The translations under genes were made by a program, and so were the position numbers. The notes beneath the pieces were generated by a model, which searched no databases, was not told where the DNA came from, and saw only the letters and a program-made list of their open reading frames with translations. Shown in pieces: positions 1 through 64,000 of a stretch of DNA of 64,000 nt. The stretch comes from a virus. Position 1 is the stretch's first letter, and each line of letters opens with the position of its first letter. The stretch is from IMG/VR virus record IMGVR_UViG_3300035523_000146. One strand, written 5' to 3'.

Positions 1-1248
1 GGCGGACATGGCGGTCGGCCCTGGAGCGAAGGCCACGATCGGATGCGAAAAAGGCATCTGCCGTTCTGGCAGCAGGCTCTGGAGATCGATCTGCTGTCGG
101 ATCTCAATGGATGTCTGCCCCGCGTCGAAACGGTTCTCCGCGATCTTCAGGATGGACGAAGCGGAAAAACCTTGCAGAACTACGCCGAATCCTTGGCGGC
201 GTTCTGCGATTGGGCCATCGAACGCGGCTATTTGGATGTCGATCCGCTCAAGAACCTGAAGAAATTCGATACGACGCCGAAGGTCGTACGCCGGGCTTTG
301 ACGGCCGACGAAGTCGCTCGCCTTCTCGCGGTTGCTTCCGGCGAACGCCGGCTGCTGTACAAGATCGCGCTGACCAGCGGTCTGCGGGCTAACGAACTTC
401 GTAGTCTACTGTTTCGCCATCTCGATGTTCCGAACAACGGTCTGCGGCTTGAAGACGGCTGGACGAAAGGCCGGAAAGCGACGTTCCAGCCGCTGCCGCC
501 GACCTTGGTCAGCGAACTGGTGGCAACCGCCGGCAGCGATCCGGCGAAGCCGCTGCTGAAAGTTCCAAAGGATACCGCCGGGATGATCTGTCGAGACCTG
601 ATCGCCGCCGGCATTCAGCGTATGACCACAGAAGGCAAAGTTGATTTCCATGCCTTACGTACGGCGTATACGACCTTCGTCTTTGAAGTCGGGGCGTCGG
701 TAAAGGAAGCCCAGACCCTCGCGCGACATTCGACGCCCGATCTCACGTTAAACGTCTACGCCAGGACGAGATCATCGCGTTTGTCGGACATCACCCAGCG
801 TGTCGGCGATGTCGTCCTTGGCGGCAGTTGTCCAACAGATGTCCAACAGCAGGCAGCGGCGGCGAACGCAAAATCTGCAAAGCAAGAGATTGAAACGACT
901 TCCGGCGGAAACGGCGTCGAGAACTCTGAGGGTTCGAGCCCCGATCATGCCGCCGTCGCTGCTGCGGACGCAACCGGACGCCAGCAGTCGATCGGTGGAC
1001 AGGAACTGACGCAAACCGGACAGCCGGAAGAACTTACGAAGACCATTGATGGTGTCCTGCGGACGCTGGCGGGCCCGGTCGAGCCCAATACCGGACGCAG
1101 CGACTGTCCAACAGATGTCCAACGGCCGATGCCTATGAGCGGCTTTTCTGGCTTCAGCGGCCTTGCGACCAGCAGCAAACAGCCTGTAAACGATGTCTAT
1201 CCCGGCTGGGCCGGTTTTTCCGGCTGGTCTGGCTGCAAAACGGCCTGA
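1..1248 (+). CDS. Tyrosine recombinase/integrase, 5'-truncated by window edge, with low-complexity C-terminal extension
   Basis: Frame is open from base 1. Catalytic motifs: LTSGLRANEL (R), KVDFHALR (HxxR), LARHS (H), LNVYAR (Y). Confidence 0.93.
   Translation, partial: GGHGGRPWSEGHDRMRKRHLPFWQQALEIDLLSDLNGCLPRVETVLRDLQDGRSGKTLQNYAESLAAFCDWAIERGYLDVDPLKNLKKFDTTPKVVRRALTADEVARLLAVASGERRLLYKIALTSGLRANELRSLLFRHLDVPNNGLRLEDGWTKGRKATFQPLPPTLVSELVATAGSDPAKPLLKVPKDTAGMICRDLIAAGIQRMTTEGKVDFHALRTAYTTFVFEVGASVKEAQTLARHSTPDLTLNVYARTRSSRLSDITQRVGDVVLGGSCPTDVQQQAAAANAKSAKQEIETTSGGNGVENSEGSSPDHAAVAAADATGRQQSIGGQELTQTGQPEELTKTIDGVLRTLAGPVEPNTGRSDCPTDVQRPMPMSGFSGFSGLATSSKQPVNDVYPGWAGFSGWSGCKTA
829..1123 (+). 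repeat. Identical 19-bp direct repeat TGTCCAACAGATGTCCAAC at 829-847 and 1105-1123; putative integrase arm-type sites
   Basis: Read directly. Each copy is a tandem pair of TGTCCAAC and both lie in the integrase 3' end. Confidence 0.75.
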
Positions 1249-1332
1249 TCCGCAGACATCGATTCTCCGGAGGTCAGAATCGGCGAAGAGCCTTGCGCGT
1301 AATCGGCGGCTGTCGTTCACGCCGTCGCCGGT

Positions 1333-1369
1333 CCGGAGAGAGGAAGGCGATCCTTCCTCTCTCTCCCGG
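1333..1369. terminator. Hairpin between convergent genes (probable bidirectional terminator)
   Basis: AGAGAGGAAGG-CGAT-CCTTCCTCTCT inverted repeat between the integrase stop (1248) and the minus-strand ORF stop (1378); no long U-tract. Confidence 0.5.
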
Positions 1370-1377
1370 TGTGGGCT

Positions 1378-2403
1378 CTACGCCGCCTGCGCCTTGGGAT
1401 CGGGCTTCTTGCGCGTGCGCGCCTTCGCCTTATTTGTGCTGGCGGAACTCGGCGGCTGAATCTGGACCTTCTCAGCGGCGATGGCGGTGGTCGACACCGG
1501 CAAACTGCCAGCCTGCGCGGTGGCGATCTTCGGCGCGGCAGCCGCCTGCATTTCGTGCTGGCTTTCGCGCGCGCCATCATCCGCAATCACGGACGTGTCT
1601 GACGCTGCAGAAGTGGTGCTCGCCAGAGTCGCCGCTTGAGGGGCGGTCTTTACCGTTCCAGTCTTCATCGCGCTTTTCGCCGCGTTGAGATCCACGAGGA
1701 TCAGCATCTTCCCTCTGGCAGGGCAGGCGGCAGCGATCTTGGCGCGCAGTTCCGGCTCCGCCAAGTAGGCATCGATCGCGGTAGGGGTGGATTCCGCCGG
1801 CACAATGGTAACCAGCGGCACGCAAAGTCCGGCCGGCACGATCACCTCGTCGAACTTCGCTTTCAGCCGTTCGACATCAAGCCTCTCGATCATCGGCGGC
1901 TTGACAGCAAAGAGATCCTCGGCGGCGACCGGTCGGCACTTGTGTGTGTTCAGCGACGCGTTGATCGCCCGCTCTTTCCTGAACAGCGCCCGCACGTCGC
2001 GATGCGAAAGTTCACGCTTGATGATCCGCTGCGCCGTCGTCTTGATGTGTTCTTCGATCACGCGCTTCTCCACCTCGTTCTTTGCGATTTTCAAGGCGAC
2101 CTCACGGCCACGATGCAGCTCATAGAATGCGGACAGCGAATCGGGCGGCAACACGTTTGTAGGATGCTTCAGGTGAATCCGCATCTGCTCCGCTTTAGTT
2201 TCCATCGAGATTTGCGGCATGGTGGCCCCACAGAGTTGGACCGCGGCCTTGATGTAGGGCTGGCGTGCCTTTTCCGCCGCATTTTTGATGCGCATTGCGG
2301 CCTGCGCCTGCCGCCATTGCGATGAACCACATTCCCGCCGTGCTTTGCTGTATTCCTTGCACGCGGCCACCACCTGCGGATCGAACTTGCACTTCTGTGA
2401 CAT
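1378..2403 (-). CDS. Hypothetical mobile-element protein, basic, possibly DNA-binding; Ala-rich disordered C-terminus
   Basis: Long ORF. AGGAG RBS precedes ATG at 2403 (MSQKCKF), preferred over the track start at 2502. Confidence 0.65.
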   Translation of the reverse strand: MSQKCKFDPQVVAACKEYSKARRECGSSQWRQAQAAMRIKNAAEKARQPYIKAAVQLCGATMPQISMETKAEQMRIHLKHPTNVLPPDSLSAFYELHRGREVALKIAKNEVEKRVIEEHIKTTAQRIIKRELSHRDVRALFRKERAINASLNTHKCRPVAAEDLFAVKPPMIERLDVERLKAKFDEVIVPAGLCVPLVTIVPAESTPTAIDAYLAEPELRAKIAAACPARGKMLILVDLNAAKSAMKTGTVKTAPQAATLASTTSAASDTSVIADDGARESQHEMQAAAAPKIATAQAGSLPVSTTAIAAEKVQIQPPSSASTNKAKARTRKKPDPKAQAA

Positions 2404-2659
2404 GGCTTCTCTCCTGTTGCCAGTGTTGATTGACCTGATGCTTAGCCCCACGACCAAGTCCTCCAGGTCGGACGCGGGGATCCTACGGAGGCGGTTTGAC
2501 ATGTCCTGCCGTGAATTTTCCAGATTTTAAGCACATAAGCATAACTCACTTCCTCATTGGGACTTAGAAGAACGGCCTGTCAGGAGATTTTTCCGCCACG
2601 CTCAGATTGTCGGTCCGGAAGCCATGTGCTAGCTTAATCCGATGACGCTCAGAACCGGA

Positions 2660-2677
2660 ATTTCAGGCGCCTGAAAT
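2660..2677. promoter_or_regulatory. Perfect 18-bp palindrome ATTTCAGGCGCCTGAAAT, possible operator
   Basis: Read directly, upstream of the 1378-2403 gene; function inferred. Confidence 0.35.
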
Positions 2678-3466
2678 CCAGCGGGTTGGCAACGGTTGCA
2701 GATCAAAAGGGTTGCGCATCGCGGTTGACCTCGGCTCGCAGCTCCACCGGCTGCGCCTCGTCCCTTGGTCTCCCACCTGACAAATGCCGATACGATGGGT
2801 GCGTTTGAGTATCCGTCCGGCGAAGGCCGGGGTGTTGAATGGTTGGGTGTGGCACGGGTTCTGGTCGGCGGGTGGATCAGTTAGCTGCGGGCGCGGGAGT
2901 CGGGTTGGGTATCCAGTTCTGCGGCGTCAGTTCAGAGACGGCACTGGCGGGGTAGCTTCGCACGTTCTCAGTCAACTTTGCAGATGGGCTTCGCCGGACG
3001 GCTGCGCCTTTGAAGGCAATGCTCGGTTCCACCAGGAGGTGCGGCGGTCGCATCTCGCCGGCATTTTGGCTACCGGAGCGGCCGATGCCCAGCGCGCCGC
3101 CGCAGAGCAGCAGCGTCGCGGGCTGGGGAGACGATTTGCTGCGTGCGGGCGTGTAGGAGGCTGATCGGTCGGCTCACCAACCTGCCCTTCGATTGGCTTG
3201 ACGGGCACTACCGGGAATTCGGCTCCGAAAACGGAAGATGATTATTGCGACTGCCAAAACGCCCGAGTCCAATGGACAGAGCGGCAAGCGGCGCGTGTGG
3301 CGCGTCGCAGGCAGCAACATCACAACCATAGATCAAGCCGATCTGGACAACAGGAAAGCGGGGCGGCAGGATTCGTCCTGCTATTAAGATCGTTTTCTCA
3401 CGCATACACGCCAATGCGCTTTGCGCTCGCTGGCAATCGTAGATTGTAGATTCCGAATACAACGCA

Positions 3467-4996
3467 TCAGTTCTGCGGTGGCCTAAACACAGTCACGGGG
3501 AGACCGAGGATCGCACCGTTATTGATGCGGAAGAAGGCCGTCGATTCTACCGGCTCGGCCCCAGCCGGGAGAGAGGGCATAGAAATTGACACGGAAACTC
3601 GCCAATTGCCGTCTTTGACTTCGTCGGCGAACTCGAGTTTCATTGGAACATTCTCGCTCCCCCAGCTCTCAAGGACACTAAACCCCCTCTTTGCGTGGCT
3701 CCCCAGACGCACAATCGCCGTACCCTCGCCACGTCCGTTGAGCGTCACTAAGGCAATCCCCGGCACCGCATGAATGTCCGCAATAATTGAACCGTTGACT
3801 GCGACCTTATGTGTTGACACGCTCCCTGCTGCCGAAAGCACGACATTCACTTCGCCTCGGAGCTCGCCAACTGGACAGTCGTTGTCTGCTTCGACCAGTA
3901 GCCGTATTATGTAGTCCTCTGGCGCAACCTTGTACCCGGCTTCGCTGCCGATTCTATGAACTGCATCGCCAACTCCGCTGCAGCTCACCGAACACCGTAA
4001 ATGCCTGAAGATGGTGAGATTCGGCGACGCGACAAACGTTGCGTGGCGTACTTGAAAACCCTCAAATCCCGGATCGCTAACGTAAAACTCTTTTTCAAGC
4101 TTGCTGCCTTGGGGCAAATCCTCCAAATTCACTCTCTGAGCAGAAAGAACCCGCGTGCGCAGGACTCCGCCAGCCATGCGCAGTACGCACAAAGGACTCG
4201 TCGGATCGTTGGTCTTTACTACAAGACTATGCATGAAATAACCTTGAGAGTTTCTGAGATCAACATCAGCTTCTATGGTGCTCGCCTGACCTTGTCCCAG
4301 TCGGGTACTTGCTATCTTAAATGCAGAGCAGCCACAACTCTTCTTTATGTCGCCGATGACCAGATCACTGCGCCCAACATTGCGAAACGAGAAGCAATAA
4401 TGGCTATGGTCTTTTTGCACGCCGTTGTCAAGAAGACAGCTATCCCATTCAATGTACGGTGCGTCACCCCCAGCTTTCGAGACAACCCTCCTTATTGAAA
4501 GCGTCTCGCCATGCCAGACATTCTCCAGTTCCAACCGTGTCAACCACCGGGCCGGCTTGGACTCCTCGTAGATACGTACGCTGTTACGCTGAAGGCCCGA
4601 TTCCCGCGGATCGACCGCAACAAAATGATTTCCGTTTACAAAGAGTACCGCCGTGCCGTCAAGACGCCTTAGGTTCTCCCAGTCAAATCGTTCGGCGCGA
4701 GCCTGGACTTCCGAGATACCTTTTGCCACCCGCTCTAAATCGGTCAAAAGGACGCCCTCTGAAGTCACGGTGCACTGCGATGACAATTGCCGAAAACTAG
4801 CAGGGACACCGAGACGCCATAATGCCATTGTGAGGCTGTACGGACCGCAGAGCATCTGCTTGTACTTTGGGTCAGCCGGGTCAAGCCTAACTGCTGCAGT
4901 TGAATCTCTTCGACTCAGCCTTGCTGCGATCAAAAATACAATCCCGAGAACGGCGATGGCAACGGCCGTCTTTGTGCGCCTTCTCTTAGACAGCAT
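3467..4996 (-). CDS. Membrane-anchored C39-family cysteine peptidase fused to a DUF1573 (Ig-like) domain
   Basis: Basic N-terminus plus TM helix; QMLCGPYSL (Gln/Cys) and GNHFVAV (His); FSFRNVGRSDLVIGDIKKSCGCS is the DUF1573 signature. Confidence 0.85.
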   Translation of the reverse strand: MLSKRRRTKTAVAIAVLGIVFLIAARLSRRDSTAAVRLDPADPKYKQMLCGPYSLTMALWRLGVPASFRQLSSQCTVTSEGVLLTDLERVAKGISEVQARAERFDWENLRRLDGTAVLFVNGNHFVAVDPRESGLQRNSVRIYEESKPARWLTRLELENVWHGETLSIRRVVSKAGGDAPYIEWDSCLLDNGVQKDHSHYCFSFRNVGRSDLVIGDIKKSCGCSAFKIASTRLGQGQASTIEADVDLRNSQGYFMHSLVVKTNDPTSPLCVLRMAGGVLRTRVLSAQRVNLEDLPQGSKLEKEFYVSDPGFEGFQVRHATFVASPNLTIFRHLRCSVSCSGVGDAVHRIGSEAGYKVAPEDYIIRLLVEADNDCPVGELRGEVNVVLSAAGSVSTHKVAVNGSIIADIHAVPGIALVTLNGRGEGTAIVRLGSHAKRGFSVLESWGSENVPMKLEFADEVKDGNWRVSVSISMPSLPAGAEPVESTAFFRINNGAILGLPVTVFRPPQN

Positions 4997-5002
4997 GCGT
5001 TC

Positions 5003-6184
5003 TTAGCCCCTTCGAATTCGGCGAACAAGCCACCATCCTAAGACGACAACAACGGCTAACAAGGCGAGTGCCCAACCTAGGGGCATAAGGTACCATGGAC
5101 GTCGCGAGGATGTGGATGTTGCCGAGTCCGGCTCCCTCTCCGTATTATTGCTCGGCCGTTCAGTCGGGCTAATCTTGGATACCCTTCGTGATGCGCTCCG
5201 GGTTGCAGCCTCTCTTACCTCATCTGGAGTGAAGACCAGCGGCGGTGAAAGTCTATAATCATGAATCGTGAGCTTAGGCGGGCGCTTCTCGATCACAGCA
5301 CTCCTGGCGTCCGCGTAGAGCTTCTCATTGAAGTTTTCCACTGCGGGATCAAATGTCACTTCATCTGACCGCTCATCGGCACCCTCGATTGGACCCAAGT
5401 AACAGCAAACTGCGCGTTCTGGAACGCAATACACACCACTCCATGCAGTCCCCTGGTTTCTTACTTCGCAGTTGACGGATTGCGGTTTTCGCTCACTGTA
5501 AAAGCGCGCTTTCCGTACCATCCATGCCGCGGCAGGATCGATTTCTAGTTCCCACCTGCCATGGAGTCCTTCAGATCGTTTCCCGTTAGCAGAAACGGCA
5601 ATATACCCGACTCCAGAATCTTTGGCCTCAGTCACTTCAGTGATATTATTTGAAAAGAAACGGCCCAAGGACCAAAATATAATATTTCTCGGTGCATTGG
5701 GTCCAACATCCTTGGGACCAAACAATGACGAATTAAGCATGTCTGCGCCTTCGGCGATTTTGTTTTCGGGGCCAATTTTCATAACCCTATCAACATAGTA
5801 GTTTCCACATGCGTCTGGGCCCCAGTACCCCCATTGCCTAGTACGGATCGAGAAAATGTGCCATCCGTTTTGATCCCTGCCGCCTACGTTACCTGCCGCT
5901 GCCAAGGCTTCGAAGGTCGGCTTCTCAAAATCCGTAACCTCTTTAACATACCCGCATCGTCCAGACTCAAAAGTCAGGCGCCACTTTCGTGTTACGCGTA
6001 TCTCGGGGCCCACGCCGTTTAAGGGGTCGTTGCTCGTTTGGGTCCCCGAGACCATCAATCCTGCCGCATAAATAGAATCATAGCGTTTTAGCTTTTCTAA
6101 AACCGCCGTCGCGTCGTGGGCATGGGTTTGGATCTGACTGCCCAAACAACCGAGTAGACAAATGGTCAACGCCGTTCGCAGCAT
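5003..6184 (-). CDS. Secreted protein with C-terminal membrane anchor
   Basis: N-terminal signal peptide; Ser/Thr/Arg-rich linker; C-terminal TM followed by RRIRRG. Confidence 0.8.
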   Translation of the reverse strand: MLRTALTICLLGCLGSQIQTHAHDATAVLEKLKRYDSIYAAGLMVSGTQTSNDPLNGVGPEIRVTRKWRLTFESGRCGYVKEVTDFEKPTFEALAAAGNVGGRDQNGWHIFSIRTRQWGYWGPDACGNYYVDRVMKIGPENKIAEGADMLNSSLFGPKDVGPNAPRNIIFWSLGRFFSNNITEVTEAKDSGVGYIAVSANGKRSEGLHGRWELEIDPAAAWMVRKARFYSERKPQSVNCEVRNQGTAWSGVYCVPERAVCCYLGPIEGADERSDEVTFDPAVENFNEKLYADARSAVIEKRPPKLTIHDYRLSPPLVFTPDEVREAATRSASRRVSKISPTERPSNNTEREPDSATSTSSRRPWYLMPLGWALALLAVVVVLGWWLVRRIRRG

Positions 6185-6202
6185 CGATGCCTCCCTTTCA
6201 CG

Positions 6203-6763
6203 TTATCCTTGTACCCCGCATCGATACCGCTTCGTCACTTGGGGAAAATCCCCATAAGGTTCCATTTCGCCGTTGCAACCATGATCGCTATAACACGGAG
6301 TGTTGGCACCGTGATTATAGGTGCCATCTGGCTCCTGAGACCAGATTTGGGCACAGTCGTATATTGGACTTGGCTGAGGAATGCCGCCATAGGTCTGGTA
6401 TGCCTGTGTCCACGAGCAAGGCATTATACGGTTGCTCACCCATTTGCTCCAATCGTTGTCATCCTCGTAGAATTCACAGGGTGGATCATCGGGGTTTATA
6501 CACGGCGTGCAATCTATCCCTCGAATGGTGATTATTGCGCACTTCTCCTTATCGCATGGTCTATTTATATAGAGATGCTTGCATTCCTCGAAATTGTATA
6601 CCTGCGTGTCGTCACAGTTTCTGCAATTGCCTATGGTGGGCCCACCATAAACCGCGAGACTCGAAGGAGCGTTCAGGCTCCACAATATGCTCCCAACTGA
6701 TAGTGCAAGGAGCACTATCACTAACGCTGCCCACCAAGCCTGCAAGAAAGTTAATCCTCTCAT
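6203..6763 (-). CDS. Cys-rich secreted protein with double-glycine motif (candidate precursor/substrate)
   Basis: Strong RBS (AGGAGG); hydrophobic N-terminus, then SSLAVYGG, then 13 Cys in about 145 residues. Confidence 0.8.
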   Translation of the reverse strand: MRGLTFLQAWWAALVIVLLALSVGSILWSLNAPSSLAVYGGPTIGNCRNCDDTQVYNFEECKHLYINRPCDKEKCAIITIRGIDCTPCINPDDPPCEFYEDDNDWSKWVSNRIMPCSWTQAYQTYGGIPQPSPIYDCAQIWSQEPDGTYNHGANTPCYSDHGCNGEMEPYGDFPQVTKRYRCGVQG

Positions 6764-6922
6764 TTGAAATCCCCTCCTATCGGATCCTTGCGCCTAGACA
6801 TCTCCAAGAACCGCCCCTGTACAGCAAGGCTGTACTGTATCTTCCTTCTAACGTCAGCCAGCACCCGTCGCAGGCCTCACGGCCGCTTAGCAAGAAGAGG
6901 CATGAGGCGCAGATTCAACTGA

Positions 6923-8065
6923 TCAAATTCTCTTCCAAGTCACCTCCCTGTCAAATCTAAGGACATGCTGCGCACTCTGTTGGGCGCTGTCGACTGATGG
7001 AATCCAAGAGGTGTGGCCCTCTGCGCTTATGCGCAGGCGCAAATCCTTTAGTTGCTCTACAGCGTTGATCCAGATTAGCCCCTCTCCGTTTTCCACCCCA
7101 AAGATCACTTGGCCGTCGACCACGAAGAGTTCAACGGGTGCTTGCAGAAACCACTCTCGGACGTTATCTAGCCTGCCATGAGCCCACATGGGTCGCTCGC
7201 CACGCGGCTGAAGTTCCGGACTTCTATAGGGCGGAACTTCTACGAGTGCCACACGAGGGGAATTGTCCAATCCAGCAAGCTCTTCGGTTATCTTCCGGTA
7301 CTTGGGCATCGCCAGTTGGCAGTGCGGACAGCTCCGATCGTACAACACGATAATCCATGCACCTTTGGCCAGATCCTCGCTGATCTTAATGTGCCGAAGC
7401 AGGGGGAAACGCCCGCCGACCCACTGCGTAGGCTCCAGCAAAACGAAAGGACTCTTACCGATAAGCTCGCCATCTGTTGAGAGCTGGGCCGGGCGAGCAA
7501 GTGCCATCACGAGCGCTGACGAAGTACACAGGAACAAGCCAAGTACCGCGACGGTCGCTCCTCGCCATCGCTGTACCCGCATCTTGATATTTCTTGGCGG
7601 ACACATGACAAGAGCAATGAGGAACAGTAGATCAAGGGTCAAGGTGTAGCTTGGCGGTACCTCGGCTTTTCCAAAACATCCGCAGCTCAGATCACCATGC
7701 CATACTTTATACGCGCTCGCACACGCGAAAACAGTGAAACACAAGATGCTCACCTGCCACGTTAGGCGCCTCCAAAGCCCACCGACTAAGCAGAGCGCCA
7801 ACACAAACTCGAACTCGACCAAGGCAATCAGCACCCATCGCGACGCAATGAGACTGTTCTGCATCAACGGGCTAGTTGCCAAATGATAGGCTTTCATGGT
7901 CGCTGCGGTAAGCAATACAGTTGCGAGCAAAATACCGATTACTCTATGTGTGTCAAGTGCCCTCTGTGCAGTACGCCCTTCCTGTATAGTTTCCTTCGCA
8001 ACGCAACCCCTACGAGCTGCTGCCTCGGATGGCATCACGATGTCCAAGGACGGCTCACCGATCAT
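6923..8065 (-). CDS. MauE/DoxX-family membrane protein fused to a thioredoxin-like domain
   Basis: Several TM helices with DLSCGCFG; C-terminal WIIVLYDRSCPHC (CxxC). Confidence 0.85.
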   Translation of the reverse strand: MIGEPSLDIVMPSEAAARRGCVAKETIQEGRTAQRALDTHRVIGILLATVLLTAATMKAYHLATSPLMQNSLIASRWVLIALVEFEFVLALCLVGGLWRRLTWQVSILCFTVFACASAYKVWHGDLSCGCFGKAEVPPSYTLTLDLLFLIALVMCPPRNIKMRVQRWRGATVAVLGLFLCTSSALVMALARPAQLSTDGELIGKSPFVLLEPTQWVGGRFPLLRHIKISEDLAKGAWIIVLYDRSCPHCQLAMPKYRKITEELAGLDNSPRVALVEVPPYRSPELQPRGERPMWAHGRLDNVREWFLQAPVELFVVDGQVIFGVENGEGLIWINAVEQLKDLRLRISAEGHTSWIPSVDSAQQSAQHVLRFDREVTWKRI

Positions 8066-9918
8066 GGCGCAGTCCCCTTGCTAAGCGTCAGGGAATTGGA
8101 CTCAACTGGAATGCTTTTAATCAGGCGCTGCTCCCAACGCTTGACCTCTGGGAGAAATGGCGACTCCGGATACTGATGCCTAATGAACCGCAACACACGC
8201 AACGCGTCAGTGTATTGGCAGCGAGCGAGGAGACCCATTGCCGCGGCATAGTAGAGTTCCGCGCCCAACGGATGTGCCGGAAACTTCTCGAAGAAGCTCT
8301 TCTGCAGTTCGCTTGCTTCGTCGAATCTCAGGAGCCTACGATTTGCCACCCAATCGATGTACAGCAGCTCCGGCAGGCACTCCCGGCATCGCTCATCTTG
8401 AACCCGTTCAATCGCCTCTGCGACAACTTGCTCAAAGGCGTGCTCTTCAAAAAGATATCTCAATCGCAACGTGGCGGCCTTGGCGTAATGACAGTCTTGA
8501 GCAGCGTCGGTGAGAATCTGGCGCAATAGGTCAATCGCTTCCTTTGGCGAACCCGTGTCGTGCATCAATTCTGCAATTCTCAACCGCAGAGATATGGAGC
8601 GTTCCTTGGAATTGGTGGACAGCGCAGCTTCAAGGGCCAGCTTGAGGTAATATAACCCTGTCGGATATTCCCGGTTCCGCAGCATTAGGTCAGCGCCCTG
8701 CTCTAGGCAGTCCAAGTAGCCTTCAGGAGAGGGCCTCCGGTGCGGGCCCAGGCACTGCGAACACGCATAAGCAGTTCGAGGATACCGTGCAGCGAAGGCG
8801 AATTCCTCCAGTACTGACAGAACCTCCTTTTCCCGCAGCCAACTGGGAAGGTTCGCGATGCTGCGTTCCGACCAACCTTCATCTGCGCAGCTCAGCAACG
8901 GAATCACAAGCGATAGACGCCGGACTTCGGCGGCATTTCCATATGTTGTAGTTCGCGCCTCCTCCCAAACTGCTTCATTTAGACCTTTCACACTTGCAGC
9001 GTAATAGGCTTGCATAACTTTCTGGTCTGCGGAGCTCAAAGCGGCCAACGCCAAGTCGTTCTTGAACGCCGCGCTGTTCCTGGTGAGAAGTGTCAGTGCC
9101 GAGATGGTGTGCCCGGCGGATTCGCCTGCAGTCTCGCCCGCCAGCGCAGCCTTTCGATTCAGATATGACGCACGATGAGACGACAAATTCCTGAACACAG
9201 TTGCTACTATATCATCAAGAAGGACGACCTTTCGCTGAAATGCCTGGACATCCTTATCCTTCGAATATTGACTTAAAATCCTATCATAGTCAGACTGATA
9301 CTCTGCGCAAGCTTGCTGCCGAATGCGCCTTACCGCCTCAGCATCGCGCGCGCTAACGCACGGCGTGAAACCCGTGCACACGAGGATCGCCAGCGCCAAG
9401 ATGATTGAACAAGCTCTCTTGGGCGGACGAAAACAGAGTCTGAACATTCCGGAGCATGCGCCGAATGGGGCGGTGCCGCTGACACGATAGCTACAGCACA
9501 ATGCAAAAGACGCACACGCCATCAAGACAAACGAACGACAAAGCGTTACGATGCTGACGTGGTCGTCACCGAAACCAAGGCCGCAGCCGCACTGTACTGA
9601 AAGTCCTCGATAAAGTACGCTCGCCTGCGCAATGCCAAAAACCGCGAACATAAGAGCGCAAATTGTTAGAGCCAAGCACCGGCATGCGCCGCCGATAAGG
9701 CAGATGCTTAACAGAAACTCCACCCAGGGCAGAACGATAGCAATCATCGTGGCAGGCACCGGGGTCAGGAGTTCGTACCCATAGATGCTGGTGAGAAACG
9801 CGGCAGGCGCGGTGATCTTTGGGATACTGGTCCATAGCAGCAACGCGCCAAGTCCGAGTGTTACCACTCGGCTTGCGCAGCAGTTTACCCTCCCCCAGCG
9901 CATGTAAAGATCACTCAT
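8062..9918 (-). CDS. MauE/DoxX-family membrane protein fused to a TPR-like helical domain
   Basis: KITAPAAF...LPWVE...SVQCGCG in the TM region; C-terminal helical repeats (FFEKFPAHPLG, IRHQYPESPF); 4-bp overlap with the next gene. Confidence 0.8.
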   Translation of the reverse strand: MSDLYMRWGRVNCCASRVVTLGLGALLLWTSIPKITAPAAFLTSIYGYELLTPVPATMIAIVLPWVEFLLSICLIGGACRCLALTICALMFAVFGIAQASVLYRGLSVQCGCGLGFGDDHVSIVTLCRSFVLMACASFALCCSYRVSGTAPFGACSGMFRLCFRPPKRACSIILALAILVCTGFTPCVSARDAEAVRRIRQQACAEYQSDYDRILSQYSKDKDVQAFQRKVVLLDDIVATVFRNLSSHRASYLNRKAALAGETAGESAGHTISALTLLTRNSAAFKNDLALAALSSADQKVMQAYYAASVKGLNEAVWEEARTTTYGNAAEVRRLSLVIPLLSCADEGWSERSIANLPSWLREKEVLSVLEEFAFAARYPRTAYACSQCLGPHRRPSPEGYLDCLEQGADLMLRNREYPTGLYYLKLALEAALSTNSKERSISLRLRIAELMHDTGSPKEAIDLLRQILTDAAQDCHYAKAATLRLRYLFEEHAFEQVVAEAIERVQDERCRECLPELLYIDWVANRRLLRFDEASELQKSFFEKFPAHPLGAELYYAAAMGLLARCQYTDALRVLRFIRHQYPESPFLPEVKRWEQRLIKSIPVESNSLTLSKGTAP

Positions 9919-9948
9919 CAGTCAAACACCTTTGGCCCGAGCCAGCCG

Positions 9949-11202
9949 CTAAGGACCAGACGGCCCAGTCCATCTCACCCAGCCGTCGCCATAGAGCACT
10001 GAATCAGCGTAGCCCTCTTGCATCAGCAGGCCCATCAAGTACCGTCCTCTGCCGCATTGGGCAGAGTTGCAGTACACCGCAACTTTCTTGTCTTTGGGAA
10101 TACCCGCCATGTTCAATCGCACGCGACTAGCCTCATTCGCAGGACAGTTTATCGCTCCTTTGATATGCCCGATGGCAAACTCGCCTCTATTGCGCGCATC
10201 AATGAACAAAGTGCCCTCTGAATGCAAGCGCAACGCCGCTTCAAGCGAGACAGCCCTTGTATCAATGCAACCACTTTGCCAGTTCTTGCGAAGGAGAAAT
10301 TCCATAGGGTCTAGGCCATCATCAGAAGCAGGTCGGGCCGCGTATACCACCAGACCGTTTCCAGAAAGCAACCGAACACTACACCCTAGGATGGCTGCGG
10401 CGACCAAGAATAGCACCGCTTGCAAGGTCACTGGAAGCGGCCTAAGCTGTATAGCGCGCTTTGCAAACTGAAGGCGCGCGCGCCCAATCCCCAAAATGCC
10501 AACGGCAGCCGTTAGCCACAAAGCAATGGTCGGCAGGTACAATTTGTAACGATATCTGCGCAGGTCGATTTCGGCATCAGAAGCAGAAAAAACTAATGTT
10601 TCACCTCGCCATCGCGTGGCTAGCGCCTCTAGCGGCACAACCTTCTCCATGGCGGGTGGGTTAAAAATGCGCGCCGTTTTCTCGGCAATACCCAGGCAGA
10701 CAATATAATGATCTGTGCTGGTAGAATAACGGCTGCCTTGTACGTGTAGAATAGCGGGCCCCGTCGCACTGCACAACTGGGCGGGAGAGAGGTCATCGTA
10801 TAATTGGACGCTGAGCCCGTGTTGCTTTGCAAGCAGGGCTAGACTGTTTGCAGTCGCACCGTTCTGTGGCAGATTCTTAGACAGCAACAGGCGCGACATA
10901 TCGATCGGTCTACCGACAGCAGCGCTCGCTCTTTGAATGCACTCCACGGCCGAATAGTCTACAGTTCGTTCTAGGTTGCCCGGATCACCGCTGGGCATTG
11001 TGAAACCGTTGGATAATGAAGCTGCCACCGTTGGCTTGGAGAGCAAGGAGCACATAAGCAAGGACACGACACATGCTCGGATTGCATCTTCCATCATAAA
11101 GCACGCATTGCCGGACGCAACGTCTCGCCGTGTAACCGGGGCGGAAGCGAACCAACTCAAAAGTGATGGCGGCAGACCGCTCATGGCTGCGCCCCTAGAC
11201 AT
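9949..11202 (-). CDS. Degenerate C39-like domain + TM helices + rhodanese domain
   Basis: AILHV...DHYIVCLG...IFNPP is C39-like; LFIDARNRGEFAIGHIKGAINCP and VAVYCNSAQC mark the rhodanese. Start codon uncertain. Confidence 0.8.
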   Translation of the reverse strand: MSRGAAMSGLPPSLLSWFASAPVTRRDVASGNACFMMEDAIRACVVSLLMCSLLSKPTVAASLSNGFTMPSGDPGNLERTVDYSAVECIQRASAAVGRPIDMSRLLLSKNLPQNGATANSLALLAKQHGLSVQLYDDLSPAQLCSATGPAILHVQGSRYSTSTDHYIVCLGIAEKTARIFNPPAMEKVVPLEALATRWRGETLVFSASDAEIDLRRYRYKLYLPTIALWLTAAVGILGIGRARLQFAKRAIQLRPLPVTLQAVLFLVAAAILGCSVRLLSGNGLVVYAARPASDDGLDPMEFLLRKNWQSGCIDTRAVSLEAALRLHSEGTLFIDARNRGEFAIGHIKGAINCPANEASRVRLNMAGIPKDKKVAVYCNSAQCGRGRYLMGLLMQEGYADSVLYGDGWVRWTGPSGP

Positions 11203-12185
11203 TGCTGTTTCTTTGCGGGCTCGGTGCTTGGCGATCGCGTCCGAGGGGCACTGCTGGTTGGTGCCCCTGGAACTAGGACGGTAACGCGCTTTCGAATCCT
11301 ATCCACTGAACGATTTGAGGCGTCTTTAATCAGAGGTGCACGATCCGTTGCGCCGATCGCACGCAACTTGTCCGCATCATCAAGATCGCCGAGATCGCCA
11401 ATTGCGGCGATTGCTACCATTCGGAGGTAGGCGCTCTTGGGATTTGTATCTTCGCTTAGCTTGCGGCACACCGCAAGAGCGTCTGGCGCTCTTAGGCAAG
11501 CGCAGGATTGTACACCAGCAATACGTACTAGCATTTCAGCATTCTCGTCCCGCAGCGCCGTTAGGCACATCTCATGGATTCGCGCAGTTGTCTTTGCATC
11601 TGGAAGTTTGCTGGCGTCCCGACTAGATGCGATGCGCGCGAGTGACCAGAGCGCACCCGCGACAACCATGTTTTCTTCATCTTCAGCAGCCTCCATGAGG
11701 GTCTCTAGGATCTCTCGATCGCCGAAAGTGATGAAGTAAGTGTATAAGTGTTGAACGCAGTAGTTGCGCCACTTTGGCGTTTCCTGCGCATCCCAGAGCA
11801 TCGCCGTCAAATCTTTGACCAGATGCTCTTCTTGCCACCCTCTTAGTTTATCGGCCACGTTATTGCGCACGCCTTCGTTTTCGCTTCGTCGCCAAAGGCA
11901 CTGGCGCAATGCCGCCAAGGTTTCGGCGGAACGCGCTGTTGATGGGACATCATCCACCGCCTGCATGCGTGCTGCTACCGAGAGCTTCTTGTTAAACACT
12001 GCGGCAAGCTCTGCCGGCAGCTTAGCGCGATCTAGCGGGCTGTCGGCCAATCGAGTTTCACATTGAGTATTGGAGGGAGCTTGAACAGCGGTAGTGCGAA
12101 TGGGGAAATGCGCAGTAGCAAACGAGAGCAAAAGCGCGAGCGCGCCCAGGAAGAACCAAAGCAGATGCCTGCGCACGTAATTCAC
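11181..12185 (-). CDS. HEAT-repeat protein with N-terminal signal/TM
   Basis: Hydrophobic N-terminus; repeated helical units (VRNNVADKL, WRNYCVQHL, VRIAGVQSC, LRMVAIAAIG). Confidence 0.8.
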   Translation of the reverse strand: MNYVRRHLLWFFLGALALLLSFATAHFPIRTTAVQAPSNTQCETRLADSPLDRAKLPAELAAVFNKKLSVAARMQAVDDVPSTARSAETLAALRQCLWRRSENEGVRNNVADKLRGWQEEHLVKDLTAMLWDAQETPKWRNYCVQHLYTYFITFGDREILETLMEAAEDEENMVVAGALWSLARIASSRDASKLPDAKTTARIHEMCLTALRDENAEMLVRIAGVQSCACLRAPDALAVCRKLSEDTNPKSAYLRMVAIAAIGDLGDLDDADKLRAIGATDRAPLIKDASNRSVDRIRKRVTVLVPGAPTSSAPRTRSPSTEPAKKQQCLGAQP

Positions 12186-12268
12186 AAGTGTACCCTATTC
12201 CTACTCTAAGTTGCGGCGCGAATCGGCTCATATCAAGTTGCACCAAGAGCCACAGCCGAATCTTCCTT

Positions 12269-15200
12269 CTACGGGCAGATTTCGATGGTTGGATCACATG
12301 GACACTCGTTGACCGTGGGGTTGCACCAGCTTTGTGCGTAGATGACTACAGGATCCTCTTCGGTGATGTCAATCGTATGGCACCCGTGATCCGTTCCTGG
12401 CGCGAAGTACAGGGAATACGGCAGGTAACCTGCTGAAGTAAAGTCACTGGTATGATAGGCTATGGAAGAGACACCCCCATCGAAGGCCACACCTGCGCTT
12501 CTTATGCTTAACGTGATTTCAATCGAGGGATCGTCCGTGATTAACGGCGTCATCTTGAGGTAGGCCACGCAAACCTTCGTGCCGTCATCAAGCGTATGGT
12601 CCAAGGCGACCGCGGTCCGGGCTGTTGAACAGAACGTAAAGCCCTCGACCACCTGCCACGCGATGATTGGTCCCGCGGGACCGCCCACTCGTGCAACGAG
12701 ACTCGGCCTGTCCGCTCCCTGCGGCGAAAGATTGAGCGCGGCGCCTGTTGCCGTAGTTTCCTTCACAGATATGACCAAAGACGGGCCGCTTCCGGAAAAC
12801 GTAATACTTGAAGTAGCGGCGGGGGGATAGACGCTCGCATCCTTCTGGCGGGTGAAGCCAATTTGGCAGGCGATTGGACCATTGATCCCAACATCGACAA
12901 CGGTAACGCCAAATGTTCCGACGACAACACCGTCAATCAAAGCTGTCGCGACGTATGTGCCTGCGGTGGCGTACGTAAATGGGAACAAGGATCCAGGGGA
13001 TCCAGTAAAGTCCAACGTTCCGTCACCATCAGCATCAATTGCCAAAACATCGCCTGTACCACTTGCGCTAAGCAGCAGGGCGTCGCCCTTGCGAATCACA
13101 ATACTGTCAGAACTCGATTCCTTGGTTGACAGATCGGTCACTTGCCAAGTTACGCATGACGACTTAGCAATTCCGCTCCCTGCGTGGTTGATCGTGATGG
13201 GAGTCGCCGTGCCATCGCTGTTGAGGGGCGCGTTCACGAACCACCCATTGTCGCTGATGAAGGTTGGCGCCAGATCGCCACATGGCGCGGTTACCGTGAG
13301 AGCGTACGGCAAACCGGTCGTGGACCACGCTTGACCTTCGACGAAGGTCGGCGATACGACCGAAGAGCCCGCAATGCTCACGGTCATGCCCGCGCCAGGG
13401 TAAAGTTGTGTTTGCGGGACGACGCTCTTGCTCGTACTGGCGCTGCTCCACAGCAACTGTGCGACGGCAAGACCTGTGTGCTCAAAATATTCAAGCTTGA
13501 TTGGCACCTTTACACCCGCCGTAAGCGAGATTGATGCGCTGGAGTACTCCGTGGACTGATCGCGCCACTCATCTACCACGAGTTGATCTCCCACCCACAG
13601 CCGCACACCATCGTCGCATCGGACGTAGAAAGTATATGCCTCGGAGTATTGCGCCTCAACCTCGCCGATCCAACGAACGGAGAAATTGTCAGGACTAATC
13701 GCTTCATCGGGCGCATTCAAGCCCCAGTCAAAGGCTACAACGGGATCAACTTGCAGGAGCAGTGCCGTGCCAGAAAGGTCACGGGTGTTATAATAGCTTC
13801 CCTGGAGCCCCGTGCCGGTGCCGATCAACATGGCGCTGCCCGTAGAGTAGAGCTGCGTTTGAGGGATCAAGTTCTTTGGCGTTAGCGAACTACTCCAAGC
13901 CAGCCCGGCATTCGCGCCGCCACCGCTCTGGAAGTACTCCATCTTGATATCGTACTTCTGGCCAGCAACAAGCGAGATCGTGCCGCTCCATTCTGTGTTG
14001 CCCTGTAGCTGCCATTTGTCGATCAGCAGTTGCCCATTCACCCACAGCCGCGCACCGTCATCCGTCCAGGTATAGAAGGTGTAGGTGTCCGTGTACTGCG
14101 CTTGGACTTGGCCAACCCACCGCACGGCGAAGTTGTCCCGGCTCACGTTGGCGTCGGGAGCATTGGTATTCCAATCGAAGCCGACCTGCGGATCCACTCG
14201 CGTGACGACTGCCGGAGTTCCCAAGTCCGCGCGATTGAAATACTGCCCAAGCAGACCATCGCCGGTCCCTACAACCATCTTGTTGGAAGTGGAATACAAT
14301 TGGCTTTGCGGGATCACCTGCTTGTCCTGGCTCGGCGATGACCAGAGCAGTTTGGCAACCGAGCCACCCGTGCCCTGAAAATATTCCATTTTAACATCAT
14401 ACTTCTGGCCGGCCTCAAGCGCGATATCGCCTGTGTTTTCTGTCGGCCAATGGGCCGTCCAGTTGTCGATGAGGAGAACATCGTTCACCCAAAGACGCAC
14501 GCCGTCATCCGAGACCGTATAAAAGGAGTACGTTTCCGAGAACTGCGGCTCGACTTGGCCCAGCCAGCGGACGCTGAAACTGGTGCTACTGACGCCAGTG
14601 GCGGGAGTGCCGCCCACCCAATCGAAGTTCACCGTGGCGTCCACTTGGTCGGCGATGACCGGGCCGTTTAGATCGGCGGTGTTGAAATAGTAGCCGGCAA
14701 GTCCATCGCCAGTACCCAAAGGAGGGTTATACGCGGCGAGGGAGACGTTTCTGAATTCGGCCTTGCTGGTCGCAAAATCGCTGCGGTGCGGCGTAACGGC
14801 CATCCCGACGAGAACGGGGTCGGTCAAATTAAGGGTGACGGAGTCGACCGGGAACCACACTACGCCATCGCTGGAAATGTGCCCCGTAATCTGATTGCCG
14901 GCTCTTGTCAGACGCACCCAACTGTTCGGCGCTGAATTCCAGCCACCCGAAGTCGCGCTGGTCTGCGCTGCGACGGTGTCGCGGTGCTGGAAGACAAACC
15001 CATTTCCGGCGCTCGCTAACATAATGGCGTTGACGCTGTTGCGGTCGCTTGACTGCCGCACCATGAGGCCCGCTTTGGCCCAGCCATCTGAGTTTTCAAG
15101 GGATGCGATACGGGCGCGAATGTCGAAATTGCCTGAGTAGGATTGCGACACAAAGCGGAAAGCGTCCTGCGTGCCCCAGATGTCGTCGCCCACGCCGACC

Positions 15201-15328
15201 ACGTCGTAGCTCGCTGCGTCGATCTGTGTGGTTGACCCGCCTGGAATGTCTTGAGAGCTAAACTCGCCAGCGCAAACGGCGAGTGCCAAAACGCAGCAAG
15301 TGCAAACGGCAAGTGAAGGCAGTCTCAT
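12269..15328 (-). CDS. Secreted protein with lectin-like N-domain, three PA14 domains and a Cys-containing tail
   Basis: Signal peptide; three copies of FSVRWxGQV...YTFY..SDDG.RLWV; DADGDGTLD Ca-binding-like motif. Confidence 0.9.
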   Translation of the reverse strand: MRLPSLAVCTCCVLALAVCAGEFSSQDIPGGSTTQIDAASYDVVGVGDDIWGTQDAFRFVSQSYSGNFDIRARIASLENSDGWAKAGLMVRQSSDRNSVNAIMLASAGNGFVFQHRDTVAAQTSATSGGWNSAPNSWVRLTRAGNQITGHISSDGVVWFPVDSVTLNLTDPVLVGMAVTPHRSDFATSKAEFRNVSLAAYNPPLGTGDGLAGYYFNTADLNGPVIADQVDATVNFDWVGGTPATGVSSTSFSVRWLGQVEPQFSETYSFYTVSDDGVRLWVNDVLLIDNWTAHWPTENTGDIALEAGQKYDVKMEYFQGTGGSVAKLLWSSPSQDKQVIPQSQLYSTSNKMVVGTGDGLLGQYFNRADLGTPAVVTRVDPQVGFDWNTNAPDANVSRDNFAVRWVGQVQAQYTDTYTFYTWTDDGARLWVNGQLLIDKWQLQGNTEWSGTISLVAGQKYDIKMEYFQSGGGANAGLAWSSSLTPKNLIPQTQLYSTGSAMLIGTGTGLQGSYYNTRDLSGTALLLQVDPVVAFDWGLNAPDEAISPDNFSVRWIGEVEAQYSEAYTFYVRCDDGVRLWVGDQLVVDEWRDQSTEYSSASISLTAGVKVPIKLEYFEHTGLAVAQLLWSSASTSKSVVPQTQLYPGAGMTVSIAGSSVVSPTFVEGQAWSTTGLPYALTVTAPCGDLAPTFISDNGWFVNAPLNSDGTATPITINHAGSGIAKSSCVTWQVTDLSTKESSSDSIVIRKGDALLLSASGTGDVLAIDADGDGTLDFTGSPGSLFPFTYATAGTYVATALIDGVVVGTFGVTVVDVGINGPIACQIGFTRQKDASVYPPAATSSITFSGSGPSLVISVKETTATGAALNLSPQGADRPSLVARVGGPAGPIIAWQVVEGFTFCSTARTAVALDHTLDDGTKVCVAYLKMTPLITDDPSIEITLSIRSAGVAFDGGVSSIAYHTSDFTSAGYLPYSLYFAPGTDHGCHTIDITEEDPVVIYAQSWCNPTVNECPCDPTIEICP

Positions 15329-15947
15329 GAGAACCTCCTAAGCAGTTGCCCAGCCTTTGGGGATCATTGTCTGAATAGAAAATACACATTTAATGAACTA
15401 TAAAATATCACTGGAGTGCACAATGTCAACACAGAAACCTCAAGAAAAGTCGTGGAGTTGCAAGTATTGGCGCTAGCGTAACTTGCGTGAGGCCATGCGG
15501 CTTTGTAGTCGCACCTGGCGGCTGCAAATTACGCCTGAACTGAGGTTACCCGCGACTTGGAGAAAGACTCCTCAACGGCGATGCGATGCCATTTTGTCAT
15601 GCGGGCGGGGCTGTATCCTGAATCAAGGTTGGCGCGTTTCGCAAACGCGGCTCGCAGAACTCACCAGCACGCCACGCTGACTACTGGTTCTGTGGCTGCC
15701 GACAGGCTGGTTCGGAGGAGTTCGGCGCCTGGATCTTGGCCGACATTTACAGAGGTCCAACTGGATTTCGGTTTACGGTTTTAGGATTCTTGTTACGGAC
15801 CGATCACGCGGCCGCCGCGATGGCGCTCGATCGACGTAGTCGAGCGCCATCGCAAATTTTCTCTTGGTCTGACCGCTCCAAAGCCGTATAGAGGTGCAGG
15901 TCTGCGCAACGTTTTCTGAGCCGATTTTACCGGCGGGAGATTGCCGC

Positions 15948-16801
15948 GTGCCCGTTGAAGTCAAACCGTTGTTCCGGCCAGATGTGCTGCGCTCGCATCT
16001 CTCTGCGTTCCGCATGCCTGGTCGGCTGGGGAACGGCTCAGCGCTGCGGAACAAGGTCGCGCATTGGGCCGAGCTTGTTTCCTCCGGGCGTGCGGACGCC
16101 TTCAAAGAGCGCGAAATCCTGCCTGACTTCCTGACCGATCTCTTCGGCGGCGTGCTCGGCTGCACAAGCCCGGCCGAGAACGCCGACCGCTACACGCTCT
16201 CTCGGGAGCAGATTTGTTCCTGCTGGCAGTTCTGAAGTCACCGTTGATCTGGTGGCACAACTGGCGCTACCTGCCGCACATGAAAGATGAGGCTCTCTCG
16301 CCAACCGGCGTGAAGATAGAGGCGTTCCCCGTCGCGAAGCCCAGCGCGCAGGCGCGCGCCGCAGCCGAGGAGAACGTCGCGCGGCTGATCGACATCACGA
16401 AGGCGCAGCAGTCCGCCACGCGCGAACTGCTGGACTGGCTGCGCGTCGAACATGAAGTCGCCAAGCCCAGTCTGCGGCTGCAGGCGCCGGCGGAACTGTC
16501 GAGCGATGAGTTCGTCAGCGAGGGGAAGAAGGCGCGCGGCAAGAAATGCCTGATCGCCGCCGGCCTCAAGAGCCTGCGTGACGAGTACACGCGCTTGATT
16601 GTGCCGATGCAGATCTGCGCGGCCGAAGCGCTGGACCTGGAGCGGGCCTTGAGCGCCAGCGTCAATGCTGCCTACGGCCTCACCCCCGCCGATGAAAAGC
16701 TCCTCAGGCAAACCGCCCCGCCGCGGATGCCCATCGGCTCCCAAGCCCCAGCGACGCTGCAGCAATCGGCCGCCAACAGGACATCAGATTTCAGCGCCTG
16801 A
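15948..16801 (+). pseudogene. Internally deleted type IIG (Eco57I-like) restriction-modification gene
   Basis: N-terminal fragment (VKPLFRPDVL...EILPDFL) joined out of frame near 16210 to a typical C-terminal end (LAVLKSPLIWW...AYGLTP); no methyltransferase motifs. Confidence 0.7.
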
Positions 16802-16860
16802 GACTTGAGAGTCGAAATCCATATGTTGCGAAGGGCACGCGGCAACCAGAGGAACCAGCG

Positions 16861-18561
16861 CTACCGCGCAAACTCCAAAAACGGCAGTTCGCCAGTCCGA
16901 CGGTCAGTGCAGGACGCCGCCACCTTCTCATCGATTCCCCACTTTGATGGGTACTTGGGCGTATCAAGGGGCTCCAATGAAGGCCGAAACTTCTGCTTTA
17001 TCCGCGTGCGACCAAACAGCCCAGAAACTTCCGGGTGCCGCACCCTCGCGTACTTGCTAATCTCGCAGAACAGATTCTGACAATCGATGTATTGCAGTGG
17101 CCGCCCCCAAAGCGTCTGGAATTCAAGGCCGCGCTCAGAAAACTCGGATTCCTGGCGTTCGCATACCAGCTTGATGATTTCGGTCTCATTGAGTCCGCCC
17201 AACGAGTCGAAGCACTTGCGGATGCCGTCCCGAGCTCCAGGACCCGGAACGACGAATTCCCTCTCGGAGAAATCTGTTACCGAGCTGTAGTTGATGTCGG
17301 TGACGTATTGATATGCAAGAAAGTCTCCGATCATGGGGTAATCGCGCAGCAACAAGAAAGCCTCAGACATCCTGCGGCAATCTGCTAGCCGCATCGGCAA
17401 CTCATCACGTAGCATTCGCTGGAGAAGAATTAGAAATGAGCGATGCTTCCTTCCGCCATCGGCGTCACGATCTCCCGACGGCATAATGTATGCGGCCGAA
17501 AAAATCCTGCGCCCGGATTCAAGAGCGCTCGTCAAGATTCTGTCGTAGCGTTTGAAATCAAACTCCGCTGCGCTGATCGCCCCCAACTTGCTTTTGATCA
17601 GCCGCCACGTTTCGATCTTATTGAATATCTTGAACAAAAGCACCCTGAACACGACTTCGTTGATGTGCTGGCTTCCTTCATCAATGACGTAACGAATAAG
17701 GAACTGGCTCGCACGATCCGAAGCCCTATAGGCGTTTGTAAACTTGTTGACCGCCAGGATCGGATCTTCGGTCCATGGCGGCGGTGTGCCACGGAGACGC
17801 CGGAAAAAGATCGCTTGTCGTTCCGTGGCAAACCGCCAGAAGGTATCGTACACCAACGTTGTTTTTGCCGGAGCCAGGGAACTGAATCCGTATGGCGCGT
17901 GCGCCCGCTCCGCAGGCGATGCCTCCCGGCAATTTGTTGCGACGCGATTGGCGCCGCCACTGTCAACGGGAGACGCAGCGCGCAAGATCTGCGCAAATGC
18001 ATCCTGTATCGTGTGGTTGTTGTCCACCGAAACGACGAGGTAATTTTTCGCCTCGCGCCGAGCGAGTGCCTCGTATGCCGTTTGGAGCCGGATCCAGAGA
18101 TCCTCTTTTTCTGGTCGCAGTGGCACTCCCCGTTGAATAACGAAGACGGCTGTGGGTTTCAGATCGCCCCACGCTTCGAGTTCCAAGTCGATGAGTTTCC
18201 GCAGGAGCGAAGCATTGGCGCCTCCCACCACGCCGTATACTTCCGTGGACCACCAGAATCTATCCAGGACAACACTGCGGCCTTCAGTCAGCGCTGGGAT
18301 AATGCTGCGCTGGATGGTATCCAGATGCGCGGCCACATGAAGCATCTGCAGGATAGCGGGATCGAATTGCTTTATCCCAAATCTGCCAGGATCATGGTGC
18401 AGATCGTATACGTGCTTTCCGAGAGTTCCTGGATCGCGCCCAGGAAAACTCAGCGCCAAAGAAGCGATGTCGGATCGTGCCAAATAGTCCGAGAACCGCT
18501 TGCACAGCTCCGACTTGCCAACACCGTCCGGACCTTCGAAAACGTAAAGCCGTCCTGTCAC
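16861..18561 (-). CDS. Thymidylate-kinase-like domain fused to a 5-hmdU DNA kinase helical-type (aGPT-pyrophosphorylase clade 1) domain
   Basis: VFEGPDGVGKS P-loop and VLDRFWWS (dTMP kinase); FWRFATERQAIF...PPPWTEDPIL...FTNAYRASDR is the helical-domain signature. Confidence 0.85.
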   Translation of the reverse strand: MTGRLYVFEGPDGVGKSELCKRFSDYLARSDIASLALSFPGRDPGTLGKHVYDLHHDPGRFGIKQFDPAILQMLHVAAHLDTIQRSIIPALTEGRSVVLDRFWWSTEVYGVVGGANASLLRKLIDLELEAWGDLKPTAVFVIQRGVPLRPEKEDLWIRLQTAYEALARREAKNYLVVSVDNNHTIQDAFAQILRAASPVDSGGANRVATNCREASPAERAHAPYGFSSLAPAKTTLVYDTFWRFATERQAIFFRRLRGTPPPWTEDPILAVNKFTNAYRASDRASQFLIRYVIDEGSQHINEVVFRVLLFKIFNKIETWRLIKSKLGAISAAEFDFKRYDRILTSALESGRRIFSAAYIMPSGDRDADGGRKHRSFLILLQRMLRDELPMRLADCRRMSEAFLLLRDYPMIGDFLAYQYVTDINYSSVTDFSEREFVVPGPGARDGIRKCFDSLGGLNETEIIKLVCERQESEFSERGLEFQTLWGRPLQYIDCQNLFCEISKYARVRHPEVSGLFGRTRIKQKFRPSLEPLDTPKYPSKWGIDEKVAASCTDRRTGELPFLEFAR

Positions 18562-19349
18562 GCCGTCGTCTCCTGGGAGCGGAGAATCGCGCGCAGATCT
18601 GTCGCGAAGTCCTGAAGATCCTCTTTACTCCGCCGCCCACGCGCGCCGACAGAAGCGACACATGTAAGCTGCGTCAGCCGAAGTCCCATTCGAGCGGCCA
18701 TGAACTTCCCAAGTCGGCATAGGCCGAGGTAGTTGCCGTATGCGCGTTCGAAGAAGAACTGGGTCGCGTAAAAACCGGTTACGCACAAGCCGTCCTGACC
18801 GACTGGTGCGAAGTTCACCTGCTGAAGACAAGGAAAGCCCAACTGTCGATTATTGCTGTGGTCGCGCGTCGGATCAAAAACCGATGCGATGAGGGCACTA
18901 CGACGATGATTTCCGCTGCGGTACGTGTCTACAATGTGCGTTAGCTGATCGACGGGCTTCAGGACTGAGTCTTCCGGCTGGTATGCTGTGAGACGCCTGA
19001 AGTAGACGCCGTACTTATTCGCCGGGCATTTCTTGATCATCGCCCAGATCCGTCCATACCGTCCCAACACGTGTGCTCCTCCATCGTCCAGCGACGGGTT
19101 CCACAACGAAATCGGAAAAATCGTGTTGGCGACCGTGTGGCACTTAGCTCGCTCGAAACGCTCTAGCTCCTTGTCCAACCGCTCACGGATCGCATCATTT
19201 TCTATGGCGGTACCGTTATCGAAAGCATGGACACGTACAATTAGCGGAGTCAGCTCGTCGATGCCGGGCTCCATCAGCCGCAGAAAGGCCTGTGCCCATG
19301 CCACTGACAAATTCGTGCTTGAGGGAATAAACCAGTCACTCGCCATCAC
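18558..19349 (-). CDS. Divergent thymidylate-synthase-fold protein
   Basis: YFRRL...DQL..IV, SVFDP, GFPCLQQV (catalytic Cys) and YGNY; lacks RSND and the terminal HxY. Confidence 0.7.
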   Translation of the reverse strand: MMASDWFIPSSTNLSVAWAQAFLRLMEPGIDELTPLIVRVHAFDNGTAIENDAIRERLDKELERFERAKCHTVANTIFPISLWNPSLDDGGAHVLGRYGRIWAMIKKCPANKYGVYFRRLTAYQPEDSVLKPVDQLTHIVDTYRSGNHRRSALIASVFDPTRDHSNNRQLGFPCLQQVNFAPVGQDGLCVTGFYATQFFFERAYGNYLGLCRLGKFMAARMGLRLTQLTCVASVGARGRRSKEDLQDFATDLRAILRSQETTA

Positions 19350-20199
19350 TCACCTCTTCCTCAAAGCGGTACACGGCTCGTCCCGCGTAATCCTTGCGTG
19401 ACACGCGAACAAAGCTTGCCCATGGTCCTGCCGCAAGTCGGCCAATCCCAGTCGTAACGGCGCGAAGGACGACGCGCGCGCTATTGCGTTCCACGATCTC
19501 CGTACAACGCCCCTCAAACAGAACATCCGGCGGCGCGCAAACCAGATCGCCCACTTCCAGATCAATTGCTCTGCCGACCCAATTGGTGTCCGCCACAACG
19601 AGGTTATTTCGGCACTCAGCCCCGAGTATTCTGCCTCGCAAATCCAATGGCTGGTTTCTGAGCAGTTCCTCTGCACGCGTGCGGTTGATCAGTCCCAGGC
19701 TGATGCACATATGATTGACCAATGTGCCGAAGCCCACACCGAAGTAAGTAGCGATCACGTAAACGGCTTCGGGACAACACGAACCAGCGGTCAACTTCCT
19801 TACGGCAAAAGCTCTTGAGACCGCCGCTTTCGGCATCAGGAGCTCGCCAGCAAAGCAGTTGGCCACGTACTCATCGGGATCATTCCGGCGTAACGTGCTT
19901 CGTTCTTCCACGAGCTCGTCGAATTGGGCACCGTGCCCAAAGACGTGGTGTCCGAGCTCATGCGCCGCGTTGAATGCACGTCTGCCAGGCGGACGAAGTG
20001 CCGATACCAGCACGATTGGCATCACTCCATTTGGGAAATATATCCCCTCCATGGATGGGAGAGCCTCGAACCGAACGTCCACGCCAACCTTGGCGGCAAG
20101 GTCAAAGACGCAGCCGGGATTGGCGCAGCTCCAACCGTGCTCAGAGCGGAGTCTCAGTGCCTTTGCAATGGCGGCTCGCGCAAACACGCTGCGATTCAC
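19336..20199 (-). CDS. ImmA/IrrE-family metallopeptidase
   Basis: RRAFNAAHELGH (HExxH) and EYVANCFAGELLMP. Confidence 0.92.
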   Translation of the reverse strand: MNRSVFARAAIAKALRLRSEHGWSCANPGCVFDLAAKVGVDVRFEALPSMEGIYFPNGVMPIVLVSALRPPGRRAFNAAHELGHHVFGHGAQFDELVEERSTLRRNDPDEYVANCFAGELLMPKAAVSRAFAVRKLTAGSCCPEAVYVIATYFGVGFGTLVNHMCISLGLINRTRAEELLRNQPLDLRGRILGAECRNNLVVADTNWVGRAIDLEVGDLVCAPPDVLFEGRCTEIVERNSARVVLRAVTTGIGRLAAGPWASFVRVSRKDYAGRAVYRFEEEVSDGE

Positions 20200-20549
20200 T
20201 CTTTCTCCTTCGGCTTGCGCAGCATGCGAAGCGTACTTAGCAGCCGGTCGAGATCCTCGTCCTTCATTCTGCTGAGCTCACGTGCAGCTATGAGGATACG
20301 GTCTTCCACAGATTCCTTTTCGCCCCAGTCCCCTCCGGTGAGCCAATTTACGCTGACCCCGTACATCTCGGCAAATGCTGCAAGTTCCTCGGCACTAACG
20401 GCGCGACGGCCGGCCTCAATCTCCGATACAGATGGACGATGCAAATCCATCTTCTTTGCAGCTTGCCCCTGTGATAAGCCAGCAGCTTCACGCGCAGATC
20501 GCAGACGACTCGCGATCAACTCGCGCTTTTCATGGTCCCGTCCTGGCAC
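20196..20549 (-). CDS. XRE-family HTH transcriptional regulator
   Basis: LRSAREAAGLSQGQAA...VSEIEAGRR; overlaps the IrrE-like gene start. Confidence 0.92.
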   Translation of the reverse strand: MPGRDHEKRELIASRLRSAREAAGLSQGQAAKKMDLHRPSVSEIEAGRRAVSAEELAAFAEMYGVSVNWLTGGDWGEKESVEDRILIAARELSRMKDEDLDRLLSTLRMLRKPKEKE

Positions 20550-20552
20550 ACT

Positions 20553-20828
20553 TCACCTCACAGTCATCAACTGAGCCAGCCGTTCAGCTATCTGTTCGAC
20601 GCGTACTGGCTTGCTTTTCTTGTCAAGACAAAGGTTGTCTTCAGGGATATCGATCCCGAGCTGCGTCCTGAGCTCCACGGTTACCTCCATCCCGTTCAAA
20701 CTGTCAAATTCGAGTAGGTCTGTCAGAGGGCAAGTGGCAGGGCCAATCTCAGATGGTGGCCGGCCCGACATTTCCTGGTAATGACCAATAACCTCAATTA
20801 CCAGAGCAAGTAGCTGCGCGCTCGACAT
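20553..20828 (-). CDS. Acyl carrier protein-like
   Basis: 91 aa from ATG 20828 with AGGAGG RBS; FDSLNGMEV phosphopantetheine-site motif in helical context. Confidence 0.75.
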   Translation of the reverse strand: MSSAQLLALVIEVIGHYQEMSGRPPSEIGPATCPLTDLLEFDSLNGMEVTVELRTQLGIDIPEDNLCLDKKSKPVRVEQIAERLAQLMTVR

Positions 20829-20841
20829 TTTTCTTGACCTC

Positions 20842-20870
20842 CTTACCGGTTGGTAATATATTCTTACCGG
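20842..20870. promoter_or_regulatory. Candidate operator in the divergent promoter: CTTACCGG repeated at 21-bp spacing with an inverted GGTAA between
   Basis: CTTACCGG at 20842-20849 and 20863-20870, GGTAA at 20852-20856, in the about 100-bp AT-rich gap between divergent genes. Confidence 0.45.
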
Positions 20871-20926
20871 CGTGGACGTCAATGAAAAAGTTGAAAAAAT
20901 AACATCGTGTTTCAAATGGAGGGGCT

Positions 20927-21937
20927 ATGTTCCACGCATTTGAGGGCCATACCGCCGAGGAAGTCTATGATGGGATCCTTTCAACATTCCGCACGCCGGG
21001 ACAGATTGGCTTCCAGCCGAGCCGCGCTGGCGACACCCAGGAGTTGCTGCATGCAACAATCTCAATCGCCGATCCTCGTCAACGTTGGTTGGCTTCCCGC
21101 ACACCTGCACTGAACCCGGCTTTCGCCATTGCGGAAGCGATCTGGATCCTGCGCGGTCGAAACGACTCGCGCTTCCTTACATTCTTCAATAGCGAATTGC
21201 CGAAGTTCGCCGGCGTGGGCCCAACATTTTACGGAGCCTACGGGCACCGGCTTCGGCGAAACTTGGGCATTGACCAACTGGAGCGCGCTTTCCACGCGCT
21301 TAAGAACAACCCGGAATCGCGACAGGTAGTACTGCAGATTTGGGACGCCGAGCAGGATTTTCCAGACGAAGCCGGAGCGCCAAAGGCGGAAGACATTCCG
21401 TGTAATCTGCTTTCCATGCTGAAGGTAAGAGACGGTGCCCTGGAGTGGACGCAGGTGATTCGCAGCAACGATGTCTATCGCGGACTTCCGTACAACCTCG
21501 TGCAATTCACCACTCTGCAGGAGGTGATGGCCGGTTGGCTCGGCTTGAAGCTCGGAAGCTACAATCAGCTCAGTGACAGCCTGCACGTTTATGCGCGAGA
21601 CTTGAAGGCAGTTGTCAGTTCGGCGGGTGTTCAAGCGCAGGCGAACGAGGACAACTTGAGTCTTCCGAAGGCGGAATCCGATCGGGTCTTCGCTGCAATG
21701 GAAAAACACGTCGAAACGCTGATCAACAATGAGCGCGGTTCCGCGGCGCCCACCGAGATCGTAAAGAGGCGCGATCTTCCCCAGCCGTACAGAAACATGA
21801 TCTGCGTTCTATCCGCCGAAGCTGCACGGCGAGCCAGATTGGCCACTGTCGCGACCGAGATAATGGCCGAGTGCTCGAATCCGGTCTTTTGCCAATTATT
21901 CGAGCGCTGGTGCAAGCGGTTCAAGAAGGCGGGCTAA
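20927..21937 (+). CDS. Thymidylate synthase / dUMP hydroxymethylase-family protein
   Basis: AYGHRLR, DQL...SRQVVLQIWD, DIPCN (catalytic Cys), RSNDVYRGLPYN, SLHVY. Confidence 0.9.
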   Translation: MFHAFEGHTAEEVYDGILSTFRTPGQIGFQPSRAGDTQELLHATISIADPRQRWLASRTPALNPAFAIAEAIWILRGRNDSRFLTFFNSELPKFAGVGPTFYGAYGHRLRRNLGIDQLERAFHALKNNPESRQVVLQIWDAEQDFPDEAGAPKAEDIPCNLLSMLKVRDGALEWTQVIRSNDVYRGLPYNLVQFTTLQEVMAGWLGLKLGSYNQLSDSLHVYARDLKAVVSSAGVQAQANEDNLSLPKAESDRVFAAMEKHVETLINNERGSAAPTEIVKRRDLPQPYRNMICVLSAEAARRARLATVATEIMAECSNPVFCQLFERWCKRFKKAG

Positions 21938-22086
21938 ACGCACCGCTCGGACGCGACTGTCTGATCTCGGCACTTAGGGATGGTTGGGAAATCTCTCACG
22001 CGGACGCACTGGAATGGGCAACTCGCAGCACGACTTGCCCTTACCGAGCGCAAGCTTTAGCTATGTAATGATCTTGTTGCGATGCT

Positions 22087-23025
22087 TTATGTGCCGACCT
22101 TTTTCTTTGCAGAGACGTCAAATATTTCGTCGGTCAACATGGATTCGAGCCGATCGTTATTCAGCAATTTCAGGATCAACTCCACATTCTCTTCGGTTGT
22201 TATGATCTTGTCGCCGTCAAACGTCACTGGCCAACCTTGCGCAGTGCATACCAATTTCAGGTTTGCCATGAAATCAGGTTGCTTATAATAGCCATTCTTC
22301 TTAATCATGGCCATCCGACGAAGGAAATTCAACCGCACACCGGTCGCGCTCCGGATCACCTCGACGTCATCGATCAGTCCCGAACTATGAAGCTCCCGCA
22401 AGAGATCATCCCGACTTCTCTCCATACCCGCACGAAAATTCATCGCCGCCTCAAACTTCTTCTTATCCAAGACGAACACCAGACCATCGTATGCAAAGAA
22501 ATCAATCTTCTTCTCCAGCTTGAAGATCTGGTCTTCAGCAACATCCATGAGAATGTGGTCGCGAAAAACGGCGTTAAGGGTCCGTCCCTTCTGCTTCAAC
22601 TTCCAGCCTTCGGGGATCTTATGAACTGCCAGAATGCGTTCGCTCTGCGCTTCCATGGCAATCGCATAAGCCCAGGAGTCGTAAAGTTGGTCCGCTGACG
22701 TTACCGACGGAGCAGCACTGCCCTCGGCGATTTGGTCGTAGATGGCCTGAAGGTCAGTTTCTGGCATCCTAAGGCCTACTGCTTCACCGGTATCAAGTTC
22801 TTCCGAGAGGAACTCATAGGGCTCAACGTGGTTAGCGGATCTTACCGCAGACGACACGATGTCCGAGAGTTTTCGCTGCAGTGCAGCTTCCGTCCGGACT
22901 GCGAGGGCATCATACTTGGCGACACCCGCGCGCATACCGCGTTTGATCACCCACAGGTTCGCGTGCGCGCGTGCAAACGACAAGGCTTGCAGTTTCTTCA
23001 GGCTCTTCGTCAGTGCCGATATCAT
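22087..23025 (-). CDS. kwaB: Kiwa KwaB-like (DUF4868) protein
   Basis: IFKLEKKIDFF...FEAAMNF core typical of DUF4868; coupled downstream of a TM partner gene. Confidence 0.75.
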   Translation of the reverse strand: MISALTKSLKKLQALSFARAHANLWVIKRGMRAGVAKYDALAVRTEAALQRKLSDIVSSAVRSANHVEPYEFLSEELDTGEAVGLRMPETDLQAIYDQIAEGSAAPSVTSADQLYDSWAYAIAMEAQSERILAVHKIPEGWKLKQKGRTLNAVFRDHILMDVAEDQIFKLEKKIDFFAYDGLVFVLDKKKFEAAMNFRAGMERSRDDLLRELHSSGLIDDVEVIRSATGVRLNFLRRMAMIKKNGYYKQPDFMANLKLVCTAQGWPVTFDGDKIITTEENVELILKLLNNDRLESMLTDEIFDVSAKKKVGT

Positions 23026-23576
23026 TGGGCTTTCTCTCCTGTAGGAACGATGTAGAGGAAAGGCGATAACCGCTCCATCTTGTATTCCTTGCCCTGCGCC
23101 AACTCGATTTTCGACAGAAATATGCCTGTCCGCGGCTTGCCGGACTCCTCAAATTCGACTTCATACAGACCCCAGCCGAGCAGCGCAAGAAAAGGGTTAA
23201 GGAATATACTCTGCGTCCTGATAGCAAGAACAAGCAGTATTCCCAGAAACATCAGCAGCGCAGAGATGTCCTGCCACTTGCCGAAATCTACGCTAAAGAA
23301 CGACACTACGTAGGGGATGGAATACGCCGCGAGGTCATTTGACCGCAGGGATACACGTTTCGTCGTAATGAGGAATTGGCCGCGGCAACAACTCATTGCT
23401 GCGAAAAGCAGAACTCCGCTGGCAACGGCGACAGTAAACGCAGAGTAGACGAAGACGCTGTTCTTAAAGCAGTCCTGTTTTTCATCAAAGTCGCGTATCG
23501 CGAAAAGCAACGCGAGCGGCGCATACGCGCTCACCGCGATTGCCGCTGCGAACCCGAGGCGCGGTTTCATAAGCAA
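23022..23576 (-). CDS. kwaA: Kiwa KwaA-like membrane protein
   Basis: Several TM helices; YSIPYVVSF and IFLNPFLALLGWGLYEV; 4-bp overlap with the kwaB-like gene. Confidence 0.7.
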   Translation of the reverse strand: MLMKPRLGFAAAIAVSAYAPLALLFAIRDFDEKQDCFKNSVFVYSAFTVAVASGVLLFAAMSCCRGQFLITTKRVSLRSNDLAAYSIPYVVSFFSVDFGKWQDISALLMFLGILLVLAIRTQSIFLNPFLALLGWGLYEVEFEESGKPRTGIFLSKIELAQGKEYKMERLSPFLYIVPTGEKAQ

Positions 23577-23796
23577 TTGGCTCCGATGCTTTTCTGGATG
23601 ATAACAACACTGACTTCTCAGGTAAAGATGGCAAATTTAGGAAGGGTTGGAAACGCACGTAAGTCTCGCACGGGACCTCAGGGGCAGACTTCTTCGGGGG
23701 AGAACGTGTTTCGCTACATGTTACACTGTTATCAGGCGACACTTTATTGAATATGTAAACTATTATGCGTACATGACTTATATATTAGCGGTTCTA

Positions 23797-23825
23797 GGAC
23801 AGGGGGGTCGATTCCCATCGCCTCC
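23797..23825 (+). mobile_element. Degenerate tmRNA (ssrA)-like 3' fragment, possible att scar
   Basis: GGACAGGGGGGTCGATTCCCATCGCCTCC resembles the ssrA T-arm/acceptor end, with mismatches and no 5' part. Confidence 0.4.
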
Positions 23826-23980
23826 GCTGTCGGGCGGGCGTGGGTTGAATCCGCATCGATGGCCCGCTCCATGATCCGCAAAGTCGTCAGCGCGCGCGCG
23901 AGCGTGGACTGGCCTCGCTCGGCACGGAGTGCGGTTTGGGGGAATCGGGAGGTGCTATACATGAAAGATGCTGATAGACG

Positions 23981-24016
23981 ACGTAATGCAAAAACGTAAT
24001 GCAAACGTAATGCAAA
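23981..24016 (+). repeat. Three tandem ACGTAATGCAA repeats, putative integrase arm sites
   Basis: Copies start at 23981, 23994 and 24005, about 25 bp upstream of the tRNA-Leu fragment. Confidence 0.75.
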
Positions 24017-24041
24017 TCAGGCTACTTAATTGGGTACGAGT

Positions 24042-24087
24042 GGGACTTAAAATCCTTTCAGTGTGGGTTCGACTCCCATCCCGGCTA
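24042..24087 (+). tRNA. 3' fragment of tRNA-Leu(TAA) (att scar, not a functional tRNA)
   Basis: GGGA-CTTAAAA-TCC anticodon arm and GTGGG-TTCGACT-CCCAT T-arm; no matching 5' acceptor strand or D-arm. Confidence 0.7.
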
Positions 24088-24257
24088 AATCTTAATCCTG
24101 CGCTATATTCATAGGTGATATTAGGAACAGTCAAGCTCTTTACTCACAGGAGTTTCACATTTGCGCTATCCAGTTCGGAGCCGTCAGATGTTATCCATAT
24201 TTTGTCTATTGCGTGCGCTGTTTCGATTGGTATAACTCGCTATTTGAGGCGTTAACC

Positions 24258-25760
24258 ATGATTTTTGACCGAAAGGATCTATATCGAGTTCCACGCGTAG
24301 CTCCCACTCCGGAGAAGAGCTCCTTTAAGCGGCAATCTCTGCGACCTTACTCCGCATCCGGACGCCCGGGATGGCTTGTTAAGTGGACCAATCCACATGG
24401 AAGACGTTCGACGGCTTCTCTCAGTACGCGCGACGAGACCGAAGCGAAAGCCGTCGCGCTTGACCTCGAACGCCTTCTCAACGACCCGACGTACTGGGAC
24501 ATCAAGGATGGCGATCCCAGATGCGTTCATTTCCATCCCAGAGCACTCGAAATCTTCTGCCGGCGCCCGGCGCGAGCGTGTCCATCGACGGCGGCTGTCT
24601 CTGAGGACGCAATCCAGTTCTTCCGGACGATGCCATCCGATTGGAGCCCTAAGAGCTGGTACATCCCTGTTCCGGAACTCAACGAACTTCGCATCGAGCT
24701 TGCCAACAAGGAACGCATGGTCGCCAGACTTGAGCAGGAAAAAGAAGTGTGGAATCGCGAACGCATGGAACTCCGCAAGCGCCTAAACAAACACTGCACA
24801 GCCACAATGAGCGAGGCGCTTGAAGAATTCGAGAGATACTACCGCAACGGACATGCTCCAGAAACGGTGAGTCAAGTCTTGCGCGTGAATCGTCAGTTGG
24901 CTGAAGCTGTGGGCATGGATACTCTGGCTGGCCTCGTTACCGGCGCCGAGATCAATCAACTTCTGTACAACTACACTAACGCCGGGCGCAAAGTCTGCCA
25001 ACGAACGCGCAGACGGGTAAAGGCGTATCTGTCTACCTTCTGGTCTTGGGCTGTCCGCCAATACGAACTAAACGGAAATCCCATCGCTCACGTCCACGTG
25101 ATCCCTGCTGGCGCGCCTGAGTCAATTGAGGCGGTGAGGAGCTTTCAGGATCTAACGACCATGGTCAGTGCACTTGCTGACCGTCCGTATTGGCAAGCTT
25201 GGGTTGCGGTCGCCACCCTGGCCGGTCCTCGCTGGGGAGAACAGGCGGCCATCAGGATCGCAGACGTGAATCTCAATGATGGCTACATCCGCATTGCCGG
25301 ATCAATCACTGGCCGCGGCACAAAGACAGGAAGACAACGCAACGTTCCGATTGAACGGACCACTCTTATGCCCATCCTTAAGAAATTCATGGCGGACGAG
25401 CCGCATCGAAATGGGCTGCTCTTCCCTTCGATCAGCGCTGGACACGGCGCAACGAAGGACGGGCTCTGGCGGGCACAGACGTGGCACAAGTATTGGTTTG
25501 GCGGCCACAATCCCGACGGAGAATTTGTGCAGGGTATATCACAGGCTTTGCGTGCGAAACGTGATGCGTACTTTTGGGAATATGGACCAAGGGAATGGCG
25601 CCATTGCGCCGGAACCGCCATGGGTCACGCCGGAATGTCGACCCTGCGCATTTCCCAGTGGCTTGGCAATAGCGAAGCGATTTGCCGTCGTCACTACGTC
25701 GCTCCCAGTGGAGCAGCTAGCTGGCCCCTCAAATGGACAGTGAACCCATACATTGAGTAG
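24258..25760 (+). CDS. Tyrosine integrase
   Basis: TLAGPRWGE (R), TKTG (K), PREWRH, WLGNS, RRHY (Y); stop codon overlaps the tRNA-Pro fragment. Confidence 0.9.
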   Translation: MIFDRKDLYRVPRVAPTPEKSSFKRQSLRPYSASGRPGWLVKWTNPHGRRSTASLSTRDETEAKAVALDLERLLNDPTYWDIKDGDPRCVHFHPRALEIFCRRPARACPSTAAVSEDAIQFFRTMPSDWSPKSWYIPVPELNELRIELANKERMVARLEQEKEVWNRERMELRKRLNKHCTATMSEALEEFERYYRNGHAPETVSQVLRVNRQLAEAVGMDTLAGLVTGAEINQLLYNYTNAGRKVCQRTRRRVKAYLSTFWSWAVRQYELNGNPIAHVHVIPAGAPESIEAVRSFQDLTTMVSALADRPYWQAWVAVATLAGPRWGEQAAIRIADVNLNDGYIRIAGSITGRGTKTGRQRNVPIERTTLMPILKKFMADEPHRNGLLFPSISAGHGATKDGLWRAQTWHKYWFGGHNPDGEFVQGISQALRAKRDAYFWEYGPREWRHCAGTAMGHAGMSTLRISQWLGNSEAICRRHYVAPSGAASWPLKWTVNPYIE

Positions 25761-25810
25761 CCCCCTGGTTTGGGACCAGGAGGTCGCAGGTTCAAATCCT
25801 GTCGCCCCGA
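25757..25810 (+). tRNA. 3' portion of tRNA-Pro(TGG) (att site)
   Basis: CCTGG-TTTGGGA-CCAGG anticodon arm, GCAGG-TTCAAAT-CCTGT T-arm, CGCCCCGA acceptor end; 5' CGGGGCG strand absent. Confidence 0.88.
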
Positions 25811-26075
25811 TTTTTGAAACGCAGTGCAATCCAACGCAACCTAATGATGCGCAACGCCCTTGCAAGAGCGAGGGTGCGTGTTACGTTTCTGGCGATTCGT
25901 GCCATTCCACGCCGAACAAAGCCATAAATTGCAGCCCTTCCCGCCAAGTAACCGCCAAGGAAAACGAGCTTCCGATCGATCTGCAGGAGCTGGCCGCGCT
26001 CTGGACAGCGTTACCTGCGGCGTTGCGGGAATCGTGGATTCTGACTGCGCGCGCACTCGCCGGAAAGGAAAGCAA

Positions 26076-26291
26076 ATGAGAGGTGGACGACGTGAGGGAG
26101 CAGGGCGTAAAGGCATCGGTGGATGGCGATCCATATCCGCACGACTGCCGCGGAGCACTTGGGAAGCGCTGGAACACCAGCGGCAACAAAATGAATCTCG
26201 AGCCGACGCGCTCCGGCGTGTCCTTGCTCCATCTTTGATTTTGGATGATTCCAATTCTGTCCGAGGTTCAGGAATGGGGTCCAGCGATTAA
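26076..26291 (+). CDS. Small putative DNA-binding protein (RGGxRxGAGRK motif, ribbon-helix-helix-like)
   Basis: MRGGRREGAGRKG...SISARLP; ATG overlaps the upstream short ORF stop. Confidence 0.55.
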   Translation: MRGGRREGAGRKGIGGWRSISARLPRSTWEALEHQRQQNESRADALRRVLAPSLILDDSNSVRGSGMGSSD

Positions 26292-26613
26292 AGCCGCCGA
26301 CAGCAGCGCAGTCCCGGTCGAGAGCCGCCGAGTCGTCCTTGTCATCGTCGGCTCTGCCACCGAAGTCCTCAATCCCAACGGCATCTTTGATTGCAGGAAT
26401 GCCGCCCTGCACGGCGCAGTGGGTCCAGTTTGGATAGACGATCCCGTCAGGACCGACCACGTCTGCGGCCGTGAGCCGTTGCTGCTCGTCTGGATGAATC
26501 TTATATAGCGGCGGCCAAGGCGGTTGTGCGTCATGGCTCTCGCCACCCACCGCGACCGAAGCGGGAAGAGCGGGAAGGATCAGCAACAAGACCACGCGCA
26601 CCAAGTCACGCAT
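26290..26613 (-). pseudogene. 5' fragment of a secreted glycoside hydrolase / pectate-lyase-like protein
   Basis: Signal peptide, GIVYPNWTHCAVQGGIP and DFGGRADDDKDDSAA, then loss of protein-like sequence. Confidence 0.5.
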
Positions 26614-26878
26614 AAGCAGCACTGCCGACGCACAGAGAGAGCGCTGCATGTATAGCTTATGCACCGTTCGATCACCTGCGCCGATGGCAAGGACTGTCTC
26701 ATGGCTTTCTGGGGAGAAGACTGCCGCTTTTTCCGTTGGCCTTACCCCGTTTCCTTCCCACCCTCGGAGTACATTCACAGGCCGTTCTGCGATCATTTGC
26801 AACGCGGTGTAGGTTGTAAAGACTGCACTTACCTTACAAAAGTGAACTGCACCGGCCGAACAGGATATTGGAGCCGAG

Positions 26879-29800
26879 ATGAGCAAGCTCGAAGACCTGC
26901 TGCCAAACGCATCCGTGCGCGGAATCCTGCCCGACGCCCTGGTCACGGTTGTGAGCGTGCAATGGTTCGGCTCTGAAGCTCTGGAACTGACTTATAAATC
27001 CCCTGCCGGCAAAGTCGCTAACGAACTGCTGTATCGCCACGATGAACCGCGCGTCCAGCTTGTTGAGCAAGGCCGGCCGTGGAGTTTCGACGGCGACGGC
27101 GCGCTGTTCCGGCTGGTGTCCGAGGCGCAGCGCATTCGGCTGGCGCACCTCTTCGATCCGGTGCTGGCCGTCCACACGTCAATCGTCGATCCGCTGCCGC
27201 ACCAGATTACCGCTGTGTATGAATCCATGCTACCGCGACAGCCGTTACGTTTCCTGCTTGCCGACGATCCTGGAGCCGGCAAAACGATCATGGCCGGGCT
27301 GTTCATTAAGGAACTGGTCGCGCGCGGCGACCTACAGCGTTGCCTCATCGTCTGTCCGGGCAGCTTGGCAGAACAATGGCAAGATGAGCTGTATCGCCGC
27401 TTCCACCTGCCCTTTGAGATTCTGACTACCGACAAGCTCGAAGCTGCGCGCACGGGCAACTGGTTCCTGGAAACGAACCTGGTCATCGCCCGGTTGGACA
27501 AACTGTCGCGCAACGAAGACGTGCAGCAAAAGCTCCAGGCGCCCGACTGTCGCTGGGATCTGGTGGTTTGCGACGAAGCACACAAAATGTCCGCCACCAT
27601 CTTCGGCGGCGAGACGAAGTACACGAAGCGCTACCTGCTTGGCCGTCTGCTATCTTCGCTGACACGGCACTTCTTGCTGATGACTGCGACTCCGCACAAC
27701 GGCAAGGAGGAGGACTTCCAGCTCTTCATGGCGCTTTTGGATGGTGATCGCTTCGAGGGTAAATTCCGCGATGGTGTCCACGTCGCCGACGTCTCCGACA
27801 TGATGCGCCGCATGGTGAAGGAAAGCCTGCTCAAGTTCGACGGCACACCGCTGTTCCCCGAGCGCATCGCGTACACGGTGCCGTATAAGCTCTCGCAGGC
27901 GGAAGCGCACCTTTACAAAGAAGTCACCGATTACGTCCGCGAAGAGTTCAACCGTGCCGAAGCGCTCGAAAACGATAAGCGCGCCGGCACGGTGGGCTTT
28001 GCCCTCACGATCTTGCAGCGCAGGCTGGCGTCATCGCCGGAAGCCATCTACCAGTCGTTGCGCCGGCGGCGGGAGCGCCTCGAAAGCCGGTTACGTGAAC
28101 TCGAAGTGCTTCAGCGTGGCGGTCAGGTTGCACCGGTCCAGGCACCTGGAATTCCGACACTCGACGTGGAAGACGTCGATGATTTAGAAGACGCGCCTGA
28201 CAATGAAGTCGAGGCCGCCGAAGGGGAGGTTCTTGACCAGGCAACAGCGGCGCGATCGATAGCTGAGCTCAAGATGGAAATTGGGACGCTGAAGGAACTG
28301 GAGTCGCTCGCCTTGGCTGTACGCCGCAGCGGCACGGACACCAAGTGGCGCGAACTGGCCAGCTTGCTCAGCGAGATCTTCACGCCAGCGAGCGTGACGC
28401 AGCGTGTGGCCGAGCCCGACGTTCCTTACGGCGCCGGGCCGATTCCGCGCCCCACTCCTTCACCGCGCCAGAAATTGGTCATCTTCACTGAGCACCGGGA
28501 CACGCTGAATTACCTGGATACGCGCATCACGGCGCTGCTGGGGCGGAAACAGGCCGTGGTCATCATCCATGGCGGCATCGGCCGTGAAGACCGGATGAAG
28601 GCCCAGGAATCTTTCAAGCACGACCCCGAAGTGCAGGTGCTTCTGGCCACGGATGCCGCCGGGGAAGGCATCAATCTGCAGCGCGCCCATTTGATGGTAA
28701 ATTACGACTTGCCCTGGAATCCCAACCGGCTGGAACAGCGTTTCGGCCGCATTCACCGTATCGGCCAGACGGAAGTTTGCCACTTGTGGAACCTGGTGGC
28801 CGAAGAAACCCGCGAAGGCGACGTCTACCGGCGGCTGCTGGACAAGCTGGAGCAGGCCCGCCAGGCGCTCGGCGGCCAGGTCTTTGACGTGCTGGGCAAG
28901 CTGCAGTTTGAAGGCAAGCCGCTCCGCGACCTGCTGATCCAAGCGATCCGCTATGGCGATCAGCCGGAGGTCCGCGCTCGACTTACGACGGTGTTGGATC
29001 AGGCACTCGACCGCGATCAGCTACGAAACCTGCTTGAAGAGCATGCGCTGGCCCACGACGCCATGGACGCCAGCCGTGTGCAGCACATCCGCGAAGATAT
29101 GGAGCGCGCGGAAGCCCGACGGCTGCAGCCCCACTACATCGAGTCCTTCTTCCACGAAGCCTTCCAGCGTCTGGGTGGCTCGGCTAAGCAGCGCGAATCT
29201 CGCCGCTACGAGATTACACATGTACCGGCGCCGGTGCGCAACCGCGACCGTCTGATCGGTATCGGTGAGCCGGTCTTGCCGCGTTACGAGCGCATCGCCT
29301 TTGATAAGACGTTAGTCGCTCCGCCGGGGCAGCCGCTGGCGGCGTTCGTCTGCCCAGGGCATCCGCTGCTGGATTCCGTCATCGACCTCACGCTGGAGCG
29401 CCACCGCGATCTGCTCAAGCGCGGCACGGTGCTGGTGGATGAGCGCGATCCGGGCCTTCAACCGCGCGTGCTGTTTTTCCTTGAGCATTCCATTCAGGAC
29501 GCCGGCGTGACGCGCTCCGGCGAGCGCCGCGTCATCTCCAAGCGCATGCTTTACGTTGAGCAAACCGCTGACGGTGCCACGCGCCATCTGCACTACGCGC
29601 CATACCTGGACTACCGGCCGCTGGCCAAAGACGAACCGCAGATCGATGCGCTCTTGTCCAGGCCCGAGTGCGCCTGGATCAGCCGCGCCCTGGAGCAGAA
29701 GGTGCAGGGCTACGCGATCGCGCAGGTGGTGCCCGAGCATCTGAAGGAAGTTCGAGACCGCAAGCTGGTGCTGATCGCCAAGACCGAGGCTGCCGTAAAG

Positions 29801-30460
29801 GATCGGCTAACAAAGGAGATCACCTACTGGGATCACCGTGCCGAGCAGCTCAAGGTCCAGGAGCAGGCCGGTAAGCCCAACGCCAAGCTCAACTCTGGGG
29901 AAGCCCGCAAGCGTGCCGACATTTTGCAGGGGCGTCTGCAAAAGCGATTGGAGGATTTGAAGCTCGAAGCACAGATCTCGCCGCTGCCGCCGGTGGTACT
30001 GGGTGGAATGCTGGTGGTGCCGGCCGGGCTGCTCGCGGCCATGGCCGGCCGTGCGGCGCCGGTGGCAACTACGCCGGCAAACACGCAGGCCAGCGCCGCG
30101 CGGGCCCGAGCAATCGTGATGGACGTCGAGCGCAAGCTGGGCTTCGATCCGACGGACCGGGAAGTTGAGAAGCTGGGCTACGATGTCGAAAGTCGCGTAC
30201 CCGGCACCGGCAAGCTGCGCTTCATCGAAGTCAAAGGCCGGGTCTCCGGCGCGCCGACGATCACGGTTACCCGCAACGAAATCCTGTACTCGCTCAACAA
30301 GCCAGAGGATTTCATTCTGGCCATCGTGGAGTTTACGGATAGCGACAACCACCAAGTTCACTATCTGCGCGAGCCTTTTCAGCGCGAGCCGGATTTCGGT
30401 GTGACCAGCGTGAACTACGACTTTACTGAGTTGATCCAACGCTCCGAGGAACCGAGGTAG
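26879..30460 (+). CDS. SNF2-family helicase with C-terminal DUF3883 nuclease-like domain
   Basis: LLADDPGAGKT, DEAH, QRRLASS, EQRFGRIHRIGQ; GYDVESR...FIEVKGR. Confidence 0.95.
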   Translation: MSKLEDLLPNASVRGILPDALVTVVSVQWFGSEALELTYKSPAGKVANELLYRHDEPRVQLVEQGRPWSFDGDGALFRLVSEAQRIRLAHLFDPVLAVHTSIVDPLPHQITAVYESMLPRQPLRFLLADDPGAGKTIMAGLFIKELVARGDLQRCLIVCPGSLAEQWQDELYRRFHLPFEILTTDKLEAARTGNWFLETNLVIARLDKLSRNEDVQQKLQAPDCRWDLVVCDEAHKMSATIFGGETKYTKRYLLGRLLSSLTRHFLLMTATPHNGKEEDFQLFMALLDGDRFEGKFRDGVHVADVSDMMRRMVKESLLKFDGTPLFPERIAYTVPYKLSQAEAHLYKEVTDYVREEFNRAEALENDKRAGTVGFALTILQRRLASSPEAIYQSLRRRRERLESRLRELEVLQRGGQVAPVQAPGIPTLDVEDVDDLEDAPDNEVEAAEGEVLDQATAARSIAELKMEIGTLKELESLALAVRRSGTDTKWRELASLLSEIFTPASVTQRVAEPDVPYGAGPIPRPTPSPRQKLVIFTEHRDTLNYLDTRITALLGRKQAVVIIHGGIGREDRMKAQESFKHDPEVQVLLATDAAGEGINLQRAHLMVNYDLPWNPNRLEQRFGRIHRIGQTEVCHLWNLVAEETREGDVYRRLLDKLEQARQALGGQVFDVLGKLQFEGKPLRDLLIQAIRYGDQPEVRARLTTVLDQALDRDQLRNLLEEHALAHDAMDASRVQHIREDMERAEARRLQPHYIESFFHEAFQRLGGSAKQRESRRYEITHVPAPVRNRDRLIGIGEPVLPRYERIAFDKTLVAPPGQPLAAFVCPGHPLLDSVIDLTLERHRDLLKRGTVLVDERDPGLQPRVLFFLEHSIQDAGVTRSGERRVISKRMLYVEQTADGATRHLHYAPYLDYRPLAKDEPQIDALLSRPECAWISRALEQKVQGYAIAQVVPEHLKEVRDRKLVLIAKTEAAVKDRLTKEITYWDHRAEQLKVQEQAGKPNAKLNSGEARKRADILQGRLQKRLEDLKLEAQISPLPPVVLGGMLVVPAGLLAAMAGRAAPVATTPANTQASAARARAIVMDVERKLGFDPTDREVEKLGYDVESRVPGTGKLRFIEVKGRVSGAPTITVTRNEILYSLNKPEDFILAIVEFTDSDNHQVHYLREPFQREPDFGVTSVNYDFTELIQRSEEPR

Positions 30461-30490
30461 CCCTCGCGGCTACTGCGAGAGGAAGAAGAT

Positions 30491-32305
30491 ATGGTGATCC
30501 ATGCAATTTGGGTGCGGAATGCCGGCAATCTCGAGAACGTCTTGTTTAACCTGTCTGGCCAGTATCTGTTCAAGTTGTCTTCCGACGCTCGGGTCCTGAC
30601 GATAGAGAGGAACCCGCGCTACATCCCTGGCTTCTGGAAACACAAGAACGTCGCCAGTGTCGCAGCTATCGTTGGGGAAAACGGGGCAGGCAAGACGAAT
30701 ATTCTGGATTGGATATTCTCCACATTACCACGGTCAGATCAGCCTCCGCCTAACAGAATGCACGAGTACTTGGTAGCTGTAGAAAAAGACGGCGCCTCCC
30801 ATGTGTTCTATCAGTTTGCGGGAGAAGGCGTCATCACGATTAACTCGCCAGACGGGGAAGGGCAATGGGAATCCACGGCACTGCACGACGTGGCACGCCC
30901 CAGCTCGCAATTTCCAGAGTTCTTTCATAAGGATGTCAGTTTCATCTACTACTCCAATGATCTGGCACCGCTAATGCGGACGCGTGATTCCGACTTACTA
31001 AAGAGCGGCCCAGAGACGCACAATATCTCAACCGCCTACTGCATGCGCCATGATGCGCTCAGATTGCGGAACGGGCCATCAGGTTCTATTAGCCAGGTCG
31101 AAGCACATGCGACGATGGAAGTTCTCCGCAACATAGAGTTCATCTTGGAAGAAGGGAGCGAGAGGTTTTGCCCCTTCAATTTTCCTAGTTGCCTCTACAT
31201 CGAACCCGAACGGATCCCCACCGAATTTCTTCAACCCAGTCAGCATTACGCCGAGAATGGAAAGCCCGGTTTTGTATTCAGATTGACATTGGCGGCGCTT
31301 GTCAGCCTCTTCAGAGACACCAACCCTCAGAAGGGCGACCCCCCGTTCGGGCGATTGCACGAGTCGCTATCGGGTGATTATTCCTTGGAATCAATGCGGA
31401 ACGAGATCGTGAAGATGGGCCGCCCGTACGGCGCCGTAGGCGAGAAGCGATTGGAGTTCCTCGATTTCGTGGCAAAGCGGGTTCCTGGTGACGTGTTCGC
31501 ATGGAATGGCGAAAGAGCCGAATTCACGACAGATGCGCAAAAGCTATCTGTACTTAGGGAGTTTTTCGGCACGTACGCAGCATCGGTTGCGATCACGCCG
31601 TTCGTTTCATGCCGTTGGCGCCACCGGCTTAGCGGCGGTGAACAGTCAATCCTCACGCTGTTTTCGAGAATCTGGAGCGTGTGCAGAGATAAGCCGGCGC
31701 GCAATATGAGAGTGGGAAAGCACGTCGTCCTCCTCTTAGATGAGGCCGATATTTGCTTCCATCCCGAGTGGCAGAAGCGGCTCTTCGACCTATTGCTTGA
31801 GTTCACGGCAAGAATGGCATTTAGGGATTCCGAAATCCAGATACTGATGACGTCGAACTCGCCTTTCTGCGTTTCGGATATTCCACGAGACAACGTAATA
31901 CTGCTCGAGCGGGACAAGAGTAGTTATGTTTCAAAGGTTGCCGACACTGGGTGTCTTGGTGAGACGTTCGGCGCTAACATCCATTCGCTATTGGCCAAGT
32001 CGTTCTTCATGAAGCAGTCACTTATGGGTGATTTTGCTCGACACCAGATCAGGGATCTGGTTCAGTGGCTGACAGAAGATCAAAATGAAAATGCTGCGGA
32101 GTGGATCAACGAGGAGACCGCATTAGTAGCGATTGATCTGATCGGGGAGCCATTGCTTCGTGAACGAATGCGCGACCTTTACCGTAGACATGCCGGCGAC
32201 ACCGATTCCGAGATCGCTCGTAAAAGGAGACTTGAGAGGCTACGCGCAGAGCTTGCGGAACTTGAGGCAAGAGAGCAAGAGAATGGATCGGAACCGCTAC
32301 AATGA
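30491..32305 (+). CDS. ABC-type AAA ATPase, Septu PtuA-like
   Basis: GENGAGKT, LSGGEQ, LLLDEAD..FHPEWQ, TSNSPF, ETFGANIH.LL...FF. Confidence 0.88.
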   Translation: MVIHAIWVRNAGNLENVLFNLSGQYLFKLSSDARVLTIERNPRYIPGFWKHKNVASVAAIVGENGAGKTNILDWIFSTLPRSDQPPPNRMHEYLVAVEKDGASHVFYQFAGEGVITINSPDGEGQWESTALHDVARPSSQFPEFFHKDVSFIYYSNDLAPLMRTRDSDLLKSGPETHNISTAYCMRHDALRLRNGPSGSISQVEAHATMEVLRNIEFILEEGSERFCPFNFPSCLYIEPERIPTEFLQPSQHYAENGKPGFVFRLTLAALVSLFRDTNPQKGDPPFGRLHESLSGDYSLESMRNEIVKMGRPYGAVGEKRLEFLDFVAKRVPGDVFAWNGERAEFTTDAQKLSVLREFFGTYAASVAITPFVSCRWRHRLSGGEQSILTLFSRIWSVCRDKPARNMRVGKHVVLLLDEADICFHPEWQKRLFDLLLEFTARMAFRDSEIQILMTSNSPFCVSDIPRDNVILLERDKSSYVSKVADTGCLGETFGANIHSLLAKSFFMKQSLMGDFARHQIRDLVQWLTEDQNENAAEWINEETALVAIDLIGEPLLRERMRDLYRRHAGDTDSEIARKRRLERLRAELAELEAREQENGSEPLQ

Positions 32306-33477
32306 TTCATGTACGTCACACCGACCTCGGTCGGATAGCAGAAGAGCACACTTCAAGGTTGCTTGATTGGATAACCGAGAGAATTGACTGCGCCATTATG
32401 CTCATGGTGGACATGCGACCCGAAGCACCACATCCAAGTGGCCTCACACTACAATCCCATTTGCTGCACACGCTCTCGCGCGGTCCCGCGACAGCCCTCT
32501 TACGAAAATGCTATCCAGTGCCAAGCGGGATCGCATCCCAAAAGCTGATAGCGCACGTACTTGAGAACATTCCGCCGCAGCCAAGCTTTGCTAGTAACGC
32601 AGGGGTGATACATACACTACTGCAGAATGTGAGAAATAACCTGAAGGACCTGTTGAGGAGCCGCCCAGATGTCCTCGAGCAATTGGACCATGATCTGGGC
32701 CTGACGTACAAGGGCATGGGTTGGGAAGAAGAGGCCAAGGGCCTCCTGGAGTTTATATTCGACTACGAAGCATGGACCGAGCCCGGGGAATGGGCAACCA
32801 CGACGCTGAAGTGGGGGCCTCAGGACTTGATACGGAGAATTGGCCTACGCACGTGCCCATACTGTAACCGTGCCTACATCTATTCGGTCTCCCGTCGAAA
32901 GGGTAACGTGGAGGTCCGAGCCGACTTGGACCATTTCTTTGACAAAGCGGAACATCCGCTACTGGGATTGTCCTTCTATAACCTCGTCCCGAGTTGTACC
33001 ACGTGCAACTCTAGGCTCAAGGCTCGGACACCGTTCACGCTTGACCAATACATGCATCCGTACGTTGAGGGCTTCGATGATGACGCGGTGTTCAGAGTAG
33101 GCAAGCACGCATCAGCCCTTGATCCTCAACAGTTGCTCGAAGATCCTGAGTCTATAGGTGTGCATATTGAAAATCGGGTTGATGCGGCCAACCCAAAGCG
33201 CGCAAAGATTAATTCGCATATAGAGTTGTTCTGCTTGGAGAAGTTCTACAAAGGACATTGCGACGTGGTGGCGGATGCCATCGTGCGCTATCGCATGTAC
33301 ACGCCGGAACTGGTACGCGCTCTGATCTCGTCCTTCGGAAGAGGAGTATTGACGGAAAAATACGTTCGAAGAGTGTTGTGGGGAAACTACACCGACATCG
33401 AGGACCTGCACCGCCGCCCGCTGGCGAAGCTGACGCGCGACGTACTCAACGATCTCGGATTCACTTGGAAGGATTAG
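32302..33477 (+). CDS. HNH endonuclease, Septu PtuB-like
   Basis: CPYCN, LDHFF.K...P.L.LS.YNLVPSC..CN; 4-bp overlap with the ATPase. Confidence 0.88.
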   Translation: MIHVRHTDLGRIAEEHTSRLLDWITERIDCAIMLMVDMRPEAPHPSGLTLQSHLLHTLSRGPATALLRKCYPVPSGIASQKLIAHVLENIPPQPSFASNAGVIHTLLQNVRNNLKDLLRSRPDVLEQLDHDLGLTYKGMGWEEEAKGLLEFIFDYEAWTEPGEWATTTLKWGPQDLIRRIGLRTCPYCNRAYIYSVSRRKGNVEVRADLDHFFDKAEHPLLGLSFYNLVPSCTTCNSRLKARTPFTLDQYMHPYVEGFDDDAVFRVGKHASALDPQQLLEDPESIGVHIENRVDAANPKRAKINSHIELFCLEKFYKGHCDVVADAIVRYRMYTPELVRALISSFGRGVLTEKYVRRVLWGNYTDIEDLHRRPLAKLTRDVLNDLGFTWKD

Positions 33478-33490
33478 GGGACTGTAGCTG

Positions 33491-33592
33491 ATGGCCAAGA
33501 AGCTCATCGAAATGGCGCTGCCGCTGGAAGCGATCAACAAGCCGTGCCCGCGGGAGAAGACGCAAAACGTCAATGAGGACCGGCGATGTTAA
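33491..33592 (+). pseudogene. Stub duplicate of the DUF1156 methyltransferase 5' end
   Basis: 33495-33559 matches 34992-35056 at 57/65 nt by manual alignment; encodes [17 protein letters not shown]. Confidence 0.85.
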
Positions 33593-34404
33593 TGGCGCTT
33601 ATCCACGGCAAGCTCTCGCGCGAGCAGGAGAACATGGAGGACATCCTTACCTCCAGCGTTTTCGGATCGATGGAACTTTGCGGAGCCAATAATCTATTAA
33701 TTGCGTTTCTGAAACAGGCACGGACGTTGCCCGGGCGACGGCCCTTTGCCGACGACCGCCGCATCTCCCGCGTAAACTACACATTCTGGCCTGCGTGCAC
33801 CGAATGCGATGATGCGTATTTTGCGGAACCCGATTTGGAACTGGAAATCATACTGGACGACAACAGTGAACATCTCCTGTTTGTCGAAGCGAAGTTTCTT
33901 TCCGGCAAATCGTCTTTCGATCTTGCTGAAGACGGCGAGGAAGAGCGCGCTCCGGAGCCCTTCCCCGAAACTCCACGATCAAAGGATCAACTGGCAAAGG
34001 AGTGGGCTCAACTGCAGCGACGGGCTAAAGAACAAGGAAGACGTCCGGCTCTGATCTATTTGACGGCAGATACGGCGCCGCCGGTAATCGAGATTGAGGA
34101 ATCGAGAGTCGCGGCTTCAAGAGTCCTAAGGCCCGGCGATCAGGAGTTCGAATGCTTCTGGCTGTCGTGGCGACACCTCTGCTCAATGCTGCGCCCAGAA
34201 AAGGGGCGCCTCGAATCCGAGTTATTGCGCATGCTGGTTCACCTGGACCTGCACTTTTTTGACGGCTTTCGATGGCCGAACTTTCCGCAAGCGATCTGTT
34301 GGCGATTTGCGGTGACGCCAATGGCGCGGTCAGCAAAGAACCGCCCGAAACTCCCCATCGGCCTGGCTAGTGGGCCGCAGCTATCCTGGAGGTTCAATCA
34401 ATGA
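33586..34404 (+). CDS. PD-(D/E)XK-superfamily nuclease-like protein
   Basis: EDILTSSVFG, EPDLEL, LFVEAKF. Confidence 0.7.
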   Translation: MLMALIHGKLSREQENMEDILTSSVFGSMELCGANNLLIAFLKQARTLPGRRPFADDRRISRVNYTFWPACTECDDAYFAEPDLELEIILDDNSEHLLFVEAKFLSGKSSFDLAEDGEEERAPEPFPETPRSKDQLAKEWAQLQRRAKEQGRRPALIYLTADTAPPVIEIEESRVAASRVLRPGDQEFECFWLSWRHLCSMLRPEKGRLESELLRMLVHLDLHFFDGFRWPNFPQAICWRFAVTPMARSAKNRPKLPIGLASGPQLSWRFNQ

Positions 34405-34985
34405 CGGAATCCACTCAGAATCTGAAGAGGGCCATTGATGCTCTTCGTGATGTGACTAAGCAGATCGCCTTGCTGCTGAAAACTGCAGATGGATTAATGG
34501 AAGAACATAACTGGATGGTCCGAAGGGGTAACTGCATTTCCGGGAGTACTGGAATCGAATCGCCATTTGAATGGATTCCCAGCTACTTCTTAAGGACATA
34601 CTCAAATTCCGATTCTCCACAAGTGACCGCATATGTATGCGTAATTCTCAGTGCGCCGTCGGATGATGACGAGGTAGTCGTAAAAGAACCACTGATCACC
34701 GCCTGTTGGTGTTACTGGGGCAATGTCAAGAAGCCCAGAAGTGAACTACTCGCGGGTTGGGCCCCATCGCATCTTTGGGCGGAGGGACGCAATGACGACG
34801 GAACGATTGTTCGAACTGACGTTAAGAAAAAATGGCCAAAGGATTATAAAAGCGGCGTGACTGAGTTTTACTCCCTCGCGTTGCCGCTGGACCAGATTAC
34901 ATCGGAAGATGACCTGAAGGCAAAGATAATCGATCCGTTTGCCACTGGCGTCGAAGAGCGGCATGGAAAGCGAAAAGGCAAATGA
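34401..34985 (+). CDS. Hypothetical protein
   Basis: 194-aa ORF with 4-bp overlaps to both neighbours. Confidence 0.75.
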
Positions 34986-37903
34986 CCTATCCCAAGAAGC
35001 TCATCGAAGTGGCGCTGCCGCTGGAGGCGATTAACAAGGCTTCGGCGCGGGAGAAGTCGATCCGGCATGGGCATCCGTCCACGTTGCATTTGTGGTGGGC
35101 GCGGCGGCCGCTGGCGGCGGCGCGGGCTGTGATCTTTGCGCAGATGGTGGACGATCCGTCGGCGCACCCGGACCTGTTCCCCACGGAGAAGAAGCAGGAG
35201 AAGGAACGGCAGCGGCTGTTCAAGATCATCGAAGATTTGGTGCTGTGGGAGAACACCACCAACGAGAAGGTGCTGCAAGCGGCGCGCGATGAGATCTGGC
35301 AAAGCTGGCGCTACGCCTGCGCGGCAAACGCGGACCATCCGCGCGCGAAGGAACTCTTCGACCGCAACAAGCTGCCGGCGTTTCACGATCCCTTCGCCGG
35401 CGGCGGGGCATTGCCGCTGGAGGCGCAGCGGCTGGGGCTGGAAAGCTACGCCAGCGATCTGAACCCGGTCGCGGTGCTGATCAACAAGGCGATGATCGAA
35501 ATTCCACCGAAGTTCGCCGGCAAGCCGCCGGTGAACCCCGAGGCGCGCAAAGAGAAGACGCTGCTGGCGCGCGAGTGGCGCGGCGCGCAGGGCCTGGCGG
35601 AGGACGTGCGCTACTACGGGAAGTGGATGCGCGACGAAGCCGAGAAGCGCATCGGGCATCTGTACCCGAAGATCGAAGTCACGGCGGAGATGGCTAAGCC
35701 GCGGCCGGACCTGAAACAGTACGTCGGCCAGAAGCTCACTGTCATCGCCTGGCTCTGGGCGCGCACGGTAAAAAGCCCCGACCCGGCCTATGCGCACATC
35801 CATGTGCCGCTTGTATCGACATTCATGCTCTCGCCGAAAGCCGGTAGTGAATCTTACGTGATGCCTGTAATGCAAAAGGACGGTTATTTCTTCACGGTGA
35901 ACGTGGGCCTATCGAAAGAAGTGGATCTGGTCACGAACGGCACGAAGTTGGCTCGCGCTAATTTCGTCTGTTTGATGTCTAAAGCGCCGATCTCTGGCGA
36001 CTATATCAAAGCCGAGGGAAAAGCCGGGCGCATGGGTGTCCGATTGATGGCGATTGTGGCTGAAGGTGAACGCGGCCGAGTTTATATTTCACCTTTGCCC
36101 TCGCATGAAGAGAGGGCGCAACAAGCGCATCCGACCTGGCTACCGGAAGGTGAAATTGCCGCCCGCATGACTGGTGGAAACTGCACACCTTACGGGCTTA
36201 CTCGCTGGTGCGACCTTTTCACGCCGCGCCAACTTGAGGCACTTACGACGTTTTCAGATCTTGTACTGGCAGTCTGTGAACGGGCGAAGCTCGACGCATT
36301 GGCTGCTGGCCTTCCAAAAGACGGCAATCATCTGCGCGACGGAGGCAGCGGCGCCACAGCTTATGGAGACGCCATAGCGACTTACTTAGGCTTGGCGGGC
36401 AGTCGTTTTGCGGATCGCAATAACGCGCTCTGCACGTGGGACTCCGGTCCGGTCGGAACCCGGTCGTCAACCGGAGGTTCAGCTCGCACAGCGAGTCTGC
36501 GAAATCTGTTTGCTCGGCAGGCAATACCAATGGCGTGGGATTACGGCGAGGCAAATCCATTTAGCGATTCTGGAGGTGGTTATAATAGCGCACTAGAATG
36601 GATTGAACCCGCTATTAAGTTCCTGCCCGGAACTACATCCGGGCACGCAACAGCGGAAGACGCTCAATCGCAGTCTGTTACGAATGCCAAAGTCGTCTCC
36701 ACAGATCCTCCGTACTTCGACAACATCGGCTACGCCGATCTCTCGGATTTCTTTTATGTCTGGCTACGCCGCGCACTAAAGCCCATCTTCCCGAACGTCT
36801 TCGCCACAGTCGCGGTGCCCAAGGCCGAGGAACTGGTGGCAACGGCACATCGCCACGGAGGCAAAGACGCAGCCGAGAAATTCTTCTTGGACGGAATGAC
36901 GCAGGCCATGCATTGTCTTGCAGGGCAGGCCCACCCAGGCTTCCCGGTGACCATTTATTACGCCTTCAAGCAGGCCGAGAGCGATAGTGTAGATGGAACT
37001 ACAAATACAGGATGGGACACGTTCCTCGATGCGGTGATTCGCGCGGGTTTTGCAGTCAGCGGCACGTGGCCGATGCGCACTGAACTTAGCAATCGGATGA
37101 TCGGTTCAGGCACGAATGCCCTCGCCTCCAGCATCATCCTCGTCTGCCGCAAGCGCCCAGAGAACGCCCCCAGCGCCACGCGCCGCGAGTTCGTCAACGC
37201 GCTAAAGGCCGAACTGCCGGCGGCCCTCGCCCATCTGCAACGCGGCAATATCGCGCCGGTGGACTTGGCGCAGGCTGCCATAGGGCCGGGCATGGCGGTC
37301 TACACGCGCTACGCGAAGGTGCTCGACGCCGAAGGCAAACCGCTCTCCGTGCGCGAGGCGCTGTCGCTCATCAATCAGACCCTCGATGAAGCGCTGGCCG
37401 AGCAGGAAGGCGACTTCGACGCCGACAGCCGCTGGGCGCTGGCCTGGTTCGAGCACACCGGCTTTGCCGACGGCGAGTACGGCGTCGCCGAGACGCTCAG
37501 CAAAGCCAAGAACACCAGCGTTGCCGGGTTGGTCGATGCCGGCATCCTGGCATCCAGTCGAGGCAAGGTGCGGCTGCTGAAGCCGTCCGAATTGCCTGCC
37601 GACTGGGATCCGACGACCGACGAGCGTCTTACCGCGTGGGAAATGGTCCACCACATGGTCCGCGTGCTCGAATCCGGCGGCGAAAGCGCCGCAGCCGCTC
37701 TGGCCGCCAAGCTCGGCAGCAAGGCCGAAGTCGCCCGCGAGCTCTGCTATCGCTTGTACACCCTCTGCGAGCGCAAGAAGCGCGCGAATGAAGCCTTGGC
37801 CTACAACGCCCTGGTCCAAAGCTGGCCCGAAATCGTGCGCCTGGCCCACGAAGGCACCGTGGCCAAAAAGAAAGAGCAGGGGGAGTTGTTCGAAGAGGAA
37901 TAA
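34982..37903 (+). CDS. DUF1156-containing adenine DNA methyltransferase
   Basis: [10 protein letters not shown]...[18 protein letters not shown] (SAM-binding), TDPPY (catalytic). Confidence 0.95.
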
Positions 37904-37927
37904 GGCAAACCATCGGAGGGGTCTTTC

Positions 37928-38101
37928 ATGGCGGCAGAGTACAAGAAGAGGAAGCACGAGCCAATGGGGTTCATGAGTATTGAACTTGGGACGGCCGTCA
38001 AATACGCGACCCGCCACCGCACGGAGGAACAGGAACTAAAGCAGTCAGGGTGGATCAAGGCGGCCCGCGTTTCACCCTCTGCTCTGAAACGTAGGCGGTG
38101 A
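37928..38101 (+). CDS. Possible 57-aa basic protein or gene remnant
   Basis: GGAGG RBS; MAAEYKKRKHEP...KRRR read manually; no family recognised. Confidence 0.3.
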   Translation: MAAEYKKRKHEPMGFMSIELGTAVKYATRHRTEEQELKQSGWIKAARVSPSALKRRR

Positions 38102-38163
38102 ACGCGTGCCCGTCGGATGCAAAGGATAGTCAGAAGTAGGCAGTTTGTACAAGGAGCCCGGGA

Positions 38164-41100
38164 ATGGCCATCAGCAATCACGACCGCGTCGGCAAGGCGA
38201 TAGAGCTTCTCAAGGGGGGCCTCGGACCCTTCGTTGAGCGCGAGCTTACGAGTACTTACGCCGCTCGTGCCAGCGCCGAAGCGACACGTTTTCTCGGCGA
38301 AGATCGCATCAATGCGAAGAAGCCGATCGCGGAATGGGATGCTGCAGCGCACCTCAAGCTGATGTGGGAAGCATGGAACGATGTCTTTCGTAAGACGCTG
38401 GGGCACACCGAACGCAGCCTGGTCAGCGAACTGCGAGAACACCGCAACAAGTGGGCGCACCAGGAAACCTTCTCCGGAGATGACGCCTATCGCGCGCTGG
38501 ACTCGGCAGGACGACTGCTGGCAGCCATTTCGGCACCCCAGGCCGACGAAATCGAGAAGATGAAGACGGAGCTGTTGCGCCTGCGCTTCGACGAACAGGT
38601 GCGCGGCGAGAAGCGCAAGATCGCCGGCACGGCCATTGAGAGCGCAGTCACGGGCAGCCTCAAGCCATGGCGCGAAGTGATCACACCGCACAAGGACGTG
38701 GCCAGCGGGAACTATCAGCAAGCCGAGTTCGCCGCGGACCTCTGGCAGGTGCATCTCGGCGAGGGGACAGACGAGTACAGGAATCCTGTCGAGTTCTTCC
38801 GCCGTACCTATCTCACCGAGAGTCTGAAGTCGATGTTAGTTGGTGCGGTACGGCGTCTGGCTGGCAAGGGCGGCGACCCGGTCGTGCAGCTTCAAACCAA
38901 CTTCGGCGGCGGCAAAACGCACTCCATGCTGGCGCTGTACCACCTCTTTTCCGGTGCCACGCACACGGAATTGTCGGGCATCGACGCCGTGATGCAGGCA
39001 GCCGAGGCCAAGACGCTGCCAACAGCCCGGCGCGTGGTGCTGGTGGGTAATAAGATCTCGCCCGGCAACCCGGTCGTCAAGGCCGATGGCACAGTCGTGC
39101 GCACCCTATGGGGTGAATTGGCGTGGCAGCTTGGTTTTTCTGCGGGTGGTGTGAAGGAGGCGAAGAAAGCCTTCAGGCGACTCCAGGCGGACGACCAGAA
39201 GGCAACGAGCCCCGGAGACGTCCTGCGCGAGTTGTTTAAGGACTACGGTCCCTGTCTCATCCTGATCGACGAGTGGGTGGCATACGCGCGGCAGCTTCAC
39301 GATCAAGGTGATTTGCCAGCCGGCGGCTTCGAAACGCAGTTCACCTTTGCTCAGGTTTTGACGGAATCGGCCAAGCTGGTGAAGAACTGCCTTCTAGTGA
39401 TTAGTCTCCCGGCATCTGACACGACCGGTTCACCGCATACGCAAGCCGATGATGTTGAGGTGGGGGGCCAACGCGGACGCGAGGCGCTCGACCGGCTCCG
39501 CAACGTCGTGGGGCGCGTGGAGGCATCCTGGCGGCCAGCCAGTGCTGAAGAGGGATTTGAGATCGTGCGCCGTCGGCTATTCGAACCACTTGCTGATCCG
39601 GCGCAGTTCAAGGACCGCGACGTGGTGGCGCGTGCTTTCGCGGACCTGTACCAGACGCAGCACCAGGAGTTCCCACCCGAGTGCCGCGATGCCGACTACG
39701 AGAAGCGCATCAAGGCAGCGTACCCGATCCACCCGGAGATCTTTGACCGGCTCTACACGGACTGGTCCACGCTGGTGAAGTTCCAGCGCACCCGCGGCGT
39801 GCTGCGGTTGATGGCGGCGGTGATCCACAGCCTATGGGAAAAGGGCGACAAGAACCCGCTCATTCTGCCAGCAAACATTTCGATCGACGATCCGCGCGTC
39901 CAATTCGAGATGACGCGGTATCTCTCTGACAATTGGGTGCCGGTGATCGAGAAGGATGTGGATGGCCCAAGCTCCTTGTCGCTAAGGCTCGACGGCGAGG
40001 TGCTCAACCTCGGCAAATTTGCGGCATGTCGCCGCGTGGCGCGTGCGATCTATCTGGGCTCGGCGCCCACGGCAACGGCCGCCCATCGTGGGATTGAGGA
40101 CCGCCGTGTGAAGCTTGGATGTGTGATGCCGGGCGAGTCGCCAGCAGTCTTCGGCGATGCACTGCGCAGGCTGGCCAGTGCGGCAACCTACCTTTATCAA
40201 GATGGCCCGCGCTACTGGTATTCGACGCAGCCCACCGTCACCAAGTTGGCTGAGGACCGCGCCGAACAGCTCAAGCGTGATCCCGACAAGATCGTACACG
40301 AGCTGGAATTGCGCCTGCGGGAGAACTTGGGCAAGACAGGAGACTTCAGTCGCATCCATGCCATGCCGCAATCGGGGCAGGACGTGCCCGACGATTTAGA
40401 TGCGCGGTTGGTCGTGCTCCGGGTTGATCATGCCTATAGCAAAGAGCCGGGCAGCCCCGCCGAGGCTGCGGCTAAGGCGATCCTGGAGTCCCGTGGCAAC
40501 ACACCGCGCCTCTACCGCAATACGCTCGTCTTTCTGGCCGCGGACAAGACCCGGCTGCAGGATCTCGATGAGGCGGCGCGGAAATACCTCGCGTGGGAAT
40601 CAATCCTTGCCGAGAAGGAACAGCTCGATCTCTCGCCCCATCAGGTGAAGCAGGCCGAGACTCAAAAGACTGCCGCTGACGGCACCGTGACGGCGCGGTT
40701 GCCTGAAACTTATCAGTGGCTGTTGGTGCCGGTGCAGGCAACGCCGCAGGCGAAGATTGAGTGGCAGGCGCTCCGGCTATCTGGGCAGGATGCGTTGGCC
40801 GTGCGGGCCAGCAAGAAGCTCAGGACGGACGACCTTCTGGCCCCAACGCTTGCCGGCACGATCCTGCGCATGTGGTTGGATCGCATACCACTTTGGCGCA
40901 ATGACAACGTTGCCGTCAAGCTGCTGGTGGAAGACTTTGGGCGGTATCTCTACCTGCCACGACTGAAAAACTCGTCAGTGTTGCTCGACGCCGTTCGCGA
41001 GGGCGTCGCGCTGCTGACCTGGGAGCATGACGCATTTGCCTACGCAGATAGCTTTGATATCGGCACTGACCGCTATCGTGGCCTGCGCGGTGGGCAGCAA

Positions 41101-41511
41101 GTCGTAGTGGCTGACGCAGACTCGCCAGGACTACTGGTAAAGTCAGCAGTGGCACGCAAGCAGATGGATTCAGACAAAATAGTTTCGCCTCCCCCTCCAC
41201 CCCCGAAGGGCCCTGGCGGGGGCGGTGGACCATCACCCAAGCCGGGCCCGGGTCCTGTTCCACCCGTAGCATCAAAGCCCAAGCGTTTTCACGGAACAGT
41301 CATTTTGGATGCGAACCGCGTTGGCCGCGATGCTAGCCGCATCGCCGACGAGGTGATCGCGCATCTCGCCGGTCTGGTCGGTGCGAAGGTAACCGTAACC
41401 CTCGAAATTGAGGCCGAGATTCCGTCGGGCGCGCCGGAAAACGTCGTGCGGATAGTTACCGAAAACAGTCGGACTTTGAAGTTCACGAGCCAAGGGTTTG
41501 AAAGGGAATGA
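38164..41511 (+). CDS. DUF499 AAA+ ATPase with N-terminal Swt1-like HEPN domain
   Basis: RNKWAH (HEPN RxxxxH), QTNFGGGKTH, LILIDEW, YPIHPE. Confidence 0.93.
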   Translation: MAISNHDRVGKAIELLKGGLGPFVERELTSTYAARASAEATRFLGEDRINAKKPIAEWDAAAHLKLMWEAWNDVFRKTLGHTERSLVSELREHRNKWAHQETFSGDDAYRALDSAGRLLAAISAPQADEIEKMKTELLRLRFDEQVRGEKRKIAGTAIESAVTGSLKPWREVITPHKDVASGNYQQAEFAADLWQVHLGEGTDEYRNPVEFFRRTYLTESLKSMLVGAVRRLAGKGGDPVVQLQTNFGGGKTHSMLALYHLFSGATHTELSGIDAVMQAAEAKTLPTARRVVLVGNKISPGNPVVKADGTVVRTLWGELAWQLGFSAGGVKEAKKAFRRLQADDQKATSPGDVLRELFKDYGPCLILIDEWVAYARQLHDQGDLPAGGFETQFTFAQVLTESAKLVKNCLLVISLPASDTTGSPHTQADDVEVGGQRGREALDRLRNVVGRVEASWRPASAEEGFEIVRRRLFEPLADPAQFKDRDVVARAFADLYQTQHQEFPPECRDADYEKRIKAAYPIHPEIFDRLYTDWSTLVKFQRTRGVLRLMAAVIHSLWEKGDKNPLILPANISIDDPRVQFEMTRYLSDNWVPVIEKDVDGPSSLSLRLDGEVLNLGKFAACRRVARAIYLGSAPTATAAHRGIEDRRVKLGCVMPGESPAVFGDALRRLASAATYLYQDGPRYWYSTQPTVTKLAEDRAEQLKRDPDKIVHELELRLRENLGKTGDFSRIHAMPQSGQDVPDDLDARLVVLRVDHAYSKEPGSPAEAAAKAILESRGNTPRLYRNTLVFLAADKTRLQDLDEAARKYLAWESILAEKEQLDLSPHQVKQAETQKTAADGTVTARLPETYQWLLVPVQATPQAKIEWQALRLSGQDALAVRASKKLRTDDLLAPTLAGTILRMWLDRIPLWRNDNVAVKLLVEDFGRYLYLPRLKNSSVLLDAVREGVALLTWEHDAFAYADSFDIGTDRYRGLRGGQQVVVADADSPGLLVKSAVARKQMDSDKIVSPPPPPPKGPGGGGGPSPKPGPGPVPPVASKPKRFHGTVILDANRVGRDASRIADEVIAHLAGLVGAKVTVTLEIEAEIPSGAPENVVRIVTENSRTLKFTSQGFERE

Positions 41512-41820
41512 CGATCTGCAGACGGTGCTGGAAAAGTGTCAATCGATATCACTTCGCGCCAAACCCTTCGTCGCATCCAACACTCAACCTTGCGGCTGCG
41601 CTTGTTTTTCGACAGCTTCATCAGGGTCAATAAGATCCTGGTGTCATGCTCAGAGCGACGAGCACGGGTTGCGAGTGCTACGCCAATTTCTGGAGGCAGA
41701 CACATCCGCCGCGCTTACCATGCGCTCGACGCAACACGTAGCTGGCATGTGTTTGGTGTATGTGCTTGCGAGTGCTTGTGTAATTGCTGAATCTCCGCGG
41801 GCAAGGGTGATGGAGAGCGT

Positions 41821-44800
41821 ATGGCAGCGGAAGCGGGTGGACCAAGCATGGCGGGTGGCGTATCGTATCAAGCGCTCGCGATTGCGCGTGCCCTGCTCGA
41901 TGTCTTCGTGGGACGCGCAGAGTGGGTGCGGGTCGAGGCGCCGGAGCAGTCCGACTTCGGTCGTTCTGATCTCGTCCAGGTCGCCGTTGACGATTTCGTC
42001 GTATGCCGCAAGAGCTCTCTGGAGTTTTACCAAGCGAAGTCGAGTGCACCAGGCGGCGGCGTATGGACTGTTAAGAAACTTGCTCGCGAAGGAATCCTCG
42101 AGGACTTCAGAACACAGACTACGGGCACGTCCCGGGCGACGTGCATCCTCGTCACTCCCAGTCCCTGCCCCCTGTTTGGCACTGTGGCGGAAAGGGTGAG
42201 GAGCAGCACTACGTTCAGTGAGTTCACGGGTAATCTGGGAAAGGCGCACGCAGAACAGTTTCGCCAGATGTACACCCAACTCAAGACAGACAAGAAGTCC
42301 TGCCATCGTCTACTTCATCGTTGGCACCTCGATGCGGTCTCAGATCGCTCACTGGCGGAATTGATCCGCCAAGTCGTTGAAGGTCGCTTTGCCCACCCGT
42401 CAGCAGCGTTCGAGTGTCTGGTGTCGTTCGCAGTAAGGGCGATGCAGTCACGTGCGAAGCTGGACGCCGAAGCCATACGACGGTTCTTCGACAGCATGGG
42501 CGTATTCGACGCGCCGAAGGCGAATATCGAGTCACTCCTCGGTTCAGTACGGACGGCGTGCGCCGCCTTGAGAATAGCGAAGAAGAGTATCAATGGCGTG
42601 GCTATCCAGCGCGAAGTCGTGGTGAAGCTTGCCGAGTGGGTGCTTGCCCCGGAAGGCCGAGTAGCTGTCTTGCTTGACCGCGCGGGCACCGGTAAGACTG
42701 CCGCACTTGCGAGCCTGATGGAAACGCTTGACGCAAAGGATTGTGTCGTTATCGGCGTGAAGGCGGACGCGCTGGCTTCGTTTGCTTCTGCAGCCGAACT
42801 CCAAGACGGACTTGGCCTATCAGACTCTATACCATCCATCGCATCTACGCTTTCGGTACAGGGCCGAAAAGTGGTTGTCATGCTGGACCAAGTGGACGCT
42901 CTGTCTGCGGCGATGGCACACGATTCCGCCGGTATTAAGGTTCTGCTGGGGGTCGTGCAGCAACTTCAGACGCTTCCAGGCGTCAAAACGATCCTTTCGT
43001 GCCGTGAGTTCGATTGGCGCTATGATGACAGACTTCGGTCCTTTCGAGACAGCCAAGCGACTGTGTTCACAGTGGGCCTGTTCAGCCGCACCGATGTGGA
43101 ACGGATTCTGCAAACCGAGTCATTGACCCTGACAAACCTCCATCCCGCGATGGATGCACTCCTTCAAACCCCCATTTACCTCGATGCGTTTGTGGAGATG
43201 ATCCACCGCGAGCGAAGCCAGAGCGTTGAGTGGACACCCGCGCGGGCGCAAGTCTACACATTGCAGCAACTCTACGAGCGACGTTGGTCTGCGACCCTCC
43301 GCAGGGCGCGGGACAGCGCGACTGATGTTGCCGCGTGCGACCGCGCCGTTGGGCAACTTGTAGACCAGATGTCGGCGCGACAAGAATTGTCGATACCAGA
43401 TGCAACCGTCAATGCGACCGACCTTGCGGCAGTCGAATGGCTCTCCAGTGAAGGCATATTGGCGCGAGCACAGCGCTGCATCCGGTTCTTTCACCAAACA
43501 TTCTTTGATTTCATGGCCGCCCGGAGGTTCGTCGGACGCGGCACACTGTTAACAGATTATCTGTTGAAAACCGAGCAGAGCCTGTTCTATCGGCCGCTCG
43601 TGCGGCAAGTATTGGAACACGTTCGTGAGACGGACCGCGGAGCGTATTTTCGCGAGTTGCCACGGCTCTTGGCCGAACCGCGGATTAGGAAACATATCAA
43701 GGCAATGGTGCTGACCTGGCTTGGGCAGTTGGCTAACCCAAGCGCAGAGGAATTGAGCGTATTCGAACTACTGCTGAGTGACGGTGCGGGACGCATACGC
43801 GCTCTTGGCTATATGAAAGCAAATGCAGCTTGGTTTGACCTCCTCAGCCCAGCACGCTTCGAGCGCTGGCTGGCCACCTTGCCAGATCACGAGATTCACA
43901 CGGCCATCTGGTTCCTTCGCGAGACCATAGGAACTCGCCAGAAGGAAATCGAGCATCTGCTACGACCATACTTGGGGCGCAGTCCTGAATGGAATGGACG
44001 CGTTGGGCTCTGTCTCTCGGGCATCAAAGATAACTGGCAAGATATCTCGGTGCGCCTCTTGCGGGACGTTCTTGCCGACGAGGCATCACAGCCGGAATGG
44101 CACTGGCAGCATTATGCGCTCGAAGACCTCGCCAAGTTCAGGCCCGCGGAGGCTGCGGCCACGATAGGGGTATTCCTGAAGCGATACGTACCCGAATGGT
44201 TGGCGTTCCGGTCCAATGCAGCGGATGAGAAGTCCCAAGGTGCTCAAAGCCGAACGGCACAAGGATTCCTGTACGATGTGCACGGACTTTGGGAAGCCGT
44301 TAAGCACGTGGTAGAGTGTGCTCCTGGAGAGTTCCTCGAGGCCGTCCTGCAGCCTATCCTGCTGGCCATGGAGGCTACGTGCGAGCGGCGCTCGGGCGGC
44401 TACAGGCACGACCACGCACTTTGGCTCCACGAGAAGGAAGAACATGTCCACGACGGGTGGGTGCGGCTCCTGTGGGCTTTTGCCAATGCAGCCAAAGTAC
44501 TGGCAAAGGACGATCCAACCCGACTTCGGCGCCTCACAACGCAGATGCTCAATAATGAGTTCGAGCCAATGCAGCAAGTGGTGGCGCTGACATACGCATC
44601 CCAGGGAGAGACATTCGCACCAGACGCGGCCGCGTTTCTGCTTAGGGACCTTCGGCGCTTCAAGCTTGGCATGCTGAGCGACGCCGTCTTGCGGAGCGCA
44701 ACATTGATCCAAGCCTGCTCGCACTCCTGGCCCCCGGAGCTGTTTGCTAAGGTAGAATCTGCGATATGTAGTATGAAGCCAAGGCATCCGAAGAGCACCA

Positions 44801-46344
44801 AAGAGATCGCGTGGCATCAGGAGGAAGTGCTGGAGCTACTCTCCGCACTCGATGCGCCCAAGCTAAGCGAAAATGGTAAAAACCTCCTTGGTCAATTGCA
44901 TCGCAAGTTCCCTGAGACCGCGCCGCGTTCTCGGGTGTCAATTGACGCCGGCTTTGTCGGTCCCCCGATTTCACCAGAGGGCATCAAACGGATGGGAGAC
45001 CAGGCGTGGCTGGGCGCGATGCGAAAGTACACAGGCGATTGGCAGCCCCGCACTGGAAAACCGATAGGCTTGAGCGGTGGGAGAAGTGAGCTCGCTCAGG
45101 CGCTGCAACAGCGCGCGAAAGAGGACCCAGAGCGCTTCTTCAACCTCGCCAACGAGAAGATGGACTCATCATTTCATGTTGACTACGTAGCAGCGATCAT
45201 CACGGGGCTGTCGGAGGCCGGCGCGCCAATCGAGCATATCGAGAAGTTGATCGACCGCTTTGCCAGCGCGATTGACAGGGAATGCGTCCGCGAGGTGTCC
45301 TCGGCGATCGGCAAGTATGCAGAGAAGCCCGTTCCCAATAGCCTTGCGAAACTGCTCGAGAACTGGGCGCTAACAGCCTCCGCCGACAAGGGCTGCAATT
45401 CCCAAGATCTTGTCACCGATGGACTCAACACAGAACGAGGCGGTGCATTATGGAACCTTGGCGCGATTCTGCTGAAAGCCGAGCCGCCGCAACGCGCGGC
45501 ATACCTGGACGTGGCCGAGAAGGTAATTCCTGATGCATCATTAGGGGTCCGTGCCGTGTGCATTCAGTTCCTCACGTACGCAATTCCGGCTGACCCACTG
45601 CGAGCGTGTGAAATCTTCCGCCGGATGGTGCGGTCTGAACGTGAGCTTCTCAGGAGCGGGGCCTGCGCCGACTTCGTTTACCGGACAACGCACAAGCATA
45701 GCAGTGAAACAGCCTGGGCGGTGAAAGCCATGCTTGCCGATGCTGAGGACGAGAAGGCGCGGGAGGCGGGCGGGCGGTTAGCGTGCTTGGCTGCGTTCGA
45801 AAACCCTGAGATGGTTGGCCTGCGAGACATGTGTCTTTCCGGCGACGCGGCAATGAGAAAGGGGGCCGCAACCGTCTACGCGCACAACATCAACAGCGCG
45901 AAGGTTGGTGCCGAGTGCCGTTCCCGACTGAAGTCGCTATGGAATGACGCTGAGGCCCCCGTGCGCGCTGCGGCATCCGAATTCTTGAACCGACTTACGG
46001 CGGAGAATCTGCGCTCGTCATCCACGTTACTCCTGGACTGGACCGCGACGCCAGCATTCGACGAAAAGGAACTGGAGAACGCATCGAGAATACTGTCCGA
46101 CAATGCACTGGCTAATGCGCAGCTCACGCTTGAAATGGCAGACCGCATCACCAAGCGGGCGAGTTCGGATGCGGCGAGTTACCAGGGGGGGATGCTGTCC
46201 TTTTATCTCGTCCCTGCTATTGTCGCAGTGTACCATGATGTGCCCGAGTTGCGCGGGCGTGCAATGGATCTACTAGAGCAGATGGAGGAGTGGGGATGCA
46301 GCGAGGTCGCTGCAGCATACACCGCCGCCGATAGGGTGAACTGA
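41821..46344 (+). CDS. Avs/AVAST-like STAND NTPase with N-terminal Cap4/Mrr-like nuclease and C-terminal helical repeats
   Basis: GGVSYQ...VDD...YQAKS nuclease motif; RAGTGKT, VVMLDQVD, SCREFD, FFHQTFFDF; long helical C-terminus. Confidence 0.82.
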   Translation: MAAEAGGPSMAGGVSYQALAIARALLDVFVGRAEWVRVEAPEQSDFGRSDLVQVAVDDFVVCRKSSLEFYQAKSSAPGGGVWTVKKLAREGILEDFRTQTTGTSRATCILVTPSPCPLFGTVAERVRSSTTFSEFTGNLGKAHAEQFRQMYTQLKTDKKSCHRLLHRWHLDAVSDRSLAELIRQVVEGRFAHPSAAFECLVSFAVRAMQSRAKLDAEAIRRFFDSMGVFDAPKANIESLLGSVRTACAALRIAKKSINGVAIQREVVVKLAEWVLAPEGRVAVLLDRAGTGKTAALASLMETLDAKDCVVIGVKADALASFASAAELQDGLGLSDSIPSIASTLSVQGRKVVVMLDQVDALSAAMAHDSAGIKVLLGVVQQLQTLPGVKTILSCREFDWRYDDRLRSFRDSQATVFTVGLFSRTDVERILQTESLTLTNLHPAMDALLQTPIYLDAFVEMIHRERSQSVEWTPARAQVYTLQQLYERRWSATLRRARDSATDVAACDRAVGQLVDQMSARQELSIPDATVNATDLAAVEWLSSEGILARAQRCIRFFHQTFFDFMAARRFVGRGTLLTDYLLKTEQSLFYRPLVRQVLEHVRETDRGAYFRELPRLLAEPRIRKHIKAMVLTWLGQLANPSAEELSVFELLLSDGAGRIRALGYMKANAAWFDLLSPARFERWLATLPDHEIHTAIWFLRETIGTRQKEIEHLLRPYLGRSPEWNGRVGLCLSGIKDNWQDISVRLLRDVLADEASQPEWHWQHYALEDLAKFRPAEAAATIGVFLKRYVPEWLAFRSNAADEKSQGAQSRTAQGFLYDVHGLWEAVKHVVECAPGEFLEAVLQPILLAMEATCERRSGGYRHDHALWLHEKEEHVHDGWVRLLWAFANAAKVLAKDDPTRLRRLTTQMLNNEFEPMQQVVALTYASQGETFAPDAAAFLLRDLRRFKLGMLSDAVLRSATLIQACSHSWPPELFAKVESAICSMKPRHPKSTKEIAWHQEEVLELLSALDAPKLSENGKNLLGQLHRKFPETAPRSRVSIDAGFVGPPISPEGIKRMGDQAWLGAMRKYTGDWQPRTGKPIGLSGGRSELAQALQQRAKEDPERFFNLANEKMDSSFHVDYVAAIITGLSEAGAPIEHIEKLIDRFASAIDRECVREVSSAIGKYAEKPVPNSLAKLLENWALTASADKGCNSQDLVTDGLNTERGGALWNLGAILLKAEPPQRAAYLDVAEKVIPDASLGVRAVCIQFLTYAIPADPLRACEIFRRMVRSERELLRSGACADFVYRTTHKHSSETAWAVKAMLADAEDEKAREAGGRLACLAAFENPEMVGLRDMCLSGDAAMRKGAATVYAHNINSAKVGAECRSRLKSLWNDAEAPVRAAASEFLNRLTAENLRSSSTLLLDWTATPAFDEKELENASRILSDNALANAQLTLEMADRITKRASSDAASYQGGMLSFYLVPAIVAVYHDVPELRGRAMDLLEQMEEWGCSEVAAAYTAADRVN

Positions 46345-46724
46345 ATCGCGGTTTCCGTCCATTGAGCCACACCTTTCGCCCATGCTTCACAGCCGTTTGT
46401 TCCAACGCGGTCCGGAAGGTCTCGTCGGCAAGGGCGTGATACCAGAAACCAGCCGGCAGGCATTGTCCCGTGCATGCCTCTCACCGGTTGCGAAAGTGTC
46501 AACATCTGTCAGTCCGTCCACCGTATAGCAGCCGTCCACTGCAGTCCAGCCCCGCCGCGCCGAGTGGTCACCACTCCTGTGCATGAACCATCGCGGACCG
46601 TCTCACCTCATGCGCCCGTGCCCGCGCGGGGGGGCCAGGGCGTGCGTCACACAGGCGTAGAGGTTGCCTCGGCACGACGCCGACGGCAGCACAGCGCCGC
46701 TCAGAGCGCCACGGAGAACAGAAC

Positions 46725-47072
46725 ATGAGTAACACAGCAGTCGCTACCCCCAAGTCCCAGGTCGAGAACGAAGCCGCTCTGGTAATCCAGAAGCTGCTGG
46801 CCGAGAACGCTGCCCTGAAAGCCCAGGTTGCCGCCTCGAAGCCCAAGCTCCCGGTGATCACGCTCCAGGATGCCACGGCTGCGGCACTGAAGCTCGGTGC
46901 CAAGCTCCAGCCGGCGAAGCACAAGGCTGCCGACGGCAGCGAACTGCCGGGATTCAAGTCCGGTTCCCGCGGCTTCCAGGCTTGGGGCAAAGTCCAGATC
47001 GGCGAAGCCCGGTACCAGGTGCAAATCCAGGCCGTCGAGATCGGCAGCAAGCCCGGCGAAGCCGCCGAGTAG
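46725..47072 (+). CDS. Hypothetical mobile-element early protein
   Basis: GGAG RBS, strong codon bias, followed by a terminator. Confidence 0.7.
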   Translation: MSNTAVATPKSQVENEAALVIQKLLAENAALKAQVAASKPKLPVITLQDATAAALKLGAKLQPAKHKAADGSELPGFKSGSRGFQAWGKVQIGEARYQVQIQAVEIGSKPGEAAE

Positions 47073-47081
47073 CTACCCGCA

Positions 47082-47112
47082 AGCCCGGGGCATTGTGCTC
47101 CGGGCTTTTTTT
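47082..47112 (+). terminator. Rho-independent terminator
   Basis: AGCCCGGGGCA-TTG-TGCTCCGGGCT stem followed by a T run. Confidence 0.85.
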
Positions 47113-47136
47113 CTGGCATGAGCCTGGAGATTAACC

Positions 47137-47259
47137 ATGTACCGCGTGATCTGTGAAGCATCTGGTGAAGTCCTGAGCTTGGCATTCTCGCTGGAAGCCG
47201 CTGCCGCCGTTGCCTTGGCCCTGTGTCGCAAGGGCATTGTGGCGCGCGTAGCAATCTAA
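47137..47259 (+). CDS. Small hypothetical protein (40 aa)
   Basis: GGAG RBS; MYRVICEASGEVLSLAFSLEAA... read manually. Confidence 0.5.
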   Translation: MYRVICEASGEVLSLAFSLEAAAAVALALCRKGIVARVAI

Positions 47260-47956
47260 TCGCAGAGAGCACCGGGGAAGCCCGGTGTAATGCGGCAGTC
47301 CGGTCTCAAGCCCGGACAAGTACAGCACACCGCTACCAACCCGACCGCAGCATGGAGCTGCTGACTGCCAGGAAAGGCCACGGCCCGCAAGGCTGCTCGG
47401 CACCGCGAACTGGCACGCTCTCGCACCAGACAAGTACATACCGTGCCGTGCCGCCGTGGACTGACAACCCGCTGCGGCCCGGTGCCCGTCATAGTCCGCG
47501 ACGAGGTATCCGGTGTGCCCGGATAGCGGCAGGCTGGCCGTGTGCTGGCCGGAGCACCTGATCGTCCGTTGCGTGGTCAGGTGGGCGGAAGTGACCGTCC
47601 GGTGTCAAGCTCTCATGCAATCCGCAAACGCTGCGATTGCGAACCCGCTGCTTGTCGAGCGGAAGCTGCCCGTCCGGTGTCGTCCTCCCGTGCGGCCACT
47701 CAGCGCCCCAGAGACTTCCCGCAAGCTGCTGCGCACAGACTCCCGGTCCAGAGCACTCCCGGCTGGAACGGCAAGCCGAGCAGACTTGACGCCACACCCC
47801 AAGCGTGTTCGCCCCGCGATCCGGCCCGCTGCCGGTCTCGCCGCAGGAATGCCCGGAGCGGATTGCGTCCTAATGCGGCCATGCCAGCGCCCGCTGTCGT
47901 GCCAGTGGTCAGCCTGGAACCCAACGCAGAACCGGACACCGAACACGGAGAACACC

Positions 47957-48094
47957 ATGCCTACCGTTGCCGAAGTCCTCGAACTCTTGGAGCGCATCGT
48001 CCGCAGCAAGGGCGTGCACACCAAGGAATACGTGCAGACCATGCGGCTCTTCGAACAGGCCGTCGCCCGCGAAATGGCGGTGGCCTATGCCTAG
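47957..48094 (+). CDS. Small hypothetical protein (45 aa)
   Basis: CACGGAGAACA RBS identical to that of the 46725 gene; coupled to the next ORF. Confidence 0.55.
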   Translation: MPTVAEVLELLERIVRSKGVHTKEYVQTMRLFEQAVAREMAVAYA

Positions 48095-48275
48095 CACGGG
48101 CGACAAGTACGACTACTTCGGGGAAACGTGGGAAGTGCTCAGCATTTCCAAGGACAAACGCTATGCGCGGATGGTCTGCAACGACAGCCGCGACGCCTTT
48201 GGGCGCGTCTATCCCCGATACGCCACGATGCACGTTTCGGCCTTCAACGTGATGCGAAAGCTGGTGCCCGCATGA
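48087..48275 (+). CDS. Small hypothetical protein (62 aa)
   Basis: MPSTGDKYDYFGETWEVLS...; overlaps both neighbours. Confidence 0.55.
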   Translation: MPSTGDKYDYFGETWEVLSISKDKRYARMVCNDSRDAFGRVYPRYATMHVSAFNVMRKLVPA

Positions 48276-48625
48276 CCCGCCGCCGCCAGCGCCACAAGGC
48301 CAGAGCCGCCCCCGGCAAGCTCGCCCGCTGCCTGCGCCACATTCTGAACGTCTTCCGCTCCCAAGTCCCGGCATCGCGCCGGGGCTTTTCGTTGGTGCAC
48401 TGCCGCGAGGACTAAACCATGCCGCCGTCACTCGCTAACGCCACGCGAAGTACAAAAGCGCAAGCCGACTCCGGCACTACTGCCGAAGGGAATGAACGCC
48501 AAGAGCTTGCGCCGGATCTTTGGAAGCCTGCTTCTTCGGGCTGGAAAGTCGTATGCAGAGATTGCGGCGGCGATGGGCAACACGGCGGCCGTGGTGGAAC
48601 AGCATTACGGCAAGCTGAGGGGTGA
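48272..48625 (+). other. Two further short coupled ORFs (48272-48415, 48419-48625)
   Basis: ATGA overlap and GAGG RBS; the second has a CxxCxGxG motif. Confidence 0.35.
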
Positions 48626-48703
48626 TGAAGTGAAGGTGAATTTCTGCCCAGCCGTTTCTTGAGCCACTTGCGCTGTTCGACGCGCTGGTCGTAGACACTG
48701 GTT

Positions 48704-49336
48704 TTAGGGCTTCTGGAGCCCTGGTTGTGGAACTGCAGGGGGGGCCTGCTGCGGCTGAATGGCGGGCGTAGCAGGCGGAGGTGTTGCCGGTTGCAGGAGC
48801 ACGGGTTGCAAGCGGGGCATCGTGTTCGGGAAAAACTCAAGCGTAATGTGGCCGCGCCCGTCATACTGCAAACGGCCGTGCTGCAGCATGTCCCGCCCCA
48901 ATAAACCAATCAGGTGCACTCGCGTCCCGCGACGCATTACCTGTATCTGCTGGTAATAGTCGTCCAAATGGGGAATTGCTTGAAAGCGCTGATCCAGGGA
49001 GACAGTGCGCTTGCGGCCATTTTCCTCCATAACGATTTCGAGCTTCGCGGCAAAAATGGGATTCGTGTGTTTTCCACCTGCGCCGTACCCGTGGCAAACA
49101 CCAAGGGGGCGCAAGCCAAGTTGTTGGGATACATCGAGGGAAATGCAGGTGGCTTGCGCACCAGTGTCGACCAATATATCGCCGTAAACAGGGGCGGGTA
49201 TCGGTTTGCCGGCCAGCGTAAGCGCATTTTCTAGGAGTTGGGGTATGCGCCAAGATGCGGCAATGATGGGACCAATGGTTTGCAGCGCCTCTGGAGTTTG
49301 GAAGTCTTCAAAAATCTTTCGAGGCGCGTGCTTCAT
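48704..49336 (-). CDS. Retropepsin-like aspartyl protease
   Basis: ILVDTGA and GLLGRDML; Pro/Gln-rich tail. Confidence 0.85.
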   Translation of the reverse strand: MKHAPRKIFEDFQTPEALQTIGPIIAASWRIPQLLENALTLAGKPIPAPVYGDILVDTGAQATCISLDVSQQLGLRPLGVCHGYGAGGKHTNPIFAAKLEIVMEENGRKRTVSLDQRFQAIPHLDDYYQQIQVMRRGTRVHLIGLLGRDMLQHGRLQYDGRGHITLEFFPNTMPRLQPVLLQPATPPPATPAIQPQQAPPAVPQPGLQKP

Positions 49337-49349
49337 TTGGCCGCCTGAC

Positions 49350-49715
49350 TCACTTCATGTTTGTGAACATGGCGCCGGCGGTCCAAGAAAGCGAAGTGCA
49401 GAGTGGTTCGGGGCGTTCTACCCGCGCAATCAAAAACACCGCATCAACGCCGAACGTCTTCAGGGCAAACGCATAGGCAGAGTCAAAATCCCTATAGAAC
49501 GCATGCGCACGACTATCTTTGAAAACGACGAATTCTTCGCCGTGACTCTTCAGCAGTTCGGGAAGCGCTGCCTCGAAATCTGCCTGTTCTTGTTCTAGTG
49601 TCCGTGTCTGTTCGGTGGTCACAGTCTCGTTCTCCGGTAAGAATAATACCCCGCCCGGAACGATAAGGAAAGAATAAAACTGAACGGGCGACAAGGGCGA
49701 GTCCAAGAACGACAT
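49350..49715 (-). CDS. DUF5678-like small protein (start uncertain)
   Basis: FEAALPELLKSHGEEFVVFKD...FDSAY..A...FG motif directly upstream of the protease. Confidence 0.65.
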   Translation of the reverse strand: MSFLDSPLSPVQFYSFLIVPGGVLFLPENETVTTEQTRTLEQEQADFEAALPELLKSHGEEFVVFKDSRAHAFYRDFDSAYAFALKTFGVDAVFLIARVERPEPLCTSLSWTAGAMFTNMK

Positions 49716-49767
49716 ATCCGGATAGTAAACGTATTCTAAGGAATACCGCCCGCTGGTCAATCTCGCC

Positions 49768-49977
49768 ATGCGCAGCACCAAGACTGATTTCCTGGCCGAA
49801 GCAGAGAACGAACGGCTGACTGGCTTTGACGACAAGCAGCGCACGGCTGGCCGCTCCGGTGCCGTGCAGTTCATCAAGGAAACCTTACACATGGACCTCG
49901 CCCGCTTCTGGCGTGTGACCAGAGGCAAGGAGATCATCCCGGGCCCTGCCCCGCAGGTGCAAGGCGTACTGTTTTAG
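49768..49977 (+). CDS. Hypothetical protein (69 aa)
   Basis: Protein-like ORF directly upstream of the AAA+ gene. Confidence 0.5.
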   Translation: MRSTKTDFLAEAENERLTGFDDKQRTAGRSGAVQFIKETLHMDLARFWRVTRGKEIIPGPAPQVQGVLF

Positions 49978-49988
49978 GAGTCTCGCCG

Positions 49989-50732
49989 ATGCAACTCCAC
50001 GAGAAATACCGCCCGAAATCGCTCGCTGGTGTCGCCGGGCACAGCGGCATCGTGCATCGCCTGCAAGCTCTGCTTGATTCGCCCACCTGGACCGGCGACG
50101 CGATCTGGCTGCAAGGCCCGTCCGGCATGGGCAAGACGACGCTGGCCAACATCATTGCCGCCGCCAAGTGCGACCCGCGCGACATTCACCACCTCGCCGG
50201 TGCGGACTGCACAATTGAAGCCGTGGACGAGATCAAAGCTCACACACAACTGTCCACGTGGGGCACAGGATGGAAGGCGTTCTGCATCGATGAAGCGAAT
50301 GCAATGTCTTCGAAATCCGTTCAGGCGTGGAAAACGCTGCTTGAGCCGCTAAAGCCCCGCCGCCTGTACATCTTCACCTCGGCGCGCATGATCGACAGTC
50401 TGTTCGAGACTGGCGCGGAGAACGATCAACTGGCCTCGCGCTGCAAGGTCTTCACGCTGATGCCCAACCTCGAAGCGATCACCAGCCACGTCTGCGACAC
50501 GCTCTGCAATTCGGGTGAGCTTGGCGAGAAGCGCTGGTTCGACCAAGTATCGCGGCAAGACATTCTCGCCTTGGTCACGAAGCACAAGGGCAACCTGCGC
50601 AGCATCTGGCAGGAGATCGAACTGCAAGCGCAGGACGCCACTGAAGACACGCCCGACGCCGATGTCCCGGAAGACGTTGGCGACATTATAGCCCAGGCCC
50701 GCGCGCTGCTCGCGCAGATGGCCACCGCATAG
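49989..50732 (+). CDS. Clamp-loader-like (DnaX/RFC-type) AAA+ ATPase, short form
   Basis: LHEKYRPKSL..V.G, GPSGMGKTT, CIDEA, LASRC. Confidence 0.85.
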   Translation: MQLHEKYRPKSLAGVAGHSGIVHRLQALLDSPTWTGDAIWLQGPSGMGKTTLANIIAAAKCDPRDIHHLAGADCTIEAVDEIKAHTQLSTWGTGWKAFCIDEANAMSSKSVQAWKTLLEPLKPRRLYIFTSARMIDSLFETGAENDQLASRCKVFTLMPNLEAITSHVCDTLCNSGELGEKRWFDQVSRQDILALVTKHKGNLRSIWQEIELQAQDATEDTPDADVPEDVGDIIAQARALLAQMATA

Positions 50733-50742
50733 GAGGACTGCG

Positions 50743-50958
50743 ATGCAACGCTCCGGTGAAATTGCCGTCACGATCAACGCGGACGGCACGGTACGAATGC
50801 AAATCCTGAACAACGACTCGCCCGACCACGGCGAGCTGCTCAAGCCGTTTGAAGTCAGCGTGTCCGATGGGGACGCATCCCGCGTGCAAGCCCATCGTCA
50901 CGATCATTCCCACACCGGCCACGTTCACCACGGCCACAGCCACGAAGGGGGACACTAG
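50743..50958 (+). CDS. DUF2997-like small protein with His-rich tail
   Basis: EIAVTINADGTV; tail HRHDHSHTGHVHHGHSHEGGH; context next to DUF1257-like and AAA genes. Confidence 0.55.
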   Translation: MQRSGEIAVTINADGTVRMQILNNDSPDHGELLKPFEVSVSDGDASRVQAHRHDHSHTGHVHHGHSHEGGH

Positions 50959-50959
50959 C

Positions 50960-51271
50960 ATGGCTTGCTACTCCATCGTCGCGATCAAAACGCAGGTCAA
51001 GGCACCCGTGTCCGAAGTAGCGCAAGCCTTGATCGCGATGGGCTATAAGAACGTCATGTCCGACATCAGGAGCGTGCTGGCCGACGGTCTGCAACTGTCT
51101 TGCCGTGGGGACGACACCTGGGAAGTCACCCGCGGCACGCTTGACGTTGCCCGCTTCACCCGCGAAGTCGCCCGCGCCAAAGTGCTGGCCGAAGCCCGAC
51201 GCCAAGGCTACCGCGTCACCGTTGACAGCCGCGAAGGCGAACAAATCAAGATTCGTCTCCGCGTGCAGTGA
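50960..51271 (+). CDS. DUF1257-like protein
   Basis: MACYSIVAIKTQV...AQALIAMGY...EARRQGYRV pattern. Confidence 0.5.
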   Translation: MACYSIVAIKTQVKAPVSEVAQALIAMGYKNVMSDIRSVLADGLQLSCRGDDTWEVTRGTLDVARFTREVARAKVLAEARRQGYRVTVDSREGEQIKIRLRVQ

Positions 51272-51506
51272 CCCCGCGTAGGAATGCAGAAATAACGCGA
51301 AAAAACGTTTATCTCGACGCGACCCGACCAAAGACACCATCCGATCCACAAGAGCTGTTTTTCCAGCCTGAAACCCTTTGGTGACGGCACGAGAAGTCCA
51401 GCATCGCACTGGCCACGGACGCTACGTGGCATCACGTCCTGGCTGGCTTCTCGTGTAAACCCCATGCCCTGTCCGAAGGCGGGGCCGCTCCTGTCAGGAG
51501 ATTCCC

Positions 51507-52589
51507 ATGCCCGACCAAATTCCCGGCCACATGCTCTGGACGTTCTCGGTCCAGAAGTGCCGCCTCTCTACGCTCCGCGATGCTCTGGTCGAATCCGGGA
51601 TCGCACCGGAGAAGGCGCGCGAACTGCCCAAGCGGTATGCCTTCATCCGCGCGATCAAGAACCTGGAAGCCGACGGGATCATCCTGCCGGTCACGGAAGA
51701 CGAAGACCGCCTCTTGTTCCAGTTGTCCGACAAGGCGACGGAGTGGATTGAAGGCCGCGACCGCCTCACGCTCAAGTACCGCCAGCAGTTCTGGTTTAAC
51801 AAGAAAGCCGAAACGCTCGGCACGGACGGCGACAACATCGACGCGATCCGCCAGATGTTCGAAGACGCCCGCGACATGTACACTGCCGGTCAGGTCAGCC
51901 ACTTGCTGCGCAAGGTTCTCGACGACAACAAGGCCATCGTCCCCCTGCGCCCCAACGGCGTGCTGTACTTCGTGCCGGAAAGCTACGAAGACCTGCTCAA
52001 GCAGATCAAGTCTTTCGGCAAACTCATCGGCACACAAATCCGCACCAAGACCGTGGGCTTCACCGAAGCAGACATCATGCAAGACGCCTTGTCGGGCCTC
52101 GCCAGCAAGATCAAGTCCGACCTGGCCGCAATCACCAAGGACGTGCGCGAGAACGGACTGACCCCACAGAAAGCCGCGAACCGCTGGGACAGCATCGTCG
52201 GCCAGATCCGGCGGGCCGCAGCCTTCGCCGATTCCATGCGCGTGTCGGCCGCCGACATTCTCAAGGGCGTGAGCAGCGCCGAAATCGACCTCTCACTGGT
52301 GAGCGGAGCCGACAGCATCGACGTGGTGGCCTGCCTGACGCAAGCCGGCAAGGTGCGCGGCGTGCTCGGTGACATCGCCCAGGCACTCACCGAGGGCCAC
52401 GAACTCCCCGCCCTGGACAGTGCCCGCGTGCAAGCCGCCCTTTTCGCCGCCGCCTGCCCGGTCGTGGACGACATGGAACTTCCCGCCGTCGCCTCTGCCA
52501 TATCCATCCCGGTGCCGGATTTCACGCCCGATCAGCACGAGCAATTGCGCCTGACGCTGCTGGAAGCCCGGCGCGTACTGAGCGCCTAA
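51507..52589 (+). CDS. Hypothetical phage/ICE protein (possibly DUF3150-like)
   Basis: 360-aa ORF with strong codon bias, GGAG RBS, LRPNGVLYFVP motif. Confidence 0.7.
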   Translation: MPDQIPGHMLWTFSVQKCRLSTLRDALVESGIAPEKARELPKRYAFIRAIKNLEADGIILPVTEDEDRLLFQLSDKATEWIEGRDRLTLKYRQQFWFNKKAETLGTDGDNIDAIRQMFEDARDMYTAGQVSHLLRKVLDDNKAIVPLRPNGVLYFVPESYEDLLKQIKSFGKLIGTQIRTKTVGFTEADIMQDALSGLASKIKSDLAAITKDVRENGLTPQKAANRWDSIVGQIRRAAAFADSMRVSAADILKGVSSAEIDLSLVSGADSIDVVACLTQAGKVRGVLGDIAQALTEGHELPALDSARVQAALFAAACPVVDDMELPAVASAISIPVPDFTPDQHEQLRLTLLEARRVLSA

Positions 52590-52599
52590 CGAGGAGCAC

Positions 52600-52833
52600 A
52601 TGACCACCTACGCCGAAGACTATCTCGCCGCCGTGGCCTTGTCCGCACGCTGGCACCGCAAGCTCATGACTGCCCGCACCAAATGCCGCAAGCTGAACGC
52701 TCGCATCTGGCGTTTACGCAAGCTCGTGCAGGCGGGCGTCCAGAAGAAGCCCCGGCGTGCGCCGGGGCATTTGTACCACCCGTTGCCGGTCGTGCGTGCA
52801 AAGATCACGCCGCCGCCAATCATCGAGGACTAA
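52600..52833 (+). CDS. Small basic hypothetical protein
   Basis: GAGGAG RBS; fills the gap between coupled genes. Confidence 0.55.
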   Translation: MTTYAEDYLAAVALSARWHRKLMTARTKCRKLNARIWRLRKLVQAGVQKKPRRAPGHLYHPLPVVRAKITPPPIIED

Positions 52834-52835
52834 GC

Positions 52836-54386
52836 ATGAACATTACCACCGCACTACTGTCTTGCCTCAAGGCCCGCCAGCCAGGCATCCACCTCCGCAC
52901 GCTGGAAGAAGAACGCGCCCTGGAAGCCTTGCGGCAGACCGTCGCCGCCATGCGCCCAGCCCGTCCGCTCTGGTCCTGGTCGATGGCGACCGGGATCACC
53001 AATCTGTCCCTCGAAAACGAGGAAGACGACCGTGTAACCGAGCCGCAGGTTCCGCTCGACGTGGCTCTGCAAGCCTTCGTCAAGGAAGCCGGCCCCGTCG
53101 TCCTGCTGCTGCTCGACCCGTGGGACGCCCTGCAGGCCGCGTTCTTCCAGCGTGCCCTGCGCGAAACCCTCCAACACGGCCGAGGCAAGGGCAAGGCCAT
53201 CGTGCTCGTCGGACGTGACTGGAAGGTTCCGGGCGAACTGGCCGATGACATTCACGTTCTCGACCTGCCTCTGCCCCGCGCATCCGAACTGGAAGAGTTC
53301 ATCCGATCGCTTTGCGTGCTCTACAAGTCCAGCCCTATCGGCGACAAGATCGAGATCGACGAGGCCAGCATCCCGCCCTTGGCTCGAGCCTGCACCGGCC
53401 TGACCCGCGATGAAACGAAGTCCATCGTGGCCCTATCACTCGTCGCACACAAAGCCATCGGGCCGAAAGCTGTCGCACTCGCTATCCGGGAGAAGTCCCA
53501 GATCGTCAAACGCACCGGCATGCTGGAGTATGAAGAAGCCCGGCACAGCCTCGCCGACGTGGGCGGCTTGCGAAACCTGAAGAGCTGGCTGCTCAAGCGC
53601 GGCAAGCTGTTCAGCCCCGAAGCCAAGGCGCGCGGCATTCGGGCCACCAAGGGCGCGATCTTCGTCGGCCCTCCCGGCACAGGCAAAACGCTGTGCGCCA
53701 GGGCCATCGCGGCGGCATGGCAACGCCCCCTGGTCAAACTCGACGCGGGCAAGCTGTTCGGGTCGCTCGTCGGGGAGTCGGAAAGCAACCTGCGCATGGC
53801 CTTGCGCACTGCCGAAGCCGTCGCGCCCTGTGTGCTGCTCATCGACGAAATCGAGAAGGGTTTCAGCCAGAGTGGCGGCAACGACGGCGGCACGACACAG
53901 CGCGTTTTCGGAGCGTTCCTGTCGTGGATGCAGGACAAGACGGCTGACGTGTTCGTGGTCGCCACTGCCAACGATATCGACAAGCTCGATAGCGCGTTGG
54001 TGCGCAAGGGACGCTTCGACGAAATCTTCGCGGTGGACCTGCCCGACGAGAAGGCCCGCGAGGAAATCCTGCGCATCCACTTGGGCTCCGACGAGTTCGA
54101 ACCGGTCGCCTTGACCACCCTGGCACAGCAGTGCAACGGCTTCACCGGCGCAGAGCTCGAAGCGGCCGTACAGGATGCCCGCATCGACGCATTCAACGAC
54201 GGCGACCGCGCTGTGACTCCGGCCGATGTGGGCGAAGCCATCCATCGCACGGTTCCGCAAAGCAAGACGATGGGCGCGCAGATCGAAGCCCTGCGCCAGT
54301 TCTGCAAGTCCGGCCGCGCCCGCCCTGCCGACGGCGGGACTATTGAGTCCGACGCAAAGAAGCAGACGGCAGGTATCGAACTCTAA
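52836..54386 (+). CDS. Ycf46-like AAA ATPase
   Basis: DVGGL..LK.WL, GPPGTGKT, LLIDEIEK, ATAN, RKGRFDEIF; degenerate N-terminal ATPase domain; start at MNITTALL. Confidence 0.92.
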   Translation: MNITTALLSCLKARQPGIHLRTLEEERALEALRQTVAAMRPARPLWSWSMATGITNLSLENEEDDRVTEPQVPLDVALQAFVKEAGPVVLLLLDPWDALQAAFFQRALRETLQHGRGKGKAIVLVGRDWKVPGELADDIHVLDLPLPRASELEEFIRSLCVLYKSSPIGDKIEIDEASIPPLARACTGLTRDETKSIVALSLVAHKAIGPKAVALAIREKSQIVKRTGMLEYEEARHSLADVGGLRNLKSWLLKRGKLFSPEAKARGIRATKGAIFVGPPGTGKTLCARAIAAAWQRPLVKLDAGKLFGSLVGESESNLRMALRTAEAVAPCVLLIDEIEKGFSQSGGNDGGTTQRVFGAFLSWMQDKTADVFVVATANDIDKLDSALVRKGRFDEIFAVDLPDEKAREEILRIHLGSDEFEPVALTTLAQQCNGFTGAELEAAVQDARIDAFNDGDRAVTPADVGEAIHRTVPQSKTMGAQIEALRQFCKSGRARPADGGTIESDAKKQTAGIEL

Positions 54387-54421
54387 ACCTCGCACACCCC
54401 GCTGTGCAGAAAGGACGAGCA

Positions 54422-54598
54422 ATGCATCACGGTGATCTGCCCTACAAGCACACCAAGGCCGATGCCGAAGAGCCCTTGGCACACTCCGATGGCGCGCCGG
54501 CAAAGAGTGCCGCCCTCCTGACCAAGATGCTCCAGGACATCGCCCGCCAAACCGCACCCGAATTCGCCGCAGCACTGCAAGTTGTTCGCATGAAGTAG
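54422..54598 (+). CDS. Small hypothetical protein
   Basis: Short ORF in the co-oriented backbone. Confidence 0.4.
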   Translation: MHHGDLPYKHTKADAEEPLAHSDGAPAKSAALLTKMLQDIARQTAPEFAAALQVVRMK

Positions 54599-54667
54599 CC
54601 CTCGCACAAACCCGTCACGCAACCCCTCGAAGAACCTTAACCGCCTGCGCCGCAGGCAAGGAGACCC

Positions 54668-55243
54668 ATGTCTACAGTCACGCAGCCCGTTACGTCCAAT
54701 CTCGCCGACATGCTCGCCGCGGTAGCCAAGCCCAAGGCCCCGGCAGCTTCCGAAAAGATGCCCGTTGTTGCTCGCGCGGAGCTTGCACCGATGGCAAAGA
54801 AGTTGGCACAGACATTAGCCCAGTTGAAAGACCTGGAGGCTCAGAAGGCGATGCTCGTCGCGGACCTGATGCCGGCCGCCGAGCACGCTCGCGCAGACTT
54901 GGCCCGCCAGCGCGGCGAGAACCTGTCAAGCATACGCTTCTGCGGCCTGACATATCAGACGCAATGCAGGTACGCCGACGTGAAACCGGAATTGGCTGCG
55001 CGCATCAAGGCTGCTCATGCTGAACTGTTTGCCACGTACTTCCGCGAGCAGTACGCCGTCAACATCGACGTGGGTAAGCTCACCCCCCAACTGCTGCAGA
55101 ATTTGATCGCCGCAGGCGCAGAAGTAACTGTCACAGTGCAGCCTACCAAACAGTTTCATGAAGATCGCACGCTCAGACCAGACGTTGCCGTTGTGGCGGC
55201 GTCGCTGCCGGACATCAAGCCGGTCGCGTTTTTCCGGGCATGA
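54668..55243 (+). CDS. Hypothetical phage-like protein with coiled-coil N-half
   Basis: GGAG RBS; 191 aa; helical heptads. Confidence 0.7.
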   Translation: MSTVTQPVTSNLADMLAAVAKPKAPAASEKMPVVARAELAPMAKKLAQTLAQLKDLEAQKAMLVADLMPAAEHARADLARQRGENLSSIRFCGLTYQTQCRYADVKPELAARIKAAHAELFATYFREQYAVNIDVGKLTPQLLQNLIAAGAEVTVTVQPTKQFHEDRTLRPDVAVVAASLPDIKPVAFFRA

Positions 55244-55259
55244 TCGGAGGGAAGCACCT

Positions 55260-55943
55260 ATGCTTAGGTATCCTGACACCCCACGGCGCGTCTCGGTCGA
55301 GTTTCTGAGGCGGCTCGACACTGAAGTGCCGGGGCGATGGCACGCGCAGCGGAAGATTGATGGCGTAAGGCGAGTAGCGTGGCTGGCCGACGGCAAATGG
55401 ACATACTATTCGAAGCACCTTGTCGGGCCTGCTGCGATGCCGATGCCGAACACTCTCGTGGCGGAATTCGAGTCGTTGCCGTGGCCGGACGGAATTGGCT
55501 TGGATATGGAATGGTCGGGCAGGCGGTGCGTTCAATTCATCACCGAGCACAAGCTCCACCTGTTCGATCTGCTGATGGCTCCTGTGGGCATCACCAAGCA
55601 GTGCCGTAGCAGCGCAAATGGCGATTGCTGGTTAGGCGATGTTCCATTCTCGACGCGCTACGAACTACTGCGCCAGCTCGTCGAGGCCGTGAAGATGGCA
55701 GCCACATCACCATCGAACCATATTCACTTGATCCCGTGTTGGACGAATCCCGGACTGGTCGACAGGTTTTTGGAGCAGATCCAGGACCCGTTGTCAGAAG
55801 GGCTCGTGGTGCGCCGCGCTGATTCCGGCTTGGTCGGCCACACCGGCCGCTTCGCCGAGAATCCGATGTGGTTCAAGATTAAGCACCGGGATGACGTTCC
55901 CAGCGGACTGGACGCTGGCCGGCGGAAGGGCGGTGCCCAATGA
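55260..55943 (+). CDS. ATP-dependent ligase-family nucleotidyltransferase (adenylation domain only)
   Basis: KIDG (I), DME (III), LFDLL (IIIa), EGLVV (IV), WFKIK (V); ends soon after motif V; GGAGG RBS. Confidence 0.85.
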   Translation: MLRYPDTPRRVSVEFLRRLDTEVPGRWHAQRKIDGVRRVAWLADGKWTYYSKHLVGPAAMPMPNTLVAEFESLPWPDGIGLDMEWSGRRCVQFITEHKLHLFDLLMAPVGITKQCRSSANGDCWLGDVPFSTRYELLRQLVEAVKMAATSPSNHIHLIPCWTNPGLVDRFLEQIQDPLSEGLVVRRADSGLVGHTGRFAENPMWFKIKHRDDVPSGLDAGRRKGGAQ

Positions 55944-56183
55944 GCGCATGGGAAACGTTACAGACCGTCGCCTGCTGCTGGCTCCTCGTCGGCATCTTAT
56001 ACTGATTGCCGCTTGCGCCGCGGAAGCCAAGACCAGAGATTAAGCGGAAAAGCAAGCGCGAGCGTCTCCCGTGTGTGGCCGTATTGTCTTTTCAGCCAAA
56101 TATGGATACAAGCTATCTGCAAAATCATTGGTTGATTGCCGGGACGCGCCCTGGTTCGGGCTCAGACGATAAGGATACTCCAC

Positions 56184-59100
56184 ATGAAACGAGCTTCCCG
56201 GGTCGCGCTGGCTTTGGTGCTGCTGGCCTCATCCGCGCAAGCGGCAAACTGGTCCGACACCGGTTCAATGGGCACTGCCCGCTACTCCCACACATCAACG
56301 CTGCTGCAGAACGGGAGAATTCTCGTGGCGGGGGGATGGGATGGCAGCACGACGTTTGCCAGCGCCGAATTGTACGATCCGGCGACCGGCACGTGGACGG
56401 CTACCGGTTCGCTGGCCGCCGCGCGCAGGCTTCACACAGCGACGCTGCTTCCCAGCGGTAAAGTCCTCGTTGTAGGAGGCCGTGGTGCCGGCTATCTTTC
56501 TAGCGCGGAAGTATACGATCCCGCCGCCGGCAACTGGACAACCCTTAACCCGATGACCATCGGGCGCGCCTATCACACGGCGACGCTTCTATCGAATGGC
56601 AAGGTCCTCGTCACGGGGGGGTACAATTCCAGTGGCGGTTTCCTTTCCAGCGCGGACGTGTACGACCCGGCAACGGGCTTGTGGTCCGCTGCCGGCGCCA
56701 TGGGCGCCGGTCGCTATTTGCACACGGCAACATTGCTGCAGAACGGGAAGGTTCTCGTTGCGGGGGGCTACAACGCCAGCGTGTCTCTTTCCAGCGCCGA
56801 ATTATACGACCCGGCCACGGGCAACTGGACGGCTACCGGTTCGCTGGGCACCGCGCGAAGGTATCACACGGCGACGCTGCTGCCCAATGGGAAGGTGCTC
56901 GTTGCCGGATGGTTTCTCAGCGCGGAAGTGTACGACCCGGCGCTGGGCTCATGGTCTGACACCGGCGCGATGGCCACCGCGCGCTACAGTCACACGGCGA
57001 CGCTTCTGCCCAGTGGAAAGGTCCTCGTGGCTGGAGGCATTGGCAGCGGATATCTTTCGAGCGCGGAAGTATACGATTCAGCGACAAATGCGTGGTCAAA
57101 TGCCGGTCCATTGACTGCCGCGCGCGCGCTGCACACGGCGACTGTGTTGCCCAGCGGCAAGATTCTGGTCGCGGCGGGTTACGACGGCAGTACGGCTCTG
57201 TCCAGCGCCGAGGTTTATTACTGCCCAGGAACCGCTTCGTGGGCAACCACAGGTTATATGATCGCTGCGCGCCAATATCACAAGGCGACGCTGCTGCCCA
57301 GCGGGAAGGTGCTCGTCGCGGGAGGAAGTAACAGCGGTGTTCTTTCCAGCGCGAACGTGTATGACCCGGCCCTTGGCAACTGGGCGGCCACCGGTGCGCT
57401 GGCCACCGCGCGCTACGATCACACAGCCACGCTGCTGCCCAGCGGGAAGGTCCTCGTCGCGGGGGGCGGCGGCAACGGTGGTTCTCTTTCCAGCGCAGAA
57501 GTATACGACCCGGCGACGGGCCTCTGGACGAGCACCGGTGCGCTGGCCACGGCGCGCAAGTATCACACGGCGACGCTGCTACCCAGCGGGAAGGTCCTCG
57601 TCGCGGGTGGGTATTACTACGATGGCACCGATCATTATCTTTCCAGCGCGGAAGTGTATGACCCGGCGACGGGCGCCTGGACGAGCACCGGGTCGCTGGC
57701 CACGGCCGCGGCGCGCTACTATCACACGGCGACGCTGCTGCCCAGCGGGAAGGTCCTCGTCGCGGGGGGCTATGGCAACTTCGGGTATCTTTCTAGCGCG
57801 CAAGTGTACGACCCAGCGACGGGCAATTGGACGGCTACTGGTGCGCTGAGCACCGCGCGCTACTATCACACGGCGACGCTGCTGCCCAGCGGGAAGGTCC
57901 TCGTCACAGGCGGCGACAACGGCAGTATTCTTTCCAGCGCGGAAGTGTACGACCCGGCCACGGGCGCCTGGGCGGCCACCGGCTCGCTGGCCACCGGGCG
58001 CTACTCTCACACGGCGACGCTGCTGCCCAGCGGGAAGGTCCTCGTCGCGGGGGGCGCCGGCTACGGCGTTATTTTTTCCAGCGCGGAAGTGTACAACCCG
58101 GCCACGGGCGCCTGGGCGGCCACCGGCTCGCTGGCCACCGGGCGCTACTATCACACGGCGACGCTGCTGCCCAGCGGCAAGGTGCTCGTCGCGGGTGGCA
58201 ACAGCGACGGCTTCAGCGGATTTCTTTCCAGCGCGGAAGTGTACGGGGAGGATTTGGGGTACTTGGCGCCTTGGCAGCCGAGCATCAACGGGGCGACGTC
58301 GCCGCTTGTTCTTGGCACAGCCTTAAGCATTCAGGGTGCGCAGTTCAGGGGGCTTTCAGAGGCATCGGGCGGATCAGGTAACAATTCGGCAACAAACTAC
58401 CCTGTAGTCGAACTCCGCAGCATGATTAATGAACACACTGCGTTTCTGTTGCCCGATCCAGAGACGCCCTGGACAGACTCGAGCTTCACCAGTCTGCCGG
58501 TAACAGGGTTTCCCAAAGGCCTGGCTTTAGTCACTCTGTATGTCAATGGCATACCCAGCGCGGCTAAACCGGTCCTCATCGCCAAACCAGTGGTATCGCT
58601 GCAGGCCGCCGGATTCACCTCACCTACCACGGCGGGAGTGGCGCATCAGATAACTGTCACCGCCAAAGATGAAGATTCCCAAACTGCCATTGGCTATACC
58701 GGTTCGATTAAGTTTACAAGTTCCGACACACAAGCGGTGTTGCCCACCGATTACACGTTCGCTTCCGGTGACAAGGGTGTTCACTCTTTCAGTATTACGC
58801 TCAAAACCGCGGGCGGTCGTTCCATCACGGCTACCGACAAAGCGACAGGAACGATCACGGGCACCCAATCCAACATCCTGGTCAGTCCTGAAGCCGCCAG
58901 TGTGCTGGAAGTCTGGTACCCCTTGACGACGACCGCCGGGGTTGCTCGCAATTTCTCACTGACAGCCAAGGATGCCTATGGAAATACAGCAACGGACTAT
59001 ACGGGAACGATCCATTTCACCAGCTCTGATCCGCAAGCTGTGTTACCTGCAGACTACACGTTCTCTTCCAGTGTTAAGGGATCTCAATCCTTTGTCGCTA

Positions 59101-62100
59101 CGCTCAAGACGGCCGGCAGTCAGTCGATCACCGCGACGGACAAAGCGACCGGAACGATCACGGGCACGCAGTCCAACATCACGGTCAATCCTGCGGCCGC
59201 GAGCGCGCTGGTAGTCTCCGGGTTTCCCTCGACGCCGACCGCCGGGATTGCTGGCGATGCCACAGTGAGAGCCAAGGATGCCTACGGGAACACCGCAACC
59301 GGATACACGGGAGCCGTCCATTTCACCAGTTCTGACCCGCAAGCTCTGCGGCCAACGGACTACACGTTCGTTTCCGGTGACAACGGGGTTCACTCTTTCA
59401 GCATTACGCTCAAAACCGCGGGCAGTCAGTCCATCACGGCGACAGACACAGCGACCGGAACGATCACGGGCACGCAGTCTAACATCATCGTGAACCCCGC
59501 AGGCGCCAGCACGCTGCTAGTGACCAACTTCCCGTCGACGAAGACCGCTGGGACTGCTGGCAGTGTCTCAGTGACACCCCAGGATGCCTATGGAAATACG
59601 GCAACCGGATACAGGGGAGCTGTCCATTTCACCAGTTCTGACCCGCAAGCGCTGCGACCTGCGGACTACACGTTCGTTTCCGGTGACAACGGGGTTCACT
59701 TTTTCAGCATTACGCTCAAGACCGCCGGCAGTCAGTCCATCACCGCGACGGACAAAGCGACCGGAACGATCACGGGCACGCAGTCGAACATCACCGTGAA
59801 TCCGGCGGGCGCCAGCACGCTGCTAGTCTCCGGGTTCCCGTCGACGCCGACCGCCGGGATTGCCGGCGATGCCACGATAAGAGCCAGGGATGCCTACGGG
59901 AATACAGCAACCGGATACAGGGGAGCCGTCCATTTCACCGGTTCTGACCCGCAAGATCTGCTGCCCACGGACTACACGTTCGTTTCCGGTGACAACGGGG
60001 TTCACTCTTTCAGTATTACGCTCAAGACCGCGGGCAGTCAGTCCATCACCGCGACGGACAAAGCGACCGGAACGATCAAGGGCACGCAGTCCAACATTAT
60101 GGTGACTCCTGCAGCCGCCAGCGCGCTGGTAGTCTCCGGGTTTCCCTCGACAACGACCGCCGGGACTGCTGGCGATTTCTCAGTGACAGCCAAGGATGCC
60201 TACGGAAATACAGCAACCGGATACCGGGGAACCGTCCGTTTCACCAGTTCTGATCCGCAAGCTGTGCTGCCCGCCGACTACACGTTCGTATCCGGTGACA
60301 ACGGGGCTCGTTCTTTCAGCATTACGCTCAAAACCGCGGGCAGTCAGACGATCACCGCGACCGATACTGTTACGAGCACGATCACGGGCACGCAGTCCAA
60401 CATCACGGTGACTCCCGCCGCCGCCAGCGCGCTGGTAGTCTCCGGGTTCCCATCGACGACGACCGCCGGGGCATCTGGAAATGTCACCGTGAGTGCCAAG
60501 GATCCCTATGGAAATACGGCAACGGAATACAGCGGAACCATTTGTTTCACCAGCTCTGATCCGCAGGCTGTGCTGCCCGCCGATTACATGTTCGTTTCCG
60601 GTGACAAGGGTGTTCACGCCTTCAGCGTTACGCTCAAAACCACAGGCACTCAGTCCATCACCGGAACAGACACAATCACCGGCGCGCTTACAAGCACACA
60701 ACCTGGCATTACGGTATCTCCCGCAAGCGGCAAGTTGGTTGTTTCGGATTTCCCCTCGCCAACGACTGCCGGGGATTTGGGCAGCGTCACTGTGACGGCC
60801 AAGGATCTTTTTGATAACGTGGTTACTGGGTACACAGGAACCATTCATTTCACCAGCACGGACGAACAGGCGGAGTTGCCGGCGGACTTTACGTTCGCGT
60901 CCAGTGACAACGGCGTTCACAGCTTCAGCGTCACGCTCAAGACCGCTGGCAGTCAGTCCATCACCGCGACGGACATAGTGCCTGGAACGATCCCAGGCAC
61001 GCAGTCTGACATCGATGTGAGCCCCGCGCCTGCCAGCACCCTGTTCGTGTCCGGCTTCCCCTCGCCAACGACCGCCGGGAACGCCGGCGTCGTTACGGTG
61101 ACGGCCAAGGATCTCTATGCGAACACAGTGACGGGTTACACAGGAACCATTCACTTTGCCAGCATTGATGAATTGGCGGACCTGCCAGCGGACTATACAT
61201 TCGTGCCCGCTGACAACAGCGTTCAAACCTTCAGCATTACACTCAAGACCGCAGGCAGCCAGTCCATCGCCGCGACGGACACAGAGACAGGAACGATCGC
61301 CGGCACGCAGTCCAGTATTGTCGTGAACCCAGCTGCCGCCAGCACGCTGGTGCTATCCGGCTTTCCATCACCAACGATCGCCGGGGACCCAGGCGATTTC
61401 ACTGTGATGGCGCAGGACATTTATGGAAACACTGCCACCGGATACACAGGAAGCATCCAGTTCACCAGCACGGATGGCCAGGCGGATTTACCTGGCGAGT
61501 ACACATTCCTGCCTGGTAACAATGGCTTTCAGACCTTCAGTTTTGCGCCCAAGACCGCGGGCAATCAGTCCCTGACCGCGACCGACACCGTAACAGGAAC
61601 TATCACCGGCACGCAATCCAGCATCATCGTGAACCCGTTGGGCGCCAGCACGCTGCTCGTGTCCGGTTTCCCCCAGGGTCCGACGGCCGGCACTGCTGGC
61701 GATATCACGGTCACAGCGAAGGATCTTTATGGAAATACAGTCACCGGCTACACGGGAACCGTCAGCATCACCAGCACGGATGGGCAGGCGGTGCTTCCCT
61801 CAGACTATAACTTCCTTTCCGGTGATGCCGGCGTTCACAACTTCAGCGTCACACTCAAGACCGCAGGCGACCAGTCCATCATCGCGACGGATAGCCTGGC
61901 TGAAACCATTTCGGGCGCCCAGGCGAGCATTACGGTGAACTCGGCCGCCGCCAGCACGCTCGTAGTCGCCGGCTTCCCCTCGACAACGACCGCCGGGAAT
62001 GCCGGAACAATCAGTGTGACGGCTAAAGATCCTTATGATAACACTGCTACGGGATACACCGGGGTTATTCAGTTCAACTGCACGGACGTGCGAGCTGCAC

Positions 62101-64000
62101 TTCCGCTACTGTATCAGTTCCAGCCCGAAGACAACGGCACGCAAACATTTAGCGCAGCACTTTCAACTGCAGGCACGCAATCAATAACTGCCAAAGACAC
62201 TGTGACGAGCACCATCATCGGCACGCAATCCAACATTGCGGTCCAGGCGGGATCGGCGCATCATCTAGCCATGGAGACCCAGCCTTTCCCCTATAGCCAG
62301 GTCGGCGAGGTATTTACAGAGCAACCATCCGTCCGCATCGAAGACGCCTGGGACAACCTAGTCGCATCCGACAGCAGCACGGTTGTCACCGCCGCGATTG
62401 GCAGCGGCCCTGGCAATTTACAGGGAACACTGACGGCGCCGGCATCTGGGGGCGTGGCCACGTTTGCAGATTTGGCGTGTGACACCGCTGGCATTGTAAC
62501 AGTGCGATTCGCGGGCGATTCGCTGCTCGGAGCGACATCTGGCAGCATCGTGGTTGACTCACTTAGCCAAACGATCACCTTCGCCGCGCTGACTAACAAG
62601 GTATTCGGCGACGCGCCGTTCACCGTGAGCGCCACAGGCGGCGCGTCCGGCAATCCAGTCACGTTCGTTATCGCCAGCGGTCCAGCCACGATCAACGGCA
62701 GTGAAATCACCCTCACCGGCGCGGGCTTGGTGACGGTCCGTGCCTCGCAAGCCGGGAACGCAAACTACAGCGCGGCGGCGGATGTTGATCAGTCGTTCAA
62801 CGTCGCCCAGGCCGCGCAGGCGATCACCTTTGGCGCGCTTTCCGGCAAGACCTATGGCGACGCGCCGTTCACGGTGAGCGCCACGGGCGGCGCGTCCGGC
62901 AATCCAGTCACGTTCGTTATCGCCAGTGGTCCAGCCACGATCAATGGTAATGAGATCACGCTTACTGGCGCGGGATTGGTGACGGTGCGTGCTTCGCAAG
63001 CTGGAAACGCGAATTACAGCACGGCGGCGGACGTTGATCAGTCGTTCACCGTGGCTAAGGCGAACGCTACAGTGACGCTCAGCGGCTTGAGCCAGACCTA
63101 CGACGGAACGGCCAAAAGCACGACGGCTACGACAAGCCCGACGGGACTGCCAGTTAGCATCACCTACGACGGTTCGACCACGCCGCCGAGTGCAGCCGGA
63201 AGCTATGCCGTGGTCGCGACAAGCACCGATGTTAACCGCAGCGGTTCGGTCTCTGGCACGCTGGTTATCGCCAAAGCGGACGCGACCGTGGCGTTAGCCG
63301 GTCTCAACCAGACCTACGACGGCAACCCGAAGGCCACTACCGCGACTACAAATCCACCAGGACTGGCCGTGGTTCTCAAGTACAACGACTCACCCGCGGC
63401 GCCCAAAGATGTCGGAAGCTATGCGGTGACGGCGGCTATCTCGGATGCAAACTACCAGGGGAGCGCGGGCGGCGTGCTCACCATAGCGGCTCCAAACGTG
63501 GCACCGGCCATTGACTCTCCGCCGACCATCAGCCCGGGTCACCCCAAGGCTGGCGAAAGCGTGGCGTTCTCAGCCAGCGCCAGCGACAGCAACAACGACG
63601 CTCTGACGTACACATGGAATTTCGGAGACAACACTACTGGCACGGGCGCGGGTGTAAGCCACGTCTATGCCGCTGCCGGAACCTACACCGTTACTCTTAC
63701 CGTCAGCGACGGCACGAAGACCACGACCAGCAGTTTGAGTTTGACTGTGGCCCCAGCACAGACCGGCGGAGGGGACGGGGGCGGGCCCGTCCTGCCGCCC
63801 AGTCAAGATATGGACGGCGATGGATTCTCGGATCAAATCGAGACCACACTCGGCTCGAATCCCAGCAACGCGTCTGATACTCCCGGCGGCGCGGCCAAAC
63901 CGACTGCGGCAGGCAAGTTGTCCGTCTCCAAGTTGAGCATCAAGCTGAACTTCGCCAAGCCGCAGGGAAACGACAGCATCGGCCTATCGGGCCTGCTTCT
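56184..64000 (+). CDS. Giant secreted Kelch-repeat / Ig-like-repeat / MBG / PKD surface protein, 3'-truncated by window edge (over 2600 aa)
   Basis: Signal peptide [20 protein letters not shown]; frame checked open where translated, and no stop-terminated ORF appears in the track for this frame. Confidence 0.92.
56250..58250 (+). repeat. 14 coding Kelch repeats
   Basis: 14 copies of HTATLL..G.VLV.GG...S.E.YDP counted manually. Confidence 0.9.
58600..62250 (+). repeat. 12 coding Ig-like repeats with about 306-bp period
   Basis: 12 copies of KD.YGN....Y.G...FTS.D counted from about 58667 to 62023. Confidence 0.88.

Follow-up and report, generated by a model that had tools for sequence, protein, structure and literature searches.

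The thymidine hypermodification pathway of phages M6, ViI, SP10 and PhiW-14 (5-HMUDK plus an amino-acid:DNA transferase) shares with the locus described here a TS-type hydroxymethylase, a P-loop kinase and HMUDK_hel, and its chemistry passes through a C5-methylene electrophile that can be trapped by a thiol (PMC8989533). The phage pathway serves phage self-protection, draws on free amino acids or polyamines and has no reported carrier (PMC8989533), whereas the genes described here are chromosomal, controlled by a repressor and located in a defence island. The closest experimentally tested system is DS-4 of E. coli ('NTTI'; DefensePredictor, Science 2026), which was validated against phage with no mechanism stated, and which is made up of a TS, an adenylate-kinase-like dNMP kinase, an HMUDK_hel protein, a TIR protein and Nmad2 (PMC13092281). 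The present cassette is a regulated relative of DS-4. Both encode a TS-family enzyme, a dNMP kinase and an HMUDK_hel protein together; DS-4 lacks an acyl carrier protein (ACP), an XRE/M78 switch and a second TS-fold gene, whereas a profile scan beside the present cassette found neither TIR nor Nmad2. Phage protection has been demonstrated for DS-4 alone, and a defence role for the present genes is suggested by their island context, with a Kiwa system adjacent.

The regulatory genes of the locus resemble the DNA-damage-responsive switches of the CapH/CapP type (also ImmR/ImmA and DdrO/IrrE). The HTH and M78 proteins match the capH and capP profiles and have the same sizes, and the divergent promoter contains a repeated operator. 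Known switches of this type are two-protein modules without a carrier, in which ssDNA stimulates repressor cleavage, whereas here a third gene, that of the ACP, is always attached. CapP can carry a cysteine switch, and not every CapP homologue has one (10.64898/2026.05.16.725639). The corresponding cysteine, which lies in the loop after HExxH, is absent from the M78 subfamily found here: among 46 M78 sequences, no conserved cysteine was found between HExxH and the third zinc ligand.

Carrier proteins are established in lipid, polyketide, peptide and cell-wall chemistry, and in our literature searches we came upon no report of one acting in the modification of DNA or nucleotides, or in immunity against phages. 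The protein considered here shares with the type II ACPs (E. coli AcpP, mitochondrial ACP and mycobacterial AcpM) the four-helix fold, the D-S-L serine at the start of helix II and an acidic helix II, and its family profile matches these proteins with E values of 1e-6 to 1e-3. Unlike the type II ACPs, its family has invariants of its own (Pro34, IQxxSG and NxF) and has no fatty-acid, PKS or NRPS partners, being found always inside a repressor-controlled, nucleotide-modifying cassette. Both the ACP family and its functional setting are new, and phosphopantetheinylation of its members is very likely.

The window, by which we mean the whole 64,000-nucleotide stretch of IMG/VR record IMGVR_UViG_3300035523_000146 that was analysed, had been the subject of a preliminary description that placed a stand-alone ACP gene at 20553-20828. 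Those coordinates are correct, and the strand is now fixed as minus (20828 to 20553); the plus-strand frame of the interval is interrupted by stops and the reverse strand is open. Translation yields the 91-residue product with an FDSL motif that had been described (P0001, containing LEFDSLNGMEV), and the gene is indeed the first of a minus-strand operon in which HTH, M78, TS-fold and kinase-HMUDK_hel genes follow. A strong Shine-Dalgarno sequence, AAGGAGG (20844-20838), lies 9 nt 5' of the ACP ATG at 20828. The region between this operon and the divergent gene contains two CCGGTAAG boxes with 21-bp spacing, at 20870-20863 and 20849-20842, as well as overlapping sigma-70-like promoters on both strands (2 sites in the promoter scan against 0.4 expected). 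The features are collected in Table 1.

Table 1. Features of the ACP locus, with coordinates in the window and the evidence for each
Feature	Coordinates	Strand	Evidence
Stand-alone ACP-family carrier protein, 91 aa	20553..20828	-	Translation, Pfam PP-binding, AlphaFold, Foldseek
Divergent promoter/operator region, ~99 bp	20829..20926	.	Sequence reading and promoter scan
XRE-type HTH repressor, CapH-like, 117 aa	20196..20549	-	Pfam HTH_31/HTH_3; PADLOC capH 1.2e-11, full length
M78 (ImmA/IrrE) zinc peptidase, CapP-like, 287 aa	19336..20199	-	Pfam Peptidase_M78 3.8e-17; PADLOC capP 4.9e-18
Divergent thymidylate-synthase-fold enzyme (TS2), 263 aa	18558..19349	-	NCBIfam TIGR03283 1.3e-10 (weak, archaeal TS); model
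dTMP-kinase-like P-loop domain fused to HMUDK_hel, 566 aa	16861..18561	-	HMUDK_hel (PF18723) 1.7e-105; Thymidylate_kin 7.8e-12
Divergent TS-family gene (TS1), 336 aa	20927..21937	+	Pfam Thymidylat_synt 3.2e-21; phrog_5131 6.3e-65

The HTH gene of the window starts 3 nt past the ACP stop, and the M78 peptidase has its HExxH motif at residues 80-84. A cysteine two residues N-terminal of this motif occurs in 44 of 46 M78 homologues and is replaced by alanine in the window's protein. The TS2 enzyme has an invariant FPC motif with Cys174 (alignment A4), and its model (pLDDT 94.3) has the thymidylate-synthase fold. A search of PDB sequences with the TS2 profile gave no match. Foldseek gave 396 matches at E <= 0.001; among the matches listed were TS, MilA and phage dCMP hydroxylase, the top TM scores among those listed being for the phage dCMP hydroxylase and the CMP hydroxymethylase MilA. 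The kinase-HMUDK_hel fusion matches phrog_2396 (4.6e-56), and TS1 is probably a dUMP/dCMP hydroxymethylase-type enzyme.

Beyond the cassette, PADLOC recognized an adjoining Kiwa pair at 22087-23576 (KwaB 1.4e-96, KwaA 2.5e-46), and integrase genes are present at 43-1248 and 24213-25760; the integrase genes are consistent with a mobile defence island. The earlier statement that the window contains no PKS or NRPS stands, the giant ORF at 56136-63998 being a Kelch/PKD surface protein, and a search of the 64-kb window with profiles and with queries from related loci likewise found no PPTase-like or AMP-ligase-like ORF, as had been noted. A 1507-aa ORF at 41821-46344 gave no Pfam match at E <= 0.001.

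The window gene encodes a genuine ACP-type protein with an ACP fold. Its Pfam PP-binding (PF00550) score of 27.1 bits (E 5e-6) exceeds the 20.8-bit cut-off, NCBIfam returned weak matches to generic ACP models, and PADLOC and PHROGs had no family that matched it. The AlphaFold model, built with a 51-sequence family alignment (A1), reached a pLDDT of 94.7 and has four-helix topology (helices at residues 3-20, 34-37, 43-57 and 77-90); its best Foldseek matches were all ACPs or PCPs, with TM scores of 0.6-0.78. When the family profile was compared with PDB sequences, 123 matches were obtained at E <= 1, and all 60 of those listed were acyl carrier proteins. The invariant serine of the family aligns in register with the DSL serine of the PDB ACPs, including mitochondrial ACP, and the model places this residue, Ser43 of the FDS motif, as the first of helix II. 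A DSL serine that varied among homologues had been named beforehand as evidence against a carrier, and Ser43 proved to be invariant in 51/51 locus copies and 150/150 database representatives; Pro34 is conserved in 50/51 and 150/150, respectively. Ser43 is the predicted attachment site for phosphopantetheine.

At E <= 1e-10 the family comprises 697 clusters (50% identity). Almost all of the listed members are about 90-125 residues long, and of the two that are longer, P0046 has an over-called start and P0056 sits on a 713-bp contig; a search for fused, longer forms found none, which is weak evidence. Members score 47-115 bits against the family profile and housekeeping ACPs only 20-27 bits, and the family is therefore distinct. 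ACP-seeded searches covered 401 genomes each of Planctomycetota and Acidobacteriota and were positive in 4 from each phylum, with all eight matches inside the cassette; 401 Bacillota genomes gave no match, nor did tblastn searches of phage and plasmid collections. Metagenomic contexts (Logan/ENA/JGI) agree with the placement of the ACP in the cassette, and the family was observed solely beside TS2-HMUDK_hel effectors. An ordinary ACP of fatty-acid or secondary metabolism, lying beside the operon by chance, was also considered, and the generic nature of the Pfam and NCBIfam matches would suit it. Such an ACP would, however, be expected neither to separate so clearly from the housekeeping proteins in profile score nor to keep a gene order that is fixed across phyla, and FAS, PKS and NRPS genes are absent from the window; cross-phylum synteny effectively rules this explanation out.

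The 80 related loci, which were collected using the HMUDK protein as seed, span Acidobacteriota, Chloroflexota, Planctomycetota, Cyanobacteria, Verrucomicrobiota, Proteobacteria and others. The ACP family is present in about 55 of them, roughly 2.0-2.4 kb upstream of HMUDK on the same strand, and in these the order ACP, HTH (XRE), M78, TS2, HMUDK is fixed. Absence of the gene from homologous loci was the other finding that the preliminary description had set against its own reading; since the gene occupies the same position in about 55 of the 80 loci and the serine is invariant, neither contrary finding was made, and the fixed block supports the original picture of a stand-alone ACP heading an operon of nucleotide- or DNA-modification type. 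That the ACP is a component of the cassette is close to certain. In 44 loci the candidate HTH start lies between -11 and +17 nt from the ACP stop, with a 4-nt overlap in 21, and these junctions indicate that the ACP is translationally coupled to the HTH. Loci without HTH-M78 are also without the ACP.

The same comparison divides the suggested co-conservation with the TS genes: the ACP travels with the 263-aa TS2, and it does not do so with the divergent 336-aa TS1, since roughly half of the cassettes with an ACP have MazG-MazG_C in place of TS1. Type A cassettes, to which that of the window belongs, have TS1 3' of the block, and type B cassettes have MazG-MazG_C there; in most related type A loci TS1 lies 3' of the kinase gene, whereas in the window it is divergent. 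Type B cassettes keep the ACP and have no kinase domain. Optional additions include dCTP-deaminase-like genes, TIR plus Nmad2 (about 21 loci) and radical SAM genes. TS2-HMUDK_hel-MazG_C occurs without an ACP in L075 and L083. In two Bacillota loci (L107:3922-6917 and L108:7518-10467), a three-gene module, in which a TS2 homologue is accompanied by a radical SAM enzyme and a UDG-Panacea fusion, adjoins helicase/HNH genes, with no ACP, HTH, M78 or HMUDK.

A different carrier is found in a Lachnospiraceae locus (L063:6183-11453), where a PP-binding ACP and an AMP-binding ligase lie directly 5' of genes for a dNMP kinase, HMUDK_hel, a TS and a formyltransferase-like protein, and a second ACP is encoded at the opposite end (L063:17167-17409). 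This pair is similar to DltC/DltA-type pairs, in which a small stand-alone carrier serves a modification that is neither lipid nor polyketide. The cassette of the window, unlike DltC/DltA, lacks a ligase, and the ACPs of L063 are unrelated to its own ACP family (E about 5e-4). L063 has recruited a carrier protein independently, and there a loader is present.

Fourteen related loci encode an AcpS-type PPTase (PF01648), mostly convergent and past MazG_C but in one case directly 5' of the ACP, and L044 encodes an Sfp-type PPTase divergent from the block. The cassette PPTases lie on the effector side and do not form part of the regulated operon. They are found mainly where the ACP has lost the canonical glutamate of helix II (Ser+5): in 10/20 such loci as opposed to 2/31 loci that retain it (Fisher p = 6e-4), and, among type B cassettes only, in 10/13 as opposed to 1/11 (p = 0.0013), p values that ignore shared ancestry. 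Because the PPTases accompany mainly those ACPs that have lost this recognition-helix residue, Ser43 is probably modified; the pattern is that expected if the PPTase arms the ACP and host AcpS suffices when the helix is canonical. The helix II of the window's ACP is canonical (DSLNGMEV), and in all four related genomes that were checked there are 2-4 PPTase genes. Host AcpS would presumably add the 4'-phosphopantetheine arm to Ser43 of the window's ACP, and in relatives with a diverged helix II the cassette-encoded PPTase would do so. The ACP fold, the invariant serine, the synteny and the co-occurring PPTase genes are directly observed; phosphopantetheinylation of Ser43 is inferred, and we consider it highly probable that the protein is a genuine holo-carrier with the arm on this residue.

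If the protein is instead an ACP-fold subunit with no arm, it could be an apo adaptor or structural component, or its serine could be phosphorylated by the P-loop kinase. ACPs are structural in solved complexes (MmpL5-AcpM, EmbAB-AcpM and complex I), and the window itself has no PPTase. This explanation nevertheless seems very improbable: the serine is invariant and in the canonical position, two types of PPTase are encoded alongside it and occur in step with the divergence of helix II, and type B cassettes retain the ACP though the kinase domain is absent.

The cassette is probably inducible and anti-phage, and the presence of Kiwa alongside, of TIR-Nmad2 in about 21 loci and of phage-validated DS-4 (PMC13092281) counts for a defence context. 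The best explanation for the ACP, to which we give somewhat less than even weight, is that it is a dedicated carrier protein whose arm thiol joins in the pyrimidine C5 chemistry. In this model the peptidase would cleave the repressor, leading to induction of the operon, and holo-ACP would then use its arm in concert with the TS-fold enzyme, HMUDK_hel or both. Since no loading enzyme is conserved, the reactive species would most likely be the free thiol, or else a small group loaded onto the arm by host enzymes. The thiol would add to an electrophilic exocyclic C5-methylene pyrimidine intermediate, giving a tethered or quenched modified nucleotide or base; a thiol traps the C5-methylene intermediate of a phage amino-acid:DNA transferase (PMC8989533). 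We put forward this specific thiol-C5 chemistry only tentatively, with appreciably less confidence than the general role. Also counted for an effector role are the restriction of the ACP family to the company of TS2-HMUDK_hel and the unrelated ACP and AMP-ligase of L063, 5' of the kinase, HMUDK_hel and TS genes. In a mirror-tree analysis, which is exploratory and ignores shared ancestry, ACP divergence tracked that of TS2 (partial r 0.43) and M78 (0.30) but not that of the HTH (-0.19), with the known interacting pair HTH-M78 giving 0.53.

A more classical version of the effector role would have an acyl or aminoacyl group loaded onto the ACP and moved by the HMUDK_hel enzyme onto a pyrimidine, of a nucleotide or of DNA, that bears a 5-hydroxymethyl or phosphomethyl group. 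The phage relatives do attach amino acids to 5-phosphomethyl-dU (PMC8989533), L063 couples its own ACP with a ligase, and both the invariant serine and the dedicated PPTases would be accounted for. Clustering of all flanking ORFs in the related loci, however, revealed no conserved adenylating enzyme, acyltransferase, ketosynthase or thioesterase in the roughly 55 cassettes, and none is found in the window; known amino-acid:DNA transferases, moreover, take free amino acids (PMC8989533). With no conserved loader in the cassette, a role as a classic donor of acyl or aminoacyl groups is unlikely.

Weighing against the favoured effector reading are the absence of a loader, and of a PPTase from the window, and the existence of the enzymatic core without the ACP, in DS-4, in L075/L083 and in the Bacillota TS2-rSAM-UDG modules. 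In the main alternative, holo-ACP would instead be the third part of a CapH/CapP-like module that binds the repressor or the peptidase and gates cleavage, a role that we regard as possible, though on the unlikely side. The thiol might, for example, act as a 'cysteine switch' in trans on the peptidase zinc, or the ACP might report the acylation or CoA state. The strict linkage of the ACP to the XRE/M78 pair keeps this reading alive: the ACP is always directly 5' of the HTH and translationally coupled to it, and it is missing wherever HTH-M78 is missing, while TS2 and HMUDK_hel do occur without it. The joint loss with HTH-M78 and the coupling to the HTH fit a regulatory role equally well. There is also no conserved loader, and the M78 subfamily does not have the internal cysteine described for CapP (10.64898/2026.05.16.725639). 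On the other hand, CapH/CapP pairs elsewhere function as two proteins (10.64898/2026.05.16.725639), HTH-M78 plus the ACP family has not been seen beside other effectors, the cassette PPTases lie at the effector end rather than in the regulated operon, and ACP divergence did not track that of the HTH in the exploratory analysis (partial r -0.19). A four-chain complex prediction of HTH, M78, TS2 and ACP scored 0.74, and a control with M78 replaced scored 0.77; the prediction is given no weight in either direction. We know of no precedent for an ACP as the regulatory partner of such a switch. On balance, effector chemistry is slightly favoured over the regulatory role.

These results describe a distinct ACP family of at least 697 sequence clusters that is locked into a multi-phylum cassette, in which phage thymidine-hypermodification enzymes are re-used under a damage-responsive switch and some versions supply their own PPTase. 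Knowledge of the cargo or target of the arm would make the mechanism of DS-4, the sole validated relative, testable, and could bring to light either undescribed base chemistry or a novel mechanism by which an immune protease is gated. A bolder proposal, and a doubtful one, is that the phosphopantetheine thiol may be the business end of the immune system, either through being joined covalently to C5-methylene pyrimidines by a TS-fold/HMUDK_hel enzyme or as a 'cysteine switch' in trans. The covalent variant, if true, would leave a nucleotide, or phage DNA under replication, with a tethered protein and would amount to a programmed DNA-protein crosslink; the trans variant, if true, would make the thiol the missing 'cysteine switch' of a CapP-like peptidase. 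In either case, if true, the carrier protein would be put to a use for which no precedent has been described.

Several of the related loci depart from the usual arrangement. In one cyanobacterial cassette (L070:3319-5754), an 811-aa protein stands in place of the ACP and the HTH domain; solely the CapH-like C-terminal helix is retained, 5' of M78, and for this reason the protein may be a protease-released effector. In L036 (14248-14892) and in L044 (6503-7129), a gene for a papain-like C1 peptidase separates M78 from TS2. The ORFs 5' of the HTH in L044 and L036 align in register with the ACP family when compared by hhalign, with probabilities of 10% and 1%, respectively; given this weak alignment, we take them as possible divergent carriers at most, even though a PPTase is encoded in both loci. 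Finally, L016:10692-17734 contains a remnant cassette with HMUDK, TS1 and PPTase genes followed by an interrupted TS2 fragment, which, as judged by eye from the ORF list, is broken by apparent IS-type transposase and retron/intron-like ORFs.
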